NCBI GenBank assembly: GCA_001784875.1 | Contig: MFSH01000023.1 | Span: 33,969-97,968, forward strand | DNA length: 64,000 bases | Direction of reading: 5' to 3' | Source: Candidatus Moranbacteria bacterium RIFOXYB1_FULL_43_19 | GTDB lineage: Bacteria; Patescibacteriota; Minisyncoccia; Moranbacterales; UBA11712 | Shown here: positions 1 through 64,000 of the stretch, piece after piece | Numbering within the stretch: the first letter of the stretch is position 1 | How the letters are laid out: each line of letters starts with the position of its first letter | Notes under the pieces: generated by a model | The model's input: the letters and a program-made list of their open reading frames with translations, nothing else | Told to the model about the DNA's origin: nothing | Databases searched by the model: none | Position numbers and translations under genes: made by a program

Positions 1-89
1 TAAAGAATATATAATCTTTAATTAATTGTAAATATGAAAAAACAAAAAGCCTTTTACTCAAGGCCTTTTGTCGTCCCCCCATAAAAGGA

Positions 90-467
90 CTAAACAGCTT
101 TCGGATATTGCGACGAGGAAGAAGAAGACATTGAGACCACTCCCCAGGCTCCCAGAGTCACGGTGATTATTCCGATTATCAGATTATTCCACATCCCCGC
201 GTTTCCGATTGACATCATAAAGAATGGAGTAACAAAAATCCAGGCTCCCAAAAGCACATTAATCCCGTTCAGCCATTTGCCTTCCTCGGACAATCCGATA
301 GCGATCAGCGATACGAGAGCGATTATGACTCCCGTGATAACGTCGTTTAAGCTCAATAATGTTCCGCTGAAGCCGAGAATAAAAGGTGCGACTATGAGCC
401 ACATTCCGGCGAGCACAATCAGCCAGTTAGCTGTTTTTATATTTTGTCTTTCGTTCATTTTTTTCAC
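90..467 (-). CDS. small polytopic membrane protein, SPW-repeat-like (WLIVAPFILGF / AWIFVTPFF motifs after TM helices)
   Basis: 125-aa ORF, 4 predicted TM helices, duplicated W-x-x-V-(A/T)-P-F motif resembling SPW repeat family. Confidence 0.45.
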   Translation of the reverse strand: MKKMNERQNIKTANWLIVLAGMWLIVAPFILGFSGTLLSLNDVITGVIIALVSLIAIGLSEEGKWLNGINVLLGAWIFVTPFFMMSIGNAGMWNNLIIGIITVTLGAWGVVSMSSSSSSQYPKAV

Positions 468-523
468 CTCCCTTCATTTTATATTTGCGCTTATTATAAT
501 CTTTTCCAACCGGCTCATATTTT

Positions 524-1162
524 CTAGTTCATCATCCCCGGAGAAAGATTGTTTTTTTGAAGTTCTTCCCGAAGCATCTTTTTTCCTCGGCTGATCAGCG
601 TTCCGATGGTTCCGATGGGTTTTTCCAAGCGCGAAGCAATTTCCTGATAACTGAATTGTCCATTGTATCTCAAATCAATGGCTTCGCGCTGATTTTTCTG
701 CAGTCTTTCCAGCGCCTCGAAAATCTTGCGACCGTCCAGCTTTCGGGAAACTTCCCGCTCAACATTCTTTTCATCTGCAATTGTATTTTTCAAAAATTCA
801 TTTTCATCGAGAGAAATAGGCGTTCCTGATTTCACATTTTTTCTCCAATGATTAACGGTTTCGTTGTGCGTGATCCGATAGATCCAAGTGGAAAATTTGT
901 TTTTGTTGTTGAAAGAACCGATGTTGACGTATGTTTTCAAAAAAACTGTTTGCAATATGTCCTCTACGGATTCTTTAGTGAGGCCGCTGATGCGTTTCAC
1001 GTAGCGGGTCAGTTTTTCTTCGTACCTTTCTACCAGAAGGGAGTAGCATTCTTTGTTCACTTTCACGAACTCGATGATTTCCTCATCAGTCCGCTTTCCG
1101 CAGAATTCCGAAAGCTCGCAGGGGCAGATCCTTTCTTCTTTTTTTGAGAGTTGTGTTTTCAT
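524..1162 (-). CDS. RNA polymerase sigma-70 family ECF sigma factor with short N-terminal Cys-containing extension
   Basis: Region 2 (LQTVFLKTYVNIGSF..FSTWIYRITHN) and region 4 HTH (REAIDLRYNGQFSYQEIASRLEKPIGTIGTLISRGKKML); N-terminus ICPCELSEFC precedes region 2. Confidence 0.8.
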   Translation of the reverse strand: MKTQLSKKEERICPCELSEFCGKRTDEEIIEFVKVNKECYSLLVERYEEKLTRYVKRISGLTKESVEDILQTVFLKTYVNIGSFNNKNKFSTWIYRITHNETVNHWRKNVKSGTPISLDENEFLKNTIADEKNVEREVSRKLDGRKIFEALERLQKNQREAIDLRYNGQFSYQEIASRLEKPIGTIGTLISRGKKMLREELQKNNLSPGMMN

Positions 1163-1283
1163 GGTCTTTAAAAAATTAAATTTGAATTCTGTCCTTATTA
1201 TATAAAAGGAACATTAAGACAAGATTAAGAAAAAGAGAGTGAAATCCTTGATTTTTTGAGAAAAAAGGGTATAAAATAAAAGT

Positions 1284-1958
1284 ATGAGAATCCTCATAGT
1301 CGAAGACCAGGAAAATCTGGCCAAACTCGTGAAAAAAGGCCTTGAATCGGAAGGCTTTGCCGTTGATTATGTTTTGGAAGGTGATGTTGGCCTAAATCGA
1401 ATTTTAATGCACCGCAATGATTATGACCTGGTGATTCTCGATTGGATGCTTCCCAAAAAAAATGGCGACGAAGTTTGCCGGGAAATAAGGAGTCAGAAAA
1501 TCAGCCTTCCGATTCTGATGCTGACGGCCCGTGACAGTGCCAAAGACATCACGAATGGCCTGGATGCAGGTGCGGATGACTATCTTTCCAAGCCTTTTTC
1601 CTTTGAGGTGCTCCTTGCGAGAATCAGGGCAATACTGCGGCGTCCCAAAACCGCCCTTCCTCTCGAGCTCCAGGCTGGAGAAATTATCCTTGATCCGGCC
1701 AGAAAACAAGTCGCAAAGAAGGGAAAAGAAATAAAATTAACCTTAAAAGAATTCAGCCTTTTGGAATATCTTTTGCGAAATAAAGGAGTGACCGTCACGC
1801 GTGAACAAATACTTTCGAATATCTGGGACTTTGCCTTCGATTCATTCGCCAACGTGGTGGATGTCCATATCACGAATTTGCGGAAAAAAATTGGCGATAA
1901 AGAGGCGAAAATAATCCAAACCGTGAGGGGCATTGGGTACAGGATGAACGATAATTAG
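1284..1958 (+). CDS. OmpR-family two-component response regulator (receiver + winged-helix)
   Basis: MRILIVEDQ..DLVILDWMLP (phospho-acceptor Asp), KPF motif, C-terminal LTLKEFSLLEYL..VVDVHI..LRKKI winged helix. Confidence 0.9.
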   Translation: MRILIVEDQENLAKLVKKGLESEGFAVDYVLEGDVGLNRILMHRNDYDLVILDWMLPKKNGDEVCREIRSQKISLPILMLTARDSAKDITNGLDAGADDYLSKPFSFEVLLARIRAILRRPKTALPLELQAGEIILDPARKQVAKKGKEIKLTLKEFSLLEYLLRNKGVTVTREQILSNIWDFAFDSFANVVDVHITNLRKKIGDKEAKIIQTVRGIGYRMNDN

Positions 1959-1978
1959 GCGATATTCCTTTCAATATA

Positions 1979-2009
1979 AAAACGCCCTGGAGAAACAGGG
2001 CGCTTTTTG
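1979..2009. terminator. bidirectional rho-independent terminator between convergent RR and HK genes
   Basis: CGCCCTG-gagaaa-CAGGGCG hairpin flanked by A-run upstream and T-run downstream. Confidence 0.6.
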
Positions 2010-2021
2010 AAACTCAAGTTC

Positions 2022-4937
2022 TTAGTTGAGCGGAATTGAAAAATAGAAAGTTGTTCCTTTTTCTTCCGCGGAGTCGAACCAGACTTTGGAGCCGGTGAGG
2101 TCGGCAATTGATTTCACCATATAGAGCCCCAGCCCCGCTCCTTCAGAACTCATTTCCTTGGCATTTTCAGCCCGGAAAGTTTTCTCAAAAATCTTTCCTT
2201 TTTGCTTTTCCGGTATGCCGCAGCCCGTATCGCGAACTTCCAACAATACAGCCCCTTTTTCTTTTCTTAGCTCGATGGAAATTTCTCCGCCGGCAGGGGT
2301 ATATCTGATGGCGTTGGAAAGCAAATTATCAAATACTATTTCAAAGCTGTTGGCATTGAAAAACGTCCCAGGAATATTTTCCTGGATTTTTTTTTCAATT
2401 TTTAGTTTCTTTTCCAGAATTATCGGTTCGAACTCTTTCAGCTTGGTTTGAATGACGGAAAGAATATCTAACGGTTCTGTTTCCACGGAAAAAGTTCCCA
2501 TCTCCAGTCGTGAGACATTAAGAAGGTTGTTCACAAGGAGTGCCATCCGCTTTGTTGTCTTATTTATCTCCTCGAGGTATTCCTTCTGGGCGGGTTCCGT
2601 TTTTCCGGCAGTTCCGCGAAGCAATAGTTCTGAAGAAAGAGCGATTGAGGAAAGTGGCGTGCGAAGCTGGTGGGAGGCGAGAGATATAAAATCTTCTTTG
2701 TTTTTTTCCAGCATTTTCTTTTCGGTGATGTCCCGCAAGATCTGAAGTTTGACAGGTGTGCCTTCTGGAGCGGTCATCGGCGTTTCGATAATATCAAATG
2801 TTCTATTCAAATTTTCAAAAAAACATTCCCACCGGACCGATTTTCCGGAGAACACTTCTTTATTCACGCACCAGGGACAGGGCGATTTTCGGCCGTGCAG
2901 GTATTCGAAACACTTTTGTCTTTCAATATTTTGCCCGAAATATTTTTTGAGAGCCGGATTTATGTATGAAATATTATACTCGCGGTTGACGATATATACT
3001 CCATCTTCCATTTTGTTAAGGATTTGTTTTAGCTTCTCTTTTTCATGGTATAGGGCCGCTTCGGCATTCTTGAGTTTTGTGATCTCAGCAGAATAAACAT
3101 TGACATAGGAATCCTTGGCGACTGGAGCAATCGTAATCAGAAACTTTTTATCACCGGCATCCACTTCGATAATCTTCTTGGAGATTTCGCTGATTGCTTC
3201 TTTCACTGCTTTTTCCCATTCTTTTGGTACGGAATCTCCTTTACCAATCTCAAATTTATCAAGAATAATTGTCGAAGCCGGATTTGCATAGATAATTTTT
3301 CCTTCAGACGAAATCCTCATGACTGGATTGGGATTTTCAAGCGGAAACTTGGCAAGGTCGGCTATCTTTTTTTCCGCCATTTTTCTGACAGTAATATCGT
3401 GTACCATTCCGGCAGAGCGAATAATTTTACCGGATTCATCTCGAAAATGTTCGCATTTTTCCTGGACATAGCGAATTTCGCCGCTGGGGCGCAAGACGCG
3501 ATGTTCAATTGCATAAGTGTCGCGGCCATCTCGGATGGAGTTAGAATAAGCTTCATCAACAATTTTGCGATCGTCGGGATGAATCGCCTTGAGAAAAGCC
3601 TCATATGTTGCACCGAACTCTTGCGGTTTGAGACCAAAAATCCGATAAACTTCGTCAGACCAGGTCAATTTGTTCTGGGAAATATCGAGTTCCCAGTTGC
3701 CGAGATGGGCGATTGCTTGAGATCGTTTAAGTCCCTCTTCACTTTCCTTTAGTGCCATCTCCACTTTTTTTCGTTCAGTAATATCCCGAGCAACATGGAC
3801 ACTGCCAAGTAGTTGTCCCTCTCCATTTTTTAGCGGGGTTGTGCTGACAAGAAAATCACCTCCCAAATTAGGCTCGTGCACTTCGCTGATATGTTCTTTG
3901 CCATCGAGCAGACTTTGGGCATGCGGGCACAGTTCGATGGGTCGGTCGCACTTATGGACTGCTTGATAGCATTTCATTCCTATGCAAGCTTCAGCTGTGG
4001 TGCCGAGGCGTTCCGCCATAGCCTTGTTCGCTCGGACTATGCCGTGGTTTTCGTCGAGTATCGCAATAAGGTCCGGAACACTGTTGAAAGTGCGCTCCCA
4101 TCCGTTCTTGGCATCCTGTAAAACTTTTTTGTTTTCGTTCAGCTCCCGAAACATCGAATGGTAGGGTCTCATGAGGCCGAATTCAACCAATGCGAGGTAA
4201 CTTACATAAAAAGCAAGAACCCGCAAGAGGTGGCCGAGTTCATTCGGGAAGCTGTAGACTCCGACATAGAACGCGAAAGTAATTGTCGAAACAAAAAAGA
4301 GCGCGAGCGTGAAAGTTATCAGATGCAGAACGCGTTTTTCCAGGCGGTCTCTGCGTCTCCAGAAAAAATAGAGCGAAAAAATATACGCAGTCGCAACGAT
4401 ATATTCACTGACTTTCTTAAAAGGGGTGAGTCCGGATCCTTCCGCGTAAGCGACGGGAAATATCTTCCAGTAAAAGATCATTGTCAAGAAAAGCGCAAAG
4501 GCGGTCAAATATGCCCAAACAATGGTTTGTGACCTTATTTTCTTCTCTAATAAAAAAGGGGCGATAAGAAAGGTAGTTGCCATAATATATTGATTGGCCA
4601 GCCAAAGTTGAGTGGCAACATTCGAGTCGTTCAATGTTCCGGCCACTACTCCCATACCCCGGTAGGTAAGAGCGTGAATCAGGCTGATCATTCCCGATGT
4701 CAAAAAAGCCATCCCAAAAAAAAGATAGTAATTGTTTTTCACGAATTTTCTGGCATTCCAGGTCAGAAGAAAAATCGCCAGGCTGATAGCCGATCCGAAA
4801 AATTCAGCCAAAACGTGAAAGAGAAGGTAGTTGAAATTGGCCACGATATACAAAACGACCAGAATAAGGCCGATTTGCAATATGCCGACTCTTAAACGTG
4901 TCACAGGAAATTTCGTTATGAAGTTATTGCCTGCCAT
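2022..4937 (-). CDS. multi-PAS sensor histidine kinase with polytopic N-terminal membrane domain
   Basis: C-terminal HisKA H-box (SHQLRTPLSSI) and HATPase_c (DTGCGIPEKQ..GAGLGLYMVK); at least 3 PAS-like segments, two with Cys clusters; ORF extends to 5093, but the MAGNNF start at 4937 avoids overlap with lgt. Confidence 0.85.
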   Translation of the reverse strand: MAGNNFITKFPVTRLRVGILQIGLILVVLYIVANFNYLLFHVLAEFFGSAISLAIFLLTWNARKFVKNNYYLFFGMAFLTSGMISLIHALTYRGMGVVAGTLNDSNVATQLWLANQYIMATTFLIAPFLLEKKIRSQTIVWAYLTAFALFLTMIFYWKIFPVAYAEGSGLTPFKKVSEYIVATAYIFSLYFFWRRRDRLEKRVLHLITFTLALFFVSTITFAFYVGVYSFPNELGHLLRVLAFYVSYLALVEFGLMRPYHSMFRELNENKKVLQDAKNGWERTFNSVPDLIAILDENHGIVRANKAMAERLGTTAEACIGMKCYQAVHKCDRPIELCPHAQSLLDGKEHISEVHEPNLGGDFLVSTTPLKNGEGQLLGSVHVARDITERKKVEMALKESEEGLKRSQAIAHLGNWELDISQNKLTWSDEVYRIFGLKPQEFGATYEAFLKAIHPDDRKIVDEAYSNSIRDGRDTYAIEHRVLRPSGEIRYVQEKCEHFRDESGKIIRSAGMVHDITVRKMAEKKIADLAKFPLENPNPVMRISSEGKIIYANPASTIILDKFEIGKGDSVPKEWEKAVKEAISEISKKIIEVDAGDKKFLITIAPVAKDSYVNVYSAEITKLKNAEAALYHEKEKLKQILNKMEDGVYIVNREYNISYINPALKKYFGQNIERQKCFEYLHGRKSPCPWCVNKEVFSGKSVRWECFFENLNRTFDIIETPMTAPEGTPVKLQILRDITEKKMLEKNKEDFISLASHQLRTPLSSIALSSELLLRGTAGKTEPAQKEYLEEINKTTKRMALLVNNLLNVSRLEMGTFSVETEPLDILSVIQTKLKEFEPIILEKKLKIEKKIQENIPGTFFNANSFEIVFDNLLSNAIRYTPAGGEISIELRKEKGAVLLEVRDTGCGIPEKQKGKIFEKTFRAENAKEMSSEGAGLGLYMVKSIADLTGSKVWFDSAEEKGTTFYFSIPLN

Positions 4938-5046
4938 AAGTTTATACAAGAATGAAAGGCGTTTTATTGTTGAACGAAGCAGGTGCTGGCAATAAAGCGT
5001 TTCATGCCGATTTATTTGTATAGCACAAGGTGTATATTTAGTGAAG

Positions 5047-5874
5047 TCAAGGCCGAAAACCGGAAAATTTTTTGTGAAAAAATAAGGTTGCACCGATTAT
5101 AAGCAGAAAAACAGAAAGCCATTGCCCAAATGTGAGCGACCAAAAAATCCAGCCTTTGTCCGGTTCGCGGAAAAATTCGGCGATGAATCTTGCAATTCCA
5201 TATCCCATCAAATAAAACGAAGTTAGATAGCCGATAGGAAATTTATACTTTCGTAAACTCCATAAAACCGCAAAGAGCAAAATCCCCTCCAAAAAGGCTT
5301 CGTAAAGTTGCGAAGGATGGCGAAGCTGGCCGGAAAAATCCATAGGAAAATACATTCCCCAAAACTTATTCGTAACCCGTCCGTATAATTCCCCATTTAT
5401 GAAATTTCCTAGGCGTCCAAAAGTGAAGGCGAGCGGTACAGCGGGAGCGAACAAATCACTGAATTCTAAAAGATTAATTTTTCGCGTCCGGCAGAAAAGA
5501 TAAAAAGCGAGAGTTAGCCCCAAAAGTCCCCCAAAATAACTCATGCCGTAAATCCCGATGTATTGCCAGTGGTTTCCGATATCAAACGGGAGAAATATTT
5601 GCGAAAGGTGATTTTTGAAATAACTCCAATCGTAAATGAAAACATCTCCCAGTCGCGCGCCCAGCAGAAGTCCGACAATTGCCCACGGGAAAAAATCCTG
5701 GACCGTTTCAAAAGAAATTCCCAAATTTTCGGAACGTATGCGATAACGAATTAAATAATAAGCTATCGCAAAAGAGACCACGTACATAATCCCGTACCAG
5801 GAAACTGGGATTGGTCCGATGGTGAAAGCGATCGGGTTTAGATGCGCGGGAATATTTTGCCAGGCTTGGAGCAT
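5047..5874 (-). CDS. lgt: prolipoprotein diacylglyceryl transferase
   Basis: Lgt signature GRLGNFINGELYG, conserved HPSQLYE, N-terminal IGPIPVSWYGIMY; start taken at MLQAW (ORF runs to 5964). Confidence 0.85.
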   Translation of the reverse strand: MLQAWQNIPAHLNPIAFTIGPIPVSWYGIMYVVSFAIAYYLIRYRIRSENLGISFETVQDFFPWAIVGLLLGARLGDVFIYDWSYFKNHLSQIFLPFDIGNHWQYIGIYGMSYFGGLLGLTLAFYLFCRTRKINLLEFSDLFAPAVPLAFTFGRLGNFINGELYGRVTNKFWGMYFPMDFSGQLRHPSQLYEAFLEGILLFAVLWSLRKYKFPIGYLTSFYLMGYGIARFIAEFFREPDKGWIFWSLTFGQWLSVFLLIIGATLFFHKKFSGFRP

Positions 5875-6046
5875 ATATTTAGTATAGAGTATAAAGTATA
5901 GTGTATAAAGTATCATGTATTTTTTCTTGAAAAAAAGAGCGGTTTGGTGATAGGATAGAAGCAAGTTTATCTATAGGAAAAATTTGGAGGGAGGGATCCG
6001 CAGAACTTTTTTGGCTTAAATTAAATAATAAAATCGATTTTAGGCT

Positions 6047-7045
6047 ATGAATAAGCTAAAAAATACCCTCAAAAAATGGAACTCCATATTTTGCAGTGGA
6101 ATGACCTGTAAGTCCAACATCGGGAGGGATATCGTTGTTCTTTTCCTGTTGATTCTGGTTGCTGCAGTTTTTCTCTATTCAACTGTATATACTCCCATGC
6201 AAGCGGAAAGAAAACCGGCAGTCCAAGCGGGAATTTCCGGCGGTCCCGAGAGTGTCGTCCCTCAAAAAGAAACTTCAGCGCCAATCATGTCGGAAGATAA
6301 TATCTCGAAAGAGGTTGAAAACATAATCAACACAATTGATTCGAGCAACTGGAAAAAAACCAACAACCAGTTCTGGGGTTTTTCAGTGAAATATCCCGGC
6401 GGTTGGCTCTCTCCCAAGAGCCAAAGAAAACCTGCCGGCTCCAAGTGGGAAGCCCGCTATCAATTCAGAAAAAAGGATGCCGGCGGAAATCCTTTTCTCG
6501 GTTTTGACGTCGCAGTTTATGACGTTCCGAAAACGAAGGAACTTCGGAATACTGAAGAATATCCGGTTCCAAAAAATGATAAACCTGATGCAAATAGCCA
6601 ATGCCAAAACATCGAAGGCCATGCAATTGAAATCGATGACTTTCCGGCCGAAGAGATATACATTCCCCTTGGCGATGATTGTTATAATGCCGCTTTGTTT
6701 TTCAGTATTGTGAAAGACAGGTATATCTATAACATCGTTCCAGTTCTCGAGGCCGGAGCCGAGCGGGGAACGGATCCCAGATTGGCCGTAAACGATAATT
6801 TCCCTGACTATTATGCCGCGGCTTCCACTTTGGTTCTTATTGACATTGTGAGGCCGAAACCCGCGCCGCCCAAGCCAAAAATCACCGCGCCAAAACCGGT
6901 GTCGTATAAAGTTGTGGGCGGCAGATTGGTCTGCGCCAAGAAAAACGACAAACCAAGAAAAAGCCGGCAGAACAAGGGGAAGCATCTTGATATGGAATGC
7001 TGTCTTGACCCCGACGAATATCCGAATCCCTGGTGCACGTATTAA
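6047..7045 (+). CDS. membrane-anchored secreted protein, paralog family member A with C-terminal C..GKHxDxxCCxDPDExPNPxCxY motif
   Basis: N-terminal TM anchor; shares GFDV.VY, YxxNIVP, FPxYY..STL blocks and the C-terminal Cys motif with ORFs 15217..15807 and 22088..23068. Confidence 0.6.
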   Translation: MNKLKNTLKKWNSIFCSGMTCKSNIGRDIVVLFLLILVAAVFLYSTVYTPMQAERKPAVQAGISGGPESVVPQKETSAPIMSEDNISKEVENIINTIDSSNWKKTNNQFWGFSVKYPGGWLSPKSQRKPAGSKWEARYQFRKKDAGGNPFLGFDVAVYDVPKTKELRNTEEYPVPKNDKPDANSQCQNIEGHAIEIDDFPAEEIYIPLGDDCYNAALFFSIVKDRYIYNIVPVLEAGAERGTDPRLAVNDNFPDYYAAASTLVLIDIVRPKPAPPKPKITAPKPVSYKVVGGRLVCAKKNDKPRKSRQNKGKHLDMECCLDPDEYPNPWCTY

Positions 7046-7139
7046 GTCCAGAATTGCCACGCAAAGCATCACAGGCGGACTTTTTATACTTTCTTCAGCA
7101 GTTGCCTCGATAAGTACATGAAACTTTAGCTAAAAAAAT

Positions 7140-8636
7140 ATGCCAGTTCAAAATTCCAAAGAAAATCGCAAAAAATGCCTTTGCCCGAACTGTCCGAGTT
7201 ACCCGCATGAATGCGACGGAGAAGTTTTATATTGCGCGGAGAAGGTGGGGCATAGCCAGTGCGACGTGAACGCCAAGGGCTGTCTATGCCCCGGATGTCT
7301 GGTTTGGAGTGAGAATAATCTCAAGGAAATATATTATTGCACGCGCGACACAATAGAACTAGCTTCCGCCCGAGGCGGATCCGCCTTTGGCGGAAAAGTT
7401 GTGATGCGGAAAAAAAAGCCGGACGAGAGCAATGAATTTTATCAGACAGTTGCGGACATAAAAACAATAGCCGAAACAGGCGAGAGCATTGAAAGGCCGA
7501 TGGGTTCGCTCAAGAAGCCGGGTTGCGGGTTATCTCTGGATAATCTGCATTTTGTCCCGGCGCAAGTGGCGAAAATTCCGCTCGACAGGGAAGAAAAAGT
7601 GAAAACTGGTGTTATTATCGGTCCGGTTGCAAAAAAACCGCTCAAAGTTTCATCTCCTATTATGATTACGGGAATGTCTTTTGGCGCGACCTCAAAAAAT
7701 GTGCATCTTGTTATTTCTCGCGTTGCGAAGGAACTGAAAATTGCTTTCAACTCTGGTGAAGGAGGCATCCTTGAAGAAGAATACGAATCAAAGAAATATC
7801 TAATCGGCCAATACGCTACCGGACGATTTGGAATCAATGAAGATGTGATCAAAAAAGTGGCGGCGGTTGAAATTCGCTTTGGACAAGGCGCCTATCCCGG
7901 GAAGGGAAGTTATCTGCCGGCCAAGAAAATGAGCGAAGAAGTCGCGAATCTGCGGGGACTGAAAACAGGCGAACCGGCCTATTCTCCCGCGCACCATCAT
8001 GATATGGAAACGCCAGGGGAAATTGCAGAGAAAGTGAAATGGCTCCGCGAACTGACGGGAGGAGTTCCCATCGGCGCGAAAATCGGCTGTGGAAATGTTG
8101 AGGAAGATGTGAAAGTTTTGGCCGAGGCCGGAATTGATTATATCGCCATTGACGGATTTGGCGGGGGAACAGGTGCGACGGACGCCTATGTCAAAGACAA
8201 CGTTGGGATTCCGGTTTGGGCGGCGATTCCAAAAGCTAATCAAACTCTTCAAGAACTGGGAGCGAGGAAAAATGTTACCCTCATCGCCGGAGGAAGCTTG
8301 CGGCTCTCGGCGGATTTTGCGAAGTGTCTCGCGCTAGGAGCGGATGCTGTTTATATCGGTACGGCCGCGCTCATTGCCATAAACTGCCAGCAGTATCGCG
8401 TCTGCCATACGGGACTTTGCCCGACGGGCGTGACTACCCATCGGCCGGAACTCGCTTCGCAGCTCAATGTCGAAGAAGGCGTCCGAAAATTATCAAACTT
8501 TATAAAAATATCAACCGAAGAAATTGCAGAATTCACAAGAATAGTCGGAAAAGATAATATAAATAAATTATCAAGCGAAGATTTAGTTTCAATAAAAAGA
8601 GATTTGGCGGAAATCCTCGGGGTAAAATGGATATAA
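7140..8636 (+). CDS. glutamate synthase domain-2-like FMN-binding protein (archaeal-type GltB family) with N-terminal 8-Cys module
   Basis: GSLRLSADFAKCLALGADAVYIGTAALIAINC..C..TGLCPTG matches GltB FMN/Fe-S domain; N-terminus CLCPNCP..C..C..CLCPGC. Confidence 0.75.
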   Translation: MPVQNSKENRKKCLCPNCPSYPHECDGEVLYCAEKVGHSQCDVNAKGCLCPGCLVWSENNLKEIYYCTRDTIELASARGGSAFGGKVVMRKKKPDESNEFYQTVADIKTIAETGESIERPMGSLKKPGCGLSLDNLHFVPAQVAKIPLDREEKVKTGVIIGPVAKKPLKVSSPIMITGMSFGATSKNVHLVISRVAKELKIAFNSGEGGILEEEYESKKYLIGQYATGRFGINEDVIKKVAAVEIRFGQGAYPGKGSYLPAKKMSEEVANLRGLKTGEPAYSPAHHHDMETPGEIAEKVKWLRELTGGVPIGAKIGCGNVEEDVKVLAEAGIDYIAIDGFGGGTGATDAYVKDNVGIPVWAAIPKANQTLQELGARKNVTLIAGGSLRLSADFAKCLALGADAVYIGTAALIAINCQQYRVCHTGLCPTGVTTHRPELASQLNVEEGVRKLSNFIKISTEEIAEFTRIVGKDNINKLSSEDLVSIKRDLAEILGVKWI

Positions 8637-8642
8637 AAAAAT

Positions 8643-8730
8643 CCACTACTATATATAGTTGTGGTCTTTCTACAAAATAAAAAGCAGGATTTATTATCTT
8701 CCATCCTACTACAACTAGTTGCAGTAGGAT
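8643..8730. repeat. pair of palindromes (CCACTACTATATATAGTTGTGG and ATCCTACTACAACTAGTTGCAGTAGGAT)
   Basis: Same two palindrome types recur at 61866..61925 in reversed order. Confidence 0.55.
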
Positions 8731-8756
8731 TTTATTTATCGCTGACGGAGCAAGTA

Positions 8757-8987
8757 TTATTCCGTTGCTCCCCGGAAGCAAAAATACCCGTCTTCCAAAT
8801 TATATTCCGCGTGGACAGGACAGGCGCCGCAAAGACATCCTTCCTTGGAAAGTTTGCAGGCTGTTTTTCCTTTGGCGCAGTAGAGATTTTCTTCCTTTTC
8901 TTCGGGACAGTTTGATTGGGTGAAAGTCGGACACTTTGGGCAAAAACATTTTTCCGCGTTTTCTTTTGTATTAGGAACTCTTGTCAT
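8757..8987 (-). CDS. standalone small Cys-rich protein paralogous to N-terminus of 7140..8636
   Basis: 76 aa; KEN.(E/K)KC.CP.CP..YCA(E/K)...C....(K/E)GCLC..C aligns residue-by-residue with the GltB-like N-terminal module. Confidence 0.6.
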   Translation of the reverse strand: MTRVPNTKENAEKCFCPKCPTFTQSNCPEEKEENLYCAKGKTACKLSKEGCLCGACPVHAEYNLEDGYFCFRGATE

Positions 8988-9002
8988 ATCTTTTGTGAAA
9001 AC

Positions 9003-9227
9003 CTAGAACCCCAAATAGGCTGAAAGAGCAAAGAGGGCATGGACCAACGCCAAAAAAATTGTCAGTTTCGCCAGTCGGAGATGCCATTTGAAAGGAATTT
9101 TTGTGTTGCCCTTGAAATTCAGATAGCCGATTGTCGCAGTTGAAAAAAGAGAAAGCAAAGCCAGCATCCCCAGATAAGCAACAATAGGCAGACCCAATAT
9201 TAGAGTATAGGCGATTTTTAAGATCAT
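9003..9227 (-). CDS. small 2-TM membrane protein
   Basis: 74-aa hydrophobic ORF immediately downstream of cupredoxin gene on same strand. Confidence 0.4.
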   Translation of the reverse strand: MILKIAYTLILGLPIVAYLGMLALLSLFSTATIGYLNFKGNTKIPFKWHLRLAKLTIFLALVHALFALSAYLGF

Positions 9228-9230
9228 GCT

Positions 9231-9707
9231 TTATTCTACGATCAATTTTCCGACCATTCCTTGCTGGCGATGAGTGGGAACGCTGCAATAATATTCAAAC
9301 GTTCCTATCTTGTCAGCGACGAATTCAATCGAATCGCTCTGGCCGGTTTGAACAACTTTCGTTCTGGCGTTGAATTCTTCTATGACCCAGTCGTGCATTC
9401 CCAGAGTGACAGCCAGATTAATTCTTACTCTATCACCTTTTTTCACTTTTATTTCTTTGATAGAAAATTCAAAGGGTTTGGCGGAGACGTCAAAAGATTT
9501 CACGCTTTGGTTGTCAGCCGAAGATTCTTTTGGAGCGTCAGTTGGAGTGCCCTGAGAGAGAGTTGCGGAATCCTTATTTCCGCCCCGGGAGAAAAGGATT
9601 ATTCCAATGATTGCAGCCGCAACTACTGCAATCCAAACCATCGAATTGCCTTTTGCCGGCATTTCATTTTGGTCTTTTTGCTCCTCGCTTGTTTCTTTTT
9701 CTTCCAT
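9231..9707 (-). CDS. membrane-anchored cupredoxin (blue copper protein, plastocyanin/amicyanin-like)
   Basis: Type-1 Cu ligand pattern H (GMHDW)...C-x2-H-x4-M (YYCSVPTHRQQGM); N-terminal TM anchor. Confidence 0.75.
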   Translation of the reverse strand: MEEKETSEEQKDQNEMPAKGNSMVWIAVVAAAIIGIILFSRGGNKDSATLSQGTPTDAPKESSADNQSVKSFDVSAKPFEFSIKEIKVKKGDRVRINLAVTLGMHDWVIEEFNARTKVVQTGQSDSIEFVADKIGTFEYYCSVPTHRQQGMVGKLIVE

Positions 9708-9779
9708 ATTTTTAGCTTGAATATCATGGGTTATAAATATTGATAAATTTCTGTCCTAATACTAAATAATACCATATAT

Positions 9780-11027
9780 TTGTCAAATTATTTCAGAGTT
9801 GCGGCAACCCTGGCTGGTTTAAATAATAAGCATATGGAAGGGTTTCTCTTGGTCTTGCGTAAATATAGTAATATGGAAGAAGAAAATTCAAAAAATAATT
9901 ATGGAAGAAGATCTGGCGTTTTTGTTTGGATTAAGGCTTTTATAGCGGTCGGAATCATTCTTTTTGCCTATCAATGGATCAACAATGCAGGTTGGGCAAG
10001 CAAAAGCATAATTGACTCCGAGCTCACGCTTGGAATTTCTTTTCTAACTGGGGTAGCAGCTTCCTTTTCAACATGCCTCGCCGTTGTCGGAGGAATGGTC
10101 ATTGCTTTTTCAGAAAAGTACGAATCCCGGGACAAAAATTTTTTTGCCGGAGTGATTCGGCCGAATCTATATTTCCACATTGGCCGACTGATAACCTTTT
10201 TTTTCTTGGGAGGAATTCTGGGCTTCGTCGGAGGAACGCTCAATATCAGCGGAAATTTTGTCTCCATGTACACCATTGTCTTCGCTGTTGTGATGGGCTG
10301 GCTGGGTCTCAATATTTTAGGAATCCTTCCTCCAATTTCGGCGCTCGGCTGGCGGATGCCAAAAAGCCTGACAAGACTTTGGGCAAAAATGGAAAATTCA
10401 GAGCACCAGGCAGCGCCGTTTCTTTTGGGCGGGCTCACTTTTTTTCTACCTTGCGGGTTTACCCAGAGCACCCAAGTTCTGGCTCTGGTTTCGGGAAGTT
10501 TTTTCGCCGGCGCGCTGGGACTTTTACTTTTTGCGCTGGGAACGATGCCGGTTCTCATGGCGGTGGGAGTTGCCACTTCCTGGGCGCGAAACAAAAAATT
10601 CGAAACTTTTCAGAAAGCGGCCGGAATTCTTATTATCTTTTTTGCGATATTTTCATTTCAAGCGGGTCTAGCGCTCAAAAGTGTGAAAAAAAATGTGATT
10701 TCTAATCCGGTTTCAAATTCAGAAAAAACGCAACTCTCCAAAGTCTTGCCAAACAATTTAGCTGAAAACCAAACGGTGGAAATGAGTGTTACGAGTCGCG
10801 GTTTTGAGCCGGGCAGCTTAAAAATAAAAAAAGGCACGCCGGTCCGCTGGATTATCAGGGGGGTTTCCGTCAGTGGTTGCACCAACCAGATTATTATCCC
10901 CAGTCTGGATATTGCTAAAAACATCAGTTCCGGTGAGAATATAATCAGTTTTGTTCCTCCGGACGTACGTGAAATTCCTTTCAGCTGTGGAATGGGAATG
11001 GTACGTGGGAAATTTATTCTTGAATAA
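9780..11027 (+). CDS. CcdA/DsbD-like polytopic membrane protein fused to C-terminal cupredoxin-like domain
   Basis: TM Cys residues ([15 protein letters not shown]) typical of DsbD_2/CcdA-like proteins; C-terminal beta-domain ending [15 protein letters not shown]; true start likely internal (MEGF/MEEEN). Confidence 0.6.
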
Positions 11028-11095
11028 ATTTCCCAAAGTTCAAAGTTCAAGATGAAAAAATAAAAATTTTTGGGTCCCGCTCTTCGGGACAGCTT

Positions 11096-13312
11096 ATGCT
11101 TATGAATCGCAAAAAGACGATGGTAACAATTTCCGGAATGACTTGCGCGAGTTGTGCCGTTTCGAACGAAAAAGAACTCTTGAAAACAAAGGGCATTTTG
11201 GACGCGTCGGTGAATTTCGCGGCCAAAAAGGCCTTTGTCGAATACGACGCGGACGAATTGAGCGAAGATGATGTAAAGAAGGTAATCAAAGACAACGGAT
11301 ACCAAATCGTGGAGCACGAAGAACATAGCATAAAACACAAACACGCCATGGTTATGGAAAACGGCGGTCACGAACATGCCAGCGAAGACATCAAAAATAA
11401 TTGGCAGGCATTTCTTTGGTCGGCCGTTTTTAGCCTGCCGCTTGTTTTGGAAATGGTTTATCAAATCCGGGCTGGTAAAAATATCCTTGGCATTGATCAG
11501 GTGATGTGGCTGCATCTCGTTTTGGCAACGTTTGTTGTTTTATTGTTCGGCTGGAGATTTCACCGAATGGCGTTCATGCAAGCCAAAAAATTTCGGGCCA
11601 ATATGGACACCCTGATATCGCTTGGAACGCTTACGGCTTATTTTTTCAGTTTGTGGGCAATTTTCAACGGGCGGGAGAGTTATCTTGAATCAGCTGCGCT
11701 TATAATCACATTCATTCTTCTCGGTAAATATTTTGAAGCCAAAAGCACGGGACAAGCCGGAGAGGCAATGCGCAAACTCTTGGAGCTGGGAGCAAAAAGA
11801 GCCCGCGTGGTTACGGAGGCCGGAGAAAAAGAAGTGCTCGTCGACGAGATAAAAGTTGGCGATGTGATTGTGGTGAAACCGGGCGAAAAAATTCCACTCG
11901 ACGGAATTGTTCTTGAAGGGGAATCCAACGTGGACGAATCTATGCTCACAGGCGAATCATTGCCGGTAGAAAAGAAAAAATTTTCCTCGATTTTTGGGGC
12001 AACGGTCAATCAGGATGGCGTGCTAAAAATAAAAGTGATGCAGATCGGAGAGCAGACAGTACTGGCGCAGATTATCAAAACCGTTGAGCAAGCACAGAGT
12101 TCGAAAGCTCCCATTCAAAAATTGGCTGACAAGATTTCTGGAATTTTTGTGCCAATTGTGATTGTTCTGGCTGCCATATCTTTCATCGGCTGGTATGGTT
12201 TTTCGGCTGATTTCACAAAAGCTCTGATCAATGCGGTGGCGGTTTTGGTGATTGCCTGTCCCTGCGCTTTGGGCCTTGCGACGCCAGCGGCAATCATGGT
12301 TGGAACGGGAAGGGGTGCGAAGCAAGGAATACTTTTCAAAAACGGGGAAAGCTTCGAAAGGGCAAAAGATATATCGATGATTGTGTTTGACAAAACGGGC
12401 ACGCTGACGAAAGGTCGGCCGGAAGTTGAAAGAGTTTTTGTGAATCCCGGCTTTAATTTCTCGAAGGATAAAATTTTAAAGATAGCGGGGAGCTTGGCGA
12501 AGCATTCCGAACACCCTCTTTCGAAGGCCGTAGCTGATTATATACACAAGAAAAATATTGCCCCAGTGGACATGAAAAATATCAAAGAGGAAAGGGGGAA
12601 AGGAATTTCGGCAGTTTGCGAGGAACACGGAACAAAATTGCTTTTGGGGAATAGAAAACTTTTAGAAGATAACAAAATTGACACAACGTGGGCGCAGGAC
12701 ATTCTGGAATCGGAAGAATTTCAATCTGGAACAAAATTATTTGTTGCGCATGGCAATGAAACCGTGGGCGCGATTGCAGTGGCGGATGAATTGCGAAATG
12801 AAGCGAAAGAAGCTCTGGGCAAGCTGAAAAAGATGGGACTGAAGATTGGAATGATGACAGGCGACAGCAAAAAAACGGCTGAACATATTGCCAAGGCCCT
12901 GGAAATAAAAGATGTCCGAGCTGAAGTTTTGCCCTCGGAGAAGGCGAATGAAATAAAAAGACTTCAGAGTATTGGGGAGAAGGTTGTTTTCGTGGGCGAT
13001 GGGATCAATGACGCGCCGAGCCTTGTTCAGGCTGATCTTGGAATTGCCATGGGATCAGCACAGGATATTGCCAAAGAGGCGGGACAGATTATTCTTGTCC
13101 ACAATAATCTCAAGAAAGTTGTTGAGGCCGTTGCAGTATCCAGGCTTACTTTCAAAACTATCCGCCAGAATCTTTTCTGGGCGTTCGGATATAATGTCGT
13201 TGCTATTCCACTCGCCATGGCCGGGTTCCTGAATCCCATTATTGCGGCGGGAGCTATGGCTTTTTCTTCTGTTTCAGTGGTGTTGAACAGTTTGAGGATT
13301 TATCGGAAATGA
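11096..13312 (+). CDS. copA: copper-translocating P1B-type ATPase
   Basis: N-terminal [17 protein letters not shown] motif ([11 protein letters not shown]), DKTGTLT phosphorylation site, GDGINDAP hinge. Confidence 0.9.
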
Positions 13313-13464
13313 AAAAGCAGGAAAGAAACCTTTTTTTATTTCCGACTTTAGAGATTATTTCGAAAACGTGAACTCCGAACCACGATATTGTTTCCGAAGG
13401 TGCCGGAATTTTGATTTATCTTTAATTTTCAGCGATACGTTATTTTCCGCTCGACTCCCCAAAG

Positions 13465-14544
13465 CTATTGTGGTGCGAGGGTGAAAGTATTGAGCAATGC
13501 TCCGTCCGGCCCATGGGTTTCGACCGTGATAGCTTTCCCGTTCACCTTCACAAGGCCAAAGCGGCCCTGTCCTTGGTTCGCGTATTCGGCGACGCCCGCG
13601 ACGGGAAGGTCATGATTGAAAGAATCAGTATTTCCGAAAACGAACTGATAAACTCCTCCGATTTTCCGGCGGCTGACGATATGTTCATGACCGTTGAAAA
13701 CAGCTTTCACGTTGTGCTTTTCCAAAATTCGCCAAAGAGCGTTGCGCTCCGCGGGATCAAAATCCAAGCTCTCAGTCATTTTCGAGCTTACTGGATAAGC
13801 CGGCTCATGAAAAAAGACGAAAGTATTTTCTTTCTTGGTTGCAGCTAAATCCCTTTCCAGCCAATCTCTTTGGGTACTGTTAATCTTGTGTTCATCTGGC
13901 TTGTCGCTGTCCAGAAATACAAAATGGGAATTCTTGAGATCAAGAGAATAGGCAAATTCAGTGAATCCGCTTGGTCCGTTAATCGGGAAACTGAAGGCAT
14001 CCGCCCAGAATTGGTCACACTCATCCATATTCTCCACCCGGTCATGATTTCCTTGAACGGCGTAGGTTTTCTCTGCCAGCGGACCCAGAATATTTTTCCA
14101 GTTAGCATAATCCCGATTATTGTCACTTTTTCCCTTGCAGTTGCTAACGAGATCCCCAGTAGCGATAACAAGATCGGGATTTTTTTCTTTTATCCGAGCT
14201 ACCGCTTTTTGAAAATTGCCCTTCGAATTTCCGGCAGTGAATCTTTGCGTGTCGCCGAGAATGGCGAAAGTGAAGCCATTATCGCCGAAATTTTCTGCAG
14301 TCTTATTTTTATCTCCAGAAAAAGGATTGGAAACAGCCTCTTCAATTTTCTCAGCTTCTTTCTTGATGTCATCCAGTACATCCGCCAAAACTCCCCGAAA
14401 CGATTTGATCTCGGGTGCGAAAGAATTTCCAGCTAGCTGATCTGAAGTTGGCGTTGTCTTTTTCAGAACAACCAAAAAATACACCAGACCGGCCAGGACA
14501 GCGAGAGCAGCAAAGATGGCAATGCCGACTAAGAATTTTTTCAT
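13465..14544 (-). CDS. membrane-anchored calcineurin-like metallophosphoesterase
   Basis: GDTQ, GDLV, GNHD, HEP, GHEH metallophosphatase motifs in order; N-terminal TM helix. Confidence 0.8.
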   Translation of the reverse strand: MKKFLVGIAIFAALAVLAGLVYFLVVLKKTTPTSDQLAGNSFAPEIKSFRGVLADVLDDIKKEAEKIEEAVSNPFSGDKNKTAENFGDNGFTFAILGDTQRFTAGNSKGNFQKAVARIKEKNPDLVIATGDLVSNCKGKSDNNRDYANWKNILGPLAEKTYAVQGNHDRVENMDECDQFWADAFSFPINGPSGFTEFAYSLDLKNSHFVFLDSDKPDEHKINSTQRDWLERDLAATKKENTFVFFHEPAYPVSSKMTESLDFDPAERNALWRILEKHNVKAVFNGHEHIVSRRKIGGVYQFVFGNTDSFNHDLPVAGVAEYANQGQGRFGLVKVNGKAITVETHGPDGALLNTFTLAPQ

Positions 14545-14635
14545 AGAGGCAGTTTTATTATAGCACCAAAAAACGAAAACATAACCAGACGAGCCCAGCT
14601 ATGTTTTTAGTACGCTATTTATAAAGATTATTTTG

Positions 14636-15061
14636 CTATTGGGCCGGAGTGTCACCTCCAGAAAAGGCTAAATATGGCATGAAAATAATCGGAATAAGAA
14701 CGGCCAGCACTCCCCAAACGGCTGATTTCCCAAGTCTTCTGGCAATGTCAATCCAGACCACGAAATTAAGGACGACTCCAGCAATATTAATAATCGGTAC
14801 CAGCCAGAAAATGAGCCACCACATCGGACGCCCCGCAATCTGGAGCATCAGAACGAGATTCAGGATTGGAATCCAAGCAAACCAGGCATTTTCCGTGTTT
14901 GTGCGCTTCGCGATTTTCATAAGCGAAATTGCCATCAGAACATAGATAACAAGAATGAACAGCAATACGAACAAGAACATTCCGCCGGCCAGCAAGGCCA
15001 TCCCGCCCGCGGCGGCAGCCGGCACGTCACTTGAATACTGCATATTGTATGTCGGGTCCAT
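14636..15061 (-). CDS. small polytopic membrane protein of unknown function
   Basis: 141 aa, 3-4 TM helices (WFAWIPILNLVLML, WWLIFWLVPIINIAG). Confidence 0.5.
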   Translation of the reverse strand: MDPTYNMQYSSDVPAAAAGGMALLAGGMFLFVLLFILVIYVLMAISLMKIAKRTNTENAWFAWIPILNLVLMLQIAGRPMWWLIFWLVPIINIAGVVLNFVVWIDIARRLGKSAVWGVLAVLIPIIFMPYLAFSGGDTPAQ

Positions 15062-15216
15062 AAGTCACCTCCCTTCGTTATTTTTGTTTTACCTGTTTTT
15101 ATGATACCAGAAAACAAAAAATAGACCAAAAAGAAAAAAATAAACAGCTAAAAGTAGCGCAAATGGTATCTTTCTTGGTATAATTTACAGGAAAGCTACT
15201 CGTATTTTTCAAGGGC

Positions 15217-15807
15217 ATGCTATCCAGGAGACTCAAAAAGATAAATTTGAGCCCATTCCAAAAAGTCAAATGGGAACCGGAAAAGGCGAAAACAACGGCT
15301 TTAGTCTTGCTCGGCGCTTTTGTCTTTGGAGTTTCTTTTTTGGGGAGTGGAAAAATTCTGTTTGATTTCAACCAAAAGGAAAGGCAGAGTATGCTTGGCA
15401 GCCAGCTAGAAGAATATGGCTTTGGAAATGCCCTGGCGGCCGAGAATCAAGAAAACGAAAATATACTCCATTCCGAAGAATTTTTTTTCCCCGAAGAAAG
15501 ACAGGTTTCCGAAGTGATGTCGGAGGCAGCTGGTTCGGTGAAGATTTTAGCCATCAAAAAAGCAAAAGCGGAAGCAGCTGCCAGAAAACTCGCTGCGGAA
15601 AAAGCTTTGAGACGGAGCGCTCCGATTCTTTCAGGATCAACAAAAAAACTTCCCAACGGGCTTCGGGTTTGCACCGGAAACAGCGATCATCCGCAAAGGG
15701 GAGGAGCGACGCACATGGACGAGGACTGTTGTGCCGACTACAATGAAACTCCCAATCCGCGCTGTTACTATAGCCCAGAAAAGATGGGAATTTTAAAGAA
15801 AAAATGA
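15217..15807 (+). CDS. membrane-anchored secreted protein, paralog family member B (shorter) with C-terminal Cys/His motif
   Basis: C-terminus VCTGNSDHPQRGGATHMDEDCCADYNETPNPRCYY matches motif of 6047..7045 and 22088..23068. Confidence 0.55.
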   Translation: MLSRRLKKINLSPFQKVKWEPEKAKTTALVLLGAFVFGVSFLGSGKILFDFNQKERQSMLGSQLEEYGFGNALAAENQENENILHSEEFFFPEERQVSEVMSEAAGSVKILAIKKAKAEAAARKLAAEKALRRSAPILSGSTKKLPNGLRVCTGNSDHPQRGGATHMDEDCCADYNETPNPRCYYSPEKMGILKKK

Positions 15808-15887
15808 GGCAGATAATTATTTATTTTCCACAAAAAGAGAAAGGGCGGATCCGTGCGGATCCGCCCTGTTTAGATGGGAAAAAATAA

Positions 15888-16190
15888 CTAGGAGGGTTGC
15901 CTGATGTTCAGGGTGAGTGGAGAGAAATCGGCCAGTAGGCTTTGCATCTCTATTGGCGTCAGGAAATGCCCGCAATTGTCGATATTGTTGAATCCGAGGA
16001 CGGTAGTTTTGCTTAATCCGTCCCGGCACGGCACGATTTGTCCCACGGTATACGAATGACCGTTTAATTTCACGACGTTGCCCTTGATTCTCAGTTGCGA
16101 GAGTGGCATTCCGCGATTTTCGGGCATCGCGAGAATATTCACTATGCACTTTGGACATGCATAAACTTCATCCTTGGTCTCTCCGGCCAT
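15888..16190 (-). CDS. hypothetical Cys-containing protein (CPKC...C...C)
   Basis: ORF 15888..16310; likely start MAGETKD; no recognisable family. Confidence 0.3.
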   Translation of the reverse strand: MAGETKDEVYACPKCIVNILAMPENRGMPLSQLRIKGNVVKLNGHSYTVGQIVPCRDGLSKTTVLGFNNIDNCGHFLTPIEMQSLLADFSPLTLNIRQPS

Positions 16191-16334
16191 GGCTCCTCCC
16201 AATTTTTTCCCAAAATTATACCAGCTTCGATGAGCTGGACTTTTTTCTGTCTTAATTTTATAAAAAAATAAAACAGATGGCAACACGCTAGAAAATTTAT
16301 GTCTTGACAAAGAACTCCCGGTAGTTTTCGATTT

Positions 16335-16922
16335 TTATTGTCTCTGGCACAACCCAACTAATTCTGTTTGTTCGATGATATGTCCCGCGATTGCTTTTTC
16401 GATATCGGTTTTTTTGGCAGACGAGTTGAATTTCAGCACTTCGTCCAAAGCATACAGCGTAAAGTGATAATGATGAATTCCGGAAGGCGGGCAAGGGCTT
16501 GTCCAACCTATTTTTCCTCCGCTGTTTGTTCCTTCGGTCCCGCTTGGCGGCTTTGAATTTTCTCTTATTTCTTTGAGCGCCGGGCTCATATTGAAAATAA
16601 TCCAATGGGTGAATCCTCCGGGCCCCGGCGCATCAGGGTCATGAGCGATAAGTGCCAGGCTCAAAGTGTCCTTGGGAACTCCCTCAAGCGCCAGCTGGGG
16701 ATTGATACCTTCGCCATCGCAGGTAAATTTCGGCGGAATGCTTCCGTTGTTTTCGAAAGAGGGGCTGGTAATTTTCATATTGCTTGGCTTAGTTGTTATT
16801 TTTTTTTCAAAGGTCACGGGGGAACTTTGGCTGTCTGAAGCTAAAAATTTATTCGTCAGAAACAAAAAGAATCCCGTGGCTGTTATTGCAATGACGAATA
16901 TAAAATATTTCGAAGTATTCAT
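16335..16922 (-). CDS. YbhB/YbcL family PEBP (Raf kinase inhibitor-like) protein, secreted
   Basis: HDPDAP..GFTHWIIFN and C-terminal HHYHFTLYALD PEBP motifs; N-terminal signal/TM. Confidence 0.8.
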   Translation of the reverse strand: MNTSKYFIFVIAITATGFFLFLTNKFLASDSQSSPVTFEKKITTKPSNMKITSPSFENNGSIPPKFTCDGEGINPQLALEGVPKDTLSLALIAHDPDAPGPGGFTHWIIFNMSPALKEIRENSKPPSGTEGTNSGGKIGWTSPCPPSGIHHYHFTLYALDEVLKFNSSAKKTDIEKAIAGHIIEQTELVGLCQRQ

Positions 16923-16970
16923 GGTATAATTATCTTGGATATAGCTTCATTATATTATATCCAATGCATT

Positions 16971-18281
16971 ATGAAAATACTTATTCTTGACAGTGGCGGA
17001 CGTGGAGATGCGCTGGGATGGTGCTTTAAGCGGGATCCAAGAGTGAAAGAAGTTTTCTGCTTGCCTGGAAACGCAGGAATGGAAAAAAATGGCATTATCG
17101 TGAAGCCGGATGTTCGGGCACCGGGAGAAATTGCCCGTTTTGCTCTGGAGAAAAAAATTGATTTGGCCGTCGGTGGATCGGAAGGGATTTTAAGCGCGGG
17201 AATTGTCGATATTTTTGGAAAACATAAAATTCCCATCGTGGGGCCGAGCAAAGTTGCCACAATTTTAGAGGCAAGCAAGGGCTACACGGATATATTGTGC
17301 AGCGAGGTCGGTGTTCCTGTTCCGGAGTTTGAAATTTTTGAAGATCCGGTAAAAGCAAAGGCATATATAAAATCATTGGCGCATGAGGTCGTGGTGAAAT
17401 GCGACGGGCTGGCTGAAGGAAAAGGAGCAATCGTTTGCGATTCTCAAAAAGAAGCAAGTGAGGCAGTGGACCGGGTGCTTGAAATGCAGCGCATTGGGAA
17501 ATGGGGTGGAAAAAGTGTTGTTATCCAAAAAAGGATTTGTGGACGCGAACTTTCCTTTTTCTGTATTACCGACGGCTATACACTTGTTCCGCTTCCGGTT
17601 GCCCAAGACTATAAGCGGGCATTTGACGGTGACCAGGGGAAAAACACCGGCGGCATGGGTTCCTATTCTCCGCATGAATGGGAGGGGGAAAAACTCACCA
17701 AAATCGTGACGGAGAAAATCGCCGCGCCTCTTCTTAAGGGTTTTCGCGATAAACGGAACATAACCTATCGGGGGTTCATATATTTTGGGCTCATTTTTGA
17801 AGATGAGAATATTGAAAAGCCGGTTCTTCTCGAAATAAATGTTCGTCTTGGTGACCCGGAAGCGGAAGTGATTATGCCTCGACTCAAAACGCCGCTTCTT
17901 GATATCTCGCGAGCTCTTCTTGAGAATAAATTGGGCGATTTGAAAATAGAATTCTTGAGCGATTATTTTTGCGACGTGGTTGCGGCTAGTGGCGAAGTGA
18001 AAAGCGCTGGGAAAGGAAAATACCCTGGCTATCCGGGCCGCTATAAGATCGGCTTTCCGATCAGGGGATATTTTGAAAATGATTTCAGATCCCTCACTTT
18101 TTCAGCCGGGATCACGAAAGACGCCGAAGGGAAATATATGACTTCCGGGGGGAGAGTTGCTCATTTGGTCGGATGGGGAGCAACCCTTGAAAATGCGCGA
18201 AAAATGGTTTATGCTGAAATGGAGAAAACAAGTTTTGAAGGGATGCGCTTTCGAAAAGATATTGGTAATTTTTTGAAATAA
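16971..18281 (+). CDS. purD: phosphoribosylamine--glycine ligase
   Basis: MKILILDSGGRGDALGW N-domain, ATP-grasp core, C-terminal GGRV; start taken at MKILIL. Confidence 0.9.
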   Translation: MKILILDSGGRGDALGWCFKRDPRVKEVFCLPGNAGMEKNGIIVKPDVRAPGEIARFALEKKIDLAVGGSEGILSAGIVDIFGKHKIPIVGPSKVATILEASKGYTDILCSEVGVPVPEFEIFEDPVKAKAYIKSLAHEVVVKCDGLAEGKGAIVCDSQKEASEAVDRVLEMQRIGKWGGKSVVIQKRICGRELSFFCITDGYTLVPLPVAQDYKRAFDGDQGKNTGGMGSYSPHEWEGEKLTKIVTEKIAAPLLKGFRDKRNITYRGFIYFGLIFEDENIEKPVLLEINVRLGDPEAEVIMPRLKTPLLDISRALLENKLGDLKIEFLSDYFCDVVAASGEVKSAGKGKYPGYPGRYKIGFPIRGYFENDFRSLTFSAGITKDAEGKYMTSGGRVAHLVGWGATLENARKMVYAEMEKTSFEGMRFRKDIGNFLK

Positions 18282-18302
18282 TCATCAAGTTGTGATCAGG
18301 CA

Positions 18303-19067
18303 ATGAGATTAATTGGCAGATCATTTTTCGGAGGGATGCTAGCTTTTAATATTCTTTTCCTTTCCGGGTGCCTTTTTAAGGACATTCAAAGGCCGGCGGT
18401 TCTTCGGAGTGCCGATGAATACAATGTGAAAGGCTATCAGGATCGCCAGCCGGAGGATCCCGAGGCAGAAAAAAGGCTTTCGGTCAGCGTTTCCGGAGGA
18501 GGCGGCAACGAGCAGTCCCAAGAATCCCAAACAGACCAGGAAAAAAATAGTCTTAATCCTGATCAACCTTCAGCTATGCAAATCGACCAGAACAAAAATT
18601 ATTCAGCTGTTCTCAAAACTGGTCAAGGCGACATTACCATCGATCTCGACGTAAAAAAAACGCCCAAAACAGTCAATAATTTCGTTTCTCTCGCGCGGGA
18701 CGGATTTTACAGCGGTACGATTTTCCACCGGGTCATCAAAGATTTCATGATCCAGGGCGGTGATCCAAGTGGTGACGGAACAGGCGGCCCGGGATATAAA
18801 TTCGACGATGAAAATCTCGAAGGAAAATATACTCGGGGGACAGTGGCGATGGCTAATTCCGGTCCGAACACGAACGGCAGCCAGTTTTTCATCATTCACA
18901 ATGACTATGATCTTCCCAACCAATATGTCATTTTCGGACATGTTTCGAGCGGAATGGACACTGTCGACAAAATTGCAAGCGCGGAAGTGACTACGTCGAG
19001 CTCAATGGAAAGATCCAAACCGGTGAGCCCGGTGAAAATTGATTCGGTGGAAATTTTGGAAAAATAG
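18303..19067 (+). CDS. ppiB: cyclophilin-type peptidyl-prolyl cis-trans isomerase, lipoprotein-like N-terminus
   Basis: FHRVIKDFMIQGGDP, GTVAMANSGPNTNGSQFFI cyclophilin signatures; LSGC lipobox. Confidence 0.85.
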   Translation: MRLIGRSFFGGMLAFNILFLSGCLFKDIQRPAVLRSADEYNVKGYQDRQPEDPEAEKRLSVSVSGGGGNEQSQESQTDQEKNSLNPDQPSAMQIDQNKNYSAVLKTGQGDITIDLDVKKTPKTVNNFVSLARDGFYSGTIFHRVIKDFMIQGGDPSGDGTGGPGYKFDDENLEGKYTRGTVAMANSGPNTNGSQFFIIHNDYDLPNQYVIFGHVSSGMDTVDKIASAEVTTSSSMERSKPVSPVKIDSVEILEK

Positions 19068-19070
19068 CTT

Positions 19071-19091
19071 TTCCAAGACTTAGTCTTGGAA
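19071..19091. repeat. perfect palindromic hairpin element TTCCAAGAC-TTA-GTCTTGGAA (same element found in-frame inside ileS)
   Basis: Intergenic between ppiB(+) and 19158..19496(-); 19-nt identity to 50724..50742. Confidence 0.7.
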
Positions 19092-19157
19092 AAAAATAAG
19101 CCTTCCCGTGGGAAGGCTTCTAAGTTTTTGTGGCGAAATGCAGGCAGAATAGATCCT

Positions 19158-19496
19158 CTAAGATTCTTGCACCTCGATCGCCTCGAGGGGGTAGAGGTGT
19201 TTCCCGTGTGGGTCGGCATATTCGGGCGGCCAGACGAACCGGATTCGCAGAGGCTGCCCGCTTTTGCTTCTGAACAGATCAGCTACGTGAAAGACGGAAT
19301 GCTCGGTAGACTTGCCCGAATCTTTGGGAACATGGTTCCGGACAACCACACTCTCGATGACGAGGATTTTATTGCGAAGGTGCCTGCTTTCGATGCGGAT
19401 TTTGAGCCGTTGCCCAACCGGGATTTTGAGATGGTGCATGAGCTGCACAAAAGCGCTGGGGCCTTCAAAACGTGTCGCTGCTACTTCATTTTTCAT
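19158..19496 (-). CDS. hypothetical protein
   Basis: 112-aa ORF; 23 nt downstream of 19520..19825 on same strand (probable operon); family not recognised. Confidence 0.4.
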   Translation of the reverse strand: MKNEVAATRFEGPSAFVQLMHHLKIPVGQRLKIRIESRHLRNKILVIESVVVRNHVPKDSGKSTEHSVFHVADLFRSKSGQPLRIRFVWPPEYADPHGKHLYPLEAIEVQES

Positions 19497-19519
19497 GCAG
19501 TCTCTCCCTACGGTCGGAC

Positions 19520-19825
19520 TCAGGTTTTGAAATCGACACGCACTTTTTCGGTGCCGAAATTTTCCTTGAAAAGTTCTTCAAAGGCCTCTTTCAAATTTTT
19601 CGGCTCAAATTGAGGGACGGATCCTTTCGGCCATCTTACTTCGCAGAAAACGCCCTCTTTGGAATCCATAAAACGGAGAGGCTGTTGAAATAGAACAATC
19701 ATCTTCTCCGCTTGGAATCCGCATGCCGTGCGAATCAGTTGTTTTATTTGGTTTTTAATAAACTCCGTTGTTTCGGAATTTGTTCCCTCCATGACGCCAA
19801 AGATAAGGCAAACCAGATATTCCAT
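19520..19825 (-). CDS. hypothetical small alpha/beta protein
   Basis: 101-aa ORF; family not recognised. Confidence 0.4.
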   Translation of the reverse strand: MEYLVCLIFGVMEGTNSETTEFIKNQIKQLIRTACGFQAEKMIVLFQQPLRFMDSKEGVFCEVRWPKGSVPQFEPKNLKEAFEELFKENFGTEKVRVDFKT

Positions 19826-19944
19826 AGCCCCTCACCTCCCATTGAGTATTTTTCTTGTTTCCAACCTAGCACGCCCGACGGGAAGAAATCAAGCACGGAG
19901 CCAATTTGATTTTTCCTCCGAAAATCGGTAGGCTAAAGGCAGAA

Positions 19945-20310
19945 ATGAGAAAAATATATTATCGAAAACTCATTCGCGACAAGATTCCTGAAAAAATGAC
20001 ACGGGTCGGAGCAGCGTATGAATCCAGAAAACTTGGAAAGAAAGAATTCGAGAACGAAATCTTGAAAAAAGTCGGGGAAGAGGCGAGTGGTCTTCTTGCA
20101 GCGAAAAATAAAGAAGAAATTATCGAAGAGCTAGCGGATGTTTTGGACGTGGCCGAAGAAATCCGGCGGCATTGGAAAATCAAACCCTCGTGTCTCGCAA
20201 ATATGCAAAAAGAAAACGCCCGCAAAAAAGGAGGTTTCAAGAAAAAAATCTACCTTGTCTGGTCGGAAGACACGGGATACAGGACGAACGAAAGGAAAAA
20301 TTGGAAATAA
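19945..20310 (+). CDS. MazG-like / PRA-PH-like nucleotide pyrophosphohydrolase (all-alpha NTP-PPase)
   Basis: YRKLIRDKIPE...EELADVLDVAEEI pattern typical of MazG/HisE-like NTP pyrophosphatases; start taken at MRKIYY. Confidence 0.55.
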   Translation: MRKIYYRKLIRDKIPEKMTRVGAAYESRKLGKKEFENEILKKVGEEASGLLAAKNKEEIIEELADVLDVAEEIRRHWKIKPSCLANMQKENARKKGGFKKKIYLVWSEDTGYRTNERKNWK

Positions 20311-20348
20311 TTTCGCTACGATATATCGTATTAAGTTAAAGTAAAATT

Positions 20349-21092
20349 ATGAAACTAACTTTTCTCGGGACAAACGGCTGGTATGACAATAAAATTGGAA
20401 ACACTGTGTGCAGCCTATTGGAAAGCGAAAAGTATTATATTATCTTTGATGCTGGAAATGGAATCTACAAACTACCGAGCTACATAAAATCAAAAAAACA
20501 CATTTTTCTCTTTTTGAGCCATTTGCACCTTGATCATATTTTTGGTTTTCATATTTTTCCCAAGTTCAAACTTAAAAATAAATTCAATGTTTTTTGTCCG
20601 AAAGGATTGAAAAAAGATTTGATGAAAATAATCGACCATCCCTACGCCATGCCATTTCGGGAGATGAAGCTGAAAACAAAAATAGAGGAACTGTCAAAAG
20701 ATTGCCGGGAACTTCCTTTTCCCGTCGAATGTCGAAAACTCTATCATATTGATCCATCTTTCGGATATAGGATAACTTTGGACGGCAAAACTGTGGCCTA
20801 TTGTTCCGATACCGGTGTATCAAAAAATTCAATCCAGCTTGCCCGAAACGCTGATGCGCTGATCCATGAATGCGCCGCCGTGCCCAAATTAGTCTCGGGG
20901 AAATGGGGGCACTCCAATCCGGAAGAAGCAGCCGGAATCGCCAAAAAAGCCGAGTGCAAGAAACTTTTTCTGACTCACTTTTCCGCAAATAAATATATGA
21001 CCTTAAAAGACCGCCGGCGGGCTGAGAAAGTAGCGAGGAAAATTTTCAAGAACACTATTGCGGCAAGAGACGGAATGGCCTTAAATGTTTGA
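20349..21092 (+). CDS. MBL-fold metallo-hydrolase (RNase Z/ElaC-like)
   Basis: LSHLHLDHIFG (HxHxDH) motif, downstream Asp/His ligands. Confidence 0.75.
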   Translation: MKLTFLGTNGWYDNKIGNTVCSLLESEKYYIIFDAGNGIYKLPSYIKSKKHIFLFLSHLHLDHIFGFHIFPKFKLKNKFNVFCPKGLKKDLMKIIDHPYAMPFREMKLKTKIEELSKDCRELPFPVECRKLYHIDPSFGYRITLDGKTVAYCSDTGVSKNSIQLARNADALIHECAAVPKLVSGKWGHSNPEEAAGIAKKAECKKLFLTHFSANKYMTLKDRRRAEKVARKIFKNTIAARDGMALNV

Positions 21093-21265
21093 AGTTATCG
21101 AAATTTGACTTATATTTCCTATAAAGTATTATTCTATATAGCCCCAGACCACAAACTTGATTCTGAAAAATATAAGCTCACTTTCGCAAAATAATTTTTG
21201 TGGTGCGGGGCAAGTTGCTGTGGGGAATTCCACAGTTATTTTTTAAGCAATCATTTCAAAAATTT

Positions 21266-21994
21266 ATGGCAAAAGGAAAAAAGAAACCCAAGTATAAGAG
21301 AATACTGCTGAAGCTCTCCGGCGAAGCGATGCGGGGGAAGAGAGAGTTTGGGATTGATCCGGAATTCATTTCCTATCTCGCGTCCGAAATTGTTTCGGCG
21401 CACAAACTGGGTGTCCAGATTGCCGTTGTCACCGGCGGAGGGAATATCTTTCGCGGGGTGGCCGGGTCGAAACGCGGCATGGACGAAGCAACCGCCCACT
21501 ATATGGGAATGCTGGCGACAATTTTCAACGCCATGGCGCTTCAGGACGCTCTCGAGAAAAAAGGGGCGATAGTCAGAATGCAGACAGCCATTGAAATGAA
21601 GCAGATTGCCGAAAATTTCATCCGCAAAAAAGCCATCCGCCATATGGAAAAAGGCCGCATCGTGGTTTTGGGCGGCGGAACGGGCTTGCCTTTCATCACC
21701 ACTGACACCGGCGCGGCTATGCGGGGGCTCGAACTTGGATGCGACGCGGTTTTCAAAGCCACCAAAGTAGACGGGGTCTATTCGGACGATCCGGTCAAAA
21801 ATCCGCAGGCCAAAAAATACGACAAAATTTCTTTCGGGGAGGCTTTCAAAAACGACAAAATAAAAGTGATGGACAAGGCGGCGGTGGAACTTTGCATGCG
21901 GAACGATTTGAAAATAGTCGTATTCAATACCCACAAAAAAGGCGCTCTCGAGAAGGCGCTTCTCGGCGAAAAAGTGGGAACAGTGATTGAATAA
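21266..21994 (+). CDS. pyrH: UMP kinase
   Basis: KRILLKLSGEAM, VVTGGGNIFRG, TDTGAAMR motifs; start taken at MAKGKKK. Confidence 0.9.
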   Translation: MAKGKKKPKYKRILLKLSGEAMRGKREFGIDPEFISYLASEIVSAHKLGVQIAVVTGGGNIFRGVAGSKRGMDEATAHYMGMLATIFNAMALQDALEKKGAIVRMQTAIEMKQIAENFIRKKAIRHMEKGRIVVLGGGTGLPFITTDTGAAMRGLELGCDAVFKATKVDGVYSDDPVKNPQAKKYDKISFGEAFKNDKIKVMDKAAVELCMRNDLKIVVFNTHKKGALEKALLGEKVGTVIE

Positions 21995-22087
21995 TAAAAA
22001 ATACGCCTGCGCAAGTGGGCGTTTTTTTTCGATATGGTATAATATAAAAAAGTAAAAATATAAAAAATAAATTGGGTTTCTACTGGG

Positions 22088-23068
22088 ATGAAAAAAACAG
22101 CGAAAAAACTTTTTCCGAGTTTCCTGAAACGGGAAAATATCACCGCCCTTTCAATGATTGTCGCCATTGGCGGGATTTCTTTTGTTTTGGCTGTTTTTTT
22201 GGTCCAGTTTTCCCGCTACGAAAATCTGAATGAAGCGAGAAAAAAACGTCATTCAGCCTATGAAGACGAATTGCGTCGCCTGTCTGGTCTCTCCGTTAAC
22301 CTCACTCCAGCTCCTGACCCGACTACTGGCTGGAAGACATACAGCAGCCAAAAATATAATATCTCCCTAAGATATCCTCAAAATTGGCAAGCGCCGCGAG
22401 AAAGCTTTGCCGCCAAAGGAGGAAACTATCTTCTCAAAATTTCTTTCGACGAAAAAGGAATCGTGAGCGCAAACGGCGTGAAGGGCTTTGACGTTTTTGT
22501 TTATAGCGCGGCCAAATTTTCTACTCCAGCCGCGACAGACAACCTGAAAAAGAAAAATGAAAATGTTTCGGCGGAAAACTGCCCCGGATTTGATGACATA
22601 ACATTGGGAGAAAAAGGGTATTCGGCCAAAGAAGTGAACATATCTTTTGACAATCCTTGTTGGGAAGAAACTTTTTTCTACAGCCTTTCGAAAAACGGCT
22701 ATACTTTCAATATCGTTCCCCGACAGGGGGGAAGCGCGAACATTTTTGAAGACAGGCAAAAAATAGATATGTTGCGAAACTTTCCCGAGTTCTACGATGT
22801 CGTTTCCACGCTTGATTTTGCAGAAGTTGAGACAAAAGGTATCGCCCAAGCATCCAAAAAAGTTGTCCAGAAAGTTACCGTGGCTCCGAAAGTGAGATAT
22901 ACTTCCGGCGCTTCTTGCGCCCACAAAAAAGACAAACCTCGCTACAGCAAAAACAAAGGCAAACATATGGATGAGGACTGCTGTCCCGATCCAGATGAGT
23001 GGCCGAATCCGCGTTGTGCTTATTCAGCGAAAGGGCTGGCAATAATGATTTCTCCGCCGAAGAAATAA
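22088..23068 (+). CDS. membrane-anchored secreted protein, paralog family member C with C-terminal Cys/His motif
   Basis: C-terminus SCAHKKDKPRYSKNKGKHMDEDCCPDPDEWPNPRCAY; central region homologous to 6047..7045. Confidence 0.6.
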   Translation: MKKTAKKLFPSFLKRENITALSMIVAIGGISFVLAVFLVQFSRYENLNEARKKRHSAYEDELRRLSGLSVNLTPAPDPTTGWKTYSSQKYNISLRYPQNWQAPRESFAAKGGNYLLKISFDEKGIVSANGVKGFDVFVYSAAKFSTPAATDNLKKKNENVSAENCPGFDDITLGEKGYSAKEVNISFDNPCWEETFFYSLSKNGYTFNIVPRQGGSANIFEDRQKIDMLRNFPEFYDVVSTLDFAEVETKGIAQASKKVVQKVTVAPKVRYTSGASCAHKKDKPRYSKNKGKHMDEDCCPDPDEWPNPRCAYSAKGLAIMISPPKK

Positions 23069-23071
23069 ATT

Positions 23072-23707
23072 ATGGAGAAAAAAAATTATAAATTCAATGT
23101 CAGTATTTTTCTACTTTCAAGCTCTTTATATGTTTCCTTCCAGCTTTTTGCCAACATTCTGTCAACGAAAATAGCTCTTTTGCCATATCTTAATTTGGCG
23201 ATTGATGGCGGGACGCTGATTTATCCGCTGACATTCACTCTTCGTGACTTTGTCCACAAGACGCACGGAAAAAAGGATGCCCGGCAGGTAATCATGATCG
23301 CGGCGGCCTTGAACGCTGTCATGTTCGGGCTTTTTTGGCTGGTTGGAAAAATGGCGCCCGATCCAACTTGGCAACTTCAAGGAGCCTATGAGCAGATTCT
23401 TCTTCCGGTTGGGCGGATAGTGTTGGCGAGCATTGTCGCTCAAGTCATTTCGGAACTTGTCGACACGGAAATTTTCAGCTACGTTTATAGAAAAATAAGC
23501 GACACCTCCGCTGTTTTTGTTTCAAATTCCATAAGCCTTATCATAGATAGTTTCATTTTCTCATTCATTGCTTTTTTTGGAGCTTTGCCCTTCGCGACTG
23601 TCATGCAGATCGTCTTCACAAATATTCTGGTGAAATTTTTGATCAGCGCCTTGAGTGTCCCGACAATAAAACTCATCCCCCGCACAGCGAAGTTCGAAGA
23701 TATTTAA
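23072..23707 (+). CDS. yhhQ: queuosine precursor transporter (YhhQ/VUT family, DUF165)
   Basis: 6-TM protein with PLTFTLRDF and ISELVDT motifs characteristic of YhhQ family. Confidence 0.7.
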   Translation: MEKKNYKFNVSIFLLSSSLYVSFQLFANILSTKIALLPYLNLAIDGGTLIYPLTFTLRDFVHKTHGKKDARQVIMIAAALNAVMFGLFWLVGKMAPDPTWQLQGAYEQILLPVGRIVLASIVAQVISELVDTEIFSYVYRKISDTSAVFVSNSISLIIDSFIFSFIAFFGALPFATVMQIVFTNILVKFLISALSVPTIKLIPRTAKFEDI

Positions 23708-23929
23708 AATTGGGTTGTTCCGGGATCGTTTCGGCGGTTTCAGTTTTCTTTTTGGAAAAAAGATTATTATGAAACATTGCAGTGTGTTATGAATTTGATT
23801 TTTACGGCGGGAAATTTTACAATAATATAAAAAATTGATGATTTTTCCCAAAGCTCGGCTTTTCTCCCCCCGACGTCACGTCGGGGTTCATCAATGCCAA
23901 GCTTTATGCAAAATACTAGAAACAAAAAC

Positions 23930-24586
23930 ATGGATTACCAAAAAGAAATCGCGAGATCATTGCTCGAAATCGGCGCGGTGGGATTCAAACCCAAAGACCC
24001 CCTCACTTTCAAATCCGGACTGATTTCCCCGGTTTATGTTGACAACCGGATTTTTCCGGCGCACCCCGAAAAGTTCAAACTGGTGATCAACGGTTTCGAA
24101 AATCTCGTCAAAGAAAAAAATATTGATTTTGACATGGTCGCCGGAATCGCGGTGGGAGGAATACCCTATAGCGCTGTTTTGGGATACGAGATGCGAAAAC
24201 CTTCTATTTTCATCCGAAAAGAAGCCAAAGGGCACGGCAAAGGGAAGAGAATCGAGGGAGGAGATGTCAGTGGAAAAAAAATTCTGCTTGTCGAAGACTT
24301 GGTTTCAACTGGCGGGAGCAGCCTTTCAGGAGTCGAAGCTTTGCGGGAAGAAGGCGCGACCGTTGACGATTGCCTGGTTATCGTAAGCTATGAATTCAAA
24401 GAAGCGCAGGAGAATTTCGAAAAAGCGAAAGTAAGTTTGCGCGCTCTCACATCTTTTCCGGTCATTTTTCAGGAAGCTGTGGAAATGAAAAAAATAACGA
24501 AAGAAGAAAAGAAGATTGTTGAGGACTGGTATTCCGACCCGTGGAATTGGGCAGAGAAATATGGATTTTTGTCACGTAGCTCATAA
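23930..24586 (+). CDS. pyrE: orotate phosphoribosyltransferase
   Basis: PRPP-binding ILLVEDLVSTGGS; start taken at MDYQKEI. Confidence 0.85.
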   Translation: MDYQKEIARSLLEIGAVGFKPKDPLTFKSGLISPVYVDNRIFPAHPEKFKLVINGFENLVKEKNIDFDMVAGIAVGGIPYSAVLGYEMRKPSIFIRKEAKGHGKGKRIEGGDVSGKKILLVEDLVSTGGSSLSGVEALREEGATVDDCLVIVSYEFKEAQENFEKAKVSLRALTSFPVIFQEAVEMKKITKEEKKIVEDWYSDPWNWAEKYGFLSRSS

Positions 24587-24617
24587 CTCATAACACGTAA
24601 CCCGTAACACAAATTGT

Positions 24618-25415
24618 ATGCCAATCATTGACAAATACAACCAGCGGGCGGACAAAGTGAACTCGCTTGTTTGCGTGGGGCTAGATTCTGATTTTGAAAA
24701 AATTCCGGAGCGGTTCAAAAAAATGGAAAATCCGCAATTTGAATTTAACAAATGGATCATTGACCAGACCCATGAATACGCCGCCGCGTTCAAAGCGAAC
24801 ATCGCATTCTACGACGCGCGGGGCGACCAGGGACTTCGGGAGCTCAAAATGACGCAGGATTATCTTGTCGAAAAATATCCCGACATTTTCCGGGTTTGTG
24901 ATTCAAAAAGAGGGGACATTGGGAACACGAACAATGGATATGTCGAGGAGCTTTTCGATTGGTTGGATTTTGACGCGATTACCCTGCACCCATATTTTGG
25001 AAAAGAATCGCTCATGCCCTTTTTAGACCGCGCTGATAAAGGATGTATAATATTATGCCGATCTTCAAACCCGGGGGCGGGAGAACTCCAGGATTTGCTG
25101 GTTGACGGAAAACCGCTCTGGAAAATTGTTGCCGAAAAAACGCAGGGTGATTGGAACTTCAACAACAATTGCCTGCTTATGGTTGGAGCAACGGTTCCGA
25201 AAGAGGCTGGCGAAGCCCGGAAAATCATTGGCGACATGACAATTCTTATGCCTGGAATCGGAGCCCAGGGCGGCGATGTGGAGGCGGCGGTGAAAGCTGG
25301 CATGAATTCCGAAAAGAAAGGGCTGATCATCAATTCTTCCCGTGGCATAATCTTTGTCGAAAACCCGGCCGAAGAAGCCAAAAAGTTGAGGGACGAGATA
25401 AATAAATACAGGTGA
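24618..25415 (+). CDS. pyrF: orotidine 5'-phosphate decarboxylase
   Basis: VCVGLDSDF and DSKRGDIGNT active-site motifs. Confidence 0.85.
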   Translation: MPIIDKYNQRADKVNSLVCVGLDSDFEKIPERFKKMENPQFEFNKWIIDQTHEYAAAFKANIAFYDARGDQGLRELKMTQDYLVEKYPDIFRVCDSKRGDIGNTNNGYVEELFDWLDFDAITLHPYFGKESLMPFLDRADKGCIILCRSSNPGAGELQDLLVDGKPLWKIVAEKTQGDWNFNNNCLLMVGATVPKEAGEARKIIGDMTILMPGIGAQGGDVEAAVKAGMNSEKKGLIINSSRGIIFVENPAEEAKKLRDEINKYR

Positions 25416-25443
25416 GTTTAGAAATACAAAATAGATGAAATAC

Positions 25444-25473
25444 GAAAAAAGCGGAAACATATCCGCTTTTTTG
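25444..25473. terminator. rho-independent terminator after pyrF
   Basis: AAAAAAGCGGAaacatatTCCGCTTTTTTG. Confidence 0.5.
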
Positions 25474-25624
25474 CTATCCGCTGTATAGAAGATTATTTTT
25501 TCCGGAGCAAGCCCGGTCTTGTTTCATAAAGACGTGGGGCGGGTCAGGAAGGCATTTAGAAGCTTATTCTGATGATATACCCCAAAACAAAAACCCCCGC
25601 GAGGAGGTTATTGATAAAAAGAGA

Positions 25625-25795
25625 TTAGCGGCTATAGACGGAGACAAGGAAAAGCGTGAGGAGAATGACGCAGGTGAGCAACATCAAAACTGCCCCGCCC
25701 ACGATATTCCGGTCTTTGTTATAAAGGCTTGCCAGAAGATACACTAGGCTGAGAATGATAAAAAAGACAAAAACAATAACAACCAATGCCACCAT
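25625..25795 (-). CDS. possible 56-aa small hydrophobic protein (not in ORF track; <60 aa)
   Basis: ATG at 25795, in-frame TAA at 25625; MVALVVIVFVFFIILSLVYLLASLYNK..LMLLTCVILLTLFLV two TM helices. Confidence 0.25.
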   Translation of the reverse strand: MVALVVIVFVFFIILSLVYLLASLYNKDRNIVGGAVLMLLTCVILLTLFLVSVYSR

Positions 25796-25902
25796 ATGAG
25801 TTTTTTATCTCCTTTTGGCATTTCAGCCGGGCAGATTCGAGGTTTGGAATGAACCGCAATTTATTTCTTCCACTTTATCAAAAATCGGGCAAAAAGGCAA
25901 TT

Positions 25903-26466
25903 TTAATTTTTCAATAGCTGGCTAAAATTTTTCCGGAGCTTTGTGATTTTTGGAGAGATATTGGTTTGGCAATATGGTTTTTCCGGATTGTTTGCAAAAT
26001 AATTTTGGTGATAGTCTTCTGCGGGATAAAAATTTTCAAGCCGTTTCACTTCGGTCACGATCTGGTTTTTGAAAATTTTTTCTTTTTCTAATTTTTCAAT
26101 GAATTTTTCCGCTTCATTTTTCTGCTTTTCGTCCGAATAAAGAATTATCGAGCGGTATTGCGTTCCTTCGTCGGTTCCCTGCCGGTTGAAAGTCGTCGGG
26201 TCGTGCATGGCGAAAAAAACAGAGAGTAAATCTTTGAATGCAATTTCTTTCGGATCATAGCCAATCTTCATTACTTCAGCATGGCCGGTTTTTCCGGAAC
26301 AAACTTTTTCATAGGTTGGATTAGGCATGGTGCCTCCAGCATATCCCGAAGTAACTTTGATGACCCCTTTTAATTTTGCAAGGATGGCCTCAAGGCACCA
26401 AAAACAGCCGCCGCCAAAGACAGCTTGGGAAAAATTTTGATTATTCTCCGTCGTCTGGCCCTTCAT
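25903..26466 (-). CDS. msrA: peptide methionine-S-sulfoxide reductase
   Basis: GGGCFWCLEAI active site, GYAGG; start ambiguous (overlaps msrB 3' end). Confidence 0.85.
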   Translation of the reverse strand: MKGQTTENNQNFSQAVFGGGCFWCLEAILAKLKGVIKVTSGYAGGTMPNPTYEKVCSGKTGHAEVMKIGYDPKEIAFKDLLSVFFAMHDPTTFNRQGTDEGTQYRSIILYSDEKQKNEAEKFIEKLEKEKIFKNQIVTEVKRLENFYPAEDYHQNYFANNPEKPYCQTNISPKITKLRKNFSQLLKN

Positions 26467-26860
26467 TTGTTTCGGGCACAAATTTCAAGGCAATTGAATT
26501 GATGCAGTATCTTTTTCCTGTCGGAGGCGGGCCGTCGCCAAATACATGGCCGAGATGCGATCCGCAGCGGGCGCAACGGACTTCTTTCCGGACCATTCCG
26601 CCGGAAGTGTCTTCGAAATATTCCACGTGATCTGGCGCGATAGGCTCAAAATAGCTTGGCCAGCCGGTGCCGGAATCAAACATATCTTTGTGGCGGAAAA
26701 GAACCAAATCGCAAGCGGCGCAATGATAGATTCCGTCCTCGTCTTTTCTCCAGGAACAGGTGAACGGAGCTTCCGTCCCGTATTGACGCATAACCCGGAA
26801 CTGCTCCGGAGTGAGAATTTCCTTCCACTCCTTTTCGGTTTTGTGTATTTTTTTAACCAT
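26441..26860 (-). CDS. msrB: peptide methionine-R-sulfoxide reductase
   Basis: CxxC...CxxC zinc site (CAACDL, CARCGSHLGHVF) and RYCINS catalytic Cys; start at MVKKIH. Confidence 0.85.
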   Translation of the reverse strand: MVKKIHKTEKEWKEILTPEQFRVMRQYGTEAPFTCSWRKDEDGIYHCAACDLVLFRHKDMFDSGTGWPSYFEPIAPDHVEYFEDTSGGMVRKEVRCARCGSHLGHVFGDGPPPTGKRYCINSIALKFVPETNEGPDDGE

Positions 26861-27062
26861 AAAGGTATTTTTTTCAAAAACGGACCCTGCGCGGCCCGTC
26901 CTTGAAATAAATTCGAGGTGATCACCCCAGCACCAATCCCAAATATATATTGTTTGTTTGACTCGCTCCAAACGTGAAGCGGCTTCGCCTGACTTTTTCG
27001 ATTTTATAAAATTTGCGCCGAGGATTGGTGCGGGGTTGCGCTTTGCGATATAATCGCAAAGC

Positions 27063-27257
27063 TTACATTTCGTCCTTCATTTTTTCTTTCATCATTTTCT
27101 TCATTTCCATCATCTCTTCGTCCGATTTTCCCTCCATCATATCCTTATGCATTTCCTTGGCGTGCATCATCATTTTGTCCATGACCTCTTCTTCTGTGGC
27201 GCCTTTGGCGACAAAGTTGTCGCTCATGCCCATGTCCTGGCAAGAAAGCGTTTTCAT
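27063..27257 (-). CDS. DUF1059-like small protein with extremely Met-rich C-terminal tail
   Basis: N-terminal LSCQDMGMSDNFVAKGATEEEVM matches DUF1059 pattern; 17/64 residues are Met (EEMMEMKKMMKEKMKDEM). Confidence 0.6.
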   Translation of the reverse strand: MKTLSCQDMGMSDNFVAKGATEEEVMDKMMMHAKEMHKDMMEGKSDEEMMEMKKMMKEKMKDEM

Positions 27258-27493
27258 AGTTTTTAAATTAAAGGTTATATTAACTAATACTTGATATTAA
27301 GCAATTTATTTCATATTTGAAAGCTATCCTCCCATCCGCTCCACGAGATAGATTGCTCCAGCCTTATCGTCGGAAATAATTCCAAGTGAAAATTCCTGTC
27401 TAGCCTGCTATTCTGATCAAAACTATCATTCTTGATCCTATAAAAATATTTTTTCATGATTCTACTGATCAAAATTTATTATGCAGCTTTTTT

Positions 27494-28075
27494 TCAGATC
27501 ATGAAAAAAATACGGGCTAGCCAGTCACCGAATAAATTCAAAACAAGGACGTGAGTGACGAATCCGATGGAGACGGCAAGAGCGAATTTTTTGAAACTGA
27601 TTCCGGAGAGCCCGAAAGCTCCGCTTATGATGTCGATAGGGAAAATCGGGAAGATGTAAAGGAACAGAAGGAAATTTTCACGCCGGGAAATAAGATCCTC
27701 GTATTTCTTCAGTTTTTCTCCGCCGAATAATCTTTCCGCGATGGCGCGTCCGAATTTTCGGGAAAGCCAGAAAACAAGAAAAGATCCCAAAACATTTCCC
27801 GTATAAGTATACAAAGAACCATAAAAAGCGCCGAAAATGAAACCGGCAGAAATGGCGGGAATGAATCCGGGGAGCGGAGCCAGAACTACTTCGATTATGA
27901 TCGCGATGATGATGGCGAAAGGCGCAAAAATGCCAAAACTTCTGATAAGCTGCTCGAAACTTTCCCGGTCGCTTAATATGCCGAATTTATCCCTGAAGAT
28001 GATTAGAAAAACGATAAACAGCAAAAACGCCAAAACAATTGATATATCATACTTGTGTTTCGCGAAGAATTTCAT
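27494..28075 (-). CDS. DedA/SNARE-associated (TVP38/TMEM64) family membrane protein
   Basis: PLPGF..ISAGFIFG and GNVLGSFLVFWLSRKFGR DedA motifs. Confidence 0.75.
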   Translation of the reverse strand: MKFFAKHKYDISIVLAFLLFIVFLIIFRDKFGILSDRESFEQLIRSFGIFAPFAIIIAIIIEVVLAPLPGFIPAISAGFIFGAFYGSLYTYTGNVLGSFLVFWLSRKFGRAIAERLFGGEKLKKYEDLISRRENFLLFLYIFPIFPIDIISGAFGLSGISFKKFALAVSIGFVTHVLVLNLFGDWLARIFFMI

Positions 28076-28109
28076 GATACTATGTTAGTATTAATTTCAA
28101 TCAGAAACA

Positions 28110-28853
28110 ATGACACACGAAAAAAACGTTATTTCCGCCGCAATCCTCTTCGTGTTGATACTTATCGGAGCCGGCTTTTATTCTTCGAAAAAAGAATCTT
28201 CTCCAGCTGCGGGCTTAACTGATTTCAAAAATAGTGTCGGAGAAAAGGCTGAAAAATCCGAGCCAGCGCTTCCGGAAAAAATCATGCTCGAAGTCCCGTT
28301 CACTTCTCAATCGCCCCTGGGGAATTGGCAGGACGTCCGGGAACAAAACGGATGTGAGGAGGCTGCTCTTCTTATGGTGATTGCCTGGGCCAGGGGCGAA
28401 AGCATTTCTCCCGAAGCGGCTGCCAGGGAAATACAAAACATGTCAGACTACCACCTCAAAGCGCATGGGCATTTTCATGATTTGTCGAACGCCGACACTC
28501 TCCAGCTGCTCAACGAATATTTCCAATATTTCAAAGCGCGTCTTGTCGAAGACATCGGGACTGAAGACATAAAAAAAGAACTGGCCGCCGGCAAACTGGT
28601 GATCGTTCCGATAAACGGGGCAACAATAGGGAATCCAAATTATGAACCTCCTGGGCCGACCAACCACAAGATCGTGATCATCGGGTATGATGACGCCGCT
28701 CAGGAATTTGTCACTCATGATCCCGGAACCAGCCGGGGGAAGAGTTATCGATATGGATACGAAGTTCTCGAGAAATCTCTGGAAGATTATCCTACCGGGC
28801 TTCACGAAAAATTTCCAGAAAGAAAAACATCAATGATCGTAGTGGAAAAATAA
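28110..28853 (+). CDS. membrane-anchored C39-like (papain-fold, Peptidase_C39_2-like) putative peptidase
   Basis: VPFTSQSP..NGCEEAALLMV (Gln/Cys) and later VTHDPGT (His-Asp); paralog of 30208..30951. Confidence 0.55.
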   Translation: MTHEKNVISAAILFVLILIGAGFYSSKKESSPAAGLTDFKNSVGEKAEKSEPALPEKIMLEVPFTSQSPLGNWQDVREQNGCEEAALLMVIAWARGESISPEAAAREIQNMSDYHLKAHGHFHDLSNADTLQLLNEYFQYFKARLVEDIGTEDIKKELAAGKLVIVPINGATIGNPNYEPPGPTNHKIVIIGYDDAAQEFVTHDPGTSRGKSYRYGYEVLEKSLEDYPTGLHEKFPERKTSMIVVEK

Positions 28854-28878
28854 TATTTCTTAACAGAATAACGCTTGC

Positions 28879-30195
28879 ATGAAAAGAATGCTCAAAATTG
28901 TTCCGAAAGGGAGTGTTGTGCTTGCGGCAACAAGTTTTGCCTCGTATGTTTTGGGGCTGGCGCGGGACCATTTTTTTGCCCAGACGTTCGGAGCGTCACG
29001 AGCTCTTGACGCCTACAACGCGGCATTTCTTTTTCCCGACCTATTGTTCAATATTCTCATCGCGAGCGGGATTGCCGCGGCTTTTGTTCCGATTCTAACC
29101 AGCCTCCTGCGGTCCGACAAAGCCAAAGCGGAAGAATATGTCAATTCAGTCATCACTTCCGCCACTGGGACGATGCTTACGATGGCGATGCTCATCGTCA
29201 TTTTCGCGGGACCTGTCAGCGCAGTTATCGCGCCTGGCTTTGATCTTCAGGACAGGCAGCTCACAGTGAAAATTCTCCGTGTTCTCGCTTTTTCTCCCAT
29301 TTTTTTCGCGGCTTCGAATGCGCTCGGTGCGATGCTGATCACAAAAAGAAGATTTCTTTTCTACGGCCTTTCGCCGGTTCTCTATAATCTCGGGATAATC
29401 GCCGGCACGCTGCTTCTTGCTCCCCGTTTTGGGATAATGGGCGTGGCAGTCGGGACACTTTTTGGAGCGGCCTTGCATCTTTTGGTGAGAATAGCCGACG
29501 TCTGGCGGAGCGGCTTCCGTTTCAAAGCAGTTCTTGCCTTTCGCACTCCCGAATTTCGCAAAACTATCAGTCTTATGATTCCGAAAATGTTCGGGCACCC
29601 GATTGAACTGGCGACTTTTTGGGGTTTCACGGCCATTGCTTCCGCCTTGGCGGCTGGTTCGGTGGCGGTGATCAGTTTTGCCCGCAACTTTCAGAGTGTT
29701 CCCATCAGTCTCATCGGCATAACCATCGCGACGACCAGTTTTCCTCTTTTGGCAGGGGCGGCCAGCGAAAAAACGAGGGAAATTTTTTGGAAGATACTCA
29801 AAAGATCATCGCTTTTGATTTTTTCCGGAAGCTTTCTGGCTGCCATAGCGATTTATATTATTCGCGTGCCTCTCATCAGAATATTCCTTGGCGGCGGAGA
29901 ATTTCAATCCAACGACGTAGATCGGACTGCCGCCGCGCTGGGGATGTTTTGCTTGAGCATTCCGACCGAAGCCCTCGTCCATCTATTAGCAAGAGCTTTC
30001 TACGCGACAAAAAACACGACCATTCCAGTCGCGGTGAGCGTCTTGGGAATCATCATTGCCATTCCCGGGGGATATTTTTTGAGCCAGTCTTGGGGAATTG
30101 TCGCCCTGCCTTTCGCTTTTTTTCTCGGCAGCGCGGCGGAACTTCTGATCCTTGGAATACTTCTGCCGCTTCGCGTGCGAAAGATTTTTGCCTGA
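28879..30195 (+). CDS. murJ: lipid II flippase MurJ (MviN)
   Basis: 14-TM MOP superfamily; N-terminal SFASYVLGLARDHFFAQTFGASRALDAYNAAFLFPDLLFNI typical MurJ. Confidence 0.85.
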   Translation: MKRMLKIVPKGSVVLAATSFASYVLGLARDHFFAQTFGASRALDAYNAAFLFPDLLFNILIASGIAAAFVPILTSLLRSDKAKAEEYVNSVITSATGTMLTMAMLIVIFAGPVSAVIAPGFDLQDRQLTVKILRVLAFSPIFFAASNALGAMLITKRRFLFYGLSPVLYNLGIIAGTLLLAPRFGIMGVAVGTLFGAALHLLVRIADVWRSGFRFKAVLAFRTPEFRKTISLMIPKMFGHPIELATFWGFTAIASALAAGSVAVISFARNFQSVPISLIGITIATTSFPLLAGAASEKTREIFWKILKRSSLLIFSGSFLAAIAIYIIRVPLIRIFLGGGEFQSNDVDRTAAALGMFCLSIPTEALVHLLARAFYATKNTTIPVAVSVLGIIIAIPGGYFLSQSWGIVALPFAFFLGSAAELLILGILLPLRVRKIFA

Positions 30196-30207
30196 TGTAA
30201 AAAATTC

Positions 30208-30951
30208 TCAGCCGATGATGATCATAACTTTTCTTCCTGTGTCCACATTTCCTCCGTTCCAGTCGTGAACGGCGTTCAGCAGCACCTCCGGTTTATAAAC
30301 ATAATCAGCGCCTTTCCTGGTTCCCGGATCGTTGGTGATCAAGTTGCCGCTTTTCGTGTAGCCTTTTACGACCAGCATATGGTATAGCGGGCCGGGCTGG
30401 CGGTAGTTGGGGTTTCCAATCTCTCTTCCGGCCAGGGGCAATATCACGGCCTTTCCTTCCGCCAAGGCCTTTTTTATTTCTTCGGAGTTGGGATCAGAAA
30501 TAGTTTTCACGTTCGCGAGTCCGAAATAATCCCGCAGAATGAGAGCCGTTTCTTCAATGTTCGTATCTTCATAATAGCCGAATTTTGTTTCTTCGAAATT
30601 TTTGATGGCGAGCATTTTTGCGTCCGCATCATCGGGGCCCGCGATGACCTTGCCTTTGACATAGCTGGCCGCCATCAGGACAGAAGCCTCTTCGCAAAAT
30701 TGCTGGTAAGGCAAATCCCAATTTTGGTGCGGAGCTTGGGAAGTGAATGGAATGGCAAGATTCACTTCAGCAGGCAGAGCTGCCTCCGGTTCGGACGGAG
30801 CCTGGTTTTGAGCCTGGGATGAAGCGGTGGAATTATAGGATTGAGCCGGAGGCATAGGAATTGCCTCTGGCTTTTTTTTAGACATCACAAAAAATATTCC
30901 AGCCAAAAACGGGAACGCGATCAGGATCAAAGTTATTCGGAGTCTTCGCAT
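30208..30951 (-). CDS. secreted C39-like putative peptidase, paralog of 28110..28853
   Basis: IPFTSQAPHQNW..QQFCEEASVLMA and ITNDPGT; same length (247 aa), convergent with murJ. Confidence 0.55.
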   Translation of the reverse strand: MRRLRITLILIAFPFLAGIFFVMSKKKPEAIPMPPAQSYNSTASSQAQNQAPSEPEAALPAEVNLAIPFTSQAPHQNWDLPYQQFCEEASVLMAASYVKGKVIAGPDDADAKMLAIKNFEETKFGYYEDTNIEETALILRDYFGLANVKTISDPNSEEIKKALAEGKAVILPLAGREIGNPNYRQPGPLYHMLVVKGYTKSGNLITNDPGTRKGADYVYKPEVLLNAVHDWNGGNVDTGRKVMIIIG

Positions 30952-31077
30952 GAGATTGATATGTTATCAAAACTCCTGTAATTCATCAACCCAGCCACTC
31001 TCTCAACCACAAAAGCGGCATTTATACAGTTAATACTATTTTATTTCCTTTTATTATTCAATCATATTACGAAACCG

Positions 31078-31643
31078 CTAAATATTTTCACTCCTACCTT
31101 TGATCACTTTGCGAGCCCTGTTTGATTTCTCCAAAATTTTTCTTTCCTCCTCGCCGGCAGTGTCGCTGACTGATCTTCTCTTTTTTTCGTCCTGAAAGCC
31201 CTTGATCATTCTGACGAGCTCCACGGGATGCTTTTTCCCCATATTTCCCGAAAACACGGCCTTGATCATCCGCTCTTTTATTCTCCCGCCCGTGACGGCT
31301 ACCAAAACCGAGGGAATGATGTCTTTTGGGGAAAATATATATGCGGCATTGACTTTTTTTTGAGCCGCCAAAGAGTTTAATTTTTTTCAAGATTTTTCAA
31401 AAATTTGGCTTTTAAATATTCTTTCTCGTCTTTGAGCGACGATCCGGAGCCATAAACCAGGCCGTGTCCCGCCCTCAAGAAAAAACCTTCGCGGTCGGAA
31501 TAGGGCTCCAGCTTGACGTCAAAACCGCCCGCCTTGGCCAACATGCCTTTGCGGGCAAAATAAAAAGTCCCGTTTTTCCGTCCTAAAACGATTATGAGAG
31601 CGTTTTCCTTTTCAAATTGCGGCAGGGGCTGGGGGATCTTCAT
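31078..31643 (-). CDS. split ORF (two frames; 88 aa + 97 aa) joinable by a -1 shift on an A7 run; possible programmed frameshift or indel; product unknown (tentatively eRF1-fold/host-attachment-like)
   Basis: Upstream ORF ends GAA AAA AAT TAA; -1 re-reading on A7 gives ..EKK LNS LAA QKK.. continuous with downstream ORF, which otherwise needs a TTG start. Confidence 0.45.
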
Positions 31644-31728
31644 ACAGATATACTACAAAATGGAACAGTATTTCTTTGTATGAAATCCTAAGGTTCGACT
31701 TTAGGAAAGATTAGACTTTAGGAAAAAT

Positions 31729-32679
31729 TTGGCAAGCACAGATATTATCGCTTGGATCACGGGCGGCTACGGGAAATATTTTCTGTCCCCATGGTGTATT
31801 GTTATTGTATGGATGTATAAGCTTTCAACCATTCAGATGAATGAGGAAAATCAAAAAAATCAAGGTCAGTCGGCTGACAAGGGAAATTCCGGGATAAAAA
31901 ATTACGGGTGGCTCGCCGCGGCTGTAATAATCGCCGCAATTCTTGGCGGTTATTTCATTTTTCGCAATGACATCCGGAACATGGATCAACTGCCGGACAA
32001 TGTCACGCTCAAAAATGAAACGACGGGCGAGACGGAAACAATCATTTTTGAAAATCCGAAAAAATCCGCGCATTACGAAGGCAATACCCCTTCTCACGGC
32101 GATAAACTTGCCGGAGTTCCGATCAACGTGGTGATTGATTTTAATTTTGATCTCGCGTCTCCTTCGGCGATATCGGTCAAAATGAACGGAAAAGAATACG
32201 GAATCGGAGAAACGATAATTGACACGAACAAATTGTCTATGCGAAAAAAAATGGATCCCGATTCTCCGGACGGTCTCTATGACGTGGCCCATAACGCCTG
32301 TTGGCCTGACGGATCATGCCATGACGGGAAATTCCAGTTTGCGATCGACAGGTCAGGCGCCGGAGATTTTGCGGATCTTCGCGGGCAAAAAGAGGTGATG
32401 ATAAAAATGAAAAATATCGCTTTCGAACCGGGAGAAATCATCATCAGCCCGGGGACCGTCGTGACTTGGGTGCAGGAAGACGACGCGGAGCATTTCGTGA
32501 ACACGGAAACACATCCGGCCCATACCTATTTTCCGGCACAAAATTCCCGCGGTCTCAAGCTCGGCGACACTTTCTCGACGACATTTGAAAAGCCGGGAAT
32601 ATATCCCTACCATTGCAGCGCCCACGCGAGTGTCATGACCGGAACGATTCTGGTGATCTCCCCCGAAGTCGAAGTTTAG
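31729..32679 (+). CDS. membrane-anchored protein with C-terminal cupredoxin (plastocyanin/azurin-like) domain
   Basis: Type-1 Cu ligands H (ETHPAH)...YHCSAHASVM (C-x2-H-x3-M); N-terminal TM; start may be internal (MNEEN at 31837). Confidence 0.7.
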   Translation: MASTDIIAWITGGYGKYFLSPWCIVIVWMYKLSTIQMNEENQKNQGQSADKGNSGIKNYGWLAAAVIIAAILGGYFIFRNDIRNMDQLPDNVTLKNETTGETETIIFENPKKSAHYEGNTPSHGDKLAGVPINVVIDFNFDLASPSAISVKMNGKEYGIGETIIDTNKLSMRKKMDPDSPDGLYDVAHNACWPDGSCHDGKFQFAIDRSGAGDFADLRGQKEVMIKMKNIAFEPGEIIISPGTVVTWVQEDDAEHFVNTETHPAHTYFPAQNSRGLKLGDTFSTTFEKPGIYPYHCSAHASVMTGTILVISPEVEV

Positions 32680-32880
32680 GAATGTTTTTTATTTTTTTAA
32701 AGTCCTTAAAAAAAGCCTCTATTTCGTTTATTCCATCACTCCTCAAATTTTGGGCGAGGGCGGAAGTGAAAAAACCGCCCTTTCGAGCGGTTTTCGAGAT
32801 ACTGTCTGAAAAGTAAAGGAACCCCAAACCACAAATTGGGTGTGATTTTTGCATAAAATTAGATAATTTTTTTAGGCTGG

Positions 32881-33282
32881 TCACATCGCCGCAGCGGGCT
32901 CGAGCATGCCGACGCGGTTTCCTTCAGTATCGGAAAAAGATATATAAAGCCCGACGCCGGGTATATCCATCTGCTCGCCGAGTATTTTTCCGCCGGCTTC
33001 CTCAACTTTTTTGATATGCTCCTTCAAACTGTCCACGCTTATCACCACCGAGGGATATTGCGACACTTTGTCATCAGTTCTTTGATAAAAGCCGCCATTG
33101 ATGGCGCCAGGCTTTTGCAGCATGCCTTTCTTGTCGGTCTCGGCGGTCGTCGCAAGAACATATTCTCCCATTTCGGGGCCGAGTTGTTGGATTTTCCATC
33201 CGAATGTCTTGGCATAAAAATCGGACATGCGCTTTTTGTCATCGGCCGGCATTTCAAAATGGACAACTGGATTCATTTTCAT
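32881..33282 (-). CDS. VOC family (glyoxalase/bleomycin-resistance fold) protein
   Basis: VHFEMPADD..FYAKTFGW N-terminus and paired beta-alpha-beta-beta-beta modules, 133 aa. Confidence 0.7.
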   Translation of the reverse strand: MKMNPVVHFEMPADDKKRMSDFYAKTFGWKIQQLGPEMGEYVLATTAETDKKGMLQKPGAINGGFYQRTDDKVSQYPSVVISVDSLKEHIKKVEEAGGKILGEQMDIPGVGLYISFSDTEGNRVGMLEPAAAM

Positions 33283-33354
33283 GGTATTTTATTTAGAAAT
33301 TAAAAATAATCTTGATTTTAGGCCCTGAGCAGAAAAAATATTCGCTTTATACAT

Positions 33355-33732
33355 TTATTTTTCAACGATAGCCTTGAAACCGCCGTAGGCCATCCGTTTC
33401 ATTTCAAAAGGCATCGGCATATCCTTCATCTTCGGGTCATTCATCAGCGGGTCTTGCATCACTTTGGCGTTTACTTGGTCGCGATGCTTGCGCGATTTGA
33501 AAGTGATGAAAGAGAATACAACCGTCTCGTCTGGTTTTGCCTTGGTTATCCTCGGAAAAGTCAGAAACTTCATTCCCATTGATTTGGGATTAAGATCTTC
33601 GCCGACCGCCTCAATATACTCGAGCGCGCCGTATTTTTTCCACACCTTTGCCCCCATTTGGGCCATTTTGAGATAGCTTGCGATATTTTTCTTCGGGATC
33701 GGAAGCACAAACCCGTCAACATACTTGGCCAT
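33355..33732 (-). CDS. DUF1428 family protein
   Basis: MAKYVDGFVLPIPKKNIASY start typical of DUF1428; ORF track N-terminal extension rejected. Confidence 0.6.
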   Translation of the reverse strand: MAKYVDGFVLPIPKKNIASYLKMAQMGAKVWKKYGALEYIEAVGEDLNPKSMGMKFLTFPRITKAKPDETVVFSFITFKSRKHRDQVNAKVMQDPLMNDPKMKDMPMPFEMKRMAYGGFKAIVEK

Positions 33733-33832
33733 AGTTCTGTTCTTAAAAATTATCCTCATGTCGATTAATACAAAAAACCAAGCGGGATATTTCAGTTTAC
33801 CCGAAATGAGGAAAATATGTTTCAAGCCCCGG

Positions 33833-35050
33833 TTACTTTGCCAATATCCTATTAATCGCGTCCTCGTCTCGGCAGCCGTAAGCGTTGTCGGGGGAATAAT
33901 ATCTTTTTTTGGGGCCGTAGCAGCCGCCATTGTCCTTGTCCAGGACGCCGAAATATGGCATCAGAAATCCCATATTCTGCGAAGTGAATTTTCGGTGGAG
34001 CTTCTGGAGCGTCTCGGCTCTTTTTTGGGGGCTCATGCGGGCGAAAATGTCGAGGTCGTCGGATTTGATTCCGGTCCAGTCAAGATGAAGAAGGACATTT
34101 TTTGCATTTGCGGAAAAATTCTTGTGCCAAAGCAGCGCCCAGCAGGAACCTTTCTTGGAAAGACAGGGGCCATTTTCGACATTTCCGTTTTCGTCAATGC
34201 CGACGCCACCCTCGATGTAGTCGAAAATTTTCAAATATTTCGGGTCAGTGATCGATCCGGTCTGGGCGCCAATCACCACGTCGACTCCTTTTTTCTTGGC
34301 ATAAGCGCGGATTTTTTTCACGATTTGGGGCGCGTATTTCCGATTTGAACTTTCCTGCATATATATTTGTCCAAAAGTGAAGCTTTGGATTCCCGTATCA
34401 ATCGCCCGCCGGGTGATGTATTTTAGGTAATCGCGGTATTCAGCGCTGGAAAAAGTCGGGACGCAAGTGTGTTCACCCCAGTGATTCAGCGTATCCCGGT
34501 GGCACATTTTGCGGAAGCGAAAGTAGTGGCCACTTGAGGCGTTTTGATAATTGTCGTTCGTGTCCAAAGCTTCGGCGATAAACATGCCGTAGACAACATC
34601 TTCCCTGGTAATTCGATTCATCACATTGTTGATCACTTCAAAGCGCGGCGGTTGGCGCCAGGTTTCAATGGCCCGGTGGAAATAGTAGCAGTTCGAGCGG
34701 TTGATGAGGCCAATGAACTGGTCGCTGTCGGGATTATATTGTGAAAGAAGCCCGTCGGCGACGCAGCCTTCTTTCTTGACGCGGTTCATCGAAACGGGCG
34801 GAGGAGGCGGCTTTTCTTCACCGATTCCGGGAAGAGGCGGAATAGAAATTTCTTCAGGGGCTGGAGTAGGAAATTTCTCTTCGGGAATAGGGATCGGCTT
34901 GGCAGGAACTGGTTTTTCCGCTTTTTGCCTTGCCCAAAAAAGCCCACCGAAAACAATTCCAGCCATGACAAATGCGGACAAAAAAAACCAAACCTTTTTC
35001 CTTTTCCCCCTGATTTTAAAGATGAACATGAGCTTGCGCTTGGAGCGCAA
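33833..35050 (-). CDS. membrane-anchored secreted hypothetical protein with Pro-rich linker
   Basis: N-terminal TM, PxPxPEEK..PPPPPV linker, ~300-aa globular domain with several Cys; no family recognised. Confidence 0.5.
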   Translation of the reverse strand: MRSKRKLMFIFKIRGKRKKVWFFLSAFVMAGIVFGGLFWARQKAEKPVPAKPIPIPEEKFPTPAPEEISIPPLPGIGEEKPPPPPVSMNRVKKEGCVADGLLSQYNPDSDQFIGLINRSNCYYFHRAIETWRQPPRFEVINNVMNRITREDVVYGMFIAEALDTNDNYQNASSGHYFRFRKMCHRDTLNHWGEHTCVPTFSSAEYRDYLKYITRRAIDTGIQSFTFGQIYMQESSNRKYAPQIVKKIRAYAKKKGVDVVIGAQTGSITDPKYLKIFDYIEGGVGIDENGNVENGPCLSKKGSCWALLWHKNFSANAKNVLLHLDWTGIKSDDLDIFARMSPQKRAETLQKLHRKFTSQNMGFLMPYFGVLDKDNGGCYGPKKRYYSPDNAYGCRDEDAINRILAK

Positions 35051-35354
35051 CTGCTATTACGCTTTAGCGCCGTGACTTTTTATATCTCTCAAGCAGATTG
35101 AGATTTGATTTTATCATATAAAGGGAGATAAAAAAAGAGAAAAAATTTCAAGGCGATCTTTCCTAAAATTAGACTTTGAAAGCGCGAAGCACGAACCGTG
35201 AGAAAAGAATTACGTAGCATGCTACGTAACACCGCCTTAAACAAAAACCGCTGGCAAGGGAGCATTTTCATAGTTTTGAAGGTTAATTGTTACACATATT
35301 ACTACCCGGAAATCTATCCTAAGATCGGATCTTAGGATAGATCTTAGGATAGAA

Positions 35355-37190
35355 TTATCTTCTTTTCCGTCCGGCTTGGACGCGCTCGTTTTCGGTGAGA
35401 AATTGTTTGCGCAGCCTCACGCTTTCGGGGGTGATTTCGAGATATTCGTCTTCGTCCATGATTTCCAGTCCCCGCTCAATCGTGAGCTTCAGAGGGGGAG
35501 TGAGATTGATGGCTTCATCGGCGCCGGACGCGCGCATATTGGTGAGCTGTTTTCCCTTGATCGGGTTCACGGCCATATCGTGGCCCTTGGAAACGTTCCC
35601 AATAACCATCCCTTCGTATACTTCGGTGGTTGGATCGATATACAGGCTTCCGCGTTCCTGAAGGTTGGCCAGCGAAAAGCCCAGCGCTTTTCCAGTGGCC
35701 ATTGAAACCATAGATCCGGTTTCCCGTTTAGCGATTTCGCCGGTGAAGGGGCGGAATTCAAGGAAACGGCTGGAAAAGATTCCTTCCCCCCGGGTATCAA
35801 TCATGAACTGCCCGCGATAACCCAAAATGCCTCGGGTGGGAATTTCAAAAATCATCCTGACCTGGCTTCCGCGCTGTTCCATTTGCGTCATCAATCCTTT
35901 TCTTTTTCCGAGTGTTTCAATGATCACCCCCGATGATTTTTCGGGCACGTCAATCGTCACTTCTTCAAAAGGCTCAAGCTTTTTCCCGTCTTCTTCTTTA
36001 ATAATCACTTGGGGCTGGGAAATCTGGAGCTCATATCCTTCGCGGCGCATATTCTCAAGAAGAATGGCGATATGAAGTTCGCCTCGGCCGAAGACTTTAT
36101 AATATTCTGGTCCGCCAGCCGGCCCGCCAGAAATGCTTTGCGCAGCAATGCGGGCTGGTGGATTAAAATCAATTTTGAGGCCGACATTCACTTCGAGTTC
36201 CTTTTTGAGGCGCTCTTTGATTTGCTTCGTCGTCACGAATTTTCCTTCGCGCCCGGCAAAAGGCGAGTCATTGACCAAAAAATTAAGAGAAATTGTCGGC
36301 TCATCAATTTTGATGGCCGGAAGCGGCGCTTGTTCTTCGTTTTCACAAATTGTTTCGCCGATATCAATGTCCGGGAGGCCCGCGACCATCACTATGTCTC
36401 CAGCCAGAGCTTCCGAAACTTCTTTTTTGGCAAGCCCTTCAAAAGTGAACATTTTGATTATTTTCCCTTTACGGGTTTCTCCGTTAGGTTTCCGAACAAA
36501 AGCTTCGCCATTTTTGATAGTTCCTTCTTGCACTCGGCCGATGGCCAATCTCCCGAGAAAATTATCATAAGCAAGACTAAAAGGCTGGAAGCGAAAAGGG
36601 GCACTGGTATTTTGGGAGGCGGGCGGAACTTTTTTAAGAATAGTATCAAGAAGAGGAGAGAGATCTTTCGATTCGTCGTCCAAATGAATTTTGGCAATGC
36701 CATCCCGGCCGATAGAGTAGACCGTTTCAAAATCAAGCTGTTCGTCTGTCGCACCCAGATCAAGAAAAAGTTCAAAAACTTTTTCCTGGGCCATTTCTGG
36801 CTCAGCCGCCGGCTTGTCGATTTTGTTGATGACAACAATGGGTTTCAGCCCCAGCTCAAGAGATTTTTTGAGAACGAACCGAGTTTGAGGCATGGGTCCT
36901 TCCTGGGCGTCAACGACCAAAAGGACGCTGTCAATTGAGCGGAGAACCCGCTCCACTTCAGAACCAAAATCAGCGTGTCCGGGCGTGTCCACGATGTTGA
37001 TTTTCGTTCCTTTGTAAAATACAGAAGTATTTTTGGAATAAATTGTGATGCCGCGCTCTTTTTCAAGGGCGTCAGAGTCCATGGTCGCGGCTTCATCTTT
37101 TTCCATTCCGGTCTGGCGCATGATGGCGTCGGTGATGGTCGTCTTTCCATGGTCCACATGGGCAATAATGGCGATGTTTCTGATTTCCAT
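35355..37190 (-). CDS. typA: translational GTPase TypA/BipA
   Basis: [27 protein letters not shown]-motifs, EF-G-like domain order; start taken at MEIRNIA. Confidence 0.9.
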
Positions 37191-37214
37191 TTGGCTAAAA
37201 AACAAAATCTGCTA

Positions 37215-37392
37215 AAGAGCCTGTTTTCAAAGTCCGTATTCTGCCGCAATCTCATAATTTCGGCTGCAAACAACTTATCGCTTGTCGGCGTATGCTCTGC
37301 ATATGCCTCCTCGCGCTTCATTGTTTTCGCTCGAAATTATAAAATTTCGCGACGAAAGAGACTTCAAAAACAGGCTCTAAGGAGCAGAAAGT
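37215..37392. repeat. ~178-bp element bounded by 22-nt inverted repeats (MITE-like or structured leader) between cspA and typA
   Basis: GCTAAAGAGCCTGTTTTCAAAGTC ... GACTTCAAAAACAGGCTCTAAGGAGC. Confidence 0.35.
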
Positions 37393-37434
37393 GATTATTT
37401 ACTGCAATTATAATACGTTATTTATATACCCAAA

Positions 37435-37466
37435 ATTCAGTCTTGTCAAAAAACAACCCCGACGTC
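37435..37466 (-). terminator. rho-independent terminator after cspA
   Basis: minus strand CCCCGACacgacGTCGGGG followed by TTGTTTTTTG. Confidence 0.55.
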
Positions 37467-37489
37467 GTGTCGGGGCTGCTTCAATTTGA

Positions 37490-37690
37490 CTAGACTCGTT
37501 TCACTTGAGTCGCGTTTGGCCCCTTCGGGCTTTCGCTGACTTCAAACTCAACTTTGTCGCCTTCTTTCAGATCATTGAACTCAACACCTTGGAGTTCGTT
37601 GGAGTGGAAGAAAAGATCCTTGTCACTGCCTTCCTGGGCAATGAATCCGAATCCGCGGTCAGTCAACCGCTTGATAGTTCCTTGTGCCAT
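37490..37690 (-). CDS. cspA: cold-shock protein (CspA family)
   Basis: GTIKRLTDRGFGFI RNP1-like motif, 66 aa. Confidence 0.9.
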   Translation of the reverse strand: MAQGTIKRLTDRGFGFIAQEGSDKDLFFHSNELQGVEFNDLKEGDKVEFEVSESPKGPNATQVKRV

Positions 37691-37916
37691 TCTTGTGTAT
37701 AGATTATTTAAATGGGTCGCGATGCAAATTTAAGAGTTCGACTACGCTACAATTGCTCGCTCCATAACGCCATAAGCATAACATTTTGGGGGATTTTGTC
37801 AACAAAAGAGCTTTGTCCCCTGTCCCACGCGGGAATTTTGTGGAATAATAGAAGTAATGGAGCGTAAAAAAATTTCGCTGGTTATTCTTGAAATGGGGTT
37901 TTGAAAAAAACAAAAA

Positions 37917-39236
37917 ATGAAAAATACAATCAAGCTTTTTAGCATCATTATTTTTTCAGCTACTTTTCCCTGGCACTGCTTTGCGATTGACAGCTGGCCG
38001 GGAGGGGCGGGGACGACAATTGCGACATTGTCCGAGCCAAGCGGGATAGTTTGGCACGAGGGAAGGCAATCGATTTTCGTGGTTGAGGATAGTGGGACTC
38101 TCAAAGAAATTAACTCAACGGGAACTACGCTAAATACCTGGCCGTTGGCCGGCAATCCTGATCTTGAAGGAATCACTCTTGCGGAAAATGACCGTTATCT
38201 CTATATCGGCGTCGAAAATCCGGATAGTATCGCGGAATTTGATCTGGGAGCTGAATCACTTACTGGAAAATCATGGGATCTCACGTCCTGGATGGCAAGC
38301 GCGGACCCTAATCAGGGACTTGAAGGCCTTACTTACCGGGATGGGTATTTTTATGCCGGTCTGCAGGAGAACGGAAAAATATATGTTTTCGACTTGAATC
38401 TTTCCGTGGGCGGCGACGTCGATTATGTCGAAACCATCACGCCCTATGCAAGCTATTCCGACATTTCCGGTATAGACTATAATTCAGATACCGGGATTAC
38501 TTATGCCATATTTGATTCAGCGAACGCGCTGCTGGAACTCAACGCGGCCGACGGGATAGTCGAACACTATTCTCTTCCGGACAGTGCCCAGCAGGAAGGT
38601 ATCGCGATTAAAACGAATTGTCTATCCCGCACAGCCGATGTGTACATCGCCAATGACGACAGTGGACAAGTGGTGAAATACGCAAGTTACCCGATCACTT
38701 GCCTTGATGCCGACTCGGACGGCGTTTCCTATGCGACGGATTGCAACGATTATGACGCGGCTGTTTCGTCCAATCAAACCTACTACCGAGACGTGGACAG
38801 CGACGGACTGGGGGACGCATATACAACTTCACAAGTTTGTTCCCTCGCCGCGCCAGAGGGTTATGTTGCAAACTCGAGCGATCCGGCCGATATTTTTTCG
38901 AGCGGCAGCAAGATGTATGCCAACGGAAACTATCATGACTTTTTCACAATCGATCCGACAACGGTTGAATATACAGACCTCAACTTTTTCGGCGACGACT
39001 GGCGTGAAATCATCGCCGTTGGGCTCGTTTCAAAAAGAGCTTACATAACTTTTGCCCGGGTACGGGGGAGCGAGGTCGCAGTGACGAAAAGAGTGCGAGT
39101 GAAAATAAAAAGAAAGCATAAAACGGTCCAGATAGTTCCGAATTCCGCTAAAAATAAATTCACCACCCGCTTCAGTCGGGGCAAAAAATACACCTGGAAG
39201 GCGAAAAGCTCGGGTTCGTTTAAGCGGTCGAAATAA
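37917..39236 (+). CDS. secreted beta-propeller protein (YjiK/SdiA-regulated-like) with Asp-rich Ca-binding type repeats
   Basis: Signal peptide; LSEPSGIV, DLEGIT, GLEGLTY motifs; C-terminal DADSDGVSY..DVDSDGLGDAY (DxDxDG) repeats. Confidence 0.5.
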   Translation: MKNTIKLFSIIIFSATFPWHCFAIDSWPGGAGTTIATLSEPSGIVWHEGRQSIFVVEDSGTLKEINSTGTTLNTWPLAGNPDLEGITLAENDRYLYIGVENPDSIAEFDLGAESLTGKSWDLTSWMASADPNQGLEGLTYRDGYFYAGLQENGKIYVFDLNLSVGGDVDYVETITPYASYSDISGIDYNSDTGITYAIFDSANALLELNAADGIVEHYSLPDSAQQEGIAIKTNCLSRTADVYIANDDSGQVVKYASYPITCLDADSDGVSYATDCNDYDAAVSSNQTYYRDVDSDGLGDAYTTSQVCSLAAPEGYVANSSDPADIFSSGSKMYANGNYHDFFTIDPTTVEYTDLNFFGDDWREIIAVGLVSKRAYITFARVRGSEVAVTKRVRVKIKRKHKTVQIVPNSAKNKFTTRFSRGKKYTWKAKSSGSFKRSK

Positions 39237-39291
39237 ACCGTTTTTCCAAGATAAGTCCTGTTTGGGATAAATCATATTTTCACTTCCGCTT

Positions 39292-39320
39292 AAAAAACCG
39301 CTAATTCAAGGCGGTTTTTG
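39292..39320. terminator. bidirectional rho-independent terminator
   Basis: AAAAAACCGCtaattcaagGCGGTTTTTG. Confidence 0.55.
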
Positions 39321-39663
39321 AAAACAAACTTGCTTTTCACTCTGCCCGACGAGAAAGTGGCCGCTTTCCGGATTGAAGGCTAGCTCCTTTTCCATTTTCC
39401 GCCGTAATGATTTTGAGGCATTTTCTGCGCCTCATCTTCGATTCCGGGATTAAGAAGTGCCAAAACCTAGCCTTGTATATCTTCGCTCCCGCGGCAATAT
39501 TCGAACCGGATCGGTCACTCGATAAAAAATACAAGAGGGTATGTTTGAAAAATTCCTTATAGATAGTGAAAAGGGTCAATTTTTTCTTGATAAAAATGTG
39601 ATGCAAATAATAATTTTAAAAGGCCGGAGGATCTCCGACCTTTTTGCTATCTCTGTTGCTGCT

Positions 39664-39921
39664 TCATTTCGGCAAATTCTCTTCCCCCCATTCCTCAATC
39701 AGTTTCTTCGCCTCCTCCGCTTGGCTATGTGATTCAACGAGAATGGTTAGGATTTGATATCCCCTCGCGCTCCATCCGTAATCTTTATTGACGCGAAGAT
39801 TGTTATGCGCTAAGAAAGCCTCGAATTCGTGTTTGCGCGGATCGTTGTGCCGCGGTATAAGATTTACTTTCAGTTCCCAGCATGCAGCGCTGTGTTGGGT
39901 TATTTCGACTTTAGCAGGCAT
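39664..39921 (-). CDS. hypothetical protein (85 aa)
   Basis: 9 nt downstream of 39931..40467, probable operon; family not recognised. Confidence 0.4.
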   Translation of the reverse strand: MPAKVEITQHSAACWELKVNLIPRHNDPRKHEFEAFLAHNNLRVNKDYGWSARGYQILTILVESHSQAEEAKKLIEEWGEENLPK

Positions 39922-39930
39922 ATTAGTCTC

Positions 39931-40467
39931 CTAGAAACTGACCGTCAATCGGCTTCTGTCAACCGCTTCAAGCTTTTCCAGATGCTCCAGAGCGTCAAAC
40001 AGGTCTTTCCCGACGCACAGGCCGCCGCGATACCATTTCAAATCACTCCTCCGATAAGTGTATCCCCTCTCTTTGAGAAGATTTTTGACCAAGACTTCGC
40101 GCAGGTTTCCGAAAGGAATTTCGTTTCCTGTTCCGACCCAGACAGCCAATCGCATTTTCTTTTTCAGTGTGTCGGAAAAATCGGGAATTTTATTTCCTTT
40201 GCCTCGCTTGGGCAGGTATTTTTTGTATGCCGGACGCAGCTTGGCCAACAGTCGCAAGGCTTTTTTATACGCCTTGTCTTCTTCGCCTTCCACGATTTTG
40301 ACTCTTGCCTCCAGAGGCCCCATCTCCTTTTCAGCGCAGGTGCTTTCAGGTTTGCCAACAAATTTGTTCGCTATTCGTTCACAAGCCATGACAAGGCTCC
40401 AGGTGAACCTGTCCATGATGCACTCGTTATGGATCCGAAGGCCCAATAGGTTCTTTATATTTTCCAT
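39931..40467 (-). CDS. hypothetical protein (178 aa)
   Basis: ORF with Lys/Arg-rich centre; no recognisable domain. Confidence 0.4.
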   Translation of the reverse strand: MENIKNLLGLRIHNECIMDRFTWSLVMACERIANKFVGKPESTCAEKEMGPLEARVKIVEGEEDKAYKKALRLLAKLRPAYKKYLPKRGKGNKIPDFSDTLKKKMRLAVWVGTGNEIPFGNLREVLVKNLLKERGYTYRRSDLKWYRGGLCVGKDLFDALEHLEKLEAVDRSRLTVSF

Positions 40468-40548
40468 CGCCCCCTCCTTGAAATGATTGCGATAGTGAAA
40501 AATAGCACGCCAAGTGCTATGTGTAAAGTTGCTCCCGGGACAGGTATC

Positions 40549-40860
40549 CTACGTCTTTGACTTCGGACTACTTTTTCGCCCCAGTGTAAAATCCTTCGCC
40601 AAGGCTACCGATACTAAACGCTTATAGGTGAAAGCCTTTCCCGAACCTGTTTTTAAGTAAAGCTCAAAATCTCTCGCTTGTTTTTCTGTTTCGAAAGCAC
40701 AATACCAAACTAGCTTCCAAGGTATATGAGGTTTTGTAGATTTAACTTTTCCAGAATTATGAAGATGAATTCTTCCTCTTAAATTATTTGTTGAACCAAA
40801 ATAAAATATATGAGATTTTGAGCTTAGCAAAATATAAGTATTATACATAACAAAAACCAA
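40549..40860 (-). CDS. GIY-YIG nuclease family protein (YhbQ/UPF0213-like)
   Basis: YNTYILLS...HIFYFGSTNNLRGRIHLHNSG..E matches GIY-YIG catalytic core. Confidence 0.7.
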   Translation of the reverse strand: MVFVMYNTYILLSSKSHIFYFGSTNNLRGRIHLHNSGKVKSTKPHIPWKLVWYCAFETEKQARDFELYLKTGSGKAFTYKRLVSVALAKDFTLGRKSSPKSKT

Positions 40861-41100
40861 GGCTTATATGGAATATTATACCACTTTGGCATGCAATTCC
40901 GTAGCCTTGGCGAAGGATTGCTCTCAAGATGGAACGATTATCGAACTTTGGATATTAAGAAATACTATCCAAATATTGATTTTTGCTTGAAGGAGGCGCG
41001 GAAAATAAATTGTATCGTTTGACACAAAAATATTTATTTTAAAATAAAAAATAGCGGCCCATCGCAAGGATGGGCCGTTTTTGCTTCGGGGGAAACCGTA

Positions 41101-42219
41101 TCATCCCGGAGATATTTTCTGGAATAACCCTTTCTTCCAGCGCTGCGCAGTTCTTAAATTTAGATTCAAGATTCTGACAGCCTTCGACTGATGATAACCT
41201 TTCACGAAAAGGAGCCAAAGAAATTTTATTTCCATTGGCTCGAGATACAAGAATATCCTGAGCGAAAGCTCCACTGGGTCGATTTCCTCGCCCGGGAATT
41301 TCTCCGCGGCCATTTGGAAATTATTGTTTGCCGCGAGCTCCCGTATTTTTTCCACATCGGTTTCATAGGCACGGTTCAGCCCCATCATCCATGATTTTCT
41401 TTCCGTCTCAAGGAAAGAAAGATTGGGAACACTGCCTTTTTTCAAGGCTTCCGAGGCTGCGTTAACGATTTTGAGCCTCAGAATGGCTTGGGCATGAAAC
41501 TGAGAAACTCTCGGCGGCGTGAACCCCATTTCCTTCGCGATCTCCCTCATGGTGCGGTCTTCGTAGTAAAACCTTTTCAAAACAATTTGTTCTTGATTGG
41601 GAAGAACACTGAGAAAGATTGGAGCCGAGACTCTGGCGCTGTTTCGGTGCACCTTTTCCATCGTTTCATCTTGCGTAGCCGGATAACCCCTGAGCTCATC
41701 AATGTTCACAAATCCGGTCGACTCAATGTTGGCCAATTCGTGGTATGCCTCGAAAGAAATCCCGAGATGCTCGATGAGTTCATCTTCTGAGGGCGAGCGT
41801 CCGAGAATTTTTGTCAGCTGACTGCGAGCCTTGCCCAAGATCTTCATCTTGTTACGGAATGATCTGGGTATGGCATCCATGTAGCGAAGTTCGTTCAGTA
41901 TGGCCATCTTCACTCGGAACGTGGCATACGTCCAAAATTTGCCCTGTCTTGAAGGGTCAAACTTGCTCATCGCACCAACCAAGCCCAGCAGTCCCGCCCC
42001 GACCAAATCGTCGGCGTGGACATCCGCCGGAAGCTTATAGGCCATTTGCCCGGCTATCTTTCGGACTTTTTGCAAATACCGGTTGAGGAAAATTTCCTCC
42101 TTCCTCTTCTCAGGAATTTCTGAGGCAAGGATTTCTTCAGGCGACCATTTCTCAAGCGCGCCTGCGAGCAATTGGGCCGATGCTTCGACATTAGTGTTCT
42201 TTTCAGGCATTTCGGTCAC
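41101..42219 (-). CDS. sigma-70 family sigma factor (group 3, FliA/SigB-like) with ~100-aa C-terminal extension
   Basis: Region 2 (DLVGAGLLGLVGAMSKFD..FWTYATFRVKMAILNELR), region 3, region 4 HTH (QIVLKRFYYEDRTMREIAKEMGFTPPRVSQFHAQAILRL); extra C-terminal segment with a second HTH-like stretch. Confidence 0.8.
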   Translation of the reverse strand: MTEMPEKNTNVEASAQLLAGALEKWSPEEILASEIPEKRKEEIFLNRYLQKVRKIAGQMAYKLPADVHADDLVGAGLLGLVGAMSKFDPSRQGKFWTYATFRVKMAILNELRYMDAIPRSFRNKMKILGKARSQLTKILGRSPSEDELIEHLGISFEAYHELANIESTGFVNIDELRGYPATQDETMEKVHRNSARVSAPIFLSVLPNQEQIVLKRFYYEDRTMREIAKEMGFTPPRVSQFHAQAILRLKIVNAASEALKKGSVPNLSFLETERKSWMMGLNRAYETDVEKIRELAANNNFQMAAEKFPGEEIDPVELSLRIFLYLEPMEIKFLWLLFVKGYHQSKAVRILNLNLRTAQRWKKGLFQKISPG

Positions 42220-42440
42220 CCTCCTATATTTTTTGGTTTGAAAAGAGCGGGGATATAATTTGATAAATCTCCTCCCGACTAAAAAATAGATTAAGGTAAG
42301 ATAGTTTTTTTTGCAAATATCAATCGTCTTTCAAGCAAAAGACGGAGTTCGAATACCGGCCGGATACCAAAAAAAGCTTTGTATAAAGCTTCGAAAAAAT
42401 GGCTGATTTCTCACTTTCGAACCGCCCATATTTGGCTTTC

Positions 42441-42478
42441 AAAATGCAAAAATACCACTTAATTTGGCGGTATTTTGT
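42441..42478 (-). terminator. rho-independent terminator downstream of tRNA-Asn
   Basis: minus strand AAAATACCgccaaattaagtGGTATTTT then UGCAUUUUG. Confidence 0.5.
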
Positions 42479-42484
42479 CGGTGC

Positions 42485-42773
42485 TCCCGGGGTCGGATTC
42501 GAACCGACAACCAATTGATTACACTTATCCTAATGTTTCCAGAAGGGGTGGACTATATCATTGCCTTATCAAAATAATTTTGATTTAGGCATTTTGGTAT
42601 CTAGTCTCTACGGTGCCCCTGATGTTACATCGGGGTTCCCACGGTATTAGCATACCCCTCAAAAAGAGCGATTTAGCTTTCACCGTTATCCCAAAATTTT
42701 TCGACCTAAGTTTCCTTAGGAAGCTGCGTTTAATGTTCACAGTCAACTGCTCTACCATTGAGCTACCCGGGAA
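42485..42773 (-). tRNA. tRNA-Asn(GUU) interrupted by a group I intron in the anticodon loop (exons 42773..42740 and 42522..42485; no encoded CCA)
   Basis: Exons give U1CCCGGG-UA-GCUCAAUGGUAGAGC-A-GUUGA-CUGU|UAA-UCAAU-UGGUU-GUCGGUUCGAAUCCGAC-CCCGGGA-G73; canonical Asn loop CUGUUAA, U1-A72, G73; 5' exon ends in U, intron ends in G. Confidence 0.7.
42523..42739 (-). ncRNA. group I self-splicing intron (~217 nt, no ORF)
   Basis: P7 pairing GACUA...UAGUC; R-like GAGACUAGAUACC and S-like GAUAUAGUCC elements; GGGUAUGCUAAUACC A-rich block; IGS GCAG pairs with exon CUGU (U.G at splice site); terminal G. Confidence 0.6.
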
Positions 42774-43020
42774 TAAAATTTTTTATGTGCTCGTCTAGCC
42801 ATTTTCTTCCCTGGCCAGACTTCAAAAAATTCTCTCTTTTTATTGCATCAGATTTTTCAGAAAATTCTTCCAAGTGAACCATAGTAAAGGGTTTATTATA
42901 GCGTGTCCACTTATTGCAACCTCGATTGTGTTCCCCTAATCTTTTGAGAGCTTTTTTTGAAGTATAACCAATATATCTTTTTTCGTTTTTTGAACTCTTT
43001 AGAACGTAAACCGTATACAT
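42763..43020 (-). CDS. GIY-YIG nuclease family protein (YhbQ-like); 3' end overlaps tRNA-Asn 5' end
   Basis: MYTVYVLKSSKNEKRYIGYTS...RLGEHN GIY-YIG core; stop codon TAG lies within tRNA positions 8-10. Confidence 0.7.
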   Translation of the reverse strand: MYTVYVLKSSKNEKRYIGYTSKKALKRLGEHNRGCNKWTRYNKPFTMVHLEEFSEKSDAIKRENFLKSGQGRKWLDEHIKNFIPG

Positions 43021-43035
43021 AACTATTTACAGTCC

Positions 43036-43136
43036 CCGCCGGAGGCGGGTCAGCCTCTGGCTGAAACTGCTCAACGATAATCAATCCGGGAATATTCGAT
43101 TGTTTCCGCCGGAGGCGGATCAGCCTTTGGCTGAAA
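43036..43136. repeat. two 31-nt direct repeats (2 mismatches) with 39-nt spacer, each containing CCGCCGGAGGCGG palindrome
   Basis: CCGCCGGAGGCGGGTCAGCCTCTGGCTGAAA at 43036 and CCGCCGGAGGCGGATCAGCCTTTGGCTGAAA at 43106. Confidence 0.6.
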
Positions 43137-43200
43137 ATACTCTTGTATTCTACGGCAAAAGTTTCCCTTTGGCAAGAATATGGGATAAAATATATATAAC

Positions 43201-44472
43201 ATGGAAAAATACGATCCGCAAAAGCGGTTTCTCGAAAATCAAAGAATCGAGGGAAAAAAGCCGGACAAAAAAAATCCGGAAGAGCAAGGGGGAATATCCC
43301 GCCGGGATTTTCTGAAATTCGGAGCGCTTGTGCTGGGCGGGGGAGCGGCGGTGTTGGCGGAAAAGAAATATGGCTGGTTGGGGAAAGCCTTGGGATATGG
43401 GAAAAGTTTGGCAGAAAGGGAAAAGATTGAGGAAAAAACCGAAACCGAAGTTGAGTTTTCTCACAAAGAAAGTGACATCTATCCGGAAAATCTTCAGGCT
43501 GTATCAAACGTACTGGAACTTCGAGACTGGAATCCGGTAAAAATTGACCGCGAGACTGCTCTTGGAACGGAAGGATTTTGGTGCCGGGCCTATGAAGGAA
43601 AAAACCCAAAGCTTGAGAAAAGCCTTGAGGACGGATATCTGGCCATGCATCCCTGGATACCGCAGCTTCGAAAAATATTTGAAGATGAATTTCGTGGCGC
43701 TTTTTCGGGCGAAGTAGTTCCTGAAGAAGCCATCAATCTTTTTTATCTCGCTCTCCCCGAATCGCATTGGAATTGGAAAAAAGATTCGCCCAAAGGTGCG
43801 GCTGGACCCTATCAATTTATGCCGGCAACTGCCCGCAACTATGGGCTTAGAGTCGAAACAGGTTTCAAGAGAGACAAAAAAGGGAAAAAAATTCCAACCG
43901 GAAAAATTGACGAAAGGCTGGATGTTTTCAAAAGCGCTCGCGCTGCTGCCAGATGTCTCAAAGATCTTTTTGCGCGGACCGGTGACATAAACCTTGCTCT
44001 CTCCGGGTATAATGGGGGATTCATTTGGAAGTATCTCAAGGAACCGGAAAAACCGAGCTACGAAGGATTTCTGAAATTCATTGAGAACAAAATCAATCAT
44101 TACAAACGAGAATTGCCGAGAAACAATTTTTGGCGGCATGAAGTTGAAAGGGGATGGTCTTTTGAAGGAATTGCCAAATTTTTCAAAATGGATCCCAAAA
44201 TTCTGTTCGCGGTGAACCGAGACCGGGTTTTTGCGAAAAAAGAAAAGAACGGAACAGTGTATGTGATGAGAGAAAACGTGAAAACTTTACTCATTCCAGC
44301 CCAGGCCGAAAACCAGAAGCGCCATATCTACCGATGCCTTGTCGCAGGCTTTGTGGAAAATCTCAATTATCCTCCCAAATACAATGCAATAGCAAAAATT
44401 ATTAGCAAGAGAGAATTTCAAAAAAAGATGGAAGAGAGGATGAGGGGACGTACGGCTTTCGCAAGACGATAA
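43201..44472 (+). CDS. lytic transglycosylase (SLT domain) with twin-arginine signal peptide
   Basis: SRRDFLKFGALVLGGGAAVLA Tat motif; GAAGPYQFMPATARNYGL SLT catalytic-region motif. Confidence 0.65.
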   Translation: MEKYDPQKRFLENQRIEGKKPDKKNPEEQGGISRRDFLKFGALVLGGGAAVLAEKKYGWLGKALGYGKSLAEREKIEEKTETEVEFSHKESDIYPENLQAVSNVLELRDWNPVKIDRETALGTEGFWCRAYEGKNPKLEKSLEDGYLAMHPWIPQLRKIFEDEFRGAFSGEVVPEEAINLFYLALPESHWNWKKDSPKGAAGPYQFMPATARNYGLRVETGFKRDKKGKKIPTGKIDERLDVFKSARAAARCLKDLFARTGDINLALSGYNGGFIWKYLKEPEKPSYEGFLKFIENKINHYKRELPRNNFWRHEVERGWSFEGIAKFFKMDPKILFAVNRDRVFAKKEKNGTVYVMRENVKTLLIPAQAENQKRHIYRCLVAGFVENLNYPPKYNAIAKIISKREFQKKMEERMRGRTAFARR

Positions 44473-44555
44473 CTTCGGAAATTTGACGAATGGACTTTTT
44501 CCCAAAAATGTGCTAAACTATTATATACTCGTAAAAAGCTGATTTCCGAGTATAA

Positions 44556-45857
44556 ATGAACATAAAAATCAGACTAAAATCGTCTTTTTTGCCTCTTCTT
44601 GTCATGGCAGTGCTTCTGTCCGGGGGAGGCTTTTTTGTTTCTCCCCAAAAAGCCGAAGCGGCCAAAAAAACCAAATGGCAAAAGCTTCTGGAGCAAAACA
44701 ACGTGTCCGAATCCCTCTGGGCAAAATACAAGCCCAAAATCAGCCGGAGCGAATATCTCAAAGCGACAAGAGGAAAATCCGTGAAGGCGGCCAAAAAGTC
44801 AAAAGTGACAAAATGGCAAAAATTGCTTGAAAAAAATGGGATTGATCCAACAATTTGGCAAAAGTATCTCCCGAAGGTTTCAAAAGGGGAATATAACAAG
44901 GTAAAAAAGGCGCTCAAAAGGCTGGGGCAAATTTCCGGATCGCTCGGGCCGGATATGAAAGTGGGTCTTTTCAAATTGAACACCGAAAATCACAAAACGA
45001 TAACCGTGAACAACACGACCGGCTTCAGAATAAAAGACAAAAGCGGGAACGTTTTGCGGGAAATTCTCGGAGGCCAAAATGCAGCCATCCGGGCGGTTTA
45101 TTCAGGAGACTATTTCACTATTCGGGGAGATGACGGAGAATACGGGGCTCTCACAAGCGGAGACTATCTGATTCTTGAGCCGGTGGGCGGGAACGGAATT
45201 TTTGAAATTGACGATTGCGAAGTGAACACCAGCGCTGACAAAAAATCAAATCCCTTCGGATGCTATAAATCCGGGGAAGTGAAATACGACGAATACCGCG
45301 GAAAGCTGGAGCTTTCTTTCAATGACGACGGCGAAGCCTGGGTCATCAATGTCCTTCCGATGGAGCAATATACCTGGGGGACAGGGGAAATCGGCGATTC
45401 AAAGACGGAATATTATAAACTTTTTTCAATCATTTTCCGAACCTACGGATATTACCATAACGAAAAGCGCACCAAGCACTCGGGCGAAAATTTTTCCCTC
45501 AATGACACCTCGAACGACCAGATTTATAAAGGTTATAAAATCGAAGAAAGGTTCCCAAAGATGAAACAGGCGACGGAAGAAACGCGGGGAAAAATTGTCG
45601 CTTACAAAGGAAAAACGGCGCTGACACCATATTGCTCATACACCAACGGGCGCACGCGCGATTATCCCGGTGATGATTTTCCTTATCTGAAATCGGTGAA
45701 AGACCACAAGAACGGGACGCAAGACAATCCCGGCGACGGAAACCACATGTATGGGCTTTCGGCCCACGGCGCAGTCGGCTGGGTCGGTGACGGAAAAAAA
45801 TATGATTGGGTTCTGAAATATTATTATTCGGGAGTGGATATCAAAGGAGCGTATTGA
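44556..45857 (+). CDS. SpoIID/LytB-domain protein with N-terminal tandem ~35-aa repeats
   Basis: PMEQYTWGT..E, FRTYGYYH, C-terminal NHMYGLSAHGAVGW resemble SpoIID domain; repeats KTKWQKLLEQN..WAKYKPKISRSEY / VTKWQKLLEKN..WQKYLPKVSKGEY. Confidence 0.65.
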   Translation: MNIKIRLKSSFLPLLVMAVLLSGGGFFVSPQKAEAAKKTKWQKLLEQNNVSESLWAKYKPKISRSEYLKATRGKSVKAAKKSKVTKWQKLLEKNGIDPTIWQKYLPKVSKGEYNKVKKALKRLGQISGSLGPDMKVGLFKLNTENHKTITVNNTTGFRIKDKSGNVLREILGGQNAAIRAVYSGDYFTIRGDDGEYGALTSGDYLILEPVGGNGIFEIDDCEVNTSADKKSNPFGCYKSGEVKYDEYRGKLELSFNDDGEAWVINVLPMEQYTWGTGEIGDSKTEYYKLFSIIFRTYGYYHNEKRTKHSGENFSLNDTSNDQIYKGYKIEERFPKMKQATEETRGKIVAYKGKTALTPYCSYTNGRTRDYPGDDFPYLKSVKDHKNGTQDNPGDGNHMYGLSAHGAVGWVGDGKKYDWVLKYYYSGVDIKGAY

Positions 45858-45862
45858 TTTCA

Positions 45863-45900
45863 TATCTAGTATCTAGTATCTGGTATCTAGTATCTGGTAT
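45863..45900. repeat. heptanucleotide tandem repeat (TATCTAG/TATCTGG) x5
   Basis: tatctag tatctag tatctgg tatctag tatctgg directly after SpoIID-like gene stop. Confidence 0.6.
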
Positions 45901-45954
45901 ATTGTATAAAAAAATTTCCTTTCGGAAATTTTTTTCGTAAAACCTTTTGAAGCC

Positions 45955-47256
45955 TTAATAATTCGCTCCATTCAGGAGCGCCTTTTGAAAGTTCACTTTT
46001 CCGCCGCTTGAAACTTTTCCAGTGAGGCTGGCGTTGGTGTCAACAGAATTTTTTACAATCTCAATCACTTGTGTGCCGGAGAGATTGGGATACTTTGAAA
46101 AAAGGAGTCCGGCTTCGGCGCTCACGAAAGCGGTGGAGAGGGAGCTGCCCTCGGCTTCATCGTATCTGCTTTTTGACATGGAAAGCCCAATAAGGAAGGA
46201 GCCATCTGTTCCACCGGGCGCGGCAACATCAACCGAAGTCGCGCCAAAATCGGAATAGTCAGCCAGATTCCCGTTTTGGTCCGTCGCGCTGACGCAGATA
46301 ATATTGGCGAGATCAAAATCGCAAGGATACATCTTGTCGTCGGCGTTTCCGCTGTCGTGGTTCAGGCTTTCGTTTCCGGAAGCGGCGACAAAAACTCCGG
46401 GATATGAGGAAATGGCATCCTTGAGAGCCAAGTCCAGTCCGTCATCGCCATAGCCTCCCCAGCTGGCGTTCACGACCAGGACGCCTTTGGCTTTGGCATA
46501 ATTCAGGGCTTCAATTGCCTGGGAGGTAGTAAAGTCAAAGCGAAGGGGCATAATGCGGAGGTGATTAAAAAAACTTCCTCCGGAAACCCCTCGTTTATTG
46601 TTTGTCTGGGCGGCGATGATTCCGGAAACAAAACTTCCGTGGCCATCGCTGTCGGTCGGCTTTTTTTTCGGATTTTCAAAGTTCTTTCCTTTGGCGGAAC
46701 CTTTGGTCAGATTTTTTTTGAGGTCTTTGTGCTTCAGGTTCGCACCGCTGTCGATGACGGCCACAGCCACATTGCGCTGGCTTTTCGATTCGAGATCCCA
46801 GGCCGAAGTGGCGCTCACGCCGCCGGCGCTTTGGGTGCTGTCAAAGAGCCACCACTCCCGGGAAAAATAGGCGTCTTTGGAAACCATGGCAAGCGGCTTA
46901 TATTTGAAATTTGGCTGAACAAGTTCGATGTTCGAGTCCTTTTCGAATTCTTTCACCAACTTCCGAGCCGTTTTTTTGGAAAGGCTTTTAGCGAGATAGA
47001 AATATTCATTTTCGCCTCCCCCCAAGGGGGAAAGATAGACATCATATTTTTTTGCGATGGATCCAAGACAATTTGAGCAATCAATTTTCACGACAACTTC
47101 GTGTTCTTTGAATTCCCAGCCACTGCTCGTTTCCGGGACGACGCTTTTTTTCACATTTGTCTTTGCTTTGACTGGCACAAAATAAAATTGCCCGACGGCA
47201 AAGAGCAAAATTAAGAGAAGCAAGCTTGTTTTTTCAGCGAAGTTATTTTTCCGCAT
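45955..47256 (-). CDS. secreted subtilisin-like serine protease (peptidase S8)
   Basis: Catalytic triad contexts VAVIDSGAN (Asp), HGSFVSGIIAA (His), GSSLSTAFVSAEAGLL (Ser); signal peptide. Confidence 0.85.
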   Translation of the reverse strand: MRKNNFAEKTSLLLLILLFAVGQFYFVPVKAKTNVKKSVVPETSSGWEFKEHEVVVKIDCSNCLGSIAKKYDVYLSPLGGGENEYFYLAKSLSKKTARKLVKEFEKDSNIELVQPNFKYKPLAMVSKDAYFSREWWLFDSTQSAGGVSATSAWDLESKSQRNVAVAVIDSGANLKHKDLKKNLTKGSAKGKNFENPKKKPTDSDGHGSFVSGIIAAQTNNKRGVSGGSFFNHLRIMPLRFDFTTSQAIEALNYAKAKGVLVVNASWGGYGDDGLDLALKDAISSYPGVFVAASGNESLNHDSGNADDKMYPCDFDLANIICVSATDQNGNLADYSDFGATSVDVAAPGGTDGSFLIGLSMSKSRYDEAEGSSLSTAFVSAEAGLLFSKYPNLSGTQVIEIVKNSVDTNASLTGKVSSGGKVNFQKALLNGANY

Positions 47257-47446
47257 GCATACATTTTACACGACAGGAACAAATATCACAAGAAGACCAA
47301 GCTTGTCTTTCGCGTATCCCGGTAGTACAATTTTGTGACACTAATTAGACGGTTGAAGAATAATTCCTGAAAGATTGTACTACTGGGTATAATAAGGTAT
47401 AGTTAAAACAGAAGTATAAGTCTTATATTGAAGAAAAAACATTGAT

Positions 47447-48595
47447 ATGCGCATAGGAATCGACGCGAGAGCCATCTTGAATCCTGAAAAATCCGCCCCG
47501 AGCGGGGTGGCGCATTATGTTTGGCATCTCGTGAAAAATATTCTGGAAATTGACTCGAAGAACCAGTACATCCTCTTTTTTGATTTCAAGGTCCGGGACA
47601 AGGATGTCAAAAAATTCACCCGACCGAATGTCAAGATAAAATTTTTCCCCTTTTCCGACTATAAAAAATATATGCCGGGAGCCTATAGCGAAATTCTGGG
47701 GCTGGCTACCTATTCCCGGGAAAAGATGGATTTGCTCCACGTGACGTCGCCGCTTTACCGCGTTCCGGCGTCCTACCGGGGAAAGATTGTGACAACTTTC
47801 TATGATTTTGCGCCTTATCGCGTCCCGGATTTGTTTCCGCGTCTTTCCGCGGCCAAAACCAAGGCCCTCTACAAGTTCATGGCCAAAAAGTCTGACCGGA
47901 TAATTGCCGTTTCCGAGTCGACCAAAAAAGACGCCAAGGAGCTGCTTGGCTATCCGGAAAAAGATATTTACGTGGTTTTGAACGGCATCGACAAAAGATT
48001 TTTCGAAGATTGTTCCGTGCCGGCGGAGAAAATAAAGAAAGACTACAAGATAAATGGCAAGTATATACTTTTTCTGGGAACGCTTGAGCCGAGAAAAAAT
48101 CTGACGCGTGTCCTCGAGGGATTTGCCCGGTTCAAGAATTCATATCAGGGTAAATTTGATTATCAGCTTGTCGTAGCCGGGAAGCGAGGCTGGCTTTTTA
48201 AGGAATATTTCCAGCAGGCCGAAGATCTGGGAATCAAAGAGGACGTTGTTTTCACCGGATATGTCGGCGGAGATGACCTCAAGCCCCTCTATTGCCACGC
48301 GGAGTTTTTCGTGATGCCGTCCCTTTATGAAGGTTTCGGCCAGACAATTGTCGAAGCCATGGCTTGCGGCGCGCCGTGCCTTGTTTCGCGCGTCGCTTCC
48401 ATTCCGGAAGTGGCGGGAGACGCGGCGCTCTATGTCGATCCGCATGATACGGAAGGAATTGGAAAGGCAATGGAGCGCTTGGCTGGAGATAGGGATTTGA
48501 GATTTGAACTCGCGAAAAAGGGCAGGCAGCAAGCCAAAAAATTCAGCTGGTCCAAGTGCGCCCGGGAAACGCTCGAGATTTATAGAAAAATATAA
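47447..48595 (+). CDS. glycosyltransferase family 4 (GT-B, RfaG-like)
   Basis: C-terminal E-x7-E region FVMPSLYEGFGQTIVEAMACGAPCLVS. Confidence 0.85.
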   Translation: MRIGIDARAILNPEKSAPSGVAHYVWHLVKNILEIDSKNQYILFFDFKVRDKDVKKFTRPNVKIKFFPFSDYKKYMPGAYSEILGLATYSREKMDLLHVTSPLYRVPASYRGKIVTTFYDFAPYRVPDLFPRLSAAKTKALYKFMAKKSDRIIAVSESTKKDAKELLGYPEKDIYVVLNGIDKRFFEDCSVPAEKIKKDYKINGKYILFLGTLEPRKNLTRVLEGFARFKNSYQGKFDYQLVVAGKRGWLFKEYFQQAEDLGIKEDVVFTGYVGGDDLKPLYCHAEFFVMPSLYEGFGQTIVEAMACGAPCLVSRVASIPEVAGDAALYVDPHDTEGIGKAMERLAGDRDLRFELAKKGRQQAKKFSWSKCARETLEIYRKI

Positions 48596-48700
48596 AACTA
48601 AAATGTAAAATCGAGAAGCTACAATTAAAATCCAAAAACTAAATGGAAAAATTTTAGTTTTCAGTTGCAGTTTTTGCTTTTTAGATTTTCGCTTTTAACC

Positions 48701-51631
48701 ATGTTCAATCCAGTCAATCCCAAACAAAGCCTTCCTGAAATGGAAGAAAAAATTCTCAAGTTTTGGGAAGAAAATAGAATTTTTGAGAAATCCCTGGAAC
48801 TTCGCCGAGACGCGGAGCTTTATTCTTTTTACGACGGGCCGCCTTTTGCCACCGGCCTTCCTCATCATGGGCATCTTCTGGCCTCAACCTCGAAAGACGT
48901 CGTGCCGCGATATTGGACTATGAAAGGCTTCCGGGTCCCGCGCCGGTGGGGATGGGACACCCACGGCCTTCCCATTGAAAACATCATTGAAAAAAAGTTC
49001 AGCTATAAAGGCAAAAGGGACATTGAAAAAAATATCGGGCGCTTCAACGCGGAGGCCAAAAAAACCGTTCTCCAGTTTGCAGACGAGTGGAAAAAAACAG
49101 TCCGCCGGATCGGCCGCTGGGTGGATTTCGACAATTCCTACAAAACAATGGATAGCTCTTTCATGGAATCGGTCTGGTGGGGATTTTCAGAGCTCCATAA
49201 AAAAAATTTGGTTTACAAAGACTCGAGAATATCCCTTTATTGCCCGCGCTGTTCGACGCCCCTTTCCAATTTTGAGGTGGCGATGGATTCAAGCTATAAA
49301 GAAGTCAAAGACGCTTCGGTATATTTCAAGTTAAAAGTGAAAGGCGAAAAATATCCGGACACTTTTTTCCTTGTTTGGACGACTACGCCCTGGACGCTTT
49401 TGGCGAACGTCGCCATCGCCGTGAATCCGAAAGAGAAATATGCAGTTGCGCGGCAGGGGAAAGAAAAATATATTTTGGCCAAAGACCGCCTTGAAGCGCT
49501 TGGAGAAGGTTTTGAAATCGAAAATGAAATAGCCGGCAAAGATTTGGAGGGAATCGAATACGAGCCTATATTTGCGCACACCATAAAAAATGGATACCGC
49601 GTGGTGACCGGCAATTTTGTGAGTCTTGAAGACGGGACGGGAATCGTCCATATCGCTCCGGCTTTCGGCGAAGACGATTTCCGGGTGAGAAAAGAAAACA
49701 ACCTGCCCATCATTGAAAACGTGGATGATGAAGGAAAATTCATCGAAGGCGATTGGGTGGGCGAAAATGTCTGGGAATCGAATTTCAAAATTTTAAAGGA
49801 TATATCCGAGAGAGGGTTTGTTTTCAAGAAAGAAAATGTGGGCCATTCGTATCCTTTTTGCCACCGTTGCGACACCAAGCTCATCTACATGTCCCAGCCG
49901 GCCTGGTTCATCAAAGTTTCAGAGCTGAAAGAAAAACTTTTGGCGGAAAATGAAAAGATCAGCTGGCACCCCAAGCATCTCAAAGAAGGAAGGTTTGGGA
50001 ACGGTCTTGAGACAGCGCCCGACTGGAATATTTCCCGCTCAAGATATTGGGGAAACCCGATGCCGATTTGGCAATGCGACAACAAAAAAGCCAAAAGCTT
50101 GGAATGCGATAATATTAGGATAATTGGGTCTTTCAGGGAACTGGAAAAATTGTCCGGAAAAAAACTGGAGGATTATCATCGGCCGATGATTGACGAAATA
50201 ACTTTTCCTTGCGAAAAATGCGGCGGAACAATGAAAAGGATTCCCGATGTTTTCGACTGCTGGGTGGAATCTGGTTCGATGCCTTTTGCCGAATTCCACT
50301 ATCCCTTCGAAAACAAGGAAGAATTTGAAAAAAGGTTTCCCGCCCAATTCATTTCCGAGTATATTGCCCAGACGCGGGGGTGGTTCTATACTCTCCATGT
50401 TCTTTCTGTGGGATTGTTTGGGAAGCCAAGTTTTCTCAACGCCGTGACAACGGGGACCATCACCGGCGCGGATGGGAAAAAGCTATCCAAGTCTCTTGGG
50501 AATTTCACTGACCCTAACATGCTCGTCAACCGCTTCGGGGCAGACGCTTTTCGCTTTTATCTCATGAGTTCGCCTCTTATGGAAGGGGAAAATCTGAGTT
50601 TTTCAGACGATGAGCTAAAAGATATCTTCAAGGGGATGTTTCGGATGCTTTGGAATACATATTCCTTTTTTGCCCTCTATGCGAATATTGACAAATTTGA
50701 ACCAAGACTAAGTCTTGGGGTGTCCCCAAGACTTAGTCTTGGAAATTTGCTGGATAAATGGGTAATTTCTGAATTGAATAGCCTGATAAAAAATGTGAAT
50801 CGGCATATGGAATCCTACGAACTTTCGAGAGCGGCAAGATTATTCCCGGTCTTCATTGATAATCTTTCTAACTGGTATATTCGCCGGAGCCGTAAAAGAT
50901 TTTGGAAACCGGCCTCTCCGGCAGGCGGGAGCGAGAGTGATGAGGATAAAAAACAGGCTTACGAAACCTTGCATTACATACTAACAGAGCTGTCAAAGCT
51001 GATGGCGCCGTTCACGCCTTTTGTAGCGGAGGAAATTTATAAGAATCTTTCCGGAGAAGAATCTGTGCATCTGGTTGATTTTCCAGCTGCAGATGAAAAA
51101 ATGGTTGATGATGAACTCAACAAGCAAATGCAACTTGTGCGGCGTTTCGTAAAAATGGGGCTGGCCGCTCGGGCGAAAGCCGGAATCAAAGTACGCCAGC
51201 CCCTCAAAGAGTTGATGGTCAACGAAATTATCGATGACAATCTGCTGGATCTTCTGAAGGAAGAAGTGAACGTGAAAAAAATCGGCTTTTACGGATCGAT
51301 TGAAAAAGATCCGGGAATATACATCGAACAGGAAGGGAATTCGATGGCCGGCCTCAATATTGTCATAACAGATGAGCTGCGCCTCGAGGGAGAGGCCCGG
51401 GAACTCATCCGGCGCATCCAAGAGCTTCGGAAAAAAGCGGGATATGAAGTTGACAACCGGATCACCATTTTCTACCAGGGAGGAGAGAAAATTTTTGAAA
51501 AATTTGGGGACATAATTGCCCGTGAGACTCTAGCCACTGGCGCGATTGAAAGCGAGGGAACTGATTCTGACATCGAAGAATTTTTTGAGCTGGAAACAGC
51601 GCCGGTAAAAATTTGGCTGAAGAGGATATAA
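48701..51631 (+). CDS. ileS: isoleucine--tRNA ligase
   Basis: HIGH (PHHGHLL), KMSKS (KLSKSLGN), editing domain, Zn-finger CxxC pairs; contains in-frame palindromic insert. Confidence 0.92.
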   Translation: MFNPVNPKQSLPEMEEKILKFWEENRIFEKSLELRRDAELYSFYDGPPFATGLPHHGHLLASTSKDVVPRYWTMKGFRVPRRWGWDTHGLPIENIIEKKFSYKGKRDIEKNIGRFNAEAKKTVLQFADEWKKTVRRIGRWVDFDNSYKTMDSSFMESVWWGFSELHKKNLVYKDSRISLYCPRCSTPLSNFEVAMDSSYKEVKDASVYFKLKVKGEKYPDTFFLVWTTTPWTLLANVAIAVNPKEKYAVARQGKEKYILAKDRLEALGEGFEIENEIAGKDLEGIEYEPIFAHTIKNGYRVVTGNFVSLEDGTGIVHIAPAFGEDDFRVRKENNLPIIENVDDEGKFIEGDWVGENVWESNFKILKDISERGFVFKKENVGHSYPFCHRCDTKLIYMSQPAWFIKVSELKEKLLAENEKISWHPKHLKEGRFGNGLETAPDWNISRSRYWGNPMPIWQCDNKKAKSLECDNIRIIGSFRELEKLSGKKLEDYHRPMIDEITFPCEKCGGTMKRIPDVFDCWVESGSMPFAEFHYPFENKEEFEKRFPAQFISEYIAQTRGWFYTLHVLSVGLFGKPSFLNAVTTGTITGADGKKLSKSLGNFTDPNMLVNRFGADAFRFYLMSSPLMEGENLSFSDDELKDIFKGMFRMLWNTYSFFALYANIDKFEPRLSLGVSPRLSLGNLLDKWVISELNSLIKNVNRHMESYELSRAARLFPVFIDNLSNWYIRRSRKRFWKPASPAGGSESDEDKKQAYETLHYILTELSKLMAPFTPFVAEEIYKNLSGEESVHLVDFPAADEKMVDDELNKQMQLVRRFVKMGLAARAKAGIKVRQPLKELMVNEIIDDNLLDLLKEEVNVKKIGFYGSIEKDPGIYIEQEGNSMAGLNIVITDELRLEGEARELIRRIQELRKKAGYEVDNRITIFYQGGEKIFEKFGDIIARETLATGAIESEGTDSDIEEFFELETAPVKIWLKRI
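50702..50742. repeat. two inverted copies of 17-nt palindrome CCAAGACT(A/T)AGTCTTGG inside ileS, in frame (encodes PRLSLG-VS-PRLSLG)
   Basis: ccaagactaagtcttgg ggtgtcc ccaagacttagtcttgg; second copy identical over 19 nt to intergenic hairpin at 19071..19091. Confidence 0.75.
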
Positions 51632-51825
51632 GAATTGAGATTTGAGAAGCGAAAAGCGAGATTTTTCGGGAAGTAATTTTTTTGTATACTTCACTCCCGC
51701 GCTAAATACTGATGATAAAATTGCCTGCCAACCAGCCGAAGTGCGAAAAATTTGCCATTACTTGGTTCGGGGCAAGCCCGCAAAGCGTAGCTTCATTCAA
51801 AATTCCATAAAAAAAGGAGAGCCAA

Positions 51826-52170
51826 ATGGACTCGAGAAAGATATTTGCGTGGCGATTGCCGTTCGGGGATAAATGCGATCCCCAATGCGAGAATGACTTG
51901 CATAACGCTTACTGCATGGTTTTCCCCGTGATTGCCGTAATTCTGGTCTTATCTTTGGTCGGTTTTCTGCGCAAAGTTTTCATCTTCGGATTTCTTGTGC
52001 GCCATTCGGTGGGTTATCAGGGCGCCATGATATTTTCTATCATTGCGTTTCTGGCGGTTTTCATTGCAACGTTGAGACATCAGAAAAAAATAATCGTTCG
52101 TCTCTGGTGCCGGCGATGTCCGGGGTTGGAAAAGAAACCGGTCAGCGATGGCTTTATGCTCATCATCTAA
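51826..52170 (+). CDS. hypothetical small membrane protein
   Basis: 114-aa ORF with 2-3 hydrophobic helices; weak. Confidence 0.3.
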   Translation: MDSRKIFAWRLPFGDKCDPQCENDLHNAYCMVFPVIAVILVLSLVGFLRKVFIFGFLVRHSVGYQGAMIFSIIAFLAVFIATLRHQKKIIVRLWCRRCPGLEKKPVSDGFMLII

Positions 52171-52199
52171 CCCGGCGTTGCCGGTGAGGAGGAGGTACT

Positions 52200-52397
52200 T
52201 TGAAACCAAGCAAAAAAGAAATTTTGGTTTCCTGTTCGTGCGCATCTTTTCCCGCAGCAGGATATGGATTGGCTTGTTTCTTTTTCAAGTTTAGCTTTCA
52301 AGGAAAGCTATTGCTGACACTGGCCGGTTTATTTCTAGGAGCGGTTGTCCTGGGATTTGTAATTTGGATTAGTGGGAGAAAAAAAATTCCGCCTTGA
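52200..52397 (+). CDS. hypothetical small membrane protein
   Basis: 65-aa ORF with one TM; weak. Confidence 0.25.
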   Translation: MKPSKKEILVSCSCASFPAAGYGLACFFFKFSFQGKLLLTLAGLFLGAVVLGFVIWISGRKKIPP

Positions 52398-52544
52398 TTC
52401 GGGTCGCATTCGCGGCCCTTTTTTTATGCTATAATCAAACTATGCCCGGTAGTGAAATTTTGACTAGCCTTTGGCTATAACAAAAAAACTAAAGGGCAAA
52501 TCTATCTAGAATATTTTAATTTCAGTTTTGGCCCTAGTTTTTCT

Positions 52545-53273
52545 ATGGTCAAAGTTCTGCTACCGGGTATGCAAAAATACACGGCCATAATTTTGGCTTC
52601 GCGCAAGGCGAACGAAGTGAACCGGCTATATATAATGTATACCCTCGAGCAGGGGCTTGTGAAAGCGGTGGCCAAGGGCGTTCGAAAGCCAAACGCAAAG
52701 TTGGCCGGGCATCTTGAGCCGGTGACACTTTCAGAGGTTTATGTCGCCCGCTCAAAGGGAATGGGGCAAATCACAAGCGCCATCACGCTTGAAACTCTTG
52801 AAAATATCAAAAAAGATTTTGGCAAACTCTCTGAAGCTTTGAAAATATTCCGTTTTTTTCTCAAAAATTTCAGTGAAGGGGAAAAAGATGAGAGAATTTT
52901 CAAACTTTTGTGCGGATTTTTGGAATTTTTGGCAGGCAAGGAAGCTAAAGTGGAAATTTTGACCGAAGCTTTTTGGTGGAAGCTTTTCGACGTTTTGGGA
53001 AACCGGCCGGAAGTGGTGAAATGCGCCGGTTGCAGTGGAAAGTTACGGGCAGATTCGAAAAAATATTTTAGCATTTCCAAAGGCGGGGCAGTCTGCTTGG
53101 ACTGCAGGCAAAATTTTGAAGGGCTGACTGCGATCAGCGACAATCAGATCAAGCTTCTTCGCGTTTTTTTGGGGAATTCTCTTGAAAAAACGGCGAAAGT
53201 TAAAATAAGCGAAAAAGAAGTCGAAAAACTGGCCAAAATCAGGGGAAATTATATAAAATACCATTTTTCCTAA
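52545..53273 (+). CDS. recO: DNA repair protein RecO
   Basis: N-terminal OB-fold region, C-terminal Zn finger CAGCSGK...GGAVCLDC; start may be MQKY (52569). Confidence 0.75.
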   Translation: MVKVLLPGMQKYTAIILASRKANEVNRLYIMYTLEQGLVKAVAKGVRKPNAKLAGHLEPVTLSEVYVARSKGMGQITSAITLETLENIKKDFGKLSEALKIFRFFLKNFSEGEKDERIFKLLCGFLEFLAGKEAKVEILTEAFWWKLFDVLGNRPEVVKCAGCSGKLRADSKKYFSISKGGAVCLDCRQNFEGLTAISDNQIKLLRVFLGNSLEKTAKVKISEKEVEKLAKIRGNYIKYHFS

Positions 53274-53419
53274 AATTTTTTTGCCCCTTTGCCCTTTTTG
53301 CTGTAAAATTAGGTCAAACTCCGCACTGTGATTTTGCGGCTTAGGGTTGGTCAATTCTAAATAATTTGTCACATTCGTTCTGAATTTATTTTCGCAGAAC
53401 GTCCTGTGGCGCAGGGCAA

Positions 53420-55357
53420 TTGTCTCTCAAGGAAATTGAAGGGAAAATTTATAAAAGAGAGGGAGAAACTCCGCAAGATAAAAAAGCGACTGGAAATTCT
53501 CCAAGCCTGACCGAAAAAAACGAAAGTCCTTTCGCGCCGACTTTTTTCAAAACGGAAGAGGCGAAAAAGAACGGCGTCTGGATCAAGGAAGACGAAGAGA
53601 AAAAAGCCAAAAAAAAGAAAGTCGTGAAAATTGCCGCAATTTCAGCTTCGGTGTTGGTTTTGCTTTCCGGGCTAGTCTGGGGCGCTCTTTATATAAGAAA
53701 AAGTTCTTTTTCGGAAGATAAAGTGACAATTTCCATTTCCGGGCCGGAAGAAATTCAAAGCGGGGACATGGTGACTCTTGAGATAAATTATAAAAATGAA
53801 AACCGGGCGAGCCTCAAGGACGCCGTGATTGATATAAGTTATTCCGAAAATTTCAAGCCGCTCGACAACCTCAACCTGGAATCGGGAGGACCAAATTCGA
53901 GCCGCCACAATGTAGGGACAATAGAAGGAAAATCGGATGGAAAGTTTGAGTTGCGGGGAAAATTTTTTGGCACAAAAGGCCTTTTAACCTACATAAACGT
54001 CAAACTTCAATATAGTTCTTCAAATTTCAGTTCCCAGTTCGAAGCCGAAGCAAAACACGGAATGACAATTTCCTCAAGTCCGCTTGAAATTGAAGTCATT
54101 GGTCCCCAAAGCGTTTCTTCCGGGGGAGCAGTTACCTTTTTGGTGAAATATCGAAACGCCGGCCAGCAGGTTTTCCGGGACCTCAAGATGAAAGCTGATC
54201 TGCCGGCCGATTTTACGGTGACAACTTCGGAGCCGTTGCCGGCTTCGGGAGGAAATATCTGGTATGTAGGGGATTTGGAAGGACAAGGAAGCGGGGAATT
54301 GAAAATTTCAGGAGTGCTCGCGGGGCAGCCCCAGGAAACAAAGCAATTCAAATTTGCTCTTGGGGAGATTGGCAGTGACGATTTTATCGCCTATAACGAA
54401 ACGTCAAAAAGCATCAAAGTGATAGGCGTGGCGGTGGCTCTCACCCAGACAATCAATGACAAAAAAGACGCTCTTCTCGTGAATACGGGCGACAATTTGA
54501 ATTTTAAAATCAAATTCAGAAACGTAAGCGACACGGCGCTCAAAGACTTGATTCTCACCGAAGAAATATCCAGCCCGGCCCTTGACTATGGTTCATATCG
54601 GGATTCTTCGGGTTCGCAAGGGGCGCTCGATTCAAACAAAGGAATCATATCCTGGAAAGCGCCTGGCCTTGAAAAATTGAGAGCGCTGAACCCCGGGGAA
54701 GAAGGGGAGCTCAGTTTTTCGGTGAAAATAAAAGACAAGGTCCCCGTTTCAAGCGCGAAAGACAAGAATTTTTCCTTTACGGCCATTTGCCGGATCGAAA
54801 GCCCCGATATTCCCACGCCCGAAGGAGAAAACAAAATAGTTTCCGGAAATGGAATTGCGGTGAAACTCAATTCGAAAATAATTGTTCGGGAAGAAGGATA
54901 CTACAATGACGCGGAAATTTCCAATACCGGTCCTCTTCCTCCCAAGGTAGGAGAAGAGACGACCTTCGCGATCCATCTCAAGGCGGAAAATATTTCCAAC
55001 GACATAACAGACGCGAAAATTGTGGTGACGCTGGCTCCAAATGTTTCCTGGAAAGATAATTTTTTGCCAAAAGACGCAAATATTGATTATAATGACCGGA
55101 CAGATGAGGTGGTCTGGAACATCGGGTCTCTTCCGGCAGGCGTGGGAACGATTACTGATCCTAAAGAAACTATTTTCCAGATTGGCCTCAATCCCTCGGC
55201 AAATTTTGTCGGCCAGTATCCCAAACTTCTCAAAAGCACGGTTTTTTCAGCAAAGGACAGCTTCACCGGGCAAAATCTGGAAGCGAAACTGGGCGAAAAA
55301 GATACCAATCTTACTGAAGACTTGAGCGTAGGCAGCTCGGGGATGGTTACGCAATAA
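53420..55357 (+). CDS. large membrane-anchored surface protein with repeated beta-rich (DUF11-like) domains
   Basis: Single N-terminal TM (VVKIAAISASVLVLLSGLVWGALYI) then ~550-aa extracytoplasmic region of repeated Ig-like segments. Confidence 0.5.
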   Translation: MSLKEIEGKIYKREGETPQDKKATGNSPSLTEKNESPFAPTFFKTEEAKKNGVWIKEDEEKKAKKKKVVKIAAISASVLVLLSGLVWGALYIRKSSFSEDKVTISISGPEEIQSGDMVTLEINYKNENRASLKDAVIDISYSENFKPLDNLNLESGGPNSSRHNVGTIEGKSDGKFELRGKFFGTKGLLTYINVKLQYSSSNFSSQFEAEAKHGMTISSSPLEIEVIGPQSVSSGGAVTFLVKYRNAGQQVFRDLKMKADLPADFTVTTSEPLPASGGNIWYVGDLEGQGSGELKISGVLAGQPQETKQFKFALGEIGSDDFIAYNETSKSIKVIGVAVALTQTINDKKDALLVNTGDNLNFKIKFRNVSDTALKDLILTEEISSPALDYGSYRDSSGSQGALDSNKGIISWKAPGLEKLRALNPGEEGELSFSVKIKDKVPVSSAKDKNFSFTAICRIESPDIPTPEGENKIVSGNGIAVKLNSKIIVREEGYYNDAEISNTGPLPPKVGEETTFAIHLKAENISNDITDAKIVVTLAPNVSWKDNFLPKDANIDYNDRTDEVVWNIGSLPAGVGTITDPKETIFQIGLNPSANFVGQYPKLLKSTVFSAKDSFTGQNLEAKLGEKDTNLTEDLSVGSSGMVTQ

Positions 55358-55500
55358 GTTTGAAATCCTAAATTCTAATATCTAAATCCTAAACAATACT
55401 AAAATTCAAATAACCAAAATTCAAAACTTTTGAAAATTTGAATTTGGAGAGTTTGAATTTGTTTAGAGTTTGGCGCTTGGAATTTAGGATTTTTATGGTT

Positions 55501-56718
55501 ATGTTCAAAATTGTTAAAAGAGAAAATGAGCTGAGGGCAGGAAAGCTGCAAACGATGCATGGAACGGTCAATACTCCGTTTTTTTTGCCTATTGCCACCA
55601 AAGGAGCAGTGAAAAATTTGACCTCCGAAGAGCTTCGGGAGGCCGGCGCGGAAATTATCTTAGGCAATACCTATCACCTTTGGCTCCGGCCGGGAATTGA
55701 TGTAATCAAAAAAGCAGCCTGCCCGCAACGCTCTCGCTTGCAAGGCGGGCGGGGCGGATTGCACCGTTTCATGAACTGGAACGGGCCGATTCTGACTGAC
55801 TCTGGCGGTTATCAGGTTTTTTCACTTGGCCCTGTTAAATTCCGCCAGGGGCGGACCTTCGCCAAAGGCGAAGGATTTAACAGGGTAAACCTATCTGAAG
55901 AGGGAGTTGAATTTCGCGATCCGGTGAATGGAAAAAAATATTTCATGACGCCGGAAAAATCAATCGAAATCCAGCTTGCTCTCGGGAGCGATATTATCAT
56001 GGTTCTTGATGAGTGTCCGCCGTACCCATGTTCAAAAGATTATGCGAAGAAATCGCTGGAGAGAACGACGAGATGGGCGGAGCGTTGCTTTCGATATTTT
56101 CATGAGCAAATAAATAAAAATAAAAAGAAATATAAGAAATGCAGACCTCTGTTATTTTGTATTGTTCAAGGTTCTGTATTTAAGGATCTCCGCAAAAAAT
56201 CGGCGAATCAACTGTTGAATATGGATTTCTCCGCCCTAGGCGGACCAGCCTCGGGCTGGGACGGCTATGCCATCGGCGGAGTTGCGGTTGGCGAGCCGCG
56301 GGAAAAAATGAAAAAGATCCTGCAGTGGGTTTTGCCGATGCTTTCGGAAGACAAGCCGAGATACCTCATGGGGCTGGGAAAGCCGGAAGAAATTGTCCAC
56401 GCCGTAAAGAATGGAATTGATATGTTCGATTGCGTCATTCCAACGCGCAACGCCCGGCACGGGTCATTTTTTGTCCGGGAAAGCAGAAGAAAGAGCATCA
56501 ACGGAAATAATTTTTATCGAACAATCAACATAACCAACGAGAAATTCAAAAAAGATTTTTTCCCAGTTGGAAAAAATTGTGATTGCTACACTTGCCGGAA
56601 TTTTACCCGGAGCTATCTGCGGCATCTTTTTTCTGTTGGCGAACCTCTGGCGGGGCGCCTGGCGACAATCCACAACTTAAAATTTTATCTGGATCTCATG
56701 AAAATATTGCGAAAATGA
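55501..56718 (+). CDS. tgt: queuine tRNA-ribosyltransferase
   Basis: TPFFLPIATKGAV, LTDSGGYQVFSL catalytic Asp region, Zn site CDCYTC..H; start taken at MFKIVK. Confidence 0.88.
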   Translation: MFKIVKRENELRAGKLQTMHGTVNTPFFLPIATKGAVKNLTSEELREAGAEIILGNTYHLWLRPGIDVIKKAACPQRSRLQGGRGGLHRFMNWNGPILTDSGGYQVFSLGPVKFRQGRTFAKGEGFNRVNLSEEGVEFRDPVNGKKYFMTPEKSIEIQLALGSDIIMVLDECPPYPCSKDYAKKSLERTTRWAERCFRYFHEQINKNKKKYKKCRPLLFCIVQGSVFKDLRKKSANQLLNMDFSALGGPASGWDGYAIGGVAVGEPREKMKKILQWVLPMLSEDKPRYLMGLGKPEEIVHAVKNGIDMFDCVIPTRNARHGSFFVRESRRKSINGNNFYRTINITNEKFKKDFFPVGKNCDCYTCRNFTRSYLRHLFSVGEPLAGRLATIHNLKFYLDLMKILRK

Positions 56719-58010
56719 GAAAAAAAATCGAACTCATTGCTCCCGGAGGGAGCCTTGAAAAAATTGAATATGCCTATCATTTTGGGGCTGACGCGGTCTA
56801 TGCGGGGCTGCCGAATTTTTCTTTGCGGTCGAGGATCAATGAATTCAACGAGAGAAGATTGGTGAAAGCAGCGAAGTTGGCGCGAATCCTTGGCAAAAAA
56901 ATATATTTCACAATCAATGTCTACGCCCACGAGCGGCACCTGGAAGTTCTCAAAAAACATTTGAAATTTATAAAAAAGATAAAGCCGGACGCGGTGATCG
57001 TCAGCGATCCAGGCATAATCAATCTGGTCAGAAATTTTTCGCCGAAGATAAAAATTCATCTTTCCACTCAAGCCAACACAACCAATTCTGAAGCGGTAAA
57101 ATTTTGGCAAAAACTAGGAGTATCGCGAATAATCCTCGCGCGGGAAGTGACGCTTGAAGAAATAAGGGGAATAAGAAAAGCGTGTCCGAAAATAGAATTG
57201 GAATATTTTGTCCATGGCGCGATGTGCATGAGCTATTCGGGAAGATGCCTGCTTTCCCGATGGATGCGAAACCGGAGCGCTAATCTGGGGGACTGCGCAC
57301 AACCGTGCCGGTGGCCGTATCACGTAACACGAAACACAAAACACGTAACACAAGAAAATAAGGAAGAAATTATTTTATCAGAGGATGAACATGGGACTTA
57401 TTTTCTAAATTCCAAGGATCTTTGTTTGATAGAGTATTTAGACAATTTGGCCAAAGCGGGAGTGAATTCTTTTAAAATCGAAGGGCGGACGAAGAGCGCC
57501 TATTATGTTGCTTGCGTGGCAAAATCCTATAAAAAAGTATTGGACGCAATAAAATTCGGAAAAAGCCAAATGGAAATCAAAAAAGTTTCTGCTTTGGAAA
57601 GAAAAGAGCTGGAAAAATTGGTAAACCGCGGATACTCAACCGGATTTTTGTTCGGAAAAGACAAATGGGAAAATGATTTTGAAAAATCCCACCAGGAAAG
57701 CAAATGGCAATTTGTGGGGGAGATTATTGGCATAGAACCGACTCATATCGCTGCACAAAGCGGGTTTTGCTCGCGAAGCGTTGCGGGCGGGGAAAATTGG
57801 GCAAAAGTTAAAATACATAACGTTCTGAAAAAAAAAGAAAGAGTAGAAATAATCATGCCAGACAAGATATATGGAGACGAAATTTTGGAAATTAGAAACA
57901 GCAATGGCGAAAAAGTTAAATCGGCCCACGGCGGGGGAAAACAGGCTTATTTTGTCCGGCTCAGCCGTTTTTATCCCGAAAAATCGATGCTAAGAAAATA
58001 TCAGGGTTAA
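56715..58010 (+). CDS. peptidase U32 family protein (RlhA/TrhP-like putative RNA hydroxylase)
   Basis: U32 signature region E..FVHGAMCMSYSGRCLLS; 4-nt ATGA overlap with tgt stop. Confidence 0.8.
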   Translation: MRKKIELIAPGGSLEKIEYAYHFGADAVYAGLPNFSLRSRINEFNERRLVKAAKLARILGKKIYFTINVYAHERHLEVLKKHLKFIKKIKPDAVIVSDPGIINLVRNFSPKIKIHLSTQANTTNSEAVKFWQKLGVSRIILAREVTLEEIRGIRKACPKIELEYFVHGAMCMSYSGRCLLSRWMRNRSANLGDCAQPCRWPYHVTRNTKHVTQENKEEIILSEDEHGTYFLNSKDLCLIEYLDNLAKAGVNSFKIEGRTKSAYYVACVAKSYKKVLDAIKFGKSQMEIKKVSALERKELEKLVNRGYSTGFLFGKDKWENDFEKSHQESKWQFVGEIIGIEPTHIAAQSGFCSRSVAGGENWAKVKIHNVLKKKERVEIIMPDKIYGDEILEIRNSNGEKVKSAHGGGKQAYFVRLSRFYPEKSMLRKYQG

Positions 58011-58210
58011 AGTGAAAAAATTAAAATAGAGCGCCTTTGTGGAAATATTTTTGTTTTTGGAGACTGCCCAGTTGTTATTTCCGGAAATGCCTTGTTGACA
58101 ACTGCAAAATAGTGTATAATATCTGCAGATATAAAAAATAAAATTAACCCTGTTAAATAACCAGCCATAGGCTGATTGCCGCTTCGTGGCATTTAATAGG
58201 GCAAAAAAGC

Positions 58211-58876
58211 ATGGCTAGGAGGATAAAAACAAAAAATAGATCAGTAAGCACGAAAACTATTTTCAGCAAACAATTTCCTGCACAAGGGATAAAAGCAAGA
58301 AAAGATCTCCGCTTCAACATTTCTCTGGTGTTTCTTATCGCAATGCTTTCGATTTCTGTTTATCTTCTGCTTTTTTCCATGACTGAAAATGGAAAAGCAT
58401 TTAGAGACAGCTCTAGCCTTTCGCCAAAAACCGCAACGGTCAGTCCGGTAAAGGCAGTTTCGCCAGGGGAAAAAAAGCTCTTAGATGACTCTGCTCTTGA
58501 TTTCAAGTTGTCAGTTCCTTCCCAGCTTGGCCAGTGGATGTACCGAATTGGAAATGTCAAAGGATTGACAGATGATTCTCTTTCCAACCAGTTCGTAAAA
58601 ATATACGTCGCTCAAAGGACTGCCGGCAGTTCAACCAGCTTTGACGATTGCTACAAAGATGTTCTAACGTTAAGAAAATTTTCTGCGGAAGAGTGGGACG
58701 AGATTGAAAAAGGCTGCAGCAAAGGGAACCTTTTGTATTGTGAGGAAGCTGGAACAAAAATAAATGAAAAAGACGGGTCGGTTTGGGCGTATACAAAATC
58801 AGATAATTGCTCGAAAGAAACAAAGGCAAATTGCGCATCCATCGAAAAAATCATCGGAAGCTTCGAATTCAAATAG
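58211..58876 (+). CDS. hypothetical membrane-anchored protein
   Basis: N-terminal TM then ~170-aa soluble domain with 6 Cys. Confidence 0.4.
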   Translation: MARRIKTKNRSVSTKTIFSKQFPAQGIKARKDLRFNISLVFLIAMLSISVYLLLFSMTENGKAFRDSSSLSPKTATVSPVKAVSPGEKKLLDDSALDFKLSVPSQLGQWMYRIGNVKGLTDDSLSNQFVKIYVAQRTAGSSTSFDDCYKDVLTLRKFSAEEWDEIEKGCSKGNLLYCEEAGTKINEKDGSVWAYTKSDNCSKETKANCASIEKIIGSFEFK

Positions 58877-58959
58877 TTTTCTTGCAAGAGATTTTTTCCG
58901 GTGGCGATTTGAACTTTGAACCGGGAAACGGGCTCTCGAATAAAAGATATTTTAGATTT

Positions 58960-59703
58960 ATGATTTCTATTCGCCGTCCTCGGATAGAACAATTCAGAAA
59001 TCTTTTTTTGCTTGTTTTTCTTGTTCTGGTTGTGACAATCATATCCACGCCTCTTCTCGTGAAAAGAGGCTTTTCTTTTTTTGAGGAAGAAACTTGGGAG
59101 GCGATTTTGCTTCTGGCTCAAGTCTCTCTTGCCTGGAACATCTTCCGGCTTTATGAAAAAGCGGTTGCGACAAGAGAGGAAGAAATAAAAAAGCTCGAAG
59201 GTGAATACCAGAAAAGAGAGAAAGAGCTTCTGGAAGCTTTCACCTATTTAGGGAAAATAAATGTCCAGATATCTCTCATCAAGGATTTCATGAAGAAAAT
59301 AAAAACTCCGAAGGATCGAGGCGAAATGAAGAAGTATCTGGACGACATTTTGCATATGGCAATCACTATCAGTCGGAAGGATTGGATGACCGTAAGGATA
59401 ATAAACACGGAAAACATGCAGACGGTTGCCGAGCACCGGGCAAATTCTTCGAAATCGAAAGAAAATAATTTCAAAATAGGCAATCGGGAAATGATGGAAA
59501 TGGCCCGAAACAAAGATCTTTGCAGCAAGCGGAATCTCTGCGTTTTGCCATCTGCTGGGTCAAAGCCCTACGAAGAAAAAGCTTTTCTTGTTTTCGAGGA
59601 AAAAAAGACGGTTGATCGGGAAATCCTTGATTTTTTGAAGGCGGCTGTCAACCAGTGCGAAGTAATCCATACTCTTTACGTGTTGGGGCATGGAAAAAAA
59701 TAG
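58960..59703 (+). CDS. hypothetical membrane protein with coiled-coil segment
   Basis: Start taken at MISIRRP; 2 TM helices then EEEIKKLEGEYQKREKELLEAF coiled coil. Confidence 0.4.
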   Translation: MISIRRPRIEQFRNLFLLVFLVLVVTIISTPLLVKRGFSFFEEETWEAILLLAQVSLAWNIFRLYEKAVATREEEIKKLEGEYQKREKELLEAFTYLGKINVQISLIKDFMKKIKTPKDRGEMKKYLDDILHMAITISRKDWMTVRIINTENMQTVAEHRANSSKSKENNFKIGNREMMEMARNKDLCSKRNLCVLPSAGSKPYEEKAFLVFEEKKTVDREILDFLKAAVNQCEVIHTLYVLGHGKK

Positions 59704-59842
59704 TCCGGAGATTTTGAAGCGCGTATTTTTACCGGCGCTGGTTCGCTGGTTTTTTTTGTGTTATTCTTGACTAAGAAAATATTTTCTGTTATTTTGTATT
59801 ATCTCAGAATTACGCATAAAAATAATTAATATTCAAAAATAT

Positions 59843-61246
59843 ATGAGCGCAAAAAAAGAAAATCTCATGGAAAAAATTGTATCACTTTCGAAACGGAGGG
59901 GGATTATTTTTCCGGGCTCTGAAATATACGGCGGCCTTGCCAACACCTGGGACTACGGTCCGGTCGGAGTGGAGCTCAAAAACAACGTCAAAAAAATATG
60001 GTGGAAATATTTTGTCCAGGAGCGTGAAGACATCGTGGGTCTTGATGCGGCTATTCTCATGAATCCAAAGACCTGGGAAGCGTCGGGCCATGTAGCTGGA
60101 TTTTCCGACCCATTGGTAGACTGCAAAAAATGCAAAACTCGCCATCGGGGAGACAAACTGCTCGAAGAAAAATTCGGTGTGGACAAGATAGCCGGCATCA
60201 AACTCGAAGACGTGCAGCCCCGGCTCATAAAAGAAAAAATCAAATGTCCTGATTGCGGCGCAGTGGATTGGACGGAAGCCAAGCGGTTCAACCTCATGTT
60301 CAAGACTCACCAGGGCGTGACGGAAGACTCGGGCTCTCTTGTCTATCTTCGACCGGAAACGGCTCAGGGGATTTTCGTCAATTTCAAAAATGTTCTCGAC
60401 ACAACTCACATGAAGCTTCCATTCGGAATCGCCCAGATTGGGAAAGCCTTCCGGAACGAAATCACTCCCGGAAATTTCACTTTCCGGACCCGCGAATTCG
60501 AGCAGATGGAAATTGAATATTTCGTCGCCGAAAAAGACTGGAAGAAAAAATACGAGGAATTTAAAGAAGCCTGCTGGAAGTTTTTCACCGGGTATGGATT
60601 GAATCCCAAGAAACTTCGCTGGCGGCAGCACGCGTCGGATGAGCTTTCCCATTATTCAAAAGAAACATACGATATCGAATATCAGTTTCCGTGGGGCTGG
60701 GGAGAACTTGAAGGTTTTGCCTACCGCACCGATTTTGATTTGGCCCAGCACGAAAAATTTTCCGGCCAGAAACTGCGATATCGCGAACCGGAAACAGGAA
60801 AGGAATTTGTTCCCCATTGCATTGAGCCTTCTTTCGGGCTTGACCGGACGGCTCTCACTTTTCTTCTCGACGCCTATACCGAGGAAGAAGTAAGAGGCGC
60901 GAGCGGAGAAAAAGAAACGCGGGTAGTTTTGAAATTCCACAAAGATATTGCGCCGATCAAGGTAGCTATTTTGCCGCTTTCCAAAAAGGAGGAACTGACG
61001 AAACCGGCCCGCGATATTTTCAATTCTTTGAAATCCCACTGGATGGTTCAATATGACGAAACCCAATCGATCGGAAAAAGATACCGCCGGCAGGACGAAA
61101 TCGGAACGCCCTTTTGCGTGACGGTGGATTTTGAGACCCTCGATGACAAAGCGGTCACCGTGCGCGACCGGGACACGATGAAGCAGGAGAGGGTATCTGT
61201 CGATAAGTTAAATAAATATCTAAAAGATAAATTAGAAGCGTGCTGA
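59843..61246 (+). CDS. glyQS: glycine--tRNA ligase (alpha2 dimeric type)
   Basis: RRGIIFPGSEIYGGLANTWDYGPVGVELK N-terminus, class II motifs, C-terminal anticodon-binding domain. Confidence 0.9.
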   Translation: MSAKKENLMEKIVSLSKRRGIIFPGSEIYGGLANTWDYGPVGVELKNNVKKIWWKYFVQEREDIVGLDAAILMNPKTWEASGHVAGFSDPLVDCKKCKTRHRGDKLLEEKFGVDKIAGIKLEDVQPRLIKEKIKCPDCGAVDWTEAKRFNLMFKTHQGVTEDSGSLVYLRPETAQGIFVNFKNVLDTTHMKLPFGIAQIGKAFRNEITPGNFTFRTREFEQMEIEYFVAEKDWKKKYEEFKEACWKFFTGYGLNPKKLRWRQHASDELSHYSKETYDIEYQFPWGWGELEGFAYRTDFDLAQHEKFSGQKLRYREPETGKEFVPHCIEPSFGLDRTALTFLLDAYTEEEVRGASGEKETRVVLKFHKDIAPIKVAILPLSKKEELTKPARDIFNSLKSHWMVQYDETQSIGKRYRRQDEIGTPFCVTVDFETLDDKAVTVRDRDTMKQERVSVDKLNKYLKDKLEAC

Positions 61247-61386
61247 TATTTTTTTGGTCTCGTCTAAATTTCCAATTTCCAAATCCCAATTTCCAAATAA
61301 ATTCCAAATTTTTGGTTTGATATGTTTTGTTTCTTTTAAAATCATCGAGCGTTTTTAGGGAATGAAATAAGAAAGAGGAGGTTATT

Positions 61387-61815
61387 ATGCTGGAAGTGGA
61401 GGAAATTAAGCTAGATTCAAACTCGCTAATTCTTTGTTTGTCCGGCGGCAGGAAGGTGTTACTGGAGATAACTGAAAATTCCAGGAAAATCCGGGAGGGC
61501 GATAAAGTGTTCATGTGGCCCAACTGGCGAATGGGATTTGATTCCGAAAAAGAAGTGCAAATCTTCATCAGTAGGGGAGAAATCCGTGTTTTTGAAGGGG
61601 AAATCGACTGGAAGATGCGGAGATGCGTCCACGAGGACGGGTTCGCCCATTGCTGCTTTTGCCGGGGCCCGATTTACGCGTCTCCTCCGCATTCAAATCC
61701 CACGGTAGTTATCGAAGAGGGCAGTGGGGAAATCATCCTACATATCATGTGTGGAGATTGCTTCTGCAGGCAGACCAGCGGCGAGAGGCTCCCGGACCGA
61801 ATCTGCAAGCTTTAA
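61387..61815 (+). CDS. hypothetical Cys/His-rich protein (C-x-H..HCCFC..CGDCFC)
   Basis: 142-aa ORF; possible Zn-binding; no family recognised. Confidence 0.45.
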   Translation: MLEVEEIKLDSNSLILCLSGGRKVLLEITENSRKIREGDKVFMWPNWRMGFDSEKEVQIFISRGEIRVFEGEIDWKMRRCVHEDGFAHCCFCRGPIYASPPHSNPTVVIEEGSGEIILHIMCGDCFCRQTSGERLPDRICKL

Positions 61816-61865
61816 GTCTTTCGGGGAACTACGGTTCCCCATCCCTAAAAGTGCTTGAAAAGTTC

Positions 61866-61925
61866 ACTACAATTAGTTGTAGTTAAAAATAAGAAATAAT
61901 TTTTATTACTATATATAGTAGTAAA
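61866..61925. repeat. pair of palindromes (CACTACAATTAGTTGTAGT and TTACTATATATAGTAGTAA) upstream of pepA
   Basis: Cores CTACAA(C/T)TAGTTG(C/T)AG and ACTATATATAGT shared with 8643..8730. Confidence 0.55.
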
Positions 61926-61950
61926 AAAATTCATACTAAGATAATTTCCA

Positions 61951-63351
61951 ATGAAAATAGAAGTTGCCGAAAAAAAAGAAGCTGGGAAAGATTTTGTGAA
62001 AATTGCCTTCGGTCCGAAAATTGCCGAAAGCCGTTTTGTTGTTGGGAAAAATGAAGAAAAAACGCTGATTATCAAGTCGCCAGAGAAAAAGGATATTAAT
62101 CGCCGAAAGTTCATTTTGCTTTGCCGCCAGATCATTCAGGAAGCGAAAAAACACCAGATGAAAAAAATCGTAATTGATTTTTCGGATCTCAATTTCAAAT
62201 CAGCCAGTAAAAACCTGGAAGAAATTGCCGAAATCATGGCGGAAAATTTTGAAATGGCAAATTATGAATTCGTGAAATACAAGACCAGGCCTAAAGAGGG
62301 CTGGAATTTTTTGGAAGAAGTGAAAATTATCGCTGAAAAGAAAGACGTGAAAAATATCGAAAAAGGAATTCTCAAAGGTCAAATTATTGGGAAAGAAACA
62401 AATGCTTGCCGGGAAATTTCCAATATGCCGGGCGGGGACATGACGCCGCAGATTTTGGCCCAGGAAATAAAGAAAGCGATTTCCGGCACGCCGATAAAAA
62501 TGAAAGTTCTCGAAGAGGCAGAAATGGAAAAACTGGGAATGGGCGGGATTTTGGGAGTTTCGCGCGGGTCGGCGGAAAAGCCGAAATTCATCGTTCTCGA
62601 ATATATGATGTCACAGAAAGAAAAACCAATTGTGTTCATTGGAAAAGGGATTACCTTCGACACGGGCGGACTTAACGTCAAGCCGGAAAATTATATGAGT
62701 GACATGCATCTGGACATGACCGGCGGGGCGGCGGTAGCCCATGCAATGATCGCGGCAGCGAAGCTGGGGATAAAGAAAAAAATCGTCGGCTTCATTCCAG
62801 CGGTGGAAAACATGCCATCGGGGCAAAGCTACCGCCCAGGGGATATCCTAAAGACTGTCTCTGGAAAAACAATCGAAGTGGCTAACACTGACGCGGAAGG
62901 CAGAATAACTCTGGCGGACGCGCACGGTTACGCGGAAAGATACGAGCCGCGGCTGGTTGTCAATATCGCGACTCTCACCGGAGCGGCTGGCGTAGCCCTT
63001 GGAGAAAGAGCTTCGGCTTTGTTTTCAAAAAACAAAAAATTGGGTGACAAGATTTTTGAACTGGCTGAAGAATCGGGAGATCCAGTCTGGCCGATGCCTC
63101 TTTGGGAAGAATATAAAAATGATATCAAAGGAAATTTTGGCGATGTAGCCAATCTTCGTTCGGCAGGGGATCCGAGATACGGTGGCGCAATTCACGCGGC
63201 GATGTTTCTTTTGGAATTCGCGGAAAAATTTTCCCAGTGGGCTCATCTCGATATTGGCTCCCGCGACATAGTGAATCCGGACGAACTTCTCTCAAAAGGC
63301 GCGTCGGGAGTGGGAGTGAGGCTGTTGGTGAAGATTTTGGAGAGGATATAG
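61951..63351 (+). CDS. pepA: leucyl aminopeptidase (M17)
   Basis: NTDAEGRITLADA M17 signature, GKGITFDTGG, metal ligands. Confidence 0.88.
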   Translation: MKIEVAEKKEAGKDFVKIAFGPKIAESRFVVGKNEEKTLIIKSPEKKDINRRKFILLCRQIIQEAKKHQMKKIVIDFSDLNFKSASKNLEEIAEIMAENFEMANYEFVKYKTRPKEGWNFLEEVKIIAEKKDVKNIEKGILKGQIIGKETNACREISNMPGGDMTPQILAQEIKKAISGTPIKMKVLEEAEMEKLGMGGILGVSRGSAEKPKFIVLEYMMSQKEKPIVFIGKGITFDTGGLNVKPENYMSDMHLDMTGGAAVAHAMIAAAKLGIKKKIVGFIPAVENMPSGQSYRPGDILKTVSGKTIEVANTDAEGRITLADAHGYAERYEPRLVVNIATLTGAAGVALGERASALFSKNKKLGDKIFELAEESGDPVWPMPLWEEYKNDIKGNFGDVANLRSAGDPRYGGAIHAAMFLLEFAEKFSQWAHLDIGSRDIVNPDELLSKGASGVGVRLLVKILERI

Positions 63352-63497
63352 TTGTTTCGCCGAACAACTCGCGAAAAATATAATTTCTCGAGTAGGCTAC
63401 CGCTCTCCGGGCGGCTCACGCGATACTCTCAAAATTATATTTTCGCTCGTCTTTTGAATTCGTATATTCGTATTTGATTCGTAATTCGTAGAGATAT

Positions 63498-64000
63498 CAT
63501 GCATTTCAAAAAAACAATTCTCAAAAACGGGCTTCGGGTGGTGACGGCACCAATGAAAGATACCCAAACGGTGACGGTGATTGTTTCGGCTGGGGTTGGC
63601 TCGAAATATGAAACTAAAAACATAAACGGAATTTCCCATTTTCTCGAACACCTGTTTTTCAAGGGGACGAAAAAGCGGCCCAAGACAAAAGACATATCTT
63701 CAGCGCTCGACGCGGTCGGCGGAGAATACAACGCTTTTACCGGGAAGGAGCAAACCGCCTATTTCGCCAAAGTGGATGCCAGGCATTTTGATTTGGCGCT
63801 CGATGTGATTTCGGACATTTATCTCAATTCAAAATTTGAAGAAAAGGAGATAGAAAAAGAGAGGGGTGTGATTCTCCAGGAGATCAACATGTATGAAGAT
63901 ACTCCCGTTATTCAGGTCGGAGATGTTTTCGAAGAGCTTCTTTATGGCGACCAGCCGGCCGGATGGGAAATCATCGGAACAAAAGAAAACATCAAAAATT
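63498..64000 (+). CDS. M16 family (pitrilysin-like) zinc peptidase, 5' partial (runs off window)
   Basis: MHFKKTILKNGLRVV..GISHFLEHLFFKGT (HxxEH inverted zincin motif); ORF open to window end. Confidence 0.7.

Follow-up and report, generated by a model that had tools for sequence, protein, structure and literature searches.

The window analysed here, a stretch of 64,000 nucleotides of Moranbacteria DNA, carries a gene for a methionine-rich DUF1059 protein (27063..27257, minus strand) that is directly followed by msrB and msrA, the genes of two methionine sulfoxide reductases. The gene is documented by its open reading frame, a match to Pfam PF06348, clusters of homologs, its dN/dS value and an AlphaFold2 model, and its association with msr genes recurs in other loci of a Moranbacteria clade. 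We propose that the protein may act as a cytoplasmic methionine sink recycled by MsrB and MsrA, a reading to which we assign a probability of about 45%.

The product of the gene, MKTLSCQDMGMSDNFVAKGATEEEVMDKMMMHAKEMHKDMMEGKSDEEMMEMKKMMKEKMKDEM, has 17 methionines among its 64 residues (26.6%), in agreement with the 27% of the original prediction, which was made from the DNA letters. Methionine represents 2.1% of the 12,313 residues encoded by 28 long ORFs of the same window. Against this background, the binomial probability of finding at least 17 methionines in 64 residues is 2e-14, and no other credible ORF of the window shares this enrichment. The window has a G+C content of 44.6%. Charged residues (D/E/K/R) make up 42% of the protein. 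Its resemblance to DUF1059, also pointed out in the original prediction, lies above the Pfam threshold, with 34.2 bits for a gathering cut-off of 21.1, residues 1-50 being aligned with positions 1-48 of the 56 positions of the profile. DUF1059 is the sole Pfam match at E <= 1, no copper family appears at this level, and no NCBIfam family matches the protein at E <= 10. No DNA-binding or enzymatic domain was identified in the 64 residues. The N-terminus, MKTLSCQDMGMSDNFVAKG, was read directly and has no hydrophobic stretch that would indicate an export signal; in the AlphaFold2 model, residues 2-5 form a strand within the folded domain. Having neither a signal peptide nor a membrane anchor, the protein is predicted to be cytoplasmic.

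AlphaFold2, run with a 27-sequence alignment, modelled all 64 residues with a pLDDT of 87.4 and no segment below 50. The secondary structure elements follow each other in the order strand 2-5, strand 16-19, helix 22-36, helix 38-41, helix 46-59 and strand 61-62. The protein had been described as a DUF1059-like N-terminus extended by a Met-rich tail. This division has to be abandoned, since the "tail" belongs to the DUF1059 fold, of which it forms the C-terminal helix: in an alignment of 199 distinct DUF1059 sequences, this helix and the ending (I/M)(K/R)(D/E)E are common to other members of the family, and 10 of the 17 methionines are located before residue 47. Hence, the protein is a single DUF1059 domain, Met-rich throughout and without an appended tract. 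About nine methionines (9, 11, 26, 29, 30, 41, 52, 56 and 60) occupy positions that are hydrophobic elsewhere in the family, and about eight (31, 36, 40, 49, 50, 55, 58 and 64) stand where the other members have a polar residue or none. Given these substitution patterns, the latter eight are probably exposed to the solvent.

A homolog search yielded 27 protein clusters, and a protein recorded from Candidatus Moranbacteria RIFOXYB1_FULL_43_19 is 100% identical. The close homologs are all from Moranbacteria/Patescibacteria and the majority of homologs have exactly 64 residues. The methionine pattern is retained nearly position for position in 25 of the 27 clusters; methionine frequency is 57-97% at 15 of the 16 internal methionine positions and falls to 19% at Met31. 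Selection was analysed with ten distinct 64-codon orthologs (45 pairs). Synonymous sites are saturated (median pS = 0.78), the median pN is 0.14, and the 18 pairs with a finite dS, out of 45, give a dN/dS of about 0.09. The ORF is thus a real gene under strong purifying selection. Because the methionine pattern has been kept despite synonymous saturation, low-complexity or compositional drift is ruled out by the dN/dS value together with the conservation at each position. The segment first taken for a tail is no exception, its methionines being retained in the same 25 clusters.

We then situated the clade within the DUF1059 family. Among 1.84 billion representative proteins, a profile search identified 937 DUF1059 members at E <= 1e-3. 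Fourteen distinct sequences of the Moranbacteria clade contain 19-27% methionine; for comparison, 39 canonical DUF1059 sequences, retrieved from metagenomes by means of the common FVAKG motif, have a median of 3.3%. The N-terminal MKxLxCxDxG...FVAKG motif and the length are the same in the clade and in canonical members. The latter have 2-8% methionine and two cysteines (C-x6-C). In the window protein, this cysteine pair, which precedes F-V-A-x-G, is incomplete: Cys6 is present and the second cysteine is replaced by Asp13. The substitution is characteristic of the clade, with Asp in 35 of 37 sequences versus Cys in 151 of 162 other DUF1059 members. The H-x4-H motif of the first helix is present, His32 and His37 being invariant in the clade and found in 162/162 and 161/162 of the other members, respectively. 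F15, A17 and G19 are, with the two histidines, among the conserved non-methionine residues of the clade. Replacement of Cys by Asp keeps a metal ligand and loses the possibility of a disulfide, which favours the view that the Cys/His residues of the family constitute a metal site. Cys6, Asp13, His32 and His37 would therefore form a putative metal site that the clade has retained. No solved structure of a DUF1059 protein was found, and the literature searched contains passing mentions of DUF1059 and no description of its function.

This putative site is central to an alternative explanation, in which the small protein binds a metal, probably Cu(I), by means of the Cys/His site of the family, surrounded in this clade by extra methionine ligands that MsrB and MsrA keep reduced. 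The arrangement would fit a precedent in E. coli, where the methionine ligands of CusF are kept reduced by the Msr system MsrPQ (PMC9302797). Besides the near invariance of Cys6, His32 and His37 and the appearance of an Asp ligand in place of the second cysteine, unexpected if the pair had a disulfide role, clade-specific His/Met motifs cluster about both invariant histidines (M29xxH32, H32xxxM36 and H37xxM40/M41), and the JGI label of homologs is "predicted small metal-binding protein". Copper genes are also found nearby in four loci, with CopA at 1.3 kb in L073 and 3.3 kb in L004, and a cupredoxin at 3 kb in L080 and 4.5 kb in the window. On the other hand, the copper genes are never adjacent to the small gene nor co-oriented with it, most clade loci have none within 5 kb, and CopA lies within 1.3-3.3 kb in 2 of the 14 clade loci only. 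Moreover, the proximity of CopA in L004 and L073 reproduces the gene order of the window and may be plain synteny. The window itself had been described as rich in copper proteins. It does contain three copper-related genes, a DsbD_2-cupredoxin fusion (9780-11027), a CopA-type P-type ATPase (11096-13312) and a plastocyanin-like protein (31729-32679), but they are located 4.5-17 kb from the small gene and outside its transcription unit; the nearest ones, the cupredoxin at 4.5 kb and CopA at 14 kb, are both on the opposite strand. Nor is the methionine enrichment confined to one site: it is found all along the protein, as far as the distal C-terminal helix. No Pfam copper family matches the protein. 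Finally, the protein has neither a signal peptide nor a membrane anchor, whereas, to our knowledge, the proteins characterised as binding Cu(I)/Ag(I) through methionine (CusF, CopC/PcoC, SilE/PcoE and the CueO insert) are extracytoplasmic and cytoplasmic Cu(I) carriers use cysteines. The suggestion that the methionines are Cu(I)/Ag(I) ligands thus gains from the His/Met motifs and the neighbouring copper genes and loses from the lack of export and of adjacency. Overall, we regard this explanation as unlikely.

The sink reading draws on the neighbouring genes. msrB (26441..26860, minus strand) encodes a methionine-R-sulfoxide reductase of 139 residues counted from a conserved ATG at 26860 (Pfam SelR, 155 bits), the N-terminus being kept in orthologs. 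msrA (25903..26481, minus strand) overlaps the end of msrB and encodes a methionine-S-sulfoxide reductase (Pfam PMSR, 226 bits). Both genes are downstream of the small gene on the same strand, and 202 nt separate its stop codon from the msrB ATG, so that the distance of 200 bp first given for the msrB-msrA pair was accurate. Reversal of methionine oxidation requires two stereospecific enzymes, and it is precisely these that the adjacent genes encode. No thioredoxin-type CGPC-like motif was found in the ORFs of at least 70 residues of the window.

Additional loci came from exact-protein look-up and from scanning metagenome and genome collections for sequence patterns, and MsrB and MsrA were placed by tblastn. 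Downstream sequence is long enough at 14 distinct clade loci. In 9 of them, the small gene is followed in the same orientation by msrB, usually together with msrA. The small gene is directly followed by msrB and msrA in the window, L010, L006/7/11 and the P0006 contig, and by msrB only in L001-3/L067. Other genes intervene before msrB and msrA in three loci: a PAP2 gene in L065, PAP2 and Metallophos genes in L077, and a small ORF on the opposite strand in L070. In L071, listed with the linked loci, msrB and msrA have decayed to a chimeric remnant and the Met-rich gene is intact. The flanks of the linked loci vary, with genes for a VTT/DedA protein, a GSDH-like dehydrogenase, a cold-shock protein, a PEBP protein or an ECF sigma factor, and no conserved partner gene besides msrBA was seen across loci. 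In contrast, msrB is found near none of the 24 non-clade DUF1059 genes whose downstream sequence covers 1.5 kb or more. The difference corresponds to p = 1e-5 in a Fisher exact test that treats the loci as independent despite their common ancestry and therefore overstates their independence.

The coupling has clear boundaries. Five clade loci (L004, L005/L068, L066, L069 and L073) have an intact Met-rich gene and no msr within 4-5 kb. Methionine counts do not differ significantly between linked and unlinked clade members (Mann-Whitney p = 0.07, with very small numbers). Three DUF1059 proteins of other lineages (P0056, P0107 and P0050) have independently become Met-rich, with 19-22% methionine and both cysteines kept; none of them has an msr neighbour, which rules out a general rule that a Met-rich DUF1059 protein implies msr. 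In view of these three proteins and of the five msr-free clade loci, msr coupling is a trait of the Moranbacteria clade, frequent but not obligatory.

Another explanation is that there is no functional coupling at all: the protein would be an ordinary DUF1059 protein, perhaps with a metal-related function, whose hydrophobic and helix positions had been filled with methionine by chance, msrBA being inherited neighbours. Consistent with this, 5 of the 14 clade loci are devoid of msr, Met-rich proteins of other lineages are unlinked, several msr-unlinked DUF1059 lineages reach 19-22% methionine, and each clade gene is followed by its own terminator. Methionine also seems already frequent at the hydrophobic positions of the subfamily, with a median of 10% in 126 short proteins among the best 150 profile matches; however, this list is skewed towards methionine because the query profile is itself Met-rich, and the canonical loci found through FVAKG have a median of 3.3%. 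Against chance filling, roughly eight methionines are located where other members of the family have polar residues, a choice that the fold does not impose. In addition, the linkage has outlasted synonymous saturation, both flanks have been rearranged around it, and PAP2 or Metallophos genes inserted between the small gene and msr have not broken it. We therefore consider an absence of coupling rather improbable.

The sequences on either side of the small gene were examined for transcription signals. A promoter-like element, TTGCTT followed by a 16-nt spacer and TAATAT, can be read at 27277..27304 (minus strand), about 20 nt before the ATG. This candidate -35/-10 pair is below the threshold of a consensus scan and has the same layout in the orthologous loci L010 and L003; no clear Shine-Dalgarno sequence precedes the small gene. 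Directly after the stop codon, a perfect 10-bp palindromic hairpin (27040..27062, minus strand) has no U-tract on the strand of the gene; it is present in L003 and absent from L010 and L007. A structured spacer follows (26924..27039, minus strand), which is found in the window and L003 only and which the alignment identifies as an insertion relative to L010 and L007. With the palindrome at its start, the extra structured spacer of these two loci measures about 140 nt, and it might hold a separate msrB promoter. Last comes a G+C-rich hairpin followed by a U-run (26867..26912, minus strand), which resembles an intrinsic terminator and stops 7 nt short of the msrB start codon. The predicted RNA fold of the 211-nt intergenic region has an energy of -78.8 kcal/mol (z = -6.4). 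An Rfam search of 24-30 kb returned nothing near any gathering score, the intergenic hairpins corresponding to no known RNA family.

The terminator-like hairpin is kept in the window, L003, L010 and L007, and its sequence changes preserve the stem. In L010 and L007, it is the sole element between the small gene and msrB and ends about 15 nt before the msrB start. As this leaves no room for a separate msrB promoter in L010 and L007, we infer co-transcription by read-through: a single promoter before the small gene would serve the whole group, with partial read-through into msrBA. The succession of a Met-rich ORF and a terminator-like hairpin just before msrB could also be that of a leader ORF, rich in Met codons, controlling msrBA by ribosome-dependent attenuation at the hairpin. 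This is hardly credible for a Pfam domain of 64 residues that is modelled with confidence and whose non-methionine residues, some of them invariant, are under purifying selection. Furthermore, the same protein is found in five loci with a terminator and unrelated downstream genes, and no antiterminator pairing is evident in the short spacers of L010 and L007. An attenuation leader peptide was rejected on these grounds.

The sink model can be described as follows. In the clade, methionine would have replaced hydrophobic and many surface positions of a folded cytoplasmic DUF1059 protein, and the small protein, MsrB and MsrA would form a methionine redox-cycling module. Oxidants such as HOCl, H2O2 and chloramines would attack its exposed thioethers and give Met-R- and Met-S-sulfoxides. 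MsrB and MsrA would then restore methionine at the expense of a thioredoxin-type reductant, and the small protein, recharged in this way, would take up oxidants in place of other proteins. A promoter before the small gene and a terminator-like hairpin before msrB could ensure the production of much sink and less enzyme. Methionine oxidation is chemically inevitable with so many thioethers, and it would be expected to take place in vivo. We infer the reduction by MsrB and MsrA of this very locus, the co-transcription and the sink-to-enzyme ratio. That the methionines of the protein are oxidised and then reduced by MsrB and MsrA is a step common to the sink, to the copper explanation and to a redox switch, and we find it reasonably likely. 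The full scheme is more demanding: a DUF1059 metal-binding mini-fold would have turned into a cytoplasmic, rechargeable methionine antioxidant buffer transcribed ahead of msrB-msrA through a leaky terminator. We hold it tentatively, at somewhat less than even odds.

A further possibility is a redox switch or partner-binding protein. Flexible Met-rich surfaces would bind a client, oxidation would switch binding off, and MsrB and MsrA would reset it. Met-rich domains are known to mediate protein-protein interactions, and their function is changed by methionine oxidation (review PMC8076862). A compact fold with conserved F15, A17, G19, H32 and H37 suggests more than a passive sink, and the msr adjacency suits a switch as well. 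Nevertheless, no partner gene other than msrBA is conserved across loci, the protein has no DNA-binding or enzymatic domain, and sequence data cannot separate this possibility from the sink model. We consider it clearly improbable.

As regards the sink itself, the original suggestion that surface methionines scavenge reactive oxygen species and are recycled by Msr is strengthened in its second part, since 9 of 14 clade loci with differing flanks are linked to msr versus 0 of 24 others; the sink role remains at the probability stated above. Several observations count against it. At five clade loci, the Met-rich gene is intact and msr is missing from the surrounding 4-5 kb; at L071, it is intact next to decayed msr genes. 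Three Met-rich DUF1059 proteins of other lineages have no msr neighbour. The invariant Cys6, Asp13, His32 and His37 suggest a metal site, which would be superfluous for a pure sink. The hairpin and U-run before msrB are equally compatible with two separate transcription units. In addition, the linked loci descend from one ancestral arrangement, and inherited gene order therefore explains part of the linkage signal.

If the sink reading is right, Msr-recycled sacrificial Met-rich proteins would exist beyond the proteobacterial periplasm, also in the cytoplasm of bacteria of the candidate phyla radiation (CPR), and one branch of the widespread DUF1059 family would receive its first testable function. 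Linked and unlinked clade members would offer a natural experiment on the dependence of the sink on the reductases. On a practical level, a compact, folded, single-cysteine protein with 27% methionine could be used as an Msr substrate or as a reporter of methionine oxidation. The association of a Met-rich sacrificial protein with a methionine sulfoxide reductase is already known as a kind of system. The novelty would reside in the cytoplasmic location, the use of MsrB/MsrA instead of MsrP, the DUF1059 scaffold with its putative metal site, and the occurrence in CPR; in the literature searched, we found no paper describing a cytoplasmic DUF1059-MsrB/MsrA sink.

Several known proteins lend themselves to comparison. 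Canonical DUF1059 proteins resemble the clade in length, N-terminal motif, His32/His37 and the ending of the C-terminal helix, and depart from it by their 2-8% methionine, their second cysteine and the presence of msr at 0 of 24 loci, versus 19-27%, Asp and 9 of 14 in the clade. The Met-rich copper binders CusF, CopC/PcoC, SilE/PcoE and the CueO insert have the same MxxM, MM, MxxH and HxxM spacings on helices. Unlike the predicted cytoplasmic DUF1059 protein, which matches none of their families and has no copper gene in its transcription unit, they are exported. The natural Met-rich proteins MRP1-6 are Msr substrates with more than 20% methionine, few cysteines and predicted secondary structure, features shared by the DUF1059 protein (Liang et al. 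2012, PMC3514235). They are readily oxidised, especially by hypochlorite, and are fully reduced by MsrA and MsrB with thioredoxin (PMC3514235). MRP1-6 are nonetheless longer (about 120-210 residues), mostly have signal peptides and were chosen as assay tools, with no genomic msr link reported in PMC3514235.

The closest parallel is MrpX of Azospira suillum PS, a strongly induced periplasmic protein with 20% methionine and 44% charged residues (Melnyk et al. 2015, PMC4436054). MrpX is oxidised by hypochlorite and regenerated by the co-transcribed methionine sulfoxide reductase YedY1 (MsrP) (PMC4436054). With 26.6% methionine and 42% charged residues, the DUF1059 protein has a comparable composition; in both cases the gene is on the same strand as that of a methionine sulfoxide reductase, and sacrificial methionine oxidation followed by enzymatic regeneration is proposed. 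The two systems differ in several respects. MrpX has a signal peptide and resides in the proteobacterial periplasm, whereas the DUF1059 protein has no signal peptide. The partners of MrpX are the molybdoenzyme MsrP and MsrQ (YedY1/YedZ1), in contrast to the thiol-based MsrB and MsrA. The mrpX gene is downstream of its reductase and under SigF/NrsF control, whereas the DUF1059 gene precedes msrB. Moreover, the DUF1059 protein, unlike MrpX, is a folded domain with a conserved Cys/Asp/His/His site. The likeness lies in composition and gene arrangement, and on that basis the sink would be an analogue of MrpX-MsrP, probably not a homologue. It would then represent the first cytoplasmic, thiol-Msr-coupled counterpart of this periplasmic hypochlorite scavenger.

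A short membrane protein (56-86 aa; MVALVVIVFVFFIILSLVYLLASLYNKDRNIVGG...) is encoded near the Met-rich DUF1059 gene in the window, L001 and L005. In the window, its gene (25625-25795, - strand) lies just past msrA, and in L001 (7154-7348) it is found farther downstream. In L005 (4353-4613), a locus devoid of msr genes, it is directly 3' of the Met-rich gene. This distribution suggests an ancestral arrangement including msrBA, with msrBA since lost in L005. Another orthologous locus, L071, carries a 112-aa chimeric msrB/msrA remnant (3401-3743) made up of MsrB residues 1-35, MsrA residues 20-66 and MsrA residues 165-191, downstream of an intact Met-rich gene with 17 Met. The coverage of the L071 contig is ~1x, and the chimera may be an assembly error.

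The contig of L070, DATGZC010000047.1, is assigned by its label to the MAG of a Candidatus Bathyarchaeia archaeon. Its Met-rich DUF1059 gene, msrB and msrA, together with one neighbouring gene, nevertheless share 61-66% identity with their Moranbacteria counterparts and follow the same order as these. The contig is probably mis-binned.

The upstream region of the Met-rich gene varies among loci. In many of them, a conserved, promoter-like A/T-rich stretch, TTAATTTATATTT, is followed toward the gene by a 5'-UTR hairpin, a conserved UAUCCAAAC and the ATG (L004:3955-3995, L012:846-886, L013:392-432, L071:1290-1325 and L077:3895-3930; also in L069, L070 and L066). The hairpin stem shows compensatory substitutions, with double changes in 9 of the 15 predicted pairs, and this stem-loop could be an mRNA-stabilising or regulatory element. 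The upstream region differs in the window, L010 and L003, and the conserved stretch and hairpin are absent from the window. In L001-L003, L067 and L010, a gene for a GSDH/TrAA12-like dehydrogenase of 409-410 aa stands between the VTT/DedA gene and the Met-rich gene. The window lacks it and has a gap of 236 nt at this place (27258-27493). In an upstream alignment inspected by eye, ~35-40 nt at 27324-27364 resemble the 3' end of the dehydrogenase gene; tblastn found no remnant of this gene in the window.

On the 3' side, a strongly structured spacer of ~140 nt (26924-27062) separates the small gene from the conserved hairpin preceding msrB. It opens with a perfect 10-bp palindrome immediately 3' of the small-gene stop codon, and the whole small gene-msrB intergenic region of the window has a fold z of -6.4. 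The spacer is common to the window and L003 and absent from L010 and L007; it may represent inserted DNA, encode a small RNA or hold a promoter for msrB.

Copper genes are found at various distances. In the window, the gene for a DsbD_2-cupredoxin fusion and, after it, that for a CopA-type ATPase (9780-13312, + strand) are located 14 kb from the small gene. L073 has a matching cupredoxin-domain ORF and CopA (4359-7902, - strand) 1.3 kb from its Met-rich gene and convergent to it, as in the window. In L004 a CopA 3' end and then a Metallophos gene (6-698) lie 3.3 kb away. This proximity may be a remnant of older synteny or may point to a weak link with copper. In L073, a 75-aa ORF (3789-4016, - strand) that separates the Met-rich gene from CopA, with the N-terminus MCYNCGC and a C-terminal His/Asp-rich run, HGHGLDHDHDHDHSKS, looks like another candidate small metal-binding protein.

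Finally, in two msr-linked loci (L006:2023-3380 and the P0006 contig), an ECF-type sigma factor gene and a ~260-aa gene, possibly encoding an anti-sigma factor, lie just 3' of msrA and convergent to it. The SigF/NrsF pair controls MrpX-YedY, the Met-rich periplasmic peptide and reductase system of Azospira suillum, so the position of these genes beside msrA may be of relevance, and may equally be a coincidence.

Follow-up and report, generated by a model that had tools for sequence, protein, structure and literature searches.

Patescibacteria account for a large share of bacterial diversity and make peptidoglycan, and they are almost entirely uncultured, so that their cell-wall assembly is known from gene lists only. 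In contig MFSH01000023.1 of a Candidatus Moranbacteria genome, a gene for a putative lipid II flippase, murJ, is enclosed by two genes for similar peptidases. This locus raises the question of whether the bracket is a conserved unit that couples lipid II export to the processing of wall peptides, as the original prediction proposed. The locus was analysed within a 64-kb stretch of the contig (the window) and was compared with related loci of other Patescibacteria.

The murJ locus and its flippase

The locus contains three open reading frames. The gene for paralog A (28110-28853, plus strand, 247 aa) precedes murJ (28879-30195, plus strand, 438 aa), and the gene for paralog B (30208-30951, minus strand, 247 aa) follows in the opposite orientation, so that the predicted layout of two 247-residue proteins around murJ is confirmed. 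A and B are indeed paralogs: an alignment of 231 residues shows 36% identity (E 8e-45). The A and murJ genes are located on one strand and are separated by a 25-nt spacer between the A stop codon and the murJ start codon (28854-28878). Because of this arrangement, they are probably co-transcribed and, on sequence grounds, probably constitute one transcription unit in the MFSH01000023.1 lineage. The same arrangement recurs in two relatives with 84-87% identity (L081 and L092). B is arranged tail-to-tail with murJ, and only 12 nt separate the two convergent stop codons (30196-30207). Given their convergent orientation, murJ and B do not form an operon, and the usual co-transcription argument is inapplicable to them. 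The 12-nt gap leaves no space for a terminator, and the murJ and B transcripts would therefore overlap or stop within the opposite gene. A bidirectional terminator common to both genes was rejected because 12 nt is too short for it. The region contains 8 terminator-like sites, which is no enrichment over shuffled sequence (6.3).

No further A or B paralog was found by tblastn within the 64-kb window. A third 247-residue open reading frame (20349-21092), which was picked by its length, is unrelated and encodes a metallo-beta-lactamase-like sequence. An Rfam scan of the window returned zero RNA families at threshold. Upstream of A and divergent from it lies a gene for a DedA/VTT-domain membrane protein (27494-28075, minus strand; PF09335, 77.1 bits). 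The VTT gene adjoins the A-murJ pair in L081 and murJ directly in L085 and L086, and it lies near A in L083. It is missing from L087, L089 and L171-L175. The VTT gene was thus rejected as a third conserved member of the locus, since it is confined to the closest relatives and missing from the wider set.

The middle gene encodes a MurJ-family flippase of the MOP superfamily. The protein matches the PF03023 MurJ model with 233.9 bits (cutoff 27.4) and reaches 235.3 bits in the TIGR01695 equivalog model, marginally under the cutoff of 235.55. A phmmer comparison with solved MurJ structures (E 4e-32), conservation within the clade and the hydropathy profile agree with this assignment. The 438-residue protein shares the PF03023 match with the MurJ proteins of E. 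coli, T. africanus and S. aureus, and its R29-D30 residues correspond to R24-D25 of E. coli MurJ, but it differs from the solved proteins in architecture. Hydropathy indicates approximately 12 transmembrane (TM) helices, with TM13-14 missing. The alignment to E. coli MurJ stops near residue 394 of 511, and one more TM helix lies beyond. According to a published description, TM13-14 occur in MurJ homologs only and make up the lipid-tail groove (bioRxiv 10.64898/2026.06.21.733627). At the essential cationic triad of E. coli MurJ, Y23 (codon 28945-28947, plus strand) occupies the R18 position, R29 occupies the R24 position and R269 is placed one position before R270. F57 is found at the E. coli R52 position. 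The protein thus departs from the 14-TM architecture with a TM13-14 groove and an R18-R24-R270 triad. In S. aureus MurJ, the positions of the triad residues are known to be plastic (bioRxiv 10.64898/2026.06.21.733627), and the 438-residue protein may therefore still act as a flippase. If it still flips lipid II, it would place a constraint on current mechanistic models of MurJ.

Fold, active site and membrane anchor of A and B

A and B belong to the PF13529 (Peptidase_C39_2) family. A matches the Pfam model at positions 1-142 of 143 with 51.6 bits (E 1.9e-13), and B matches positions 2-142 with 35.8 bits (E 1.4e-8); both exceed the gathering threshold of 24 bits. The predicted folds are papain-like and are significantly similar to solved clan-CA enzymes. 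Among solved structures, 3ERV, PeiR (a pseudomurein endoisopeptidase) and Alr0975 match best. The putative catalytic residues of A are Q67 (codon 28308-28310), C82 (28353-28355), H186 (28665-28667) and D204 (28719-28721) on the plus strand, and those of B are Q72 (30736-30738), C86 (30694-30696), H191 (30379-30381) and D208 (30328-30330) on the minus strand. These residues are invariant in alignments of 28 sequences per type and superpose between A and B in a profile-to-profile comparison (E 2.5e-77). The models contain a helix and a strand at residues 82-95 and 186-194 in A and at residues 86-99 and 190-198 in B. The residues follow the papain order, and the central helix has the cysteine at its N-terminal end, with the histidine on a β-strand and the aspartate just past the next strand. 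The models suggest that A and B are catalytically intact papain-fold cysteine hydrolases. The C39-like papain fold, the PF13529 membership and the Gln/Cys/His motifs of the original prediction are thereby upheld, but its "BtrH-like" label is not. The PF14399 BtrH_N model matches only the C-terminal third of A, with 18.6 bits (E 0.0024) against a cutoff of 29.7, and does not match B.

Both proteins carry an N-terminal hydrophobic helix, in line with the original prediction that they are N-terminally anchored or secreted. The helix spans residues 7-25 in A (28128-28184, plus strand) and residues 6-24 in B (30880-30936, minus strand), and a disordered linker of approximately 30 residues joins this anchor to the catalytic domain in both proteins. 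The positive-inside rule favors an N-in/C-out topology for most sequences of both types (A-type, 22 of 25; B-type, 24 of 26). The catalytic domains of A and B are thus predicted to face outward.

Single-sequence and profile searches of the PDB yielded no sequence-level relative of A or B. The identity of A and B to 3ERV, a putative C39-like peptidase of Bacillus anthracis from PF13529, is 19-26%. Compared with 3ERV, A and B represent two CPR-specific subfamilies with a signal-anchor; their signatures are GCEEA around the nucleophile and NPNY/DPGT. 3ERV served as the template for assigning the N5 cysteine-protease domain of mycobacteriophage LysA (PMC3314691). The viral lytic enzymes PeiW, PeiP and PeiR of methanogens (MEROPS C71; PDB 8Z4H) share 15-19% identity with A and B but carry pseudomurein-binding repeats and have neither an anchor nor a link to a flippase. 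PeiR cuts the Ala-epsilon-Lys bond of pseudomurein (PMC4592898). As predicted extracytoplasmic Cys-His hydrolases, A and B resemble the NlpC/P60, CHAP and LysA N5 domains of clan CA. Those domains act on peptidoglycan peptides, whereas A and B are chromosomal, single-domain and membrane-anchored proteins without wall-binding domains. Published lists of endolysin catalytic domains include PF13529 (PMC8223927; bioRxiv 10.64898/2026.04.25.720813). In a tblastn search for phage endolysin homologs, B had no match, and A had one weak match (E 1e-4), which is annotated as a putative carboxypeptidase. The phage-side search also matched A to one PHROG with no function assigned and otherwise gave no annotated lysin. 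With so few direct matches, the endolysin link stands at the level of the Pfam family and the fold only.

Bit scores and sequence identities place A and B in two ancient orthogroups. All B-set loci score 217-438 bits with B versus 93-153 bits with A, and the A-set loci score 178-237 bits with A. A recent local duplication was rejected because A and B share just 36% identity, and orthologs closer to either protein (45-87%) occur in many other lineages. Both orthogroups span lineages from many habitats. They can now be told apart in annotation, although databases merge both as "C39 family peptidase".

Conservation of the tail-to-tail murJ/B-type pair

The B-type set comprises 64 clusters at 90% identity, and in 43 of them the sequence continues for 1.5 kb or more downstream. 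murJ is positioned convergently downstream of the B-type gene in 29 of these 43 non-redundant loci. It is directly adjacent in 23 loci and separated by inserted unrelated genes in six, where the relative orientation is kept, and it is missing from the remaining 14. An unbiased clustering of neighbors recovered MurJ in 45 of 80 B-type loci, always on the opposite strand; the next neighbor occurs in at most nine loci. The reverse comparison started from five MurJ homologs (62-79% identity), and in all five loci a B-type gene directly follows murJ. The adjacency holds down to approximately 44-50% peptidase identity, and the genes outside the pair differ across L085, L087, L089 and L171-L175. In 33 adjacent pairs elsewhere, the stop-to-stop distance has a median of -4 nt and a range of -26 to +13 nt, and 20 of these pairs overlap. 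In one locus (L141), a Mur ligase and a Wzy_C protein are encoded downstream of the B-type gene instead of murJ. Convergent open reading frames of approximately 420 aa in B-type loci without murJ were considered as hidden diverged flippases, but Pfam scans identified them as MacB/FtsX and Mur ligase.

The A-type gene behaves differently. murJ was found within 10 kb of the A-type gene in none of 80 other Patescibacteria species, and a recheck at E≤1e-3 for murJ genes overlooked through divergence again gave 0/80. A-murJ adjacency was seen only in L081, L092 and L093, and in L173 with an A-like gene. The position of A near murJ is common only to the 84-87% relatives, plus one Falkowbacteria locus with a different orientation. 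Relatives at 62-64% identity keep A beside the same GSDH neighbor, accompanied in L083 by the VTT gene, and murJ and B are missing there.

The meaningful unit is the tail-to-tail murJ/B-type pair across Parcubacteria-type Patescibacteria, and the two-sided bracket is a local feature. The predicted synteny with murJ accordingly stands for B and fails for A, and the bracket, which is present in this contig, is not a conserved unit. The coupling is also not "lineage-specific" as first proposed, given that the B/murJ pair spans many Parcubacteria-type lineages. A literature search retrieved no paper tying C39-type peptidases to MurJ, and the murJ/B-type pairing is apparently undescribed so far.

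Candidate roles of the B-type peptidase

The reading that we prefer assigns the B-type protein to the cell wall. The signal-anchor helix and the disordered linker would hold both A and B at the outer face of the cytoplasmic membrane. The B-type enzyme would target the peptide part of peptidoglycan, or that of lipid II emerging from MurJ, and would trim or cleave stem peptides or cross-links near the membrane, in a role similar to those of the NlpC/P60, CHAP and C39_2 endolysin domains and the Pei isopeptidases. A would have become the upstream murJ neighbor in this genus-level lineage only, through a local rearrangement. We infer the substrate of the B-type enzyme and any physical or functional coupling to MurJ. 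Of the activities originally proposed for A and B, stem-peptide or transpeptidase-like, stem-peptide processing is plausible as a surmise. The fold matches to PeiR and 3ERV, the occurrence of PF13529 in endolysins, the Mur ligase and Wzy_C genes of L141 and the Peptidase_M23 neighbors of A-type genes all point to the wall. Against a wall role, the searches gave no sequence-level PDB relative and next to no direct similarity to annotated phage lysins, approximately one third of the B-type loci have no murJ nearby, and the convergent pair is not co-transcribed. Moreover, the papain/C39 fold serves many chemistries, from glutathione in Alr0975, the prokaryotic phytochelatin-synthase-like protein (C83), to leader peptides in ComA. 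An archaeal C39-like protein has even been reported as a glycosidase (PMC13642728). On balance, a probability of about 0.5 is given to the whole explanation, in which the murJ/B pair is conserved, the B-type protein is a hydrolase of wall or lipid II peptides and A is a second enzyme. Predicted to face outward and arranged tail-to-tail with murJ across the radiation, the B-type protein is a candidate for a missing wall-processing enzyme.

The gene pair may alternatively reflect neutral, purely structural linkage. Abutting or overlapping 3' ends could by themselves slow the separation of murJ and B in streamlined genomes that rearrange slowly, and the peptidase would then be unrelated to lipid II or peptidoglycan and would serve, for example, general extracytoplasmic housekeeping or nutrient scavenging. 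The short stop-to-stop distances, the lack of an operon, the loss of adjacency in 14 of 43 loci and the insertion of unrelated genes in six loci with no apparent harm are consistent with such linkage. However, the overlap mostly involves the stop codons alone, which makes separation cheap. The outer flanks are highly variable, yet murJ stays in far more loci than any other neighbor (45 versus at most 9 of 80), the adjacency persists to low peptidase identity and in all five loci approached from the murJ side, and the orientation survives gene insertion. Neutral linkage is thus rather unlikely.

It is improbable that A and B are instead protein-processing or sortase-like enzymes whose substrates are secreted or surface proteins (for example, pilins, S-layer proteins or bacteriocin-like peptides), which they would cleave or would transpeptidate onto lipid II or the wall. 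A sortase-like reaction might suit a Cys-His enzyme positioned where lipid II emerges, and a CPR genome paper took its secreted C39 peptidase for a bacteriocin-leader peptidase (PMC7143001). The canonical C39 domains of PCAT and ComA (PF03412), however, are cytoplasmic N-terminal parts of ABC exporters that cleave double-glycine leaders, whereas A and B are standalone, predicted to face outward and matched by PF13529 only, with no PF03412 match for either protein at E≤0.1. No ABC exporter, double-glycine peptide or other candidate substrate gene is a conserved neighbor across 160 A-type and B-type loci, and annotation of either type as a bacteriocin-leader peptidase should be avoided. Less probable still is a host-directed lysin, in which PeiR-like or endolysin-like enzymes of episymbiotic Patescibacteria attack host peptidoglycan or pseudomurein at the contact site for nutrients or access. 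PF13529 does occur in endolysins (PMC8223927), and some Patescibacteria are reported to parasitize methanogens (PMC10936435). On the other hand, a linker of approximately 30 residues on a membrane anchor would hardly pass the cell's own wall, the gene that stays with the peptidase gene is the cell's own murJ and not one for secretion or attachment, and both orthogroups extend over lineages from many habitats.

In a more specific form of the wall reading, the B-type protein of Parcubacteria-type bacteria would be obligately paired, on the extracytoplasmic side, with a minimal 12-TM MurJ. The enzyme would act directly on lipid II at the flippase exit, either by editing the stem peptide before polymerization or through a sortase-like transpeptidation with lipid II as acceptor, and its single TM helix might replace the TM13-14 lipid-tail groove that this MurJ lacks. 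This form is doubtful; if it is true, cell-wall assembly in a major bacterial radiation would include a flippase-coupled step that was not known before. In the preferred wall reading, A is probably a second wall-remodeling enzyme; its orthogroup is distinct from that of B but just as widespread, and the predicted chemistry and topology are the same. The most frequent neighbor of A-type genes is Peptidase_M23, which is found in 11 of 80 loci.

Structure and predicted topology of the two peptidases

The three ORFs of the original prediction are all present just as it described them: A (28110–28853, + strand; 247 aa), a MurJ-family gene (28879–30195, + strand; 438 aa; PF03023 MurJ, 233.9 bits) and B (30208–30951, − strand; 247 aa). 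A and B are Peptidase_C39_2 (PF13529) proteins that pass the gathering threshold over nearly the full length of the Pfam model. A precedes murJ on the same strand with a spacing of 25 nt, and murJ and B are arranged tail to tail with a stop-to-stop gap of 12 nt. The two paralogs share 36% identity across 231 residues (E 8e-45), and a tblastn search of the whole 64-kb window with both proteins found no additional copy.

The catalytic residues are invariant in 28-sequence alignments of each orthogroup (Q67/C82/H186/D204 in A-type and Q72/C86/H191/D208 in B-type proteins), and an alignment of the two profiles spans their full length and brings the Gln, Cys, His and Asp positions into register (hhalign E 2.5e-77). 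In AlphaFold models with confident catalytic domains (mean pLDDT 88.6 and 85.2), the Cys residue opens the central helix, the His residue lies on a β-strand and the Asp residue just past the next strand, as in papain. The models structurally match the Bacillus anthracis C39-like peptidase 3ERV (15.3 / 15.8), the pseudomurein endoisopeptidase PeiR (15.1 / 16.2), the phytochelatin-synthase-like Alr0975 (14.7 / 14.9) and the ComA leader-peptidase domain (14.6 / 14.3), and the top Foldseek matches agree with this list. No PDB relative of A or B was detectable by sequence, profiles included. Both proteins have the papain fold and belong to PF13529, and neither belongs to the canonical C39 family (PF03412). 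The label "BtrH-like" lacks support, as BtrH_N matches A only, at 18.6 bits versus a cutoff of 29.7.

The N-terminus of each protein forms a hydrophobic helix (∼19 residues), with a disordered linker (∼30 residues) behind it. The positive-inside rule favours an N-in/C-out orientation for 22 of 25 A-type and 24 of 26 B-type sequences, and together with the anchor helix it places the catalytic domains, by prediction from sequence, on the outer face of the membrane. Both A and B are papain-fold hydrolases with an intact set of Cys, His and Asp and a signal-anchor. The closest homologs carry source names such as Parcubacteria, Moranbacteria, Yanofskybacteria and Shapirobacteria, which assigns the window to the Patescibacteria (candidate phyla radiation), and neither orthogroup contains a characterised member. 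Some A-type homologs (P0042 and P0052; 387–389 aa) also carry a fused DUF192 domain (PF02643), which might hint at function.

Genomic pairing of murJ with the B-type gene

The conserved unit is murJ plus the B-type peptidase gene. In three B-type loci at 58–65% identity, murJ is convergent and immediately downstream in every case, within three differing flanking contexts. A metagenome scan provided 80 B-type loci (44–84% identity), which collapsed at 90% identity into 64 clusters, 43 of them with 1.5 kb or more of DNA downstream. murJ is adjacent and convergent in 23 of these 43 loci, convergent on the far side of unrelated insertions (RNA ligase, PaaX/Cas2-like and hypothetical genes) in six and absent from 14. 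The murJ-less loci have diverse downstream genes (MacB/FtsX, ABC ATPase, TsaD, XseA, P-type ATPase), and one of them, L141, encodes a Mur ligase and a Wzy_C protein downstream. Neighbour clustering of the 80 loci identified MurJ in 45, always on the opposite strand, and any other neighbour in nine at most. A reverse test used five MurJ homologs (62–79% identity) picked solely for long contigs; a PF13529 gene, B-type by score, lies directly downstream of murJ in all five, four convergent and one co-directional. In one of these five loci (L171:5328-6081, − strand), the B-type gene is broken into two ORFs of 131 and 122 aa, which jointly make up the whole protein, reflecting either a frameshift/pseudogene or an assembly error.

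The A-type gene behaves differently. At least 584 related stretches came from a scan that took one genome per species; among the best 80 loci (35–55% identity, ±10 kb), murJ was found in none, at E≤1e-5 and also at E≤1e-3. Unbiased clustering of the neighbours in these loci revealed no dominant partner, and the commonest one, a Peptidase_M23 gene, occurs in 11 of the 80 at variable positions. The A–murJ–B order is retained in relatives at 84–87% identity (L081, L092 and L093). At 64% and 62% identity, A adjoins the same GSDH neighbour, joined in L083 by a VTT gene, without murJ or B. Conserved synteny with murJ, the test that the original prediction set, thus holds for B-type genes (29 of 43 loci, and five of five from the murJ side) and fails for A-type genes (0 of 80); the bracketing of murJ by two paralogs is present here but is local to the lineage.

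An independent bracket with an orientation unlike that of the window occurs in Falkowbacteria (L173:3242-6201; GCA_026396805.1). There a paralog resembling A (43% identity) is divergent upstream of murJ, and a B-type paralog is convergent with murJ with a 4-nt overlap, followed ∼1 kb beyond by a Peptidase_M23 gene. In L039:9019-9576, L046:9145-9696 and L079:4868-5431, the gene directly upstream of the A-type gene, in divergent orientation, is a second PF13529 member (∼100 bits to A or B), and murJ is absent. In nine of the 80 B-type loci (L141:4930-5859, + strand; L107, L112, L121, L122, L124, L125, L137 and L153), the B-type gene is preceded on its own strand by a PF13529 gene of a third type, which is far more divergent (E 2e-21 to Pfam) and gives no significant BLAST match to either A or B; the two genes are directly adjacent in seven of the nine. 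Paralogs of the family therefore tend to cluster.

Across 33 adjacent murJ/B-type pairs, the median stop-to-stop distance is −4 nt (range −26 to +13), and 20 pairs overlap. Because the genes converge without intergenic space, their pairing cannot rest on co-transcription. The two transcripts must overlap at their 3′ ends or terminate within each other, making antisense or interference effects conceivable. A strong terminator-like hairpin on the murJ strand (30843–30873, +; 12-bp stem and T-run) is situated inside the linker-encoding part of B, where the T-run corresponds to KKK codons, and a weaker one on the B strand (30033–30015, −) lies inside the 3′ end of murJ. Either could stop the opposite gene's transcript past the antisense overlap; terminator-like sites in the region are not above chance (8 versus 6.3).

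Proposed function of the peptidases

A and B would face outward and act near the membrane on peptides of peptidoglycan or lipid II, a choice of substrate to which we assign a probability of about 0.5. This reading is suggested by the pairing of B with a lipid II flippase gene, by the nearest structures PeiR, a wall isopeptidase, and 3ERV, by the listing of PF13529 as an endolysin catalytic domain, and by wall-related genes that sometimes lie nearby (Mur ligase and Wzy_C in L141; Peptidase_M23). Pei enzymes cleave the pseudomurein Ala-ε-Lys bond (PMC4592898), 3ERV was the template that revealed the N5 cysteine-protease domain of mycobacteriophage LysA (PMC3314691), and PF13529 appears in catalogues of endolysin catalytic domains (PMC8223927; bioRxiv 10.64898/2026.04.25.720813).

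Slow rearrangement and abutting 3′ ends might hold murJ and B together neutrally, but this is rather unlikely given that the outer flanks vary greatly and that all five loci approached from the murJ side have a B-type gene next to murJ. Still less probable is that A and B process proteins or peptides or attach them in the manner of sortases: their fold resembles the ComA and PCAT domains, and a secreted C39 peptidase in a published CPR genome was interpreted in this way (PMC7143001), but A/B-type genes are not accompanied by genes for a transporter, a GG-peptide or a substrate, PF03412 is not matched, and the predicted topology of A and B is the opposite one. The similarity to PeiR also suggests a host-directed lysin of an episymbiont, a very improbable reading with which a short membrane tether and pairing with the cell's own murJ fit poorly.

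A literature search combining C39 or Peptidase_C39_2 with MurJ, peptidoglycan and CPR names found no description of the B/murJ pairing. PF13529 is a known, poorly characterised family, and its conserved genomic coupling to murJ is apparently unreported. The coupling lies in a major uncultured radiation (Patescibacteria), and the hypothesis of an action on peptidoglycan or lipid II peptides is sharp and cheap to test.

MurJ and other genes of the region

The window MurJ clearly belongs to the MurJ family (E 4e-32 to a solved MurJ) and scores 235.3 bits, 0.25 bits short of the NCBIfam equivalog cutoff (235.55). Its alignment to E. coli MurJ ends near residue 394 of 511 with one TM segment beyond, which indicates ∼12 TM helices without TM13-14. 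The 120 MurJ homologs among the matches listed are all 417–471 aa except two apparently truncated ones (354 and 382 aa). According to published work, TM13-14 occur in MurJ homologs alone and form the lipid-tail groove, and R18, R24 and R270 constitute an essential triad (bioRxiv 10.64898/2026.06.21.733627; PMC9973255). Among 15 clade members, E. coli R18 is replaced by Y23 (28945–28947; ≥90%) and R52 by F57 (29047–29049; invariant), R24 corresponds to invariant R29, and R270 to invariant R269, one position earlier (29683–29685). The triad arginines are positionally plastic in Staphylococcus aureus MurJ, so the window MurJ may still function as a flippase. So small a MurJ, constantly accompanied by a peptidase gene, merits a direct test.

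A DedA/VTT-domain membrane protein is encoded divergently from A (27494–28075, − strand). A VTT gene also lies beside A in L083, and in L085 the DedA/VTT gene is immediately next to murJ, in divergent orientation; conservation of the adjacency stops at the closest relatives. DedA-family proteins are implicated in undecaprenyl-phosphate recycling, and the DedA/VTT and murJ region may be a small lipid-carrier cluster. The gene at 31729–32679 (+ strand) encodes a 316-aa CopC plus plastocyanin/azurin-type cupredoxin protein with an N-terminal hydrophobic segment, and its domain content suggests that this reduced genome encodes a protein handling copper outside the cytoplasm. msrA (PMSR) and msrB (SelR) ORFs overlapping, as listed, by ∼40 nt (25903–26971, −) are followed by a DUF1059 gene (27063–27257, −); in the close relative L081, PMSR (msrA) and DUF1059 genes are again found close to the peptidase genes, as is PMSR in L082.

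Follow-up and report, generated by a model that had tools for sequence, protein, structure and literature searches.

A one-base frame break in an A-run of a baeRF1/Host_attach-like gene, probably a young pseudogene, in a groundwater Moranbacteria population

In Candidatus Moranbacteria bacterium RIFOXYB1_FULL_43_19, a groundwater organism, a gene encoding a single-domain protein of the baeRF1/Host_attach type is split into two open reading frames (ORFs) at a run of seven adenines. The gene lies on the minus strand of the window, the stretch of 64,000 nt that was analyzed (contig MFSH01000023.1, positions 33,969 to 97,968). The best explanation, with a probability of about 0.65, is a recent, fixed and genuine 1-nt deletion that left the gene inactivated or severely reduced, with at most an incidental rescue by slippage. 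The most parsimonious course would be the shortening of an ancestral in-frame A8 (GAA AAA AAA TTA AAC, encoding ...LEKKLNS...) to A7 by replication slippage. Such a deletion would interrupt the single-domain gene in the middle of a helix and halt the zero frame after 88 codons. The split gene would then most likely be a young pseudogene, the event being too recent for stop codons to have appeared in its downstream half, and full-length protein would arise solely through incidental low-level slippage, either by an RNA polymerase that adds an A or by a ribosome that shifts by -1.

The features of the locus are collected in Table 1. On the minus strand, the upstream ORF ends with the codons CTT (31391-31389), GAA (31388-31386), AAA (31385-31383), AAT (31382-31380) and TAA (31379-31377), and the downstream frame, whose codons start at 31380, 31377 and so on, is -1 relative to it. 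Because the TGA at 31389-31387 leaves both frames open only over 31386..31380, the frames can be joined only within the A-run. Re-reading one A yields ...FLKNLEKK LNSLAAQKKVNAAYIF..., a fused product of 188 aa; the first-pass annotation had likewise linked the two ORFs by a -1 shift in A7. The TAA right after the heptamer needs no special origin, since ...AAATTAAAC with one base missing yields this stop automatically; likewise, the whole arrangement of a heptamer plus an immediate stop follows if GAA AAA AAA TTA AAC drops one A. The downstream ORF had been described as lacking an ATG. This holds near its start, where the first start codon is a TTG that begins 5 nt past the TAA and has neither an ATG nor a recognizable ribosome-binding site ahead of it in the sequence, but not for its whole length, as internal ATG codons occur from codon 35 onward. 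A third overlapping ORF (31094-31390, minus strand, 98 aa, TTG start) is +1 relative to the upstream ORF and starts at the A-run. Its Lys/Arg/Gly-rich product was matched to no homolog, and it is probably a chance ORF.

Table 1. Features of the split gene and its junction (positions in the window; SNPs are those found in the population).
Feature	Position	Strand	Remark
Upstream ORF, 88 codons + TAA stop	31377..31643	(-)	N-terminal half of baeRF1/Host_attach-like protein; three beta strands, conserved YSDREGFF loop, first half of helix 73-96
A7 homopolymer	31381..31387	(-)	Every ortholog has one base more; frame restored by an eighth A, whether in DNA or mRNA
A_AAA_AAU, formal X_XXY_YYZ heptamer, zero frame	31380..31386	(-)	Read from the sequence; not conserved in relatives
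TAA stop, zero frame	31377..31379	(-)	Immediately 3′ of the heptamer
TGA, -1 frame	31387..31389	(-)	Just 5′ of the A7 run; 5′ limit of the doubly open zone
Downstream reading frame (-1)	31078..31386	(-)	C-terminal half of the protein; open until stop 31080-31078
Downstream ORF on its own	31078..31371	(-)	97 aa; callable only from TTG 31371
A8 run in downstream half, GCT CAA AAA AAA GTC	31354..31361	(-)	In frame; internal control
Hairpin, 5-bp GC stem (31368-31364 with 31347-31343), 16-nt loop	31343..31368	(-)	11 nt 3′ of the heptamer
SNP, K to N	31180		Two samples
SNP, E to Q	31149		
SNP, V to D	31307		

The two ORFs correspond to a single gene in all relatives. Four homologs of the fused product (181-191 aa; identity 78, 52, 49 and 31%) cover 96-99% of it, with E-values from 3e-87 to 5e-16, and the upstream half aligns with residues 1-87 of these single-ORF proteins. 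So extensive a match to single-ORF homologs places the link between the two ORFs far beyond chance. Searches at the DNA level in genome and metagenome collections brought in about 50 further loci, for 45 distinct proteins, and every one of these 45 related loci is a single ORF (0/45 split). The relatives are about 146-196 aa long and start with MKIxxxLPQF, apart from a 120-aa protein and another that is cut off by the end of its contig, and the family alignment is gap-free over the junction. An exhaustive HMM search retrieved 670 family representatives at 50% identity; among the best 150 of these, 149 are single-frame and the sole fragment is the 97-aa ORF of the window itself. A comparison of orthologs had been proposed as a check on recoding, and the continuous frame found in 45/45 loci and in 149/150 of the best representatives counts against a programmed frameshift.

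At the junction itself, the closest ortholog (78% identity) has CTTGCCAATAAATCAAAC, which is one base longer and contains no A-run. The 20 nt of the window (CTTG-AAAAAAATTAAACTCT) thus stand opposite 21 nt in this ortholog (CTTGCCAATAAATCAAACTCT, Leu-Ala-Asn-Lys-Ser-Asn-Ser), whose junction sequence is the same in four independent assemblies; ATAGGCGAGAGGATCAAGCAT stands there in the next ortholog. The junction codons of the 45 relatives show that A-runs occur sporadically in the Lys/Glu-rich helix and are in frame every time. In one relative (L019), GAA AAA AAT stands at the same spot and is read through in the zero frame. A conserved slip site was considered and rejected, as neither an A-run nor the heptamer is kept at the junction in the 45 relatives. 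The A8 run of the downstream half is in frame and also present in ortholog L001-L004. The frame break is specific to one lineage, the family having exactly one base more than the window. No relatives between 78% and about 100% identity, from which the mutation might be dated, were found in the collections searched.

The fused product is one globular protein of the aeRF1-central-domain type (Host_attach/baeRF1) with an RNase-H-like fold, and the junction falls within α-helix 73-96 of this single compact domain. Since the halves make up one fold and the cut lies inside a helix, the earlier suspicion that the downstream ORF is not independent is borne out. The family assignment rests on the relatives and the fold, because the protein of the window matches Pfam below threshold (E = 0.039 and 15 bits against the family profile, cut-off 26.7); no NCBIfam family was found for it. 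Among 43 relatives, Host_attach (PF10116) is matched by 25 (best 3.5e-9) and baeRF_family12 (PF18856) by 16 (best 1.2e-8). These matches and the fold support the resemblance to eRF1-fold, host-attachment-like proteins that had been suggested tentatively from the sequence. Two motifs are near-invariant in the family: an N-terminal M-K-I-x3-L-P-Q-F, and a Y-S/T-D-R-E-G-F-F...G-S-G-S loop at the position of the aeRF1 GGQ loop. No description of them was found in the literature searched. The GGQ itself is not conserved, the loop reading YSDREGFF...GSGS without a conserved Gln, and in this respect the protein departs from catalytic release factors of the aeRF1 type. [quoted passage not shown] No paralog that could compensate for the split gene was found in the window.

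The frame break is genuine and not an assembly error. By exact look-up, the identical 88-aa product occurs in at least 24 contigs (33 index blocks), drawn from ENA MEGAHIT assemblies, ANAN16 scaffolds, JGI metagenomes, Logan assemblies and two NCBI genome assemblies. Wherever the contig continues, the 97-aa ORF follows 5 nt after the 88-aa ORF, and in four Candidatus Moranbacteria MAGs in NCBI the halves are deposited as separate hypothetical proteins. All fetched copies that span the site carry A7 and are base-identical there. The contigs match the window at 99.8-100% identity across kilobases; this is a nearly clonal groundwater population, repeatedly sampled. A second strain background (L076/L078) also has A7. 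A repaired 188-aa allele, sought in the form of both possible products, was absent from about 15 billion proteins in an exact look-up, and the same assemblies render the A8 run, 20 nt from A7, correctly in frame. Assembly error was favored at first since the orthologs are single-frame, and was dropped as the main explanation when the same split appeared in at least 24 independent contigs. The homopolymer indel offered in the first-pass annotation as an alternative to recoding is therefore half right: at a homopolymer the locus lacks one base that every ortholog has, but the deficit is no artefact of assembly. A generally error-riddled assembly was also considered. A scan for same-strand ORF pairs joined at homopolymers turned up many candidates, and the plausible ones proved to be separate intact genes rather than frame breaks (Lgt/histidine kinase, Tgt/U32 peptidase with an ATGA overlap, and the 58211/58807 pair). 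Elsewhere in the 64-kb window the long genes are intact, and no further gene was found to be split.

Several features of the surrounding DNA deserve description in their own right. The window (44.6% G+C) contains 101 A7/T7, 25 A8/T8 and 3 A9/T9 runs, so that an A7 run is in itself unremarkable, and with A/T runs so dense, those of 8 and 9 nt included, the mutational target for homopolymer frameshifts is large. A/T runs of 6 or more number 344 in the 64 kb and are distributed asymmetrically between the strands, with 219 A-runs and 125 T-runs on the + strand. Between the Tgt and U32-peptidase genes, stop and start codon overlap as ATGA at 56715-56718 without any frame break, the apparent 135-nt overlap of these genes existing only in the mechanical ORF list. 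Between 30855 and 31028 the second strain background, represented by two contigs from other samples, diverges from the window by about 20%, while the split gene beside this tract differs by a single SNP. The tract begins about 50 nt past the stop of the split gene and reaches the N-terminus of a C39-like peptidase; it looks like a recombination tract or a strain-variable segment in an otherwise clonal population. Tight clusters of differences are also found at the ends of the MurJ gene (28879-30195), with 11 at 28944-29025 in L069 and 15 at 30090-30150 in L072, in contigs that are otherwise identical to the window; these are probably further short recombination tracts. MurJ is flanked by two divergent genes for 247-aa Peptidase_C39_2-like proteins, 28110-28853 (+) and 30208-30951 (-), and in L001 and L005 genes for C39-like and S51 peptidases likewise lie close to the baeRF1-like ortholog.

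The signals that might promote recoding at the junction are weak. The sequence at the A-run is a slippery heptamer by its pattern, and neither this site nor the two-frame layout is conserved among orthologs. In E. coli, A_AAA_AAG slips far more than A_AAA_AAC and A_AAA_AAA (PMC5009743), and A_AAA_AAU is a weak bacterial slip site, not the efficient heptamer. With regard to transcription, it is mainly in A/T runs that RNA polymerase inserts a single A, and the rate of slippage and insertion climbs exponentially with run length (PMC5574713). Efficient transcriptional slippage has been described for runs of 9 nt (PMC5009743), a length that A7 does not reach. An eighth A would give a 188-aa product that aligns with the family without gaps. 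No SD-like motif was found 5′ of the site in AAATTTTTGAAAAATCTTG, and neither an Rfam family nor a tRNA was found in the window. Folding for a downstream stimulatory hairpin, which had been proposed as a further check, gave no more than a marginal 5-bp GC stem: its loop has 16 nt and it stands 11 nt from the heptamer, as against a usual spacing of some 5-9 nt for a stable stimulatory hairpin or pseudoknot. Its predicted folding energy is -9.0 kcal/mol, with z = -2.64 in a context of 46 nt, where 2 of 200 shuffles fold as well, and a non-significant z = -0.48 in 81 nt. The stem is lineage-specific, being absent from the orthologs (-1.8 kcal/mol in L001). What is left of the programmed frameshift proposed in the first-pass annotation is the formal heptamer, as the closest orthologs have no such slip site. 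The comparison with dnaX made there holds for the A-rich X_XXY_YYZ heptamer and fails for the layout of the products, which is opposite to that of dnaX.

Measured against the 78% ortholog (L001), omega is 0.19 in both halves of the gene, the downstream core being as constrained as the upstream part (dS about 0.5), and the downstream half is still free of stops and indels. This signal reflects mostly history before the mutation. Variation within the population gives a small hint of relaxed constraint: three SNPs are recorded in the gene (Table 1), all of them downstream and all non-synonymous, with none synonymous and none upstream, a pattern that comprises three sites only, some of them from short, low-coverage contigs. 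Because the population is nearly clonal, fixation of the broken allele is no guide to its age.

These observations can be set against other explanations. A selected, lineage-specific recoding would offset the A7 break usefully by a -1 ribosomal shift on A_AAA_AAU, perhaps aided by the 3′ GC stem and the neighboring TAA, by transcriptional insertion of an A, or by both, and the cell would make the 88-aa product as well as the full-length 188-aa baeRF1-like protein. It accounts for a heptamer with its stop directly 3′, for the gap-free family product restored by realigning one base in the run, for an intact downstream frame with the same omega of 0.19 as upstream, and for a GC stem found in one lineage only (-9.0 vs -1.8 kcal/mol). 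That the broken allele is fixed throughout the samples and both strain backgrounds, and that an intact one is nowhere recorded, agrees with it, as does the concentration of single-A insertions by RNA polymerase in A/T runs (PMC5574713). We nevertheless regard this reading as unlikely. The site and the two-frame layout are absent from the 45 related loci and 149 representatives; heptamers of the A_AAA_AAU/C type are poor compared with A_AAA_AAG in E. coli (PMC5009743); an SD-like 5′ stimulator is missing; the stem is short, with a 16-nt loop, 11 nt away, and z = -0.48 in the 81-nt context; the run is below the 9 nt of efficient slippage; 3/3 downstream SNPs are non-synonymous; and in a near-clonal population fixation says little on age. 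In a narrower form, a release-factor-like protein that binds the ribosomal A site would be made only by a -1 slip, ribosomal or transcriptional, on the A7 beside the stop codon, in a recently evolved arrangement helped by the new GC stem, which is a doubtful proposition. Were recoding true, the amount of full-length factor would depend on how the translation apparatus is working, loosely as in the RF2/prfB feedback. A selected recoding would, moreover, supply a rare case of an uncultivated bacterium in which a frameshift signal has newly arisen within a gene for a ribosome factor.

Gene fission supposes two polypeptides, the second translated by termination-reinitiation at TTG 31371, that assemble non-covalently into a working domain. 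The TTG lies 5 nt past the stop, the downstream ORF is intact, and genes for 88 and 97 aa are called in every assembly, but a single compact RNase-H-like domain would be cut within a helix and would lack residues 88-91, the family is otherwise unsplit (45 loci and the best 150 representatives), and the TTG is preceded by neither an ATG nor a recognizable ribosome-binding site, which makes fission improbable. It is very improbable that the true genome has A8 and that assemblies systematically lose one A. Homopolymers are the classic sites of length miscalls, and exact repair to A8 gives a perfect family-like product; against this, different samples, BioProjects and assemblers gave the same A7 in 24 contigs or more, the A8 20 nt away and the 25 A8/T8 runs of the window break no genes, and the repaired products are never called among about 15 billion proteins. 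A phase-variable (contingency) switch, in which the length of the A-tract toggles the gene on and off at a high rate, would suit a break located in a homopolymer within a coding region. It is hardly credible here, as heterogeneity in tract length was not seen, every assembled copy being A7 with no ON allele recorded, and a tract of 7 nt is short for efficient slipped-strand switching. For the young pseudogene, the points on the other side are a downstream frame that is fully open, a 3′ GC stem that the orthologs lack, and a broken allele that persists in both strain backgrounds and across samples, a pattern that a functional recoded gene would give as well.

Frameshift mutations in homopolymers are routine, and the finding is of an already known kind. 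Under the most probable reading, the baeRF1-like gene is non-essential in this Moranbacteria lineage. The 88-aa and 97-aa hypothetical proteins of several Moranbacteria MAGs are one gene and should be annotated as frameshifted. The case further illustrates that a textbook 'slippery heptamer plus stop' arises automatically when an A8 loses a base in a genome rich in A/T homopolymers, and that a comparison of orthologs tells such chance heptamers from programmed recoding. It also brings to notice a compact, uncharacterized and mainly CPR family of stand-alone aeRF1-core proteins, whose fold is akin to those of Balon, Pelota and eRF1.

Compared with known systems, the family stands apart from the hibernation factor Balon and from aeRF1, which have three domains and more than 300 aa, whereas its members have one domain of about 150-190 aa. 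Where aeRF1 has its GGQ, the family carries a Y-S/T-D-R-E-G-F-F loop of its own, and it also has an N-terminal LPQF motif. The Balon study left out homologs shorter than 300 aa (PMC10901736), and in the loci inspected here no HPF/RaiA neighbor was seen. The closest described groups are baeRF1/Host_attach (PF10116) and baeRF_family12 (PF18856), for which the protein of the window scores below the Pfam cut-off. Like prfB, which encodes RF2, the split gene has a frameshift beside a stop codon in a release-factor-like gene, and a feedback loop is conceivable. However, the autoregulatory shift of prfB is +1, takes place at CUU UGA behind an SD, and is kept in most bacteria, whereas here the shift would be -1 on an A-run in one lineage, and the protein lacks the features for stop-codon recognition and the GGQ. 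The IS3/IS1 transposases and the tail chaperones of phages (G/GT) have a similar A-rich X_XXY_YYZ heptamer, and in IS3 and G/GT, too, the zero frame ends soon after the site, the long product coming from the shifted frame. E. coli dnaX has the opposite layout, with a long product from the zero frame and a short one after the shift; in the split gene the zero frame stops at once and the shifted frame alone gives the full protein. Unlike all these programmed -1 sites (IS3/IS1, G/GT, dnaX), the present site is not conserved, its heptamer ends in U and not G, it lacks an SD-like 5′ stimulator, and its sole 3′ structure is a 5-bp stem at 11 nt. Another parallel is found in the poly(A) tracts of Buchnera and Blochmannia, where 'corrective' frameshifting has been described (PMC5009743). 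The run here is 7 nt long, as against about 9 or more for efficient slippage, whether in the poly(A) rescue of endosymbionts or in recoding of the T. thermophilus dnaX type. In both cases, though, a conserved gene is interrupted by a one-base change in an A-run, one A inserted by RNA polymerase or one -1 slip of the ribosome would restore the frame, and the setting is an A/T-homopolymer-rich genome in an organism with a small genome.

Follow-up and report, generated by a model that had tools for sequence, protein, structure and literature searches.

A Moranbacteria tRNA-Asn(GUU) gene with a predicted ORF-less group I intron between anticodon positions U35 and U36

The window analysed here is a stretch of 64,000 nucleotides from a draft Moranbacteria genome (Patescibacteria/CPR). 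The locus is present in Rifle groundwater MAGs; GCA_001784775.1 and groundwater assemblies from JGI and ENA contain the identical intron-tRNA sequence, and the NCBI record of the protein encoded next to the tRNA carries the name Candidatus Moranbacteria bacterium RIFOXYB1_FULL_43_19. The only tRNA gene in these 64 kb, a tRNA-Asn gene, lies on the minus strand in two pieces. The features of the locus are the following.

43147..43175, minus strand: TTGCCA-17-TAGAAT, a promoter-like site ahead of the GIY-YIG ORF, picked up by a consensus scan
42763..43020, minus strand: ORF of 85 aa comprising a GIY-YIG catalytic domain only (Pfam PF01541, E 2.4e-15)
42772..42739, minus strand: tRNA-Asn 5' exon, positions 1-35, ending in CUGU with U35 as its last base, read from the sequence
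42738..42522, minus strand: group I intron of 217 nt with no ORF and with its terminal G (omegaG) at 42522, predicted from RF00028, covariation and the MFE fold
42521..42484, minus strand: tRNA-Asn 3' exon, U36 to A72 plus the discriminator G73 at 42484, read from the sequence
42449..42476, minus strand: terminator-like hairpin plus U run, 8 nt beyond the tRNA gene, picked up by a consensus scan
40549-40860, minus strand: second GIY-YIG domain-only ORF, 103 aa, 1.6 kb away and downstream of a sigma-70-like gene

The 5' exon (42772..42739, minus) reads UCCCGGG UA GCUC AAUGGUA GAGC A GUUGA CUGU and the 3' exon (42521..42484, minus) UAA UCAAU UGGUU GUCGG UUCGAAU CCGAC CCCGGGA G, CCA being absent from the encoded 3' end. 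When the two are joined, ARAGORN recognizes a tRNA-Asn(GUU) with a perfect cloverleaf. The intervening sequence starts with GAACAUU and finishes with AUAAGUG. That a tRNA-Asn(GUU) gene is split here by an ORF-less group I intron of ~217 nt had been proposed in an initial annotation made from the letters alone, and the proposal is borne out by a match to RF00028, by covariation among 31 introns and by the ARAGORN result on the joined exons. We put the probability that this Moranbacteria tRNA-Asn(GUU) gene has a 217-nt group I ribozyme without an ORF inserted between anticodon bases U35 and U36 at about 0.93. The sequence elements named at that time (the exon U preceding the intron, the final G, GACUA/UAGUC, GAGACUAGAUACC, GAUAUAGUCC, GCAG and AUUA) are all present, while the boundaries given for the two exons, 42740 and 42522, each have to be shifted by one base, the 5' exon ending at 42739 and the 3' exon starting at 42521.

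Taken together, the promoter-like site and the terminator-like hairpin suggest one transcription unit, both being consensus matches; the promoter-like site agrees with the consensus at 10 of 12 positions, and such sites are not more frequent than expected from shuffled sequences. Mechanical ORF calling also places two reading frames on the minus strand, one of 64 aa (42320-42514) over the 3' exon and the terminator and one of 57 aa (42585-42758) over the intron. Both are almost certainly spurious, and the former appears as a gene in the public annotation for locus L001 (6045-6239).

Standard tools pass over the gene. ARAGORN in its default mode finds zero tRNAs across the 64-kb window, and no Rfam family matches the whole window at the gathering thresholds. 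In a permissive Rfam scan of 42300..42950 (651 nt), RF00028 (Intron_gpI) was matched at 42529..42742 on the minus strand over the full model, with 49.4 bits and an E value of 1.5e-11 that is local to this 651-nt search; as the gathering score of the family is 50, the match falls 0.6 bits under it and is thus absent from the output of a standard run. Matches to RNAI and rimP near 42446..42519 were rejected as chance hits that fall on the terminator hairpin. A search of the window for the exact core pattern GTAGAGACTAGA-N(20-50)-GATATAGTCC gave a single match, where shuffled sequences predict 0. The initial annotation had recommended ARAGORN with intron detection, and this search does locate the gene; the product that it reports, however, is tRNA-Thr(tgt) i(33,217) at c[42483,42772], that is, Thr(UGU).

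To evaluate the fold, 31 distinct ORF-less tRNA-Asn introns, including the window copy, were aligned with MAFFT. A structure of 72 pairs (P1-P10) drawn on the window sequence was scored, and the same pairs with partners slid by 1-3 columns served as controls. The elements of the predicted structure outside P10 are located as follows.

42724..42728, minus strand, intron nt 11-15: internal guide sequence C-GCAG, the partner of intron G1 and exon CUGU in P1
42705..42720, minus strand, intron nt 19-34: P2 hairpin CCUAAG-GAAA-CUUAGG, two-sided changes in 6/6 pairs, 92.9% of cells paired
42691..42697, minus strand, intron nt 42-48: P3 5' strand AUUUUGG, partner nt 142-148
42612..42686, minus strand, intron nt 53-127: P4-P5-P6 domain, placed by the 31-intron alignment
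42602..42608, minus strand, intron nt 131-137: P7 5' strand G-A(bulge)-GACUA with the J6/7 core element, invariant in 31/31
42591..42597, minus strand, intron nt 142-148: P3 3' strand CCAAAAU, placed by the 31-intron alignment
42563..42590, minus strand, intron nt 149-176: P8 hairpin, two-sided changes in 10/11 pairs
42550..42555, minus strand, intron nt 184-189: P7 3' strand UAGUCC, invariant and in agreement with the RF00028 consensus GAUAUAGUC
42523..42549, minus strand, intron nt 190-216: P9.0 (A190-U216, C191-G215) around P9 with its GAAA loop

Across P1-P10 of the 31 introns, standard pairs occupy 86.6% of the cells, compared with 34.8-40.3% in the slid controls. Changes on both sides were found in 45 of the 72 pairs, and the covariation score amounts to 0.360, a value reached by none of 500 shuffles, with at most 0.106 in the controls. 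Compensatory changes are abundant in P2, P3, P5, P6a, P8 and P9. The P3 helix has two-sided changes in 5/7 pairs and is paired in 89.9% of the cells; P4 and the outer part of P5 reach 100% pairing, each containing a single pair with a double change, and P6a covaries at 77.8% pairing. The two pairs of P6 are 100% paired and invariant. Since P7, P6 and much of P4 never vary, these helices are complementary yet provide no evidence of covariation; the 5' strand of P7 nevertheless agrees with the RF00028 consensus AGACUA. In P9, two-sided changes affect 6/7 pairs, and the window copy carries two central mismatches (U.U and C.U). Minimum free energy folding of the intron alone, also proposed in the initial annotation, recovers P2 and P4-P9 (-57.8 kcal/mol, z -2.77). 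In view of the covariation statistics and the MFE fold, the predicted P1-P9 fold is well supported, and the group I core helices P3-P8, including the P3/P7 pseudoknot, are backed by covariation, P7 being invariant but complementary. The layout is a minimal P1-P9 one, with no P7.1/P7.2 insertions seen. The P5 motif GCUAAA/UAUGC appears similar to the 11-nt GAAA-tetraloop receptor.

The P1 and P7 pairings had been described correctly from the outset, namely CUGU/GCAG with a U.G wobble and GACUA/UAGUC. All four CUGU/GCAG pairs of P1, including the wobble pair U35.G12 at the splice site, are invariant in 31/31 introns, and the fifth pair, formed by intron nt 1 and the base preceding GCAG, covaries (CG 7, GC 7, AU 5, unpaired 0). 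The claim of a P10 pairing (AUUA/UAAU) fares less well, as it is possible in the window sequence but poorly conserved, with only 40.6% of the cells paired across the 31 introns.

The RF00028 score just below threshold (49.4 vs 50 bits) and the two P9 mismatches might be taken to mean that the intron is a decaying, splicing-dead relic in a tRNA pseudogene, with a functional tRNA-Asn encoded elsewhere in the genome. Such decay seems very improbable given that none of the core helices is disrupted, that the invariant elements J6/7, P7 and J8/7 are likewise preserved, and that every covarying pair is satisfied in the window copy except for the two in P9, where the variant containing U.U is found again in other members of the family. 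Moreover, the exons give a perfect cloverleaf and the sequence is identical across independent assemblies.

The ARAGORN call raises the question of where exactly the exons are joined. According to it, the intron would lie two bases further 5', at 33/34 (CU|GUGAAC...AUAAG|UGUAA), and the gene would encode tRNA-Thr(UGU), a competing reading that is absent from the initial annotation. As a U precedes the intron and a G closes it in either case, a real test was needed. Five lines of evidence place the predicted junction at 35/36 and identify the tRNA as Asn(GUU). The first is P1, where the canonical U.G wobble of the invariant CUGU/GCAG helix lands on U35, CUGU being the 5' exon end in all aligned homologues; with the Thr junction the splice-site base would instead form a U-A pair. 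The second is P9.0, which is 100% paired, changes from C-G to U-A in 3 sequences and lies directly before the terminal G217. This position accounts for the conserved GUG at the intron end, by which ARAGORN is misled, and in the Thr reading the covarying P9.0 would swallow the supposed terminal G. The third is the tRNA body. Asn and Thr could not be told apart by identity over the whole body, for which 177 intron-less tRNAs were compared, but they could by the identity elements: U1-A72 and G73 are shared by the window gene, its intron-bearing tRNA-Asn homologues (ends UCC...GGAG) and the intron-less tRNA-Asn genes of L178-L186, whereas 51 of 58 intron-less Patescibacteria tRNA-Thr genes from the same loci have G1-C72, C2-G71, C3-G70 and U73. 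The fourth comes from intron-less alleles, for which the initial annotation had advised a search among relatives. They exist at orthologous loci and carry the same sequence across the junction: intron-less tRNA-Asn genes that occupy the equivalent place behind orthologous GIY-YIG genes share 82-87.5% identity with the joined exons, their anticodon loop is CUGUUAA, and in L182 a 29-nt stretch spanning the window junction is identical. The fifth is provided by the sister family in tRNA-Tyr, in which intron-less L174 and intron-bearing L173 have the same flanks; the loop of L174, CUGUAAA, is compatible only with 35/36 and thereby fixes the junction in that family. Finally, the same miscall has been recorded for homologous genes whose spliced products, once sequenced, proved to be Asn (PMC13011429). 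The Thr reading is, for all these reasons, almost certainly wrong, and comparative analysis establishes the predicted fold, the junction between U35 and U36 and the tRNA-Asn identity.

If the intron acts as its relatives do, the transcribed intron would first fold into the P1-P9 core, whereupon the guide GCAG would pair with the exon end CUGU and set the U35.G wobble at the 5' splice site. An external guanosine would then cleave at this site, P9.0 (AC/GU) would place the terminal G217 in the P7 pocket, and the freed 5' exon would attack after G217, giving joined exons with the anticodon loop CUGUUAA. Catalysis is suggested here by analogy with homologous Patescibacteria tRNA-Asn introns whose splicing in vitro has been published. 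The window intron has no endonuclease and is probably inherited vertically.

Introns at position 35/36 of Patescibacteria tRNA genes have been reported by Nakagawa et al. (mSystems 2026, PMC13011429; preprint July 2025, 10.1101/2025.07.03.662931), and the window intron is a further example of this class. In complete Patescibacteria genomes, 15 of 22 tRNA introns were tRNA-Asn 35/36 introns, and most were without an endonuclease gene; ARAGORN and tFind either overlooked the genes or took them for Thr(UGU) genes with the intron at 33/34, and precise self-splicing at 35/36 was demonstrated in vitro, with the products sequenced (PMC13011429). The likeness to the window gene thus comprises the phylum, the host tRNA, the insertion site between U35 and U36, the lack of an ORF, a similar length (theirs 184-894 nt, mean 257), the failure of standard annotation and even the ARAGORN miscall. 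As for the differences, those homologues have been seen to splice in vitro while the window intron is known here from its sequence, and the window copy comes from a draft Moranbacteria MAG, outside the published set of 95 complete genomes. Nakagawa et al. assign their class to subgroup IA rather than IC.

Relatives of the window intron were gathered by means of the same exact core pattern, which is matched in 42 viral contigs and at least 119 genome contigs; a blastn search of annotated phage genomes gave no match. Among the matches listed, nearly all genome sequences are Patescibacteria MAGs, and the hosts of 35/36 introns are tRNA-Asn (at least ~40 independent loci), tRNA-Asp (at least 29) and tRNA-Tyr (at least 20). 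In all three hosts the exon ends in CUGU, in agreement with the invariant guide GCAG. Three apparent tRNA-His hosts turned out to be artefacts of junction enumeration, two of them being Asn and one Tyr. The initial annotation had considered a tRNA-Asn host unusual in this lineage; in the light of the published class (15/22, PMC13011429) and of the at least ~40 independent tRNA-Asn cases among the matches listed, this premise of rarity is out of date.

Seven tRNA-Asn introns among the matches listed are longer, 511-557 nt. Six of these (L067, L090, L091, L101, L150, L151) contain an ORF of up to ~100 aa with a CxxC...HH...CANCH motif, and the two ORFs that were scanned, those of L067 and L090, match Pfam HNH with 19.4 and 17.4 bits, below the cut-off of 21.4. 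These putative proteins are consistent with the HNH homing endonucleases reported from Patescibacteria tRNA introns (PMC13011429). In the remaining one, L123 (542-nt intron), no such ORF was found on the sense strand.

The classical bacterial hosts of group I introns include Azoarcus tRNA-Ile and Agrobacterium tRNA-Arg. As in the window, the classical bacterial tRNA introns are small ORF-less ribozymes inserted in the anticodon loop after a U, and the introns of tRNA-Leu(UAA) are also matched by GTAGAGACTAGA...GATATAGTCC, that is, they have the same core strings. We take the GAAA loops on P2 and P9 together with the receptor-like motifs in P5 and P8 to recall the Azoarcus architecture. The classical insertion sites, however, are 34/35 in cyanobacterial tRNA-Leu(UAA) and 33/34 in tRNA-fMet (PMC13011429), whereas the Patescibacteria introns occupy 35/36 of tRNA-Asn, -Asp and -Tyr with the common exon end CUGU.

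Several related loci deserve mention on their own account. A related group I intron is present in L173 and absent from L174 at 35/36 of tRNA-Tyr(GUA) (see also L168 and L169, L171, L172); as exons and flanks of L173 and L174 are identical, the pair is direct evidence of intron gain or loss at this position. The 51-kb contig L175 (Ga0310786_10000781) carries an array of 13 tRNAs. At its positions 8400-8564 (+), a gene resembling tRNA-Tyr(GUA) is split at 35/36 by a complete tRNA-Asp(GUC) with encoded CCA (8435-8512), so that one tRNA effectively sits within the anticodon loop of a second; ARAGORN found no separate tRNA-Tyr in the 13.5 kb fetched from this contig. In L005, a 943-nt ENA groundwater contig, positions 258-620 join the GIY-YIG gene of the window, the tRNA-Asn 5' exon and the initial ~112 nt of its intron to the 3' portion of an intron from tRNA-Tyr, together with the tRNA-Tyr 3' exon. 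The likeliest explanation for this contig is chimeric assembly across the conserved core of the intron, and it shows that the same community harbours a closely related intron in tRNA-Tyr; a metagenome search with a pattern from the P8 region of L005 gave no matches.

Both ORFs noticed near the tRNA in the initial annotation do encode GIY-YIG catalytic domains (Pfam E 2e-15 and 6e-16), and the first overlaps the 5' exon by 10 nt, its TAG stop codon being formed by U8-A9-G10 of the tRNA. Around the second one, an Rfam scan of 40300..41200 gave chance-level matches only, with no tRNA or RNA family. A search for homologues of the adjacent protein yielded 186 at E < 1e-5, typically of 81 aa (range 81-85 aa), and their contexts were fetched where DNA was available. 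In 7 of 7 sampled loci (L176-L186), a co-oriented tRNA-Asn gene lies directly downstream, at distances from a 10-nt overlap to an 18-nt gap; five of these tRNA-Asn genes are intron-less and two have an intron. The protein genes around the pair vary among loci, and the stop codon coincides with U8-A9-G10 in 6 of 8 independent loci (the window and 5/7 homologues). Conversely, an upstream GIY-YIG ORF occurs at only ~2 of 38 other tRNA-Asn intron loci. The GIY-YIG gene is, on this linkage, a companion of the tRNA-Asn gene and not of the intron. In Patescibacteria loci, further small GIY-YIG ORFs adjoin tRNA-Thr, -Val, -Tyr, -Asp and -Met genes (L054, L056, L059, L079, L086, L114, L152, L172), whether or not an intron is present.

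The suggestion, made at the outset, that the GIY-YIG genes hint at past mobility of the intron is accordingly not upheld, orthologues preceding tRNA-Asn in 7/7 loci of which 5 are intron-less. In its explicit form it would have the adjacent protein act as a free-standing homing endonuclease and move the ORF-less intron by collaborative homing, cutting intron-less tRNA-Asn genes at the insertion site. The ORF does adjoin the sole tRNA gene of 64 kb, 10 of 15 small GIY-YIG ORFs in the sampled loci have a co-oriented tRNA no more than 115 nt away (a sample that is biased because the loci were picked for tRNA introns), and GIY-YIG endonucleases in tRNA clusters have a precedent in T4 SegB (PMC2330249). 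Yet the gene coexists with intron-less targets, as 5 of 7 copies sit beside what would be their own cleavage site, and this contradicts collaborative homing. Of the marks of a homing endonuclease, neither intron-specific linkage nor a DNA-binding domain is seen, the protein being a catalytic domain alone of 81-85 aa; the scarcity of the gene at other tRNA-Asn intron loci and the HNH-like nature of the intron-borne endonucleases in the family (PMC13011429) point the same way. We therefore regard collaborative homing as quite improbable and retain the GIY-YIG gene as a companion of tRNA-Asn.

GIY-YIG genes beside or inside a structured-RNA gene are known, in a similarly sporadic manner, from T4 SegB (PMC2330249) and from non-intron insertions in CPR rRNA genes (PMC11270868). 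Unlike those cases, the window protein consists of the catalytic domain only, is tied to tRNA-Asn with or without an intron, and is known here from its gene alone. It is conceivable, though rather doubtful, that the 81-85-aa domain-only family is a dedicated tRNA-Asn satellite across several Patescibacteria lineages. The pair could represent a tRNA-targeting selfish element homing in on the 5' border of tRNA-Asn. Another possibility is that RNase P, in cutting at the 5' end of the tRNA, would take off the stop codon of the GIY-YIG gene and so couple expression of the nuclease to tRNA processing. No description of the GIY-YIG/tRNA-Asn pairing was found in the literature searched, GIY-YIG neighbours being mentioned 0 times in PMC13011429, and the pair, often with the stop codon inside the tRNA, is possibly the sole new point of this locus.

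For annotation, the consequence is that this MAG would be counted as lacking tRNA-Asn, and false reading frames are called across the intron and 3' exon; recognition of the intron mends both. The intron itself opens no new question, and the overlap of tRNA-Asn and GIY-YIG genes may merit a separate look. With regard to the biology of the group, the locus adds a Moranbacteria example to the published class and lends comparative support, through the covariation in P1 and P9.0 and through the intron-less orthologues, to the insertion of these introns at position 35/36.
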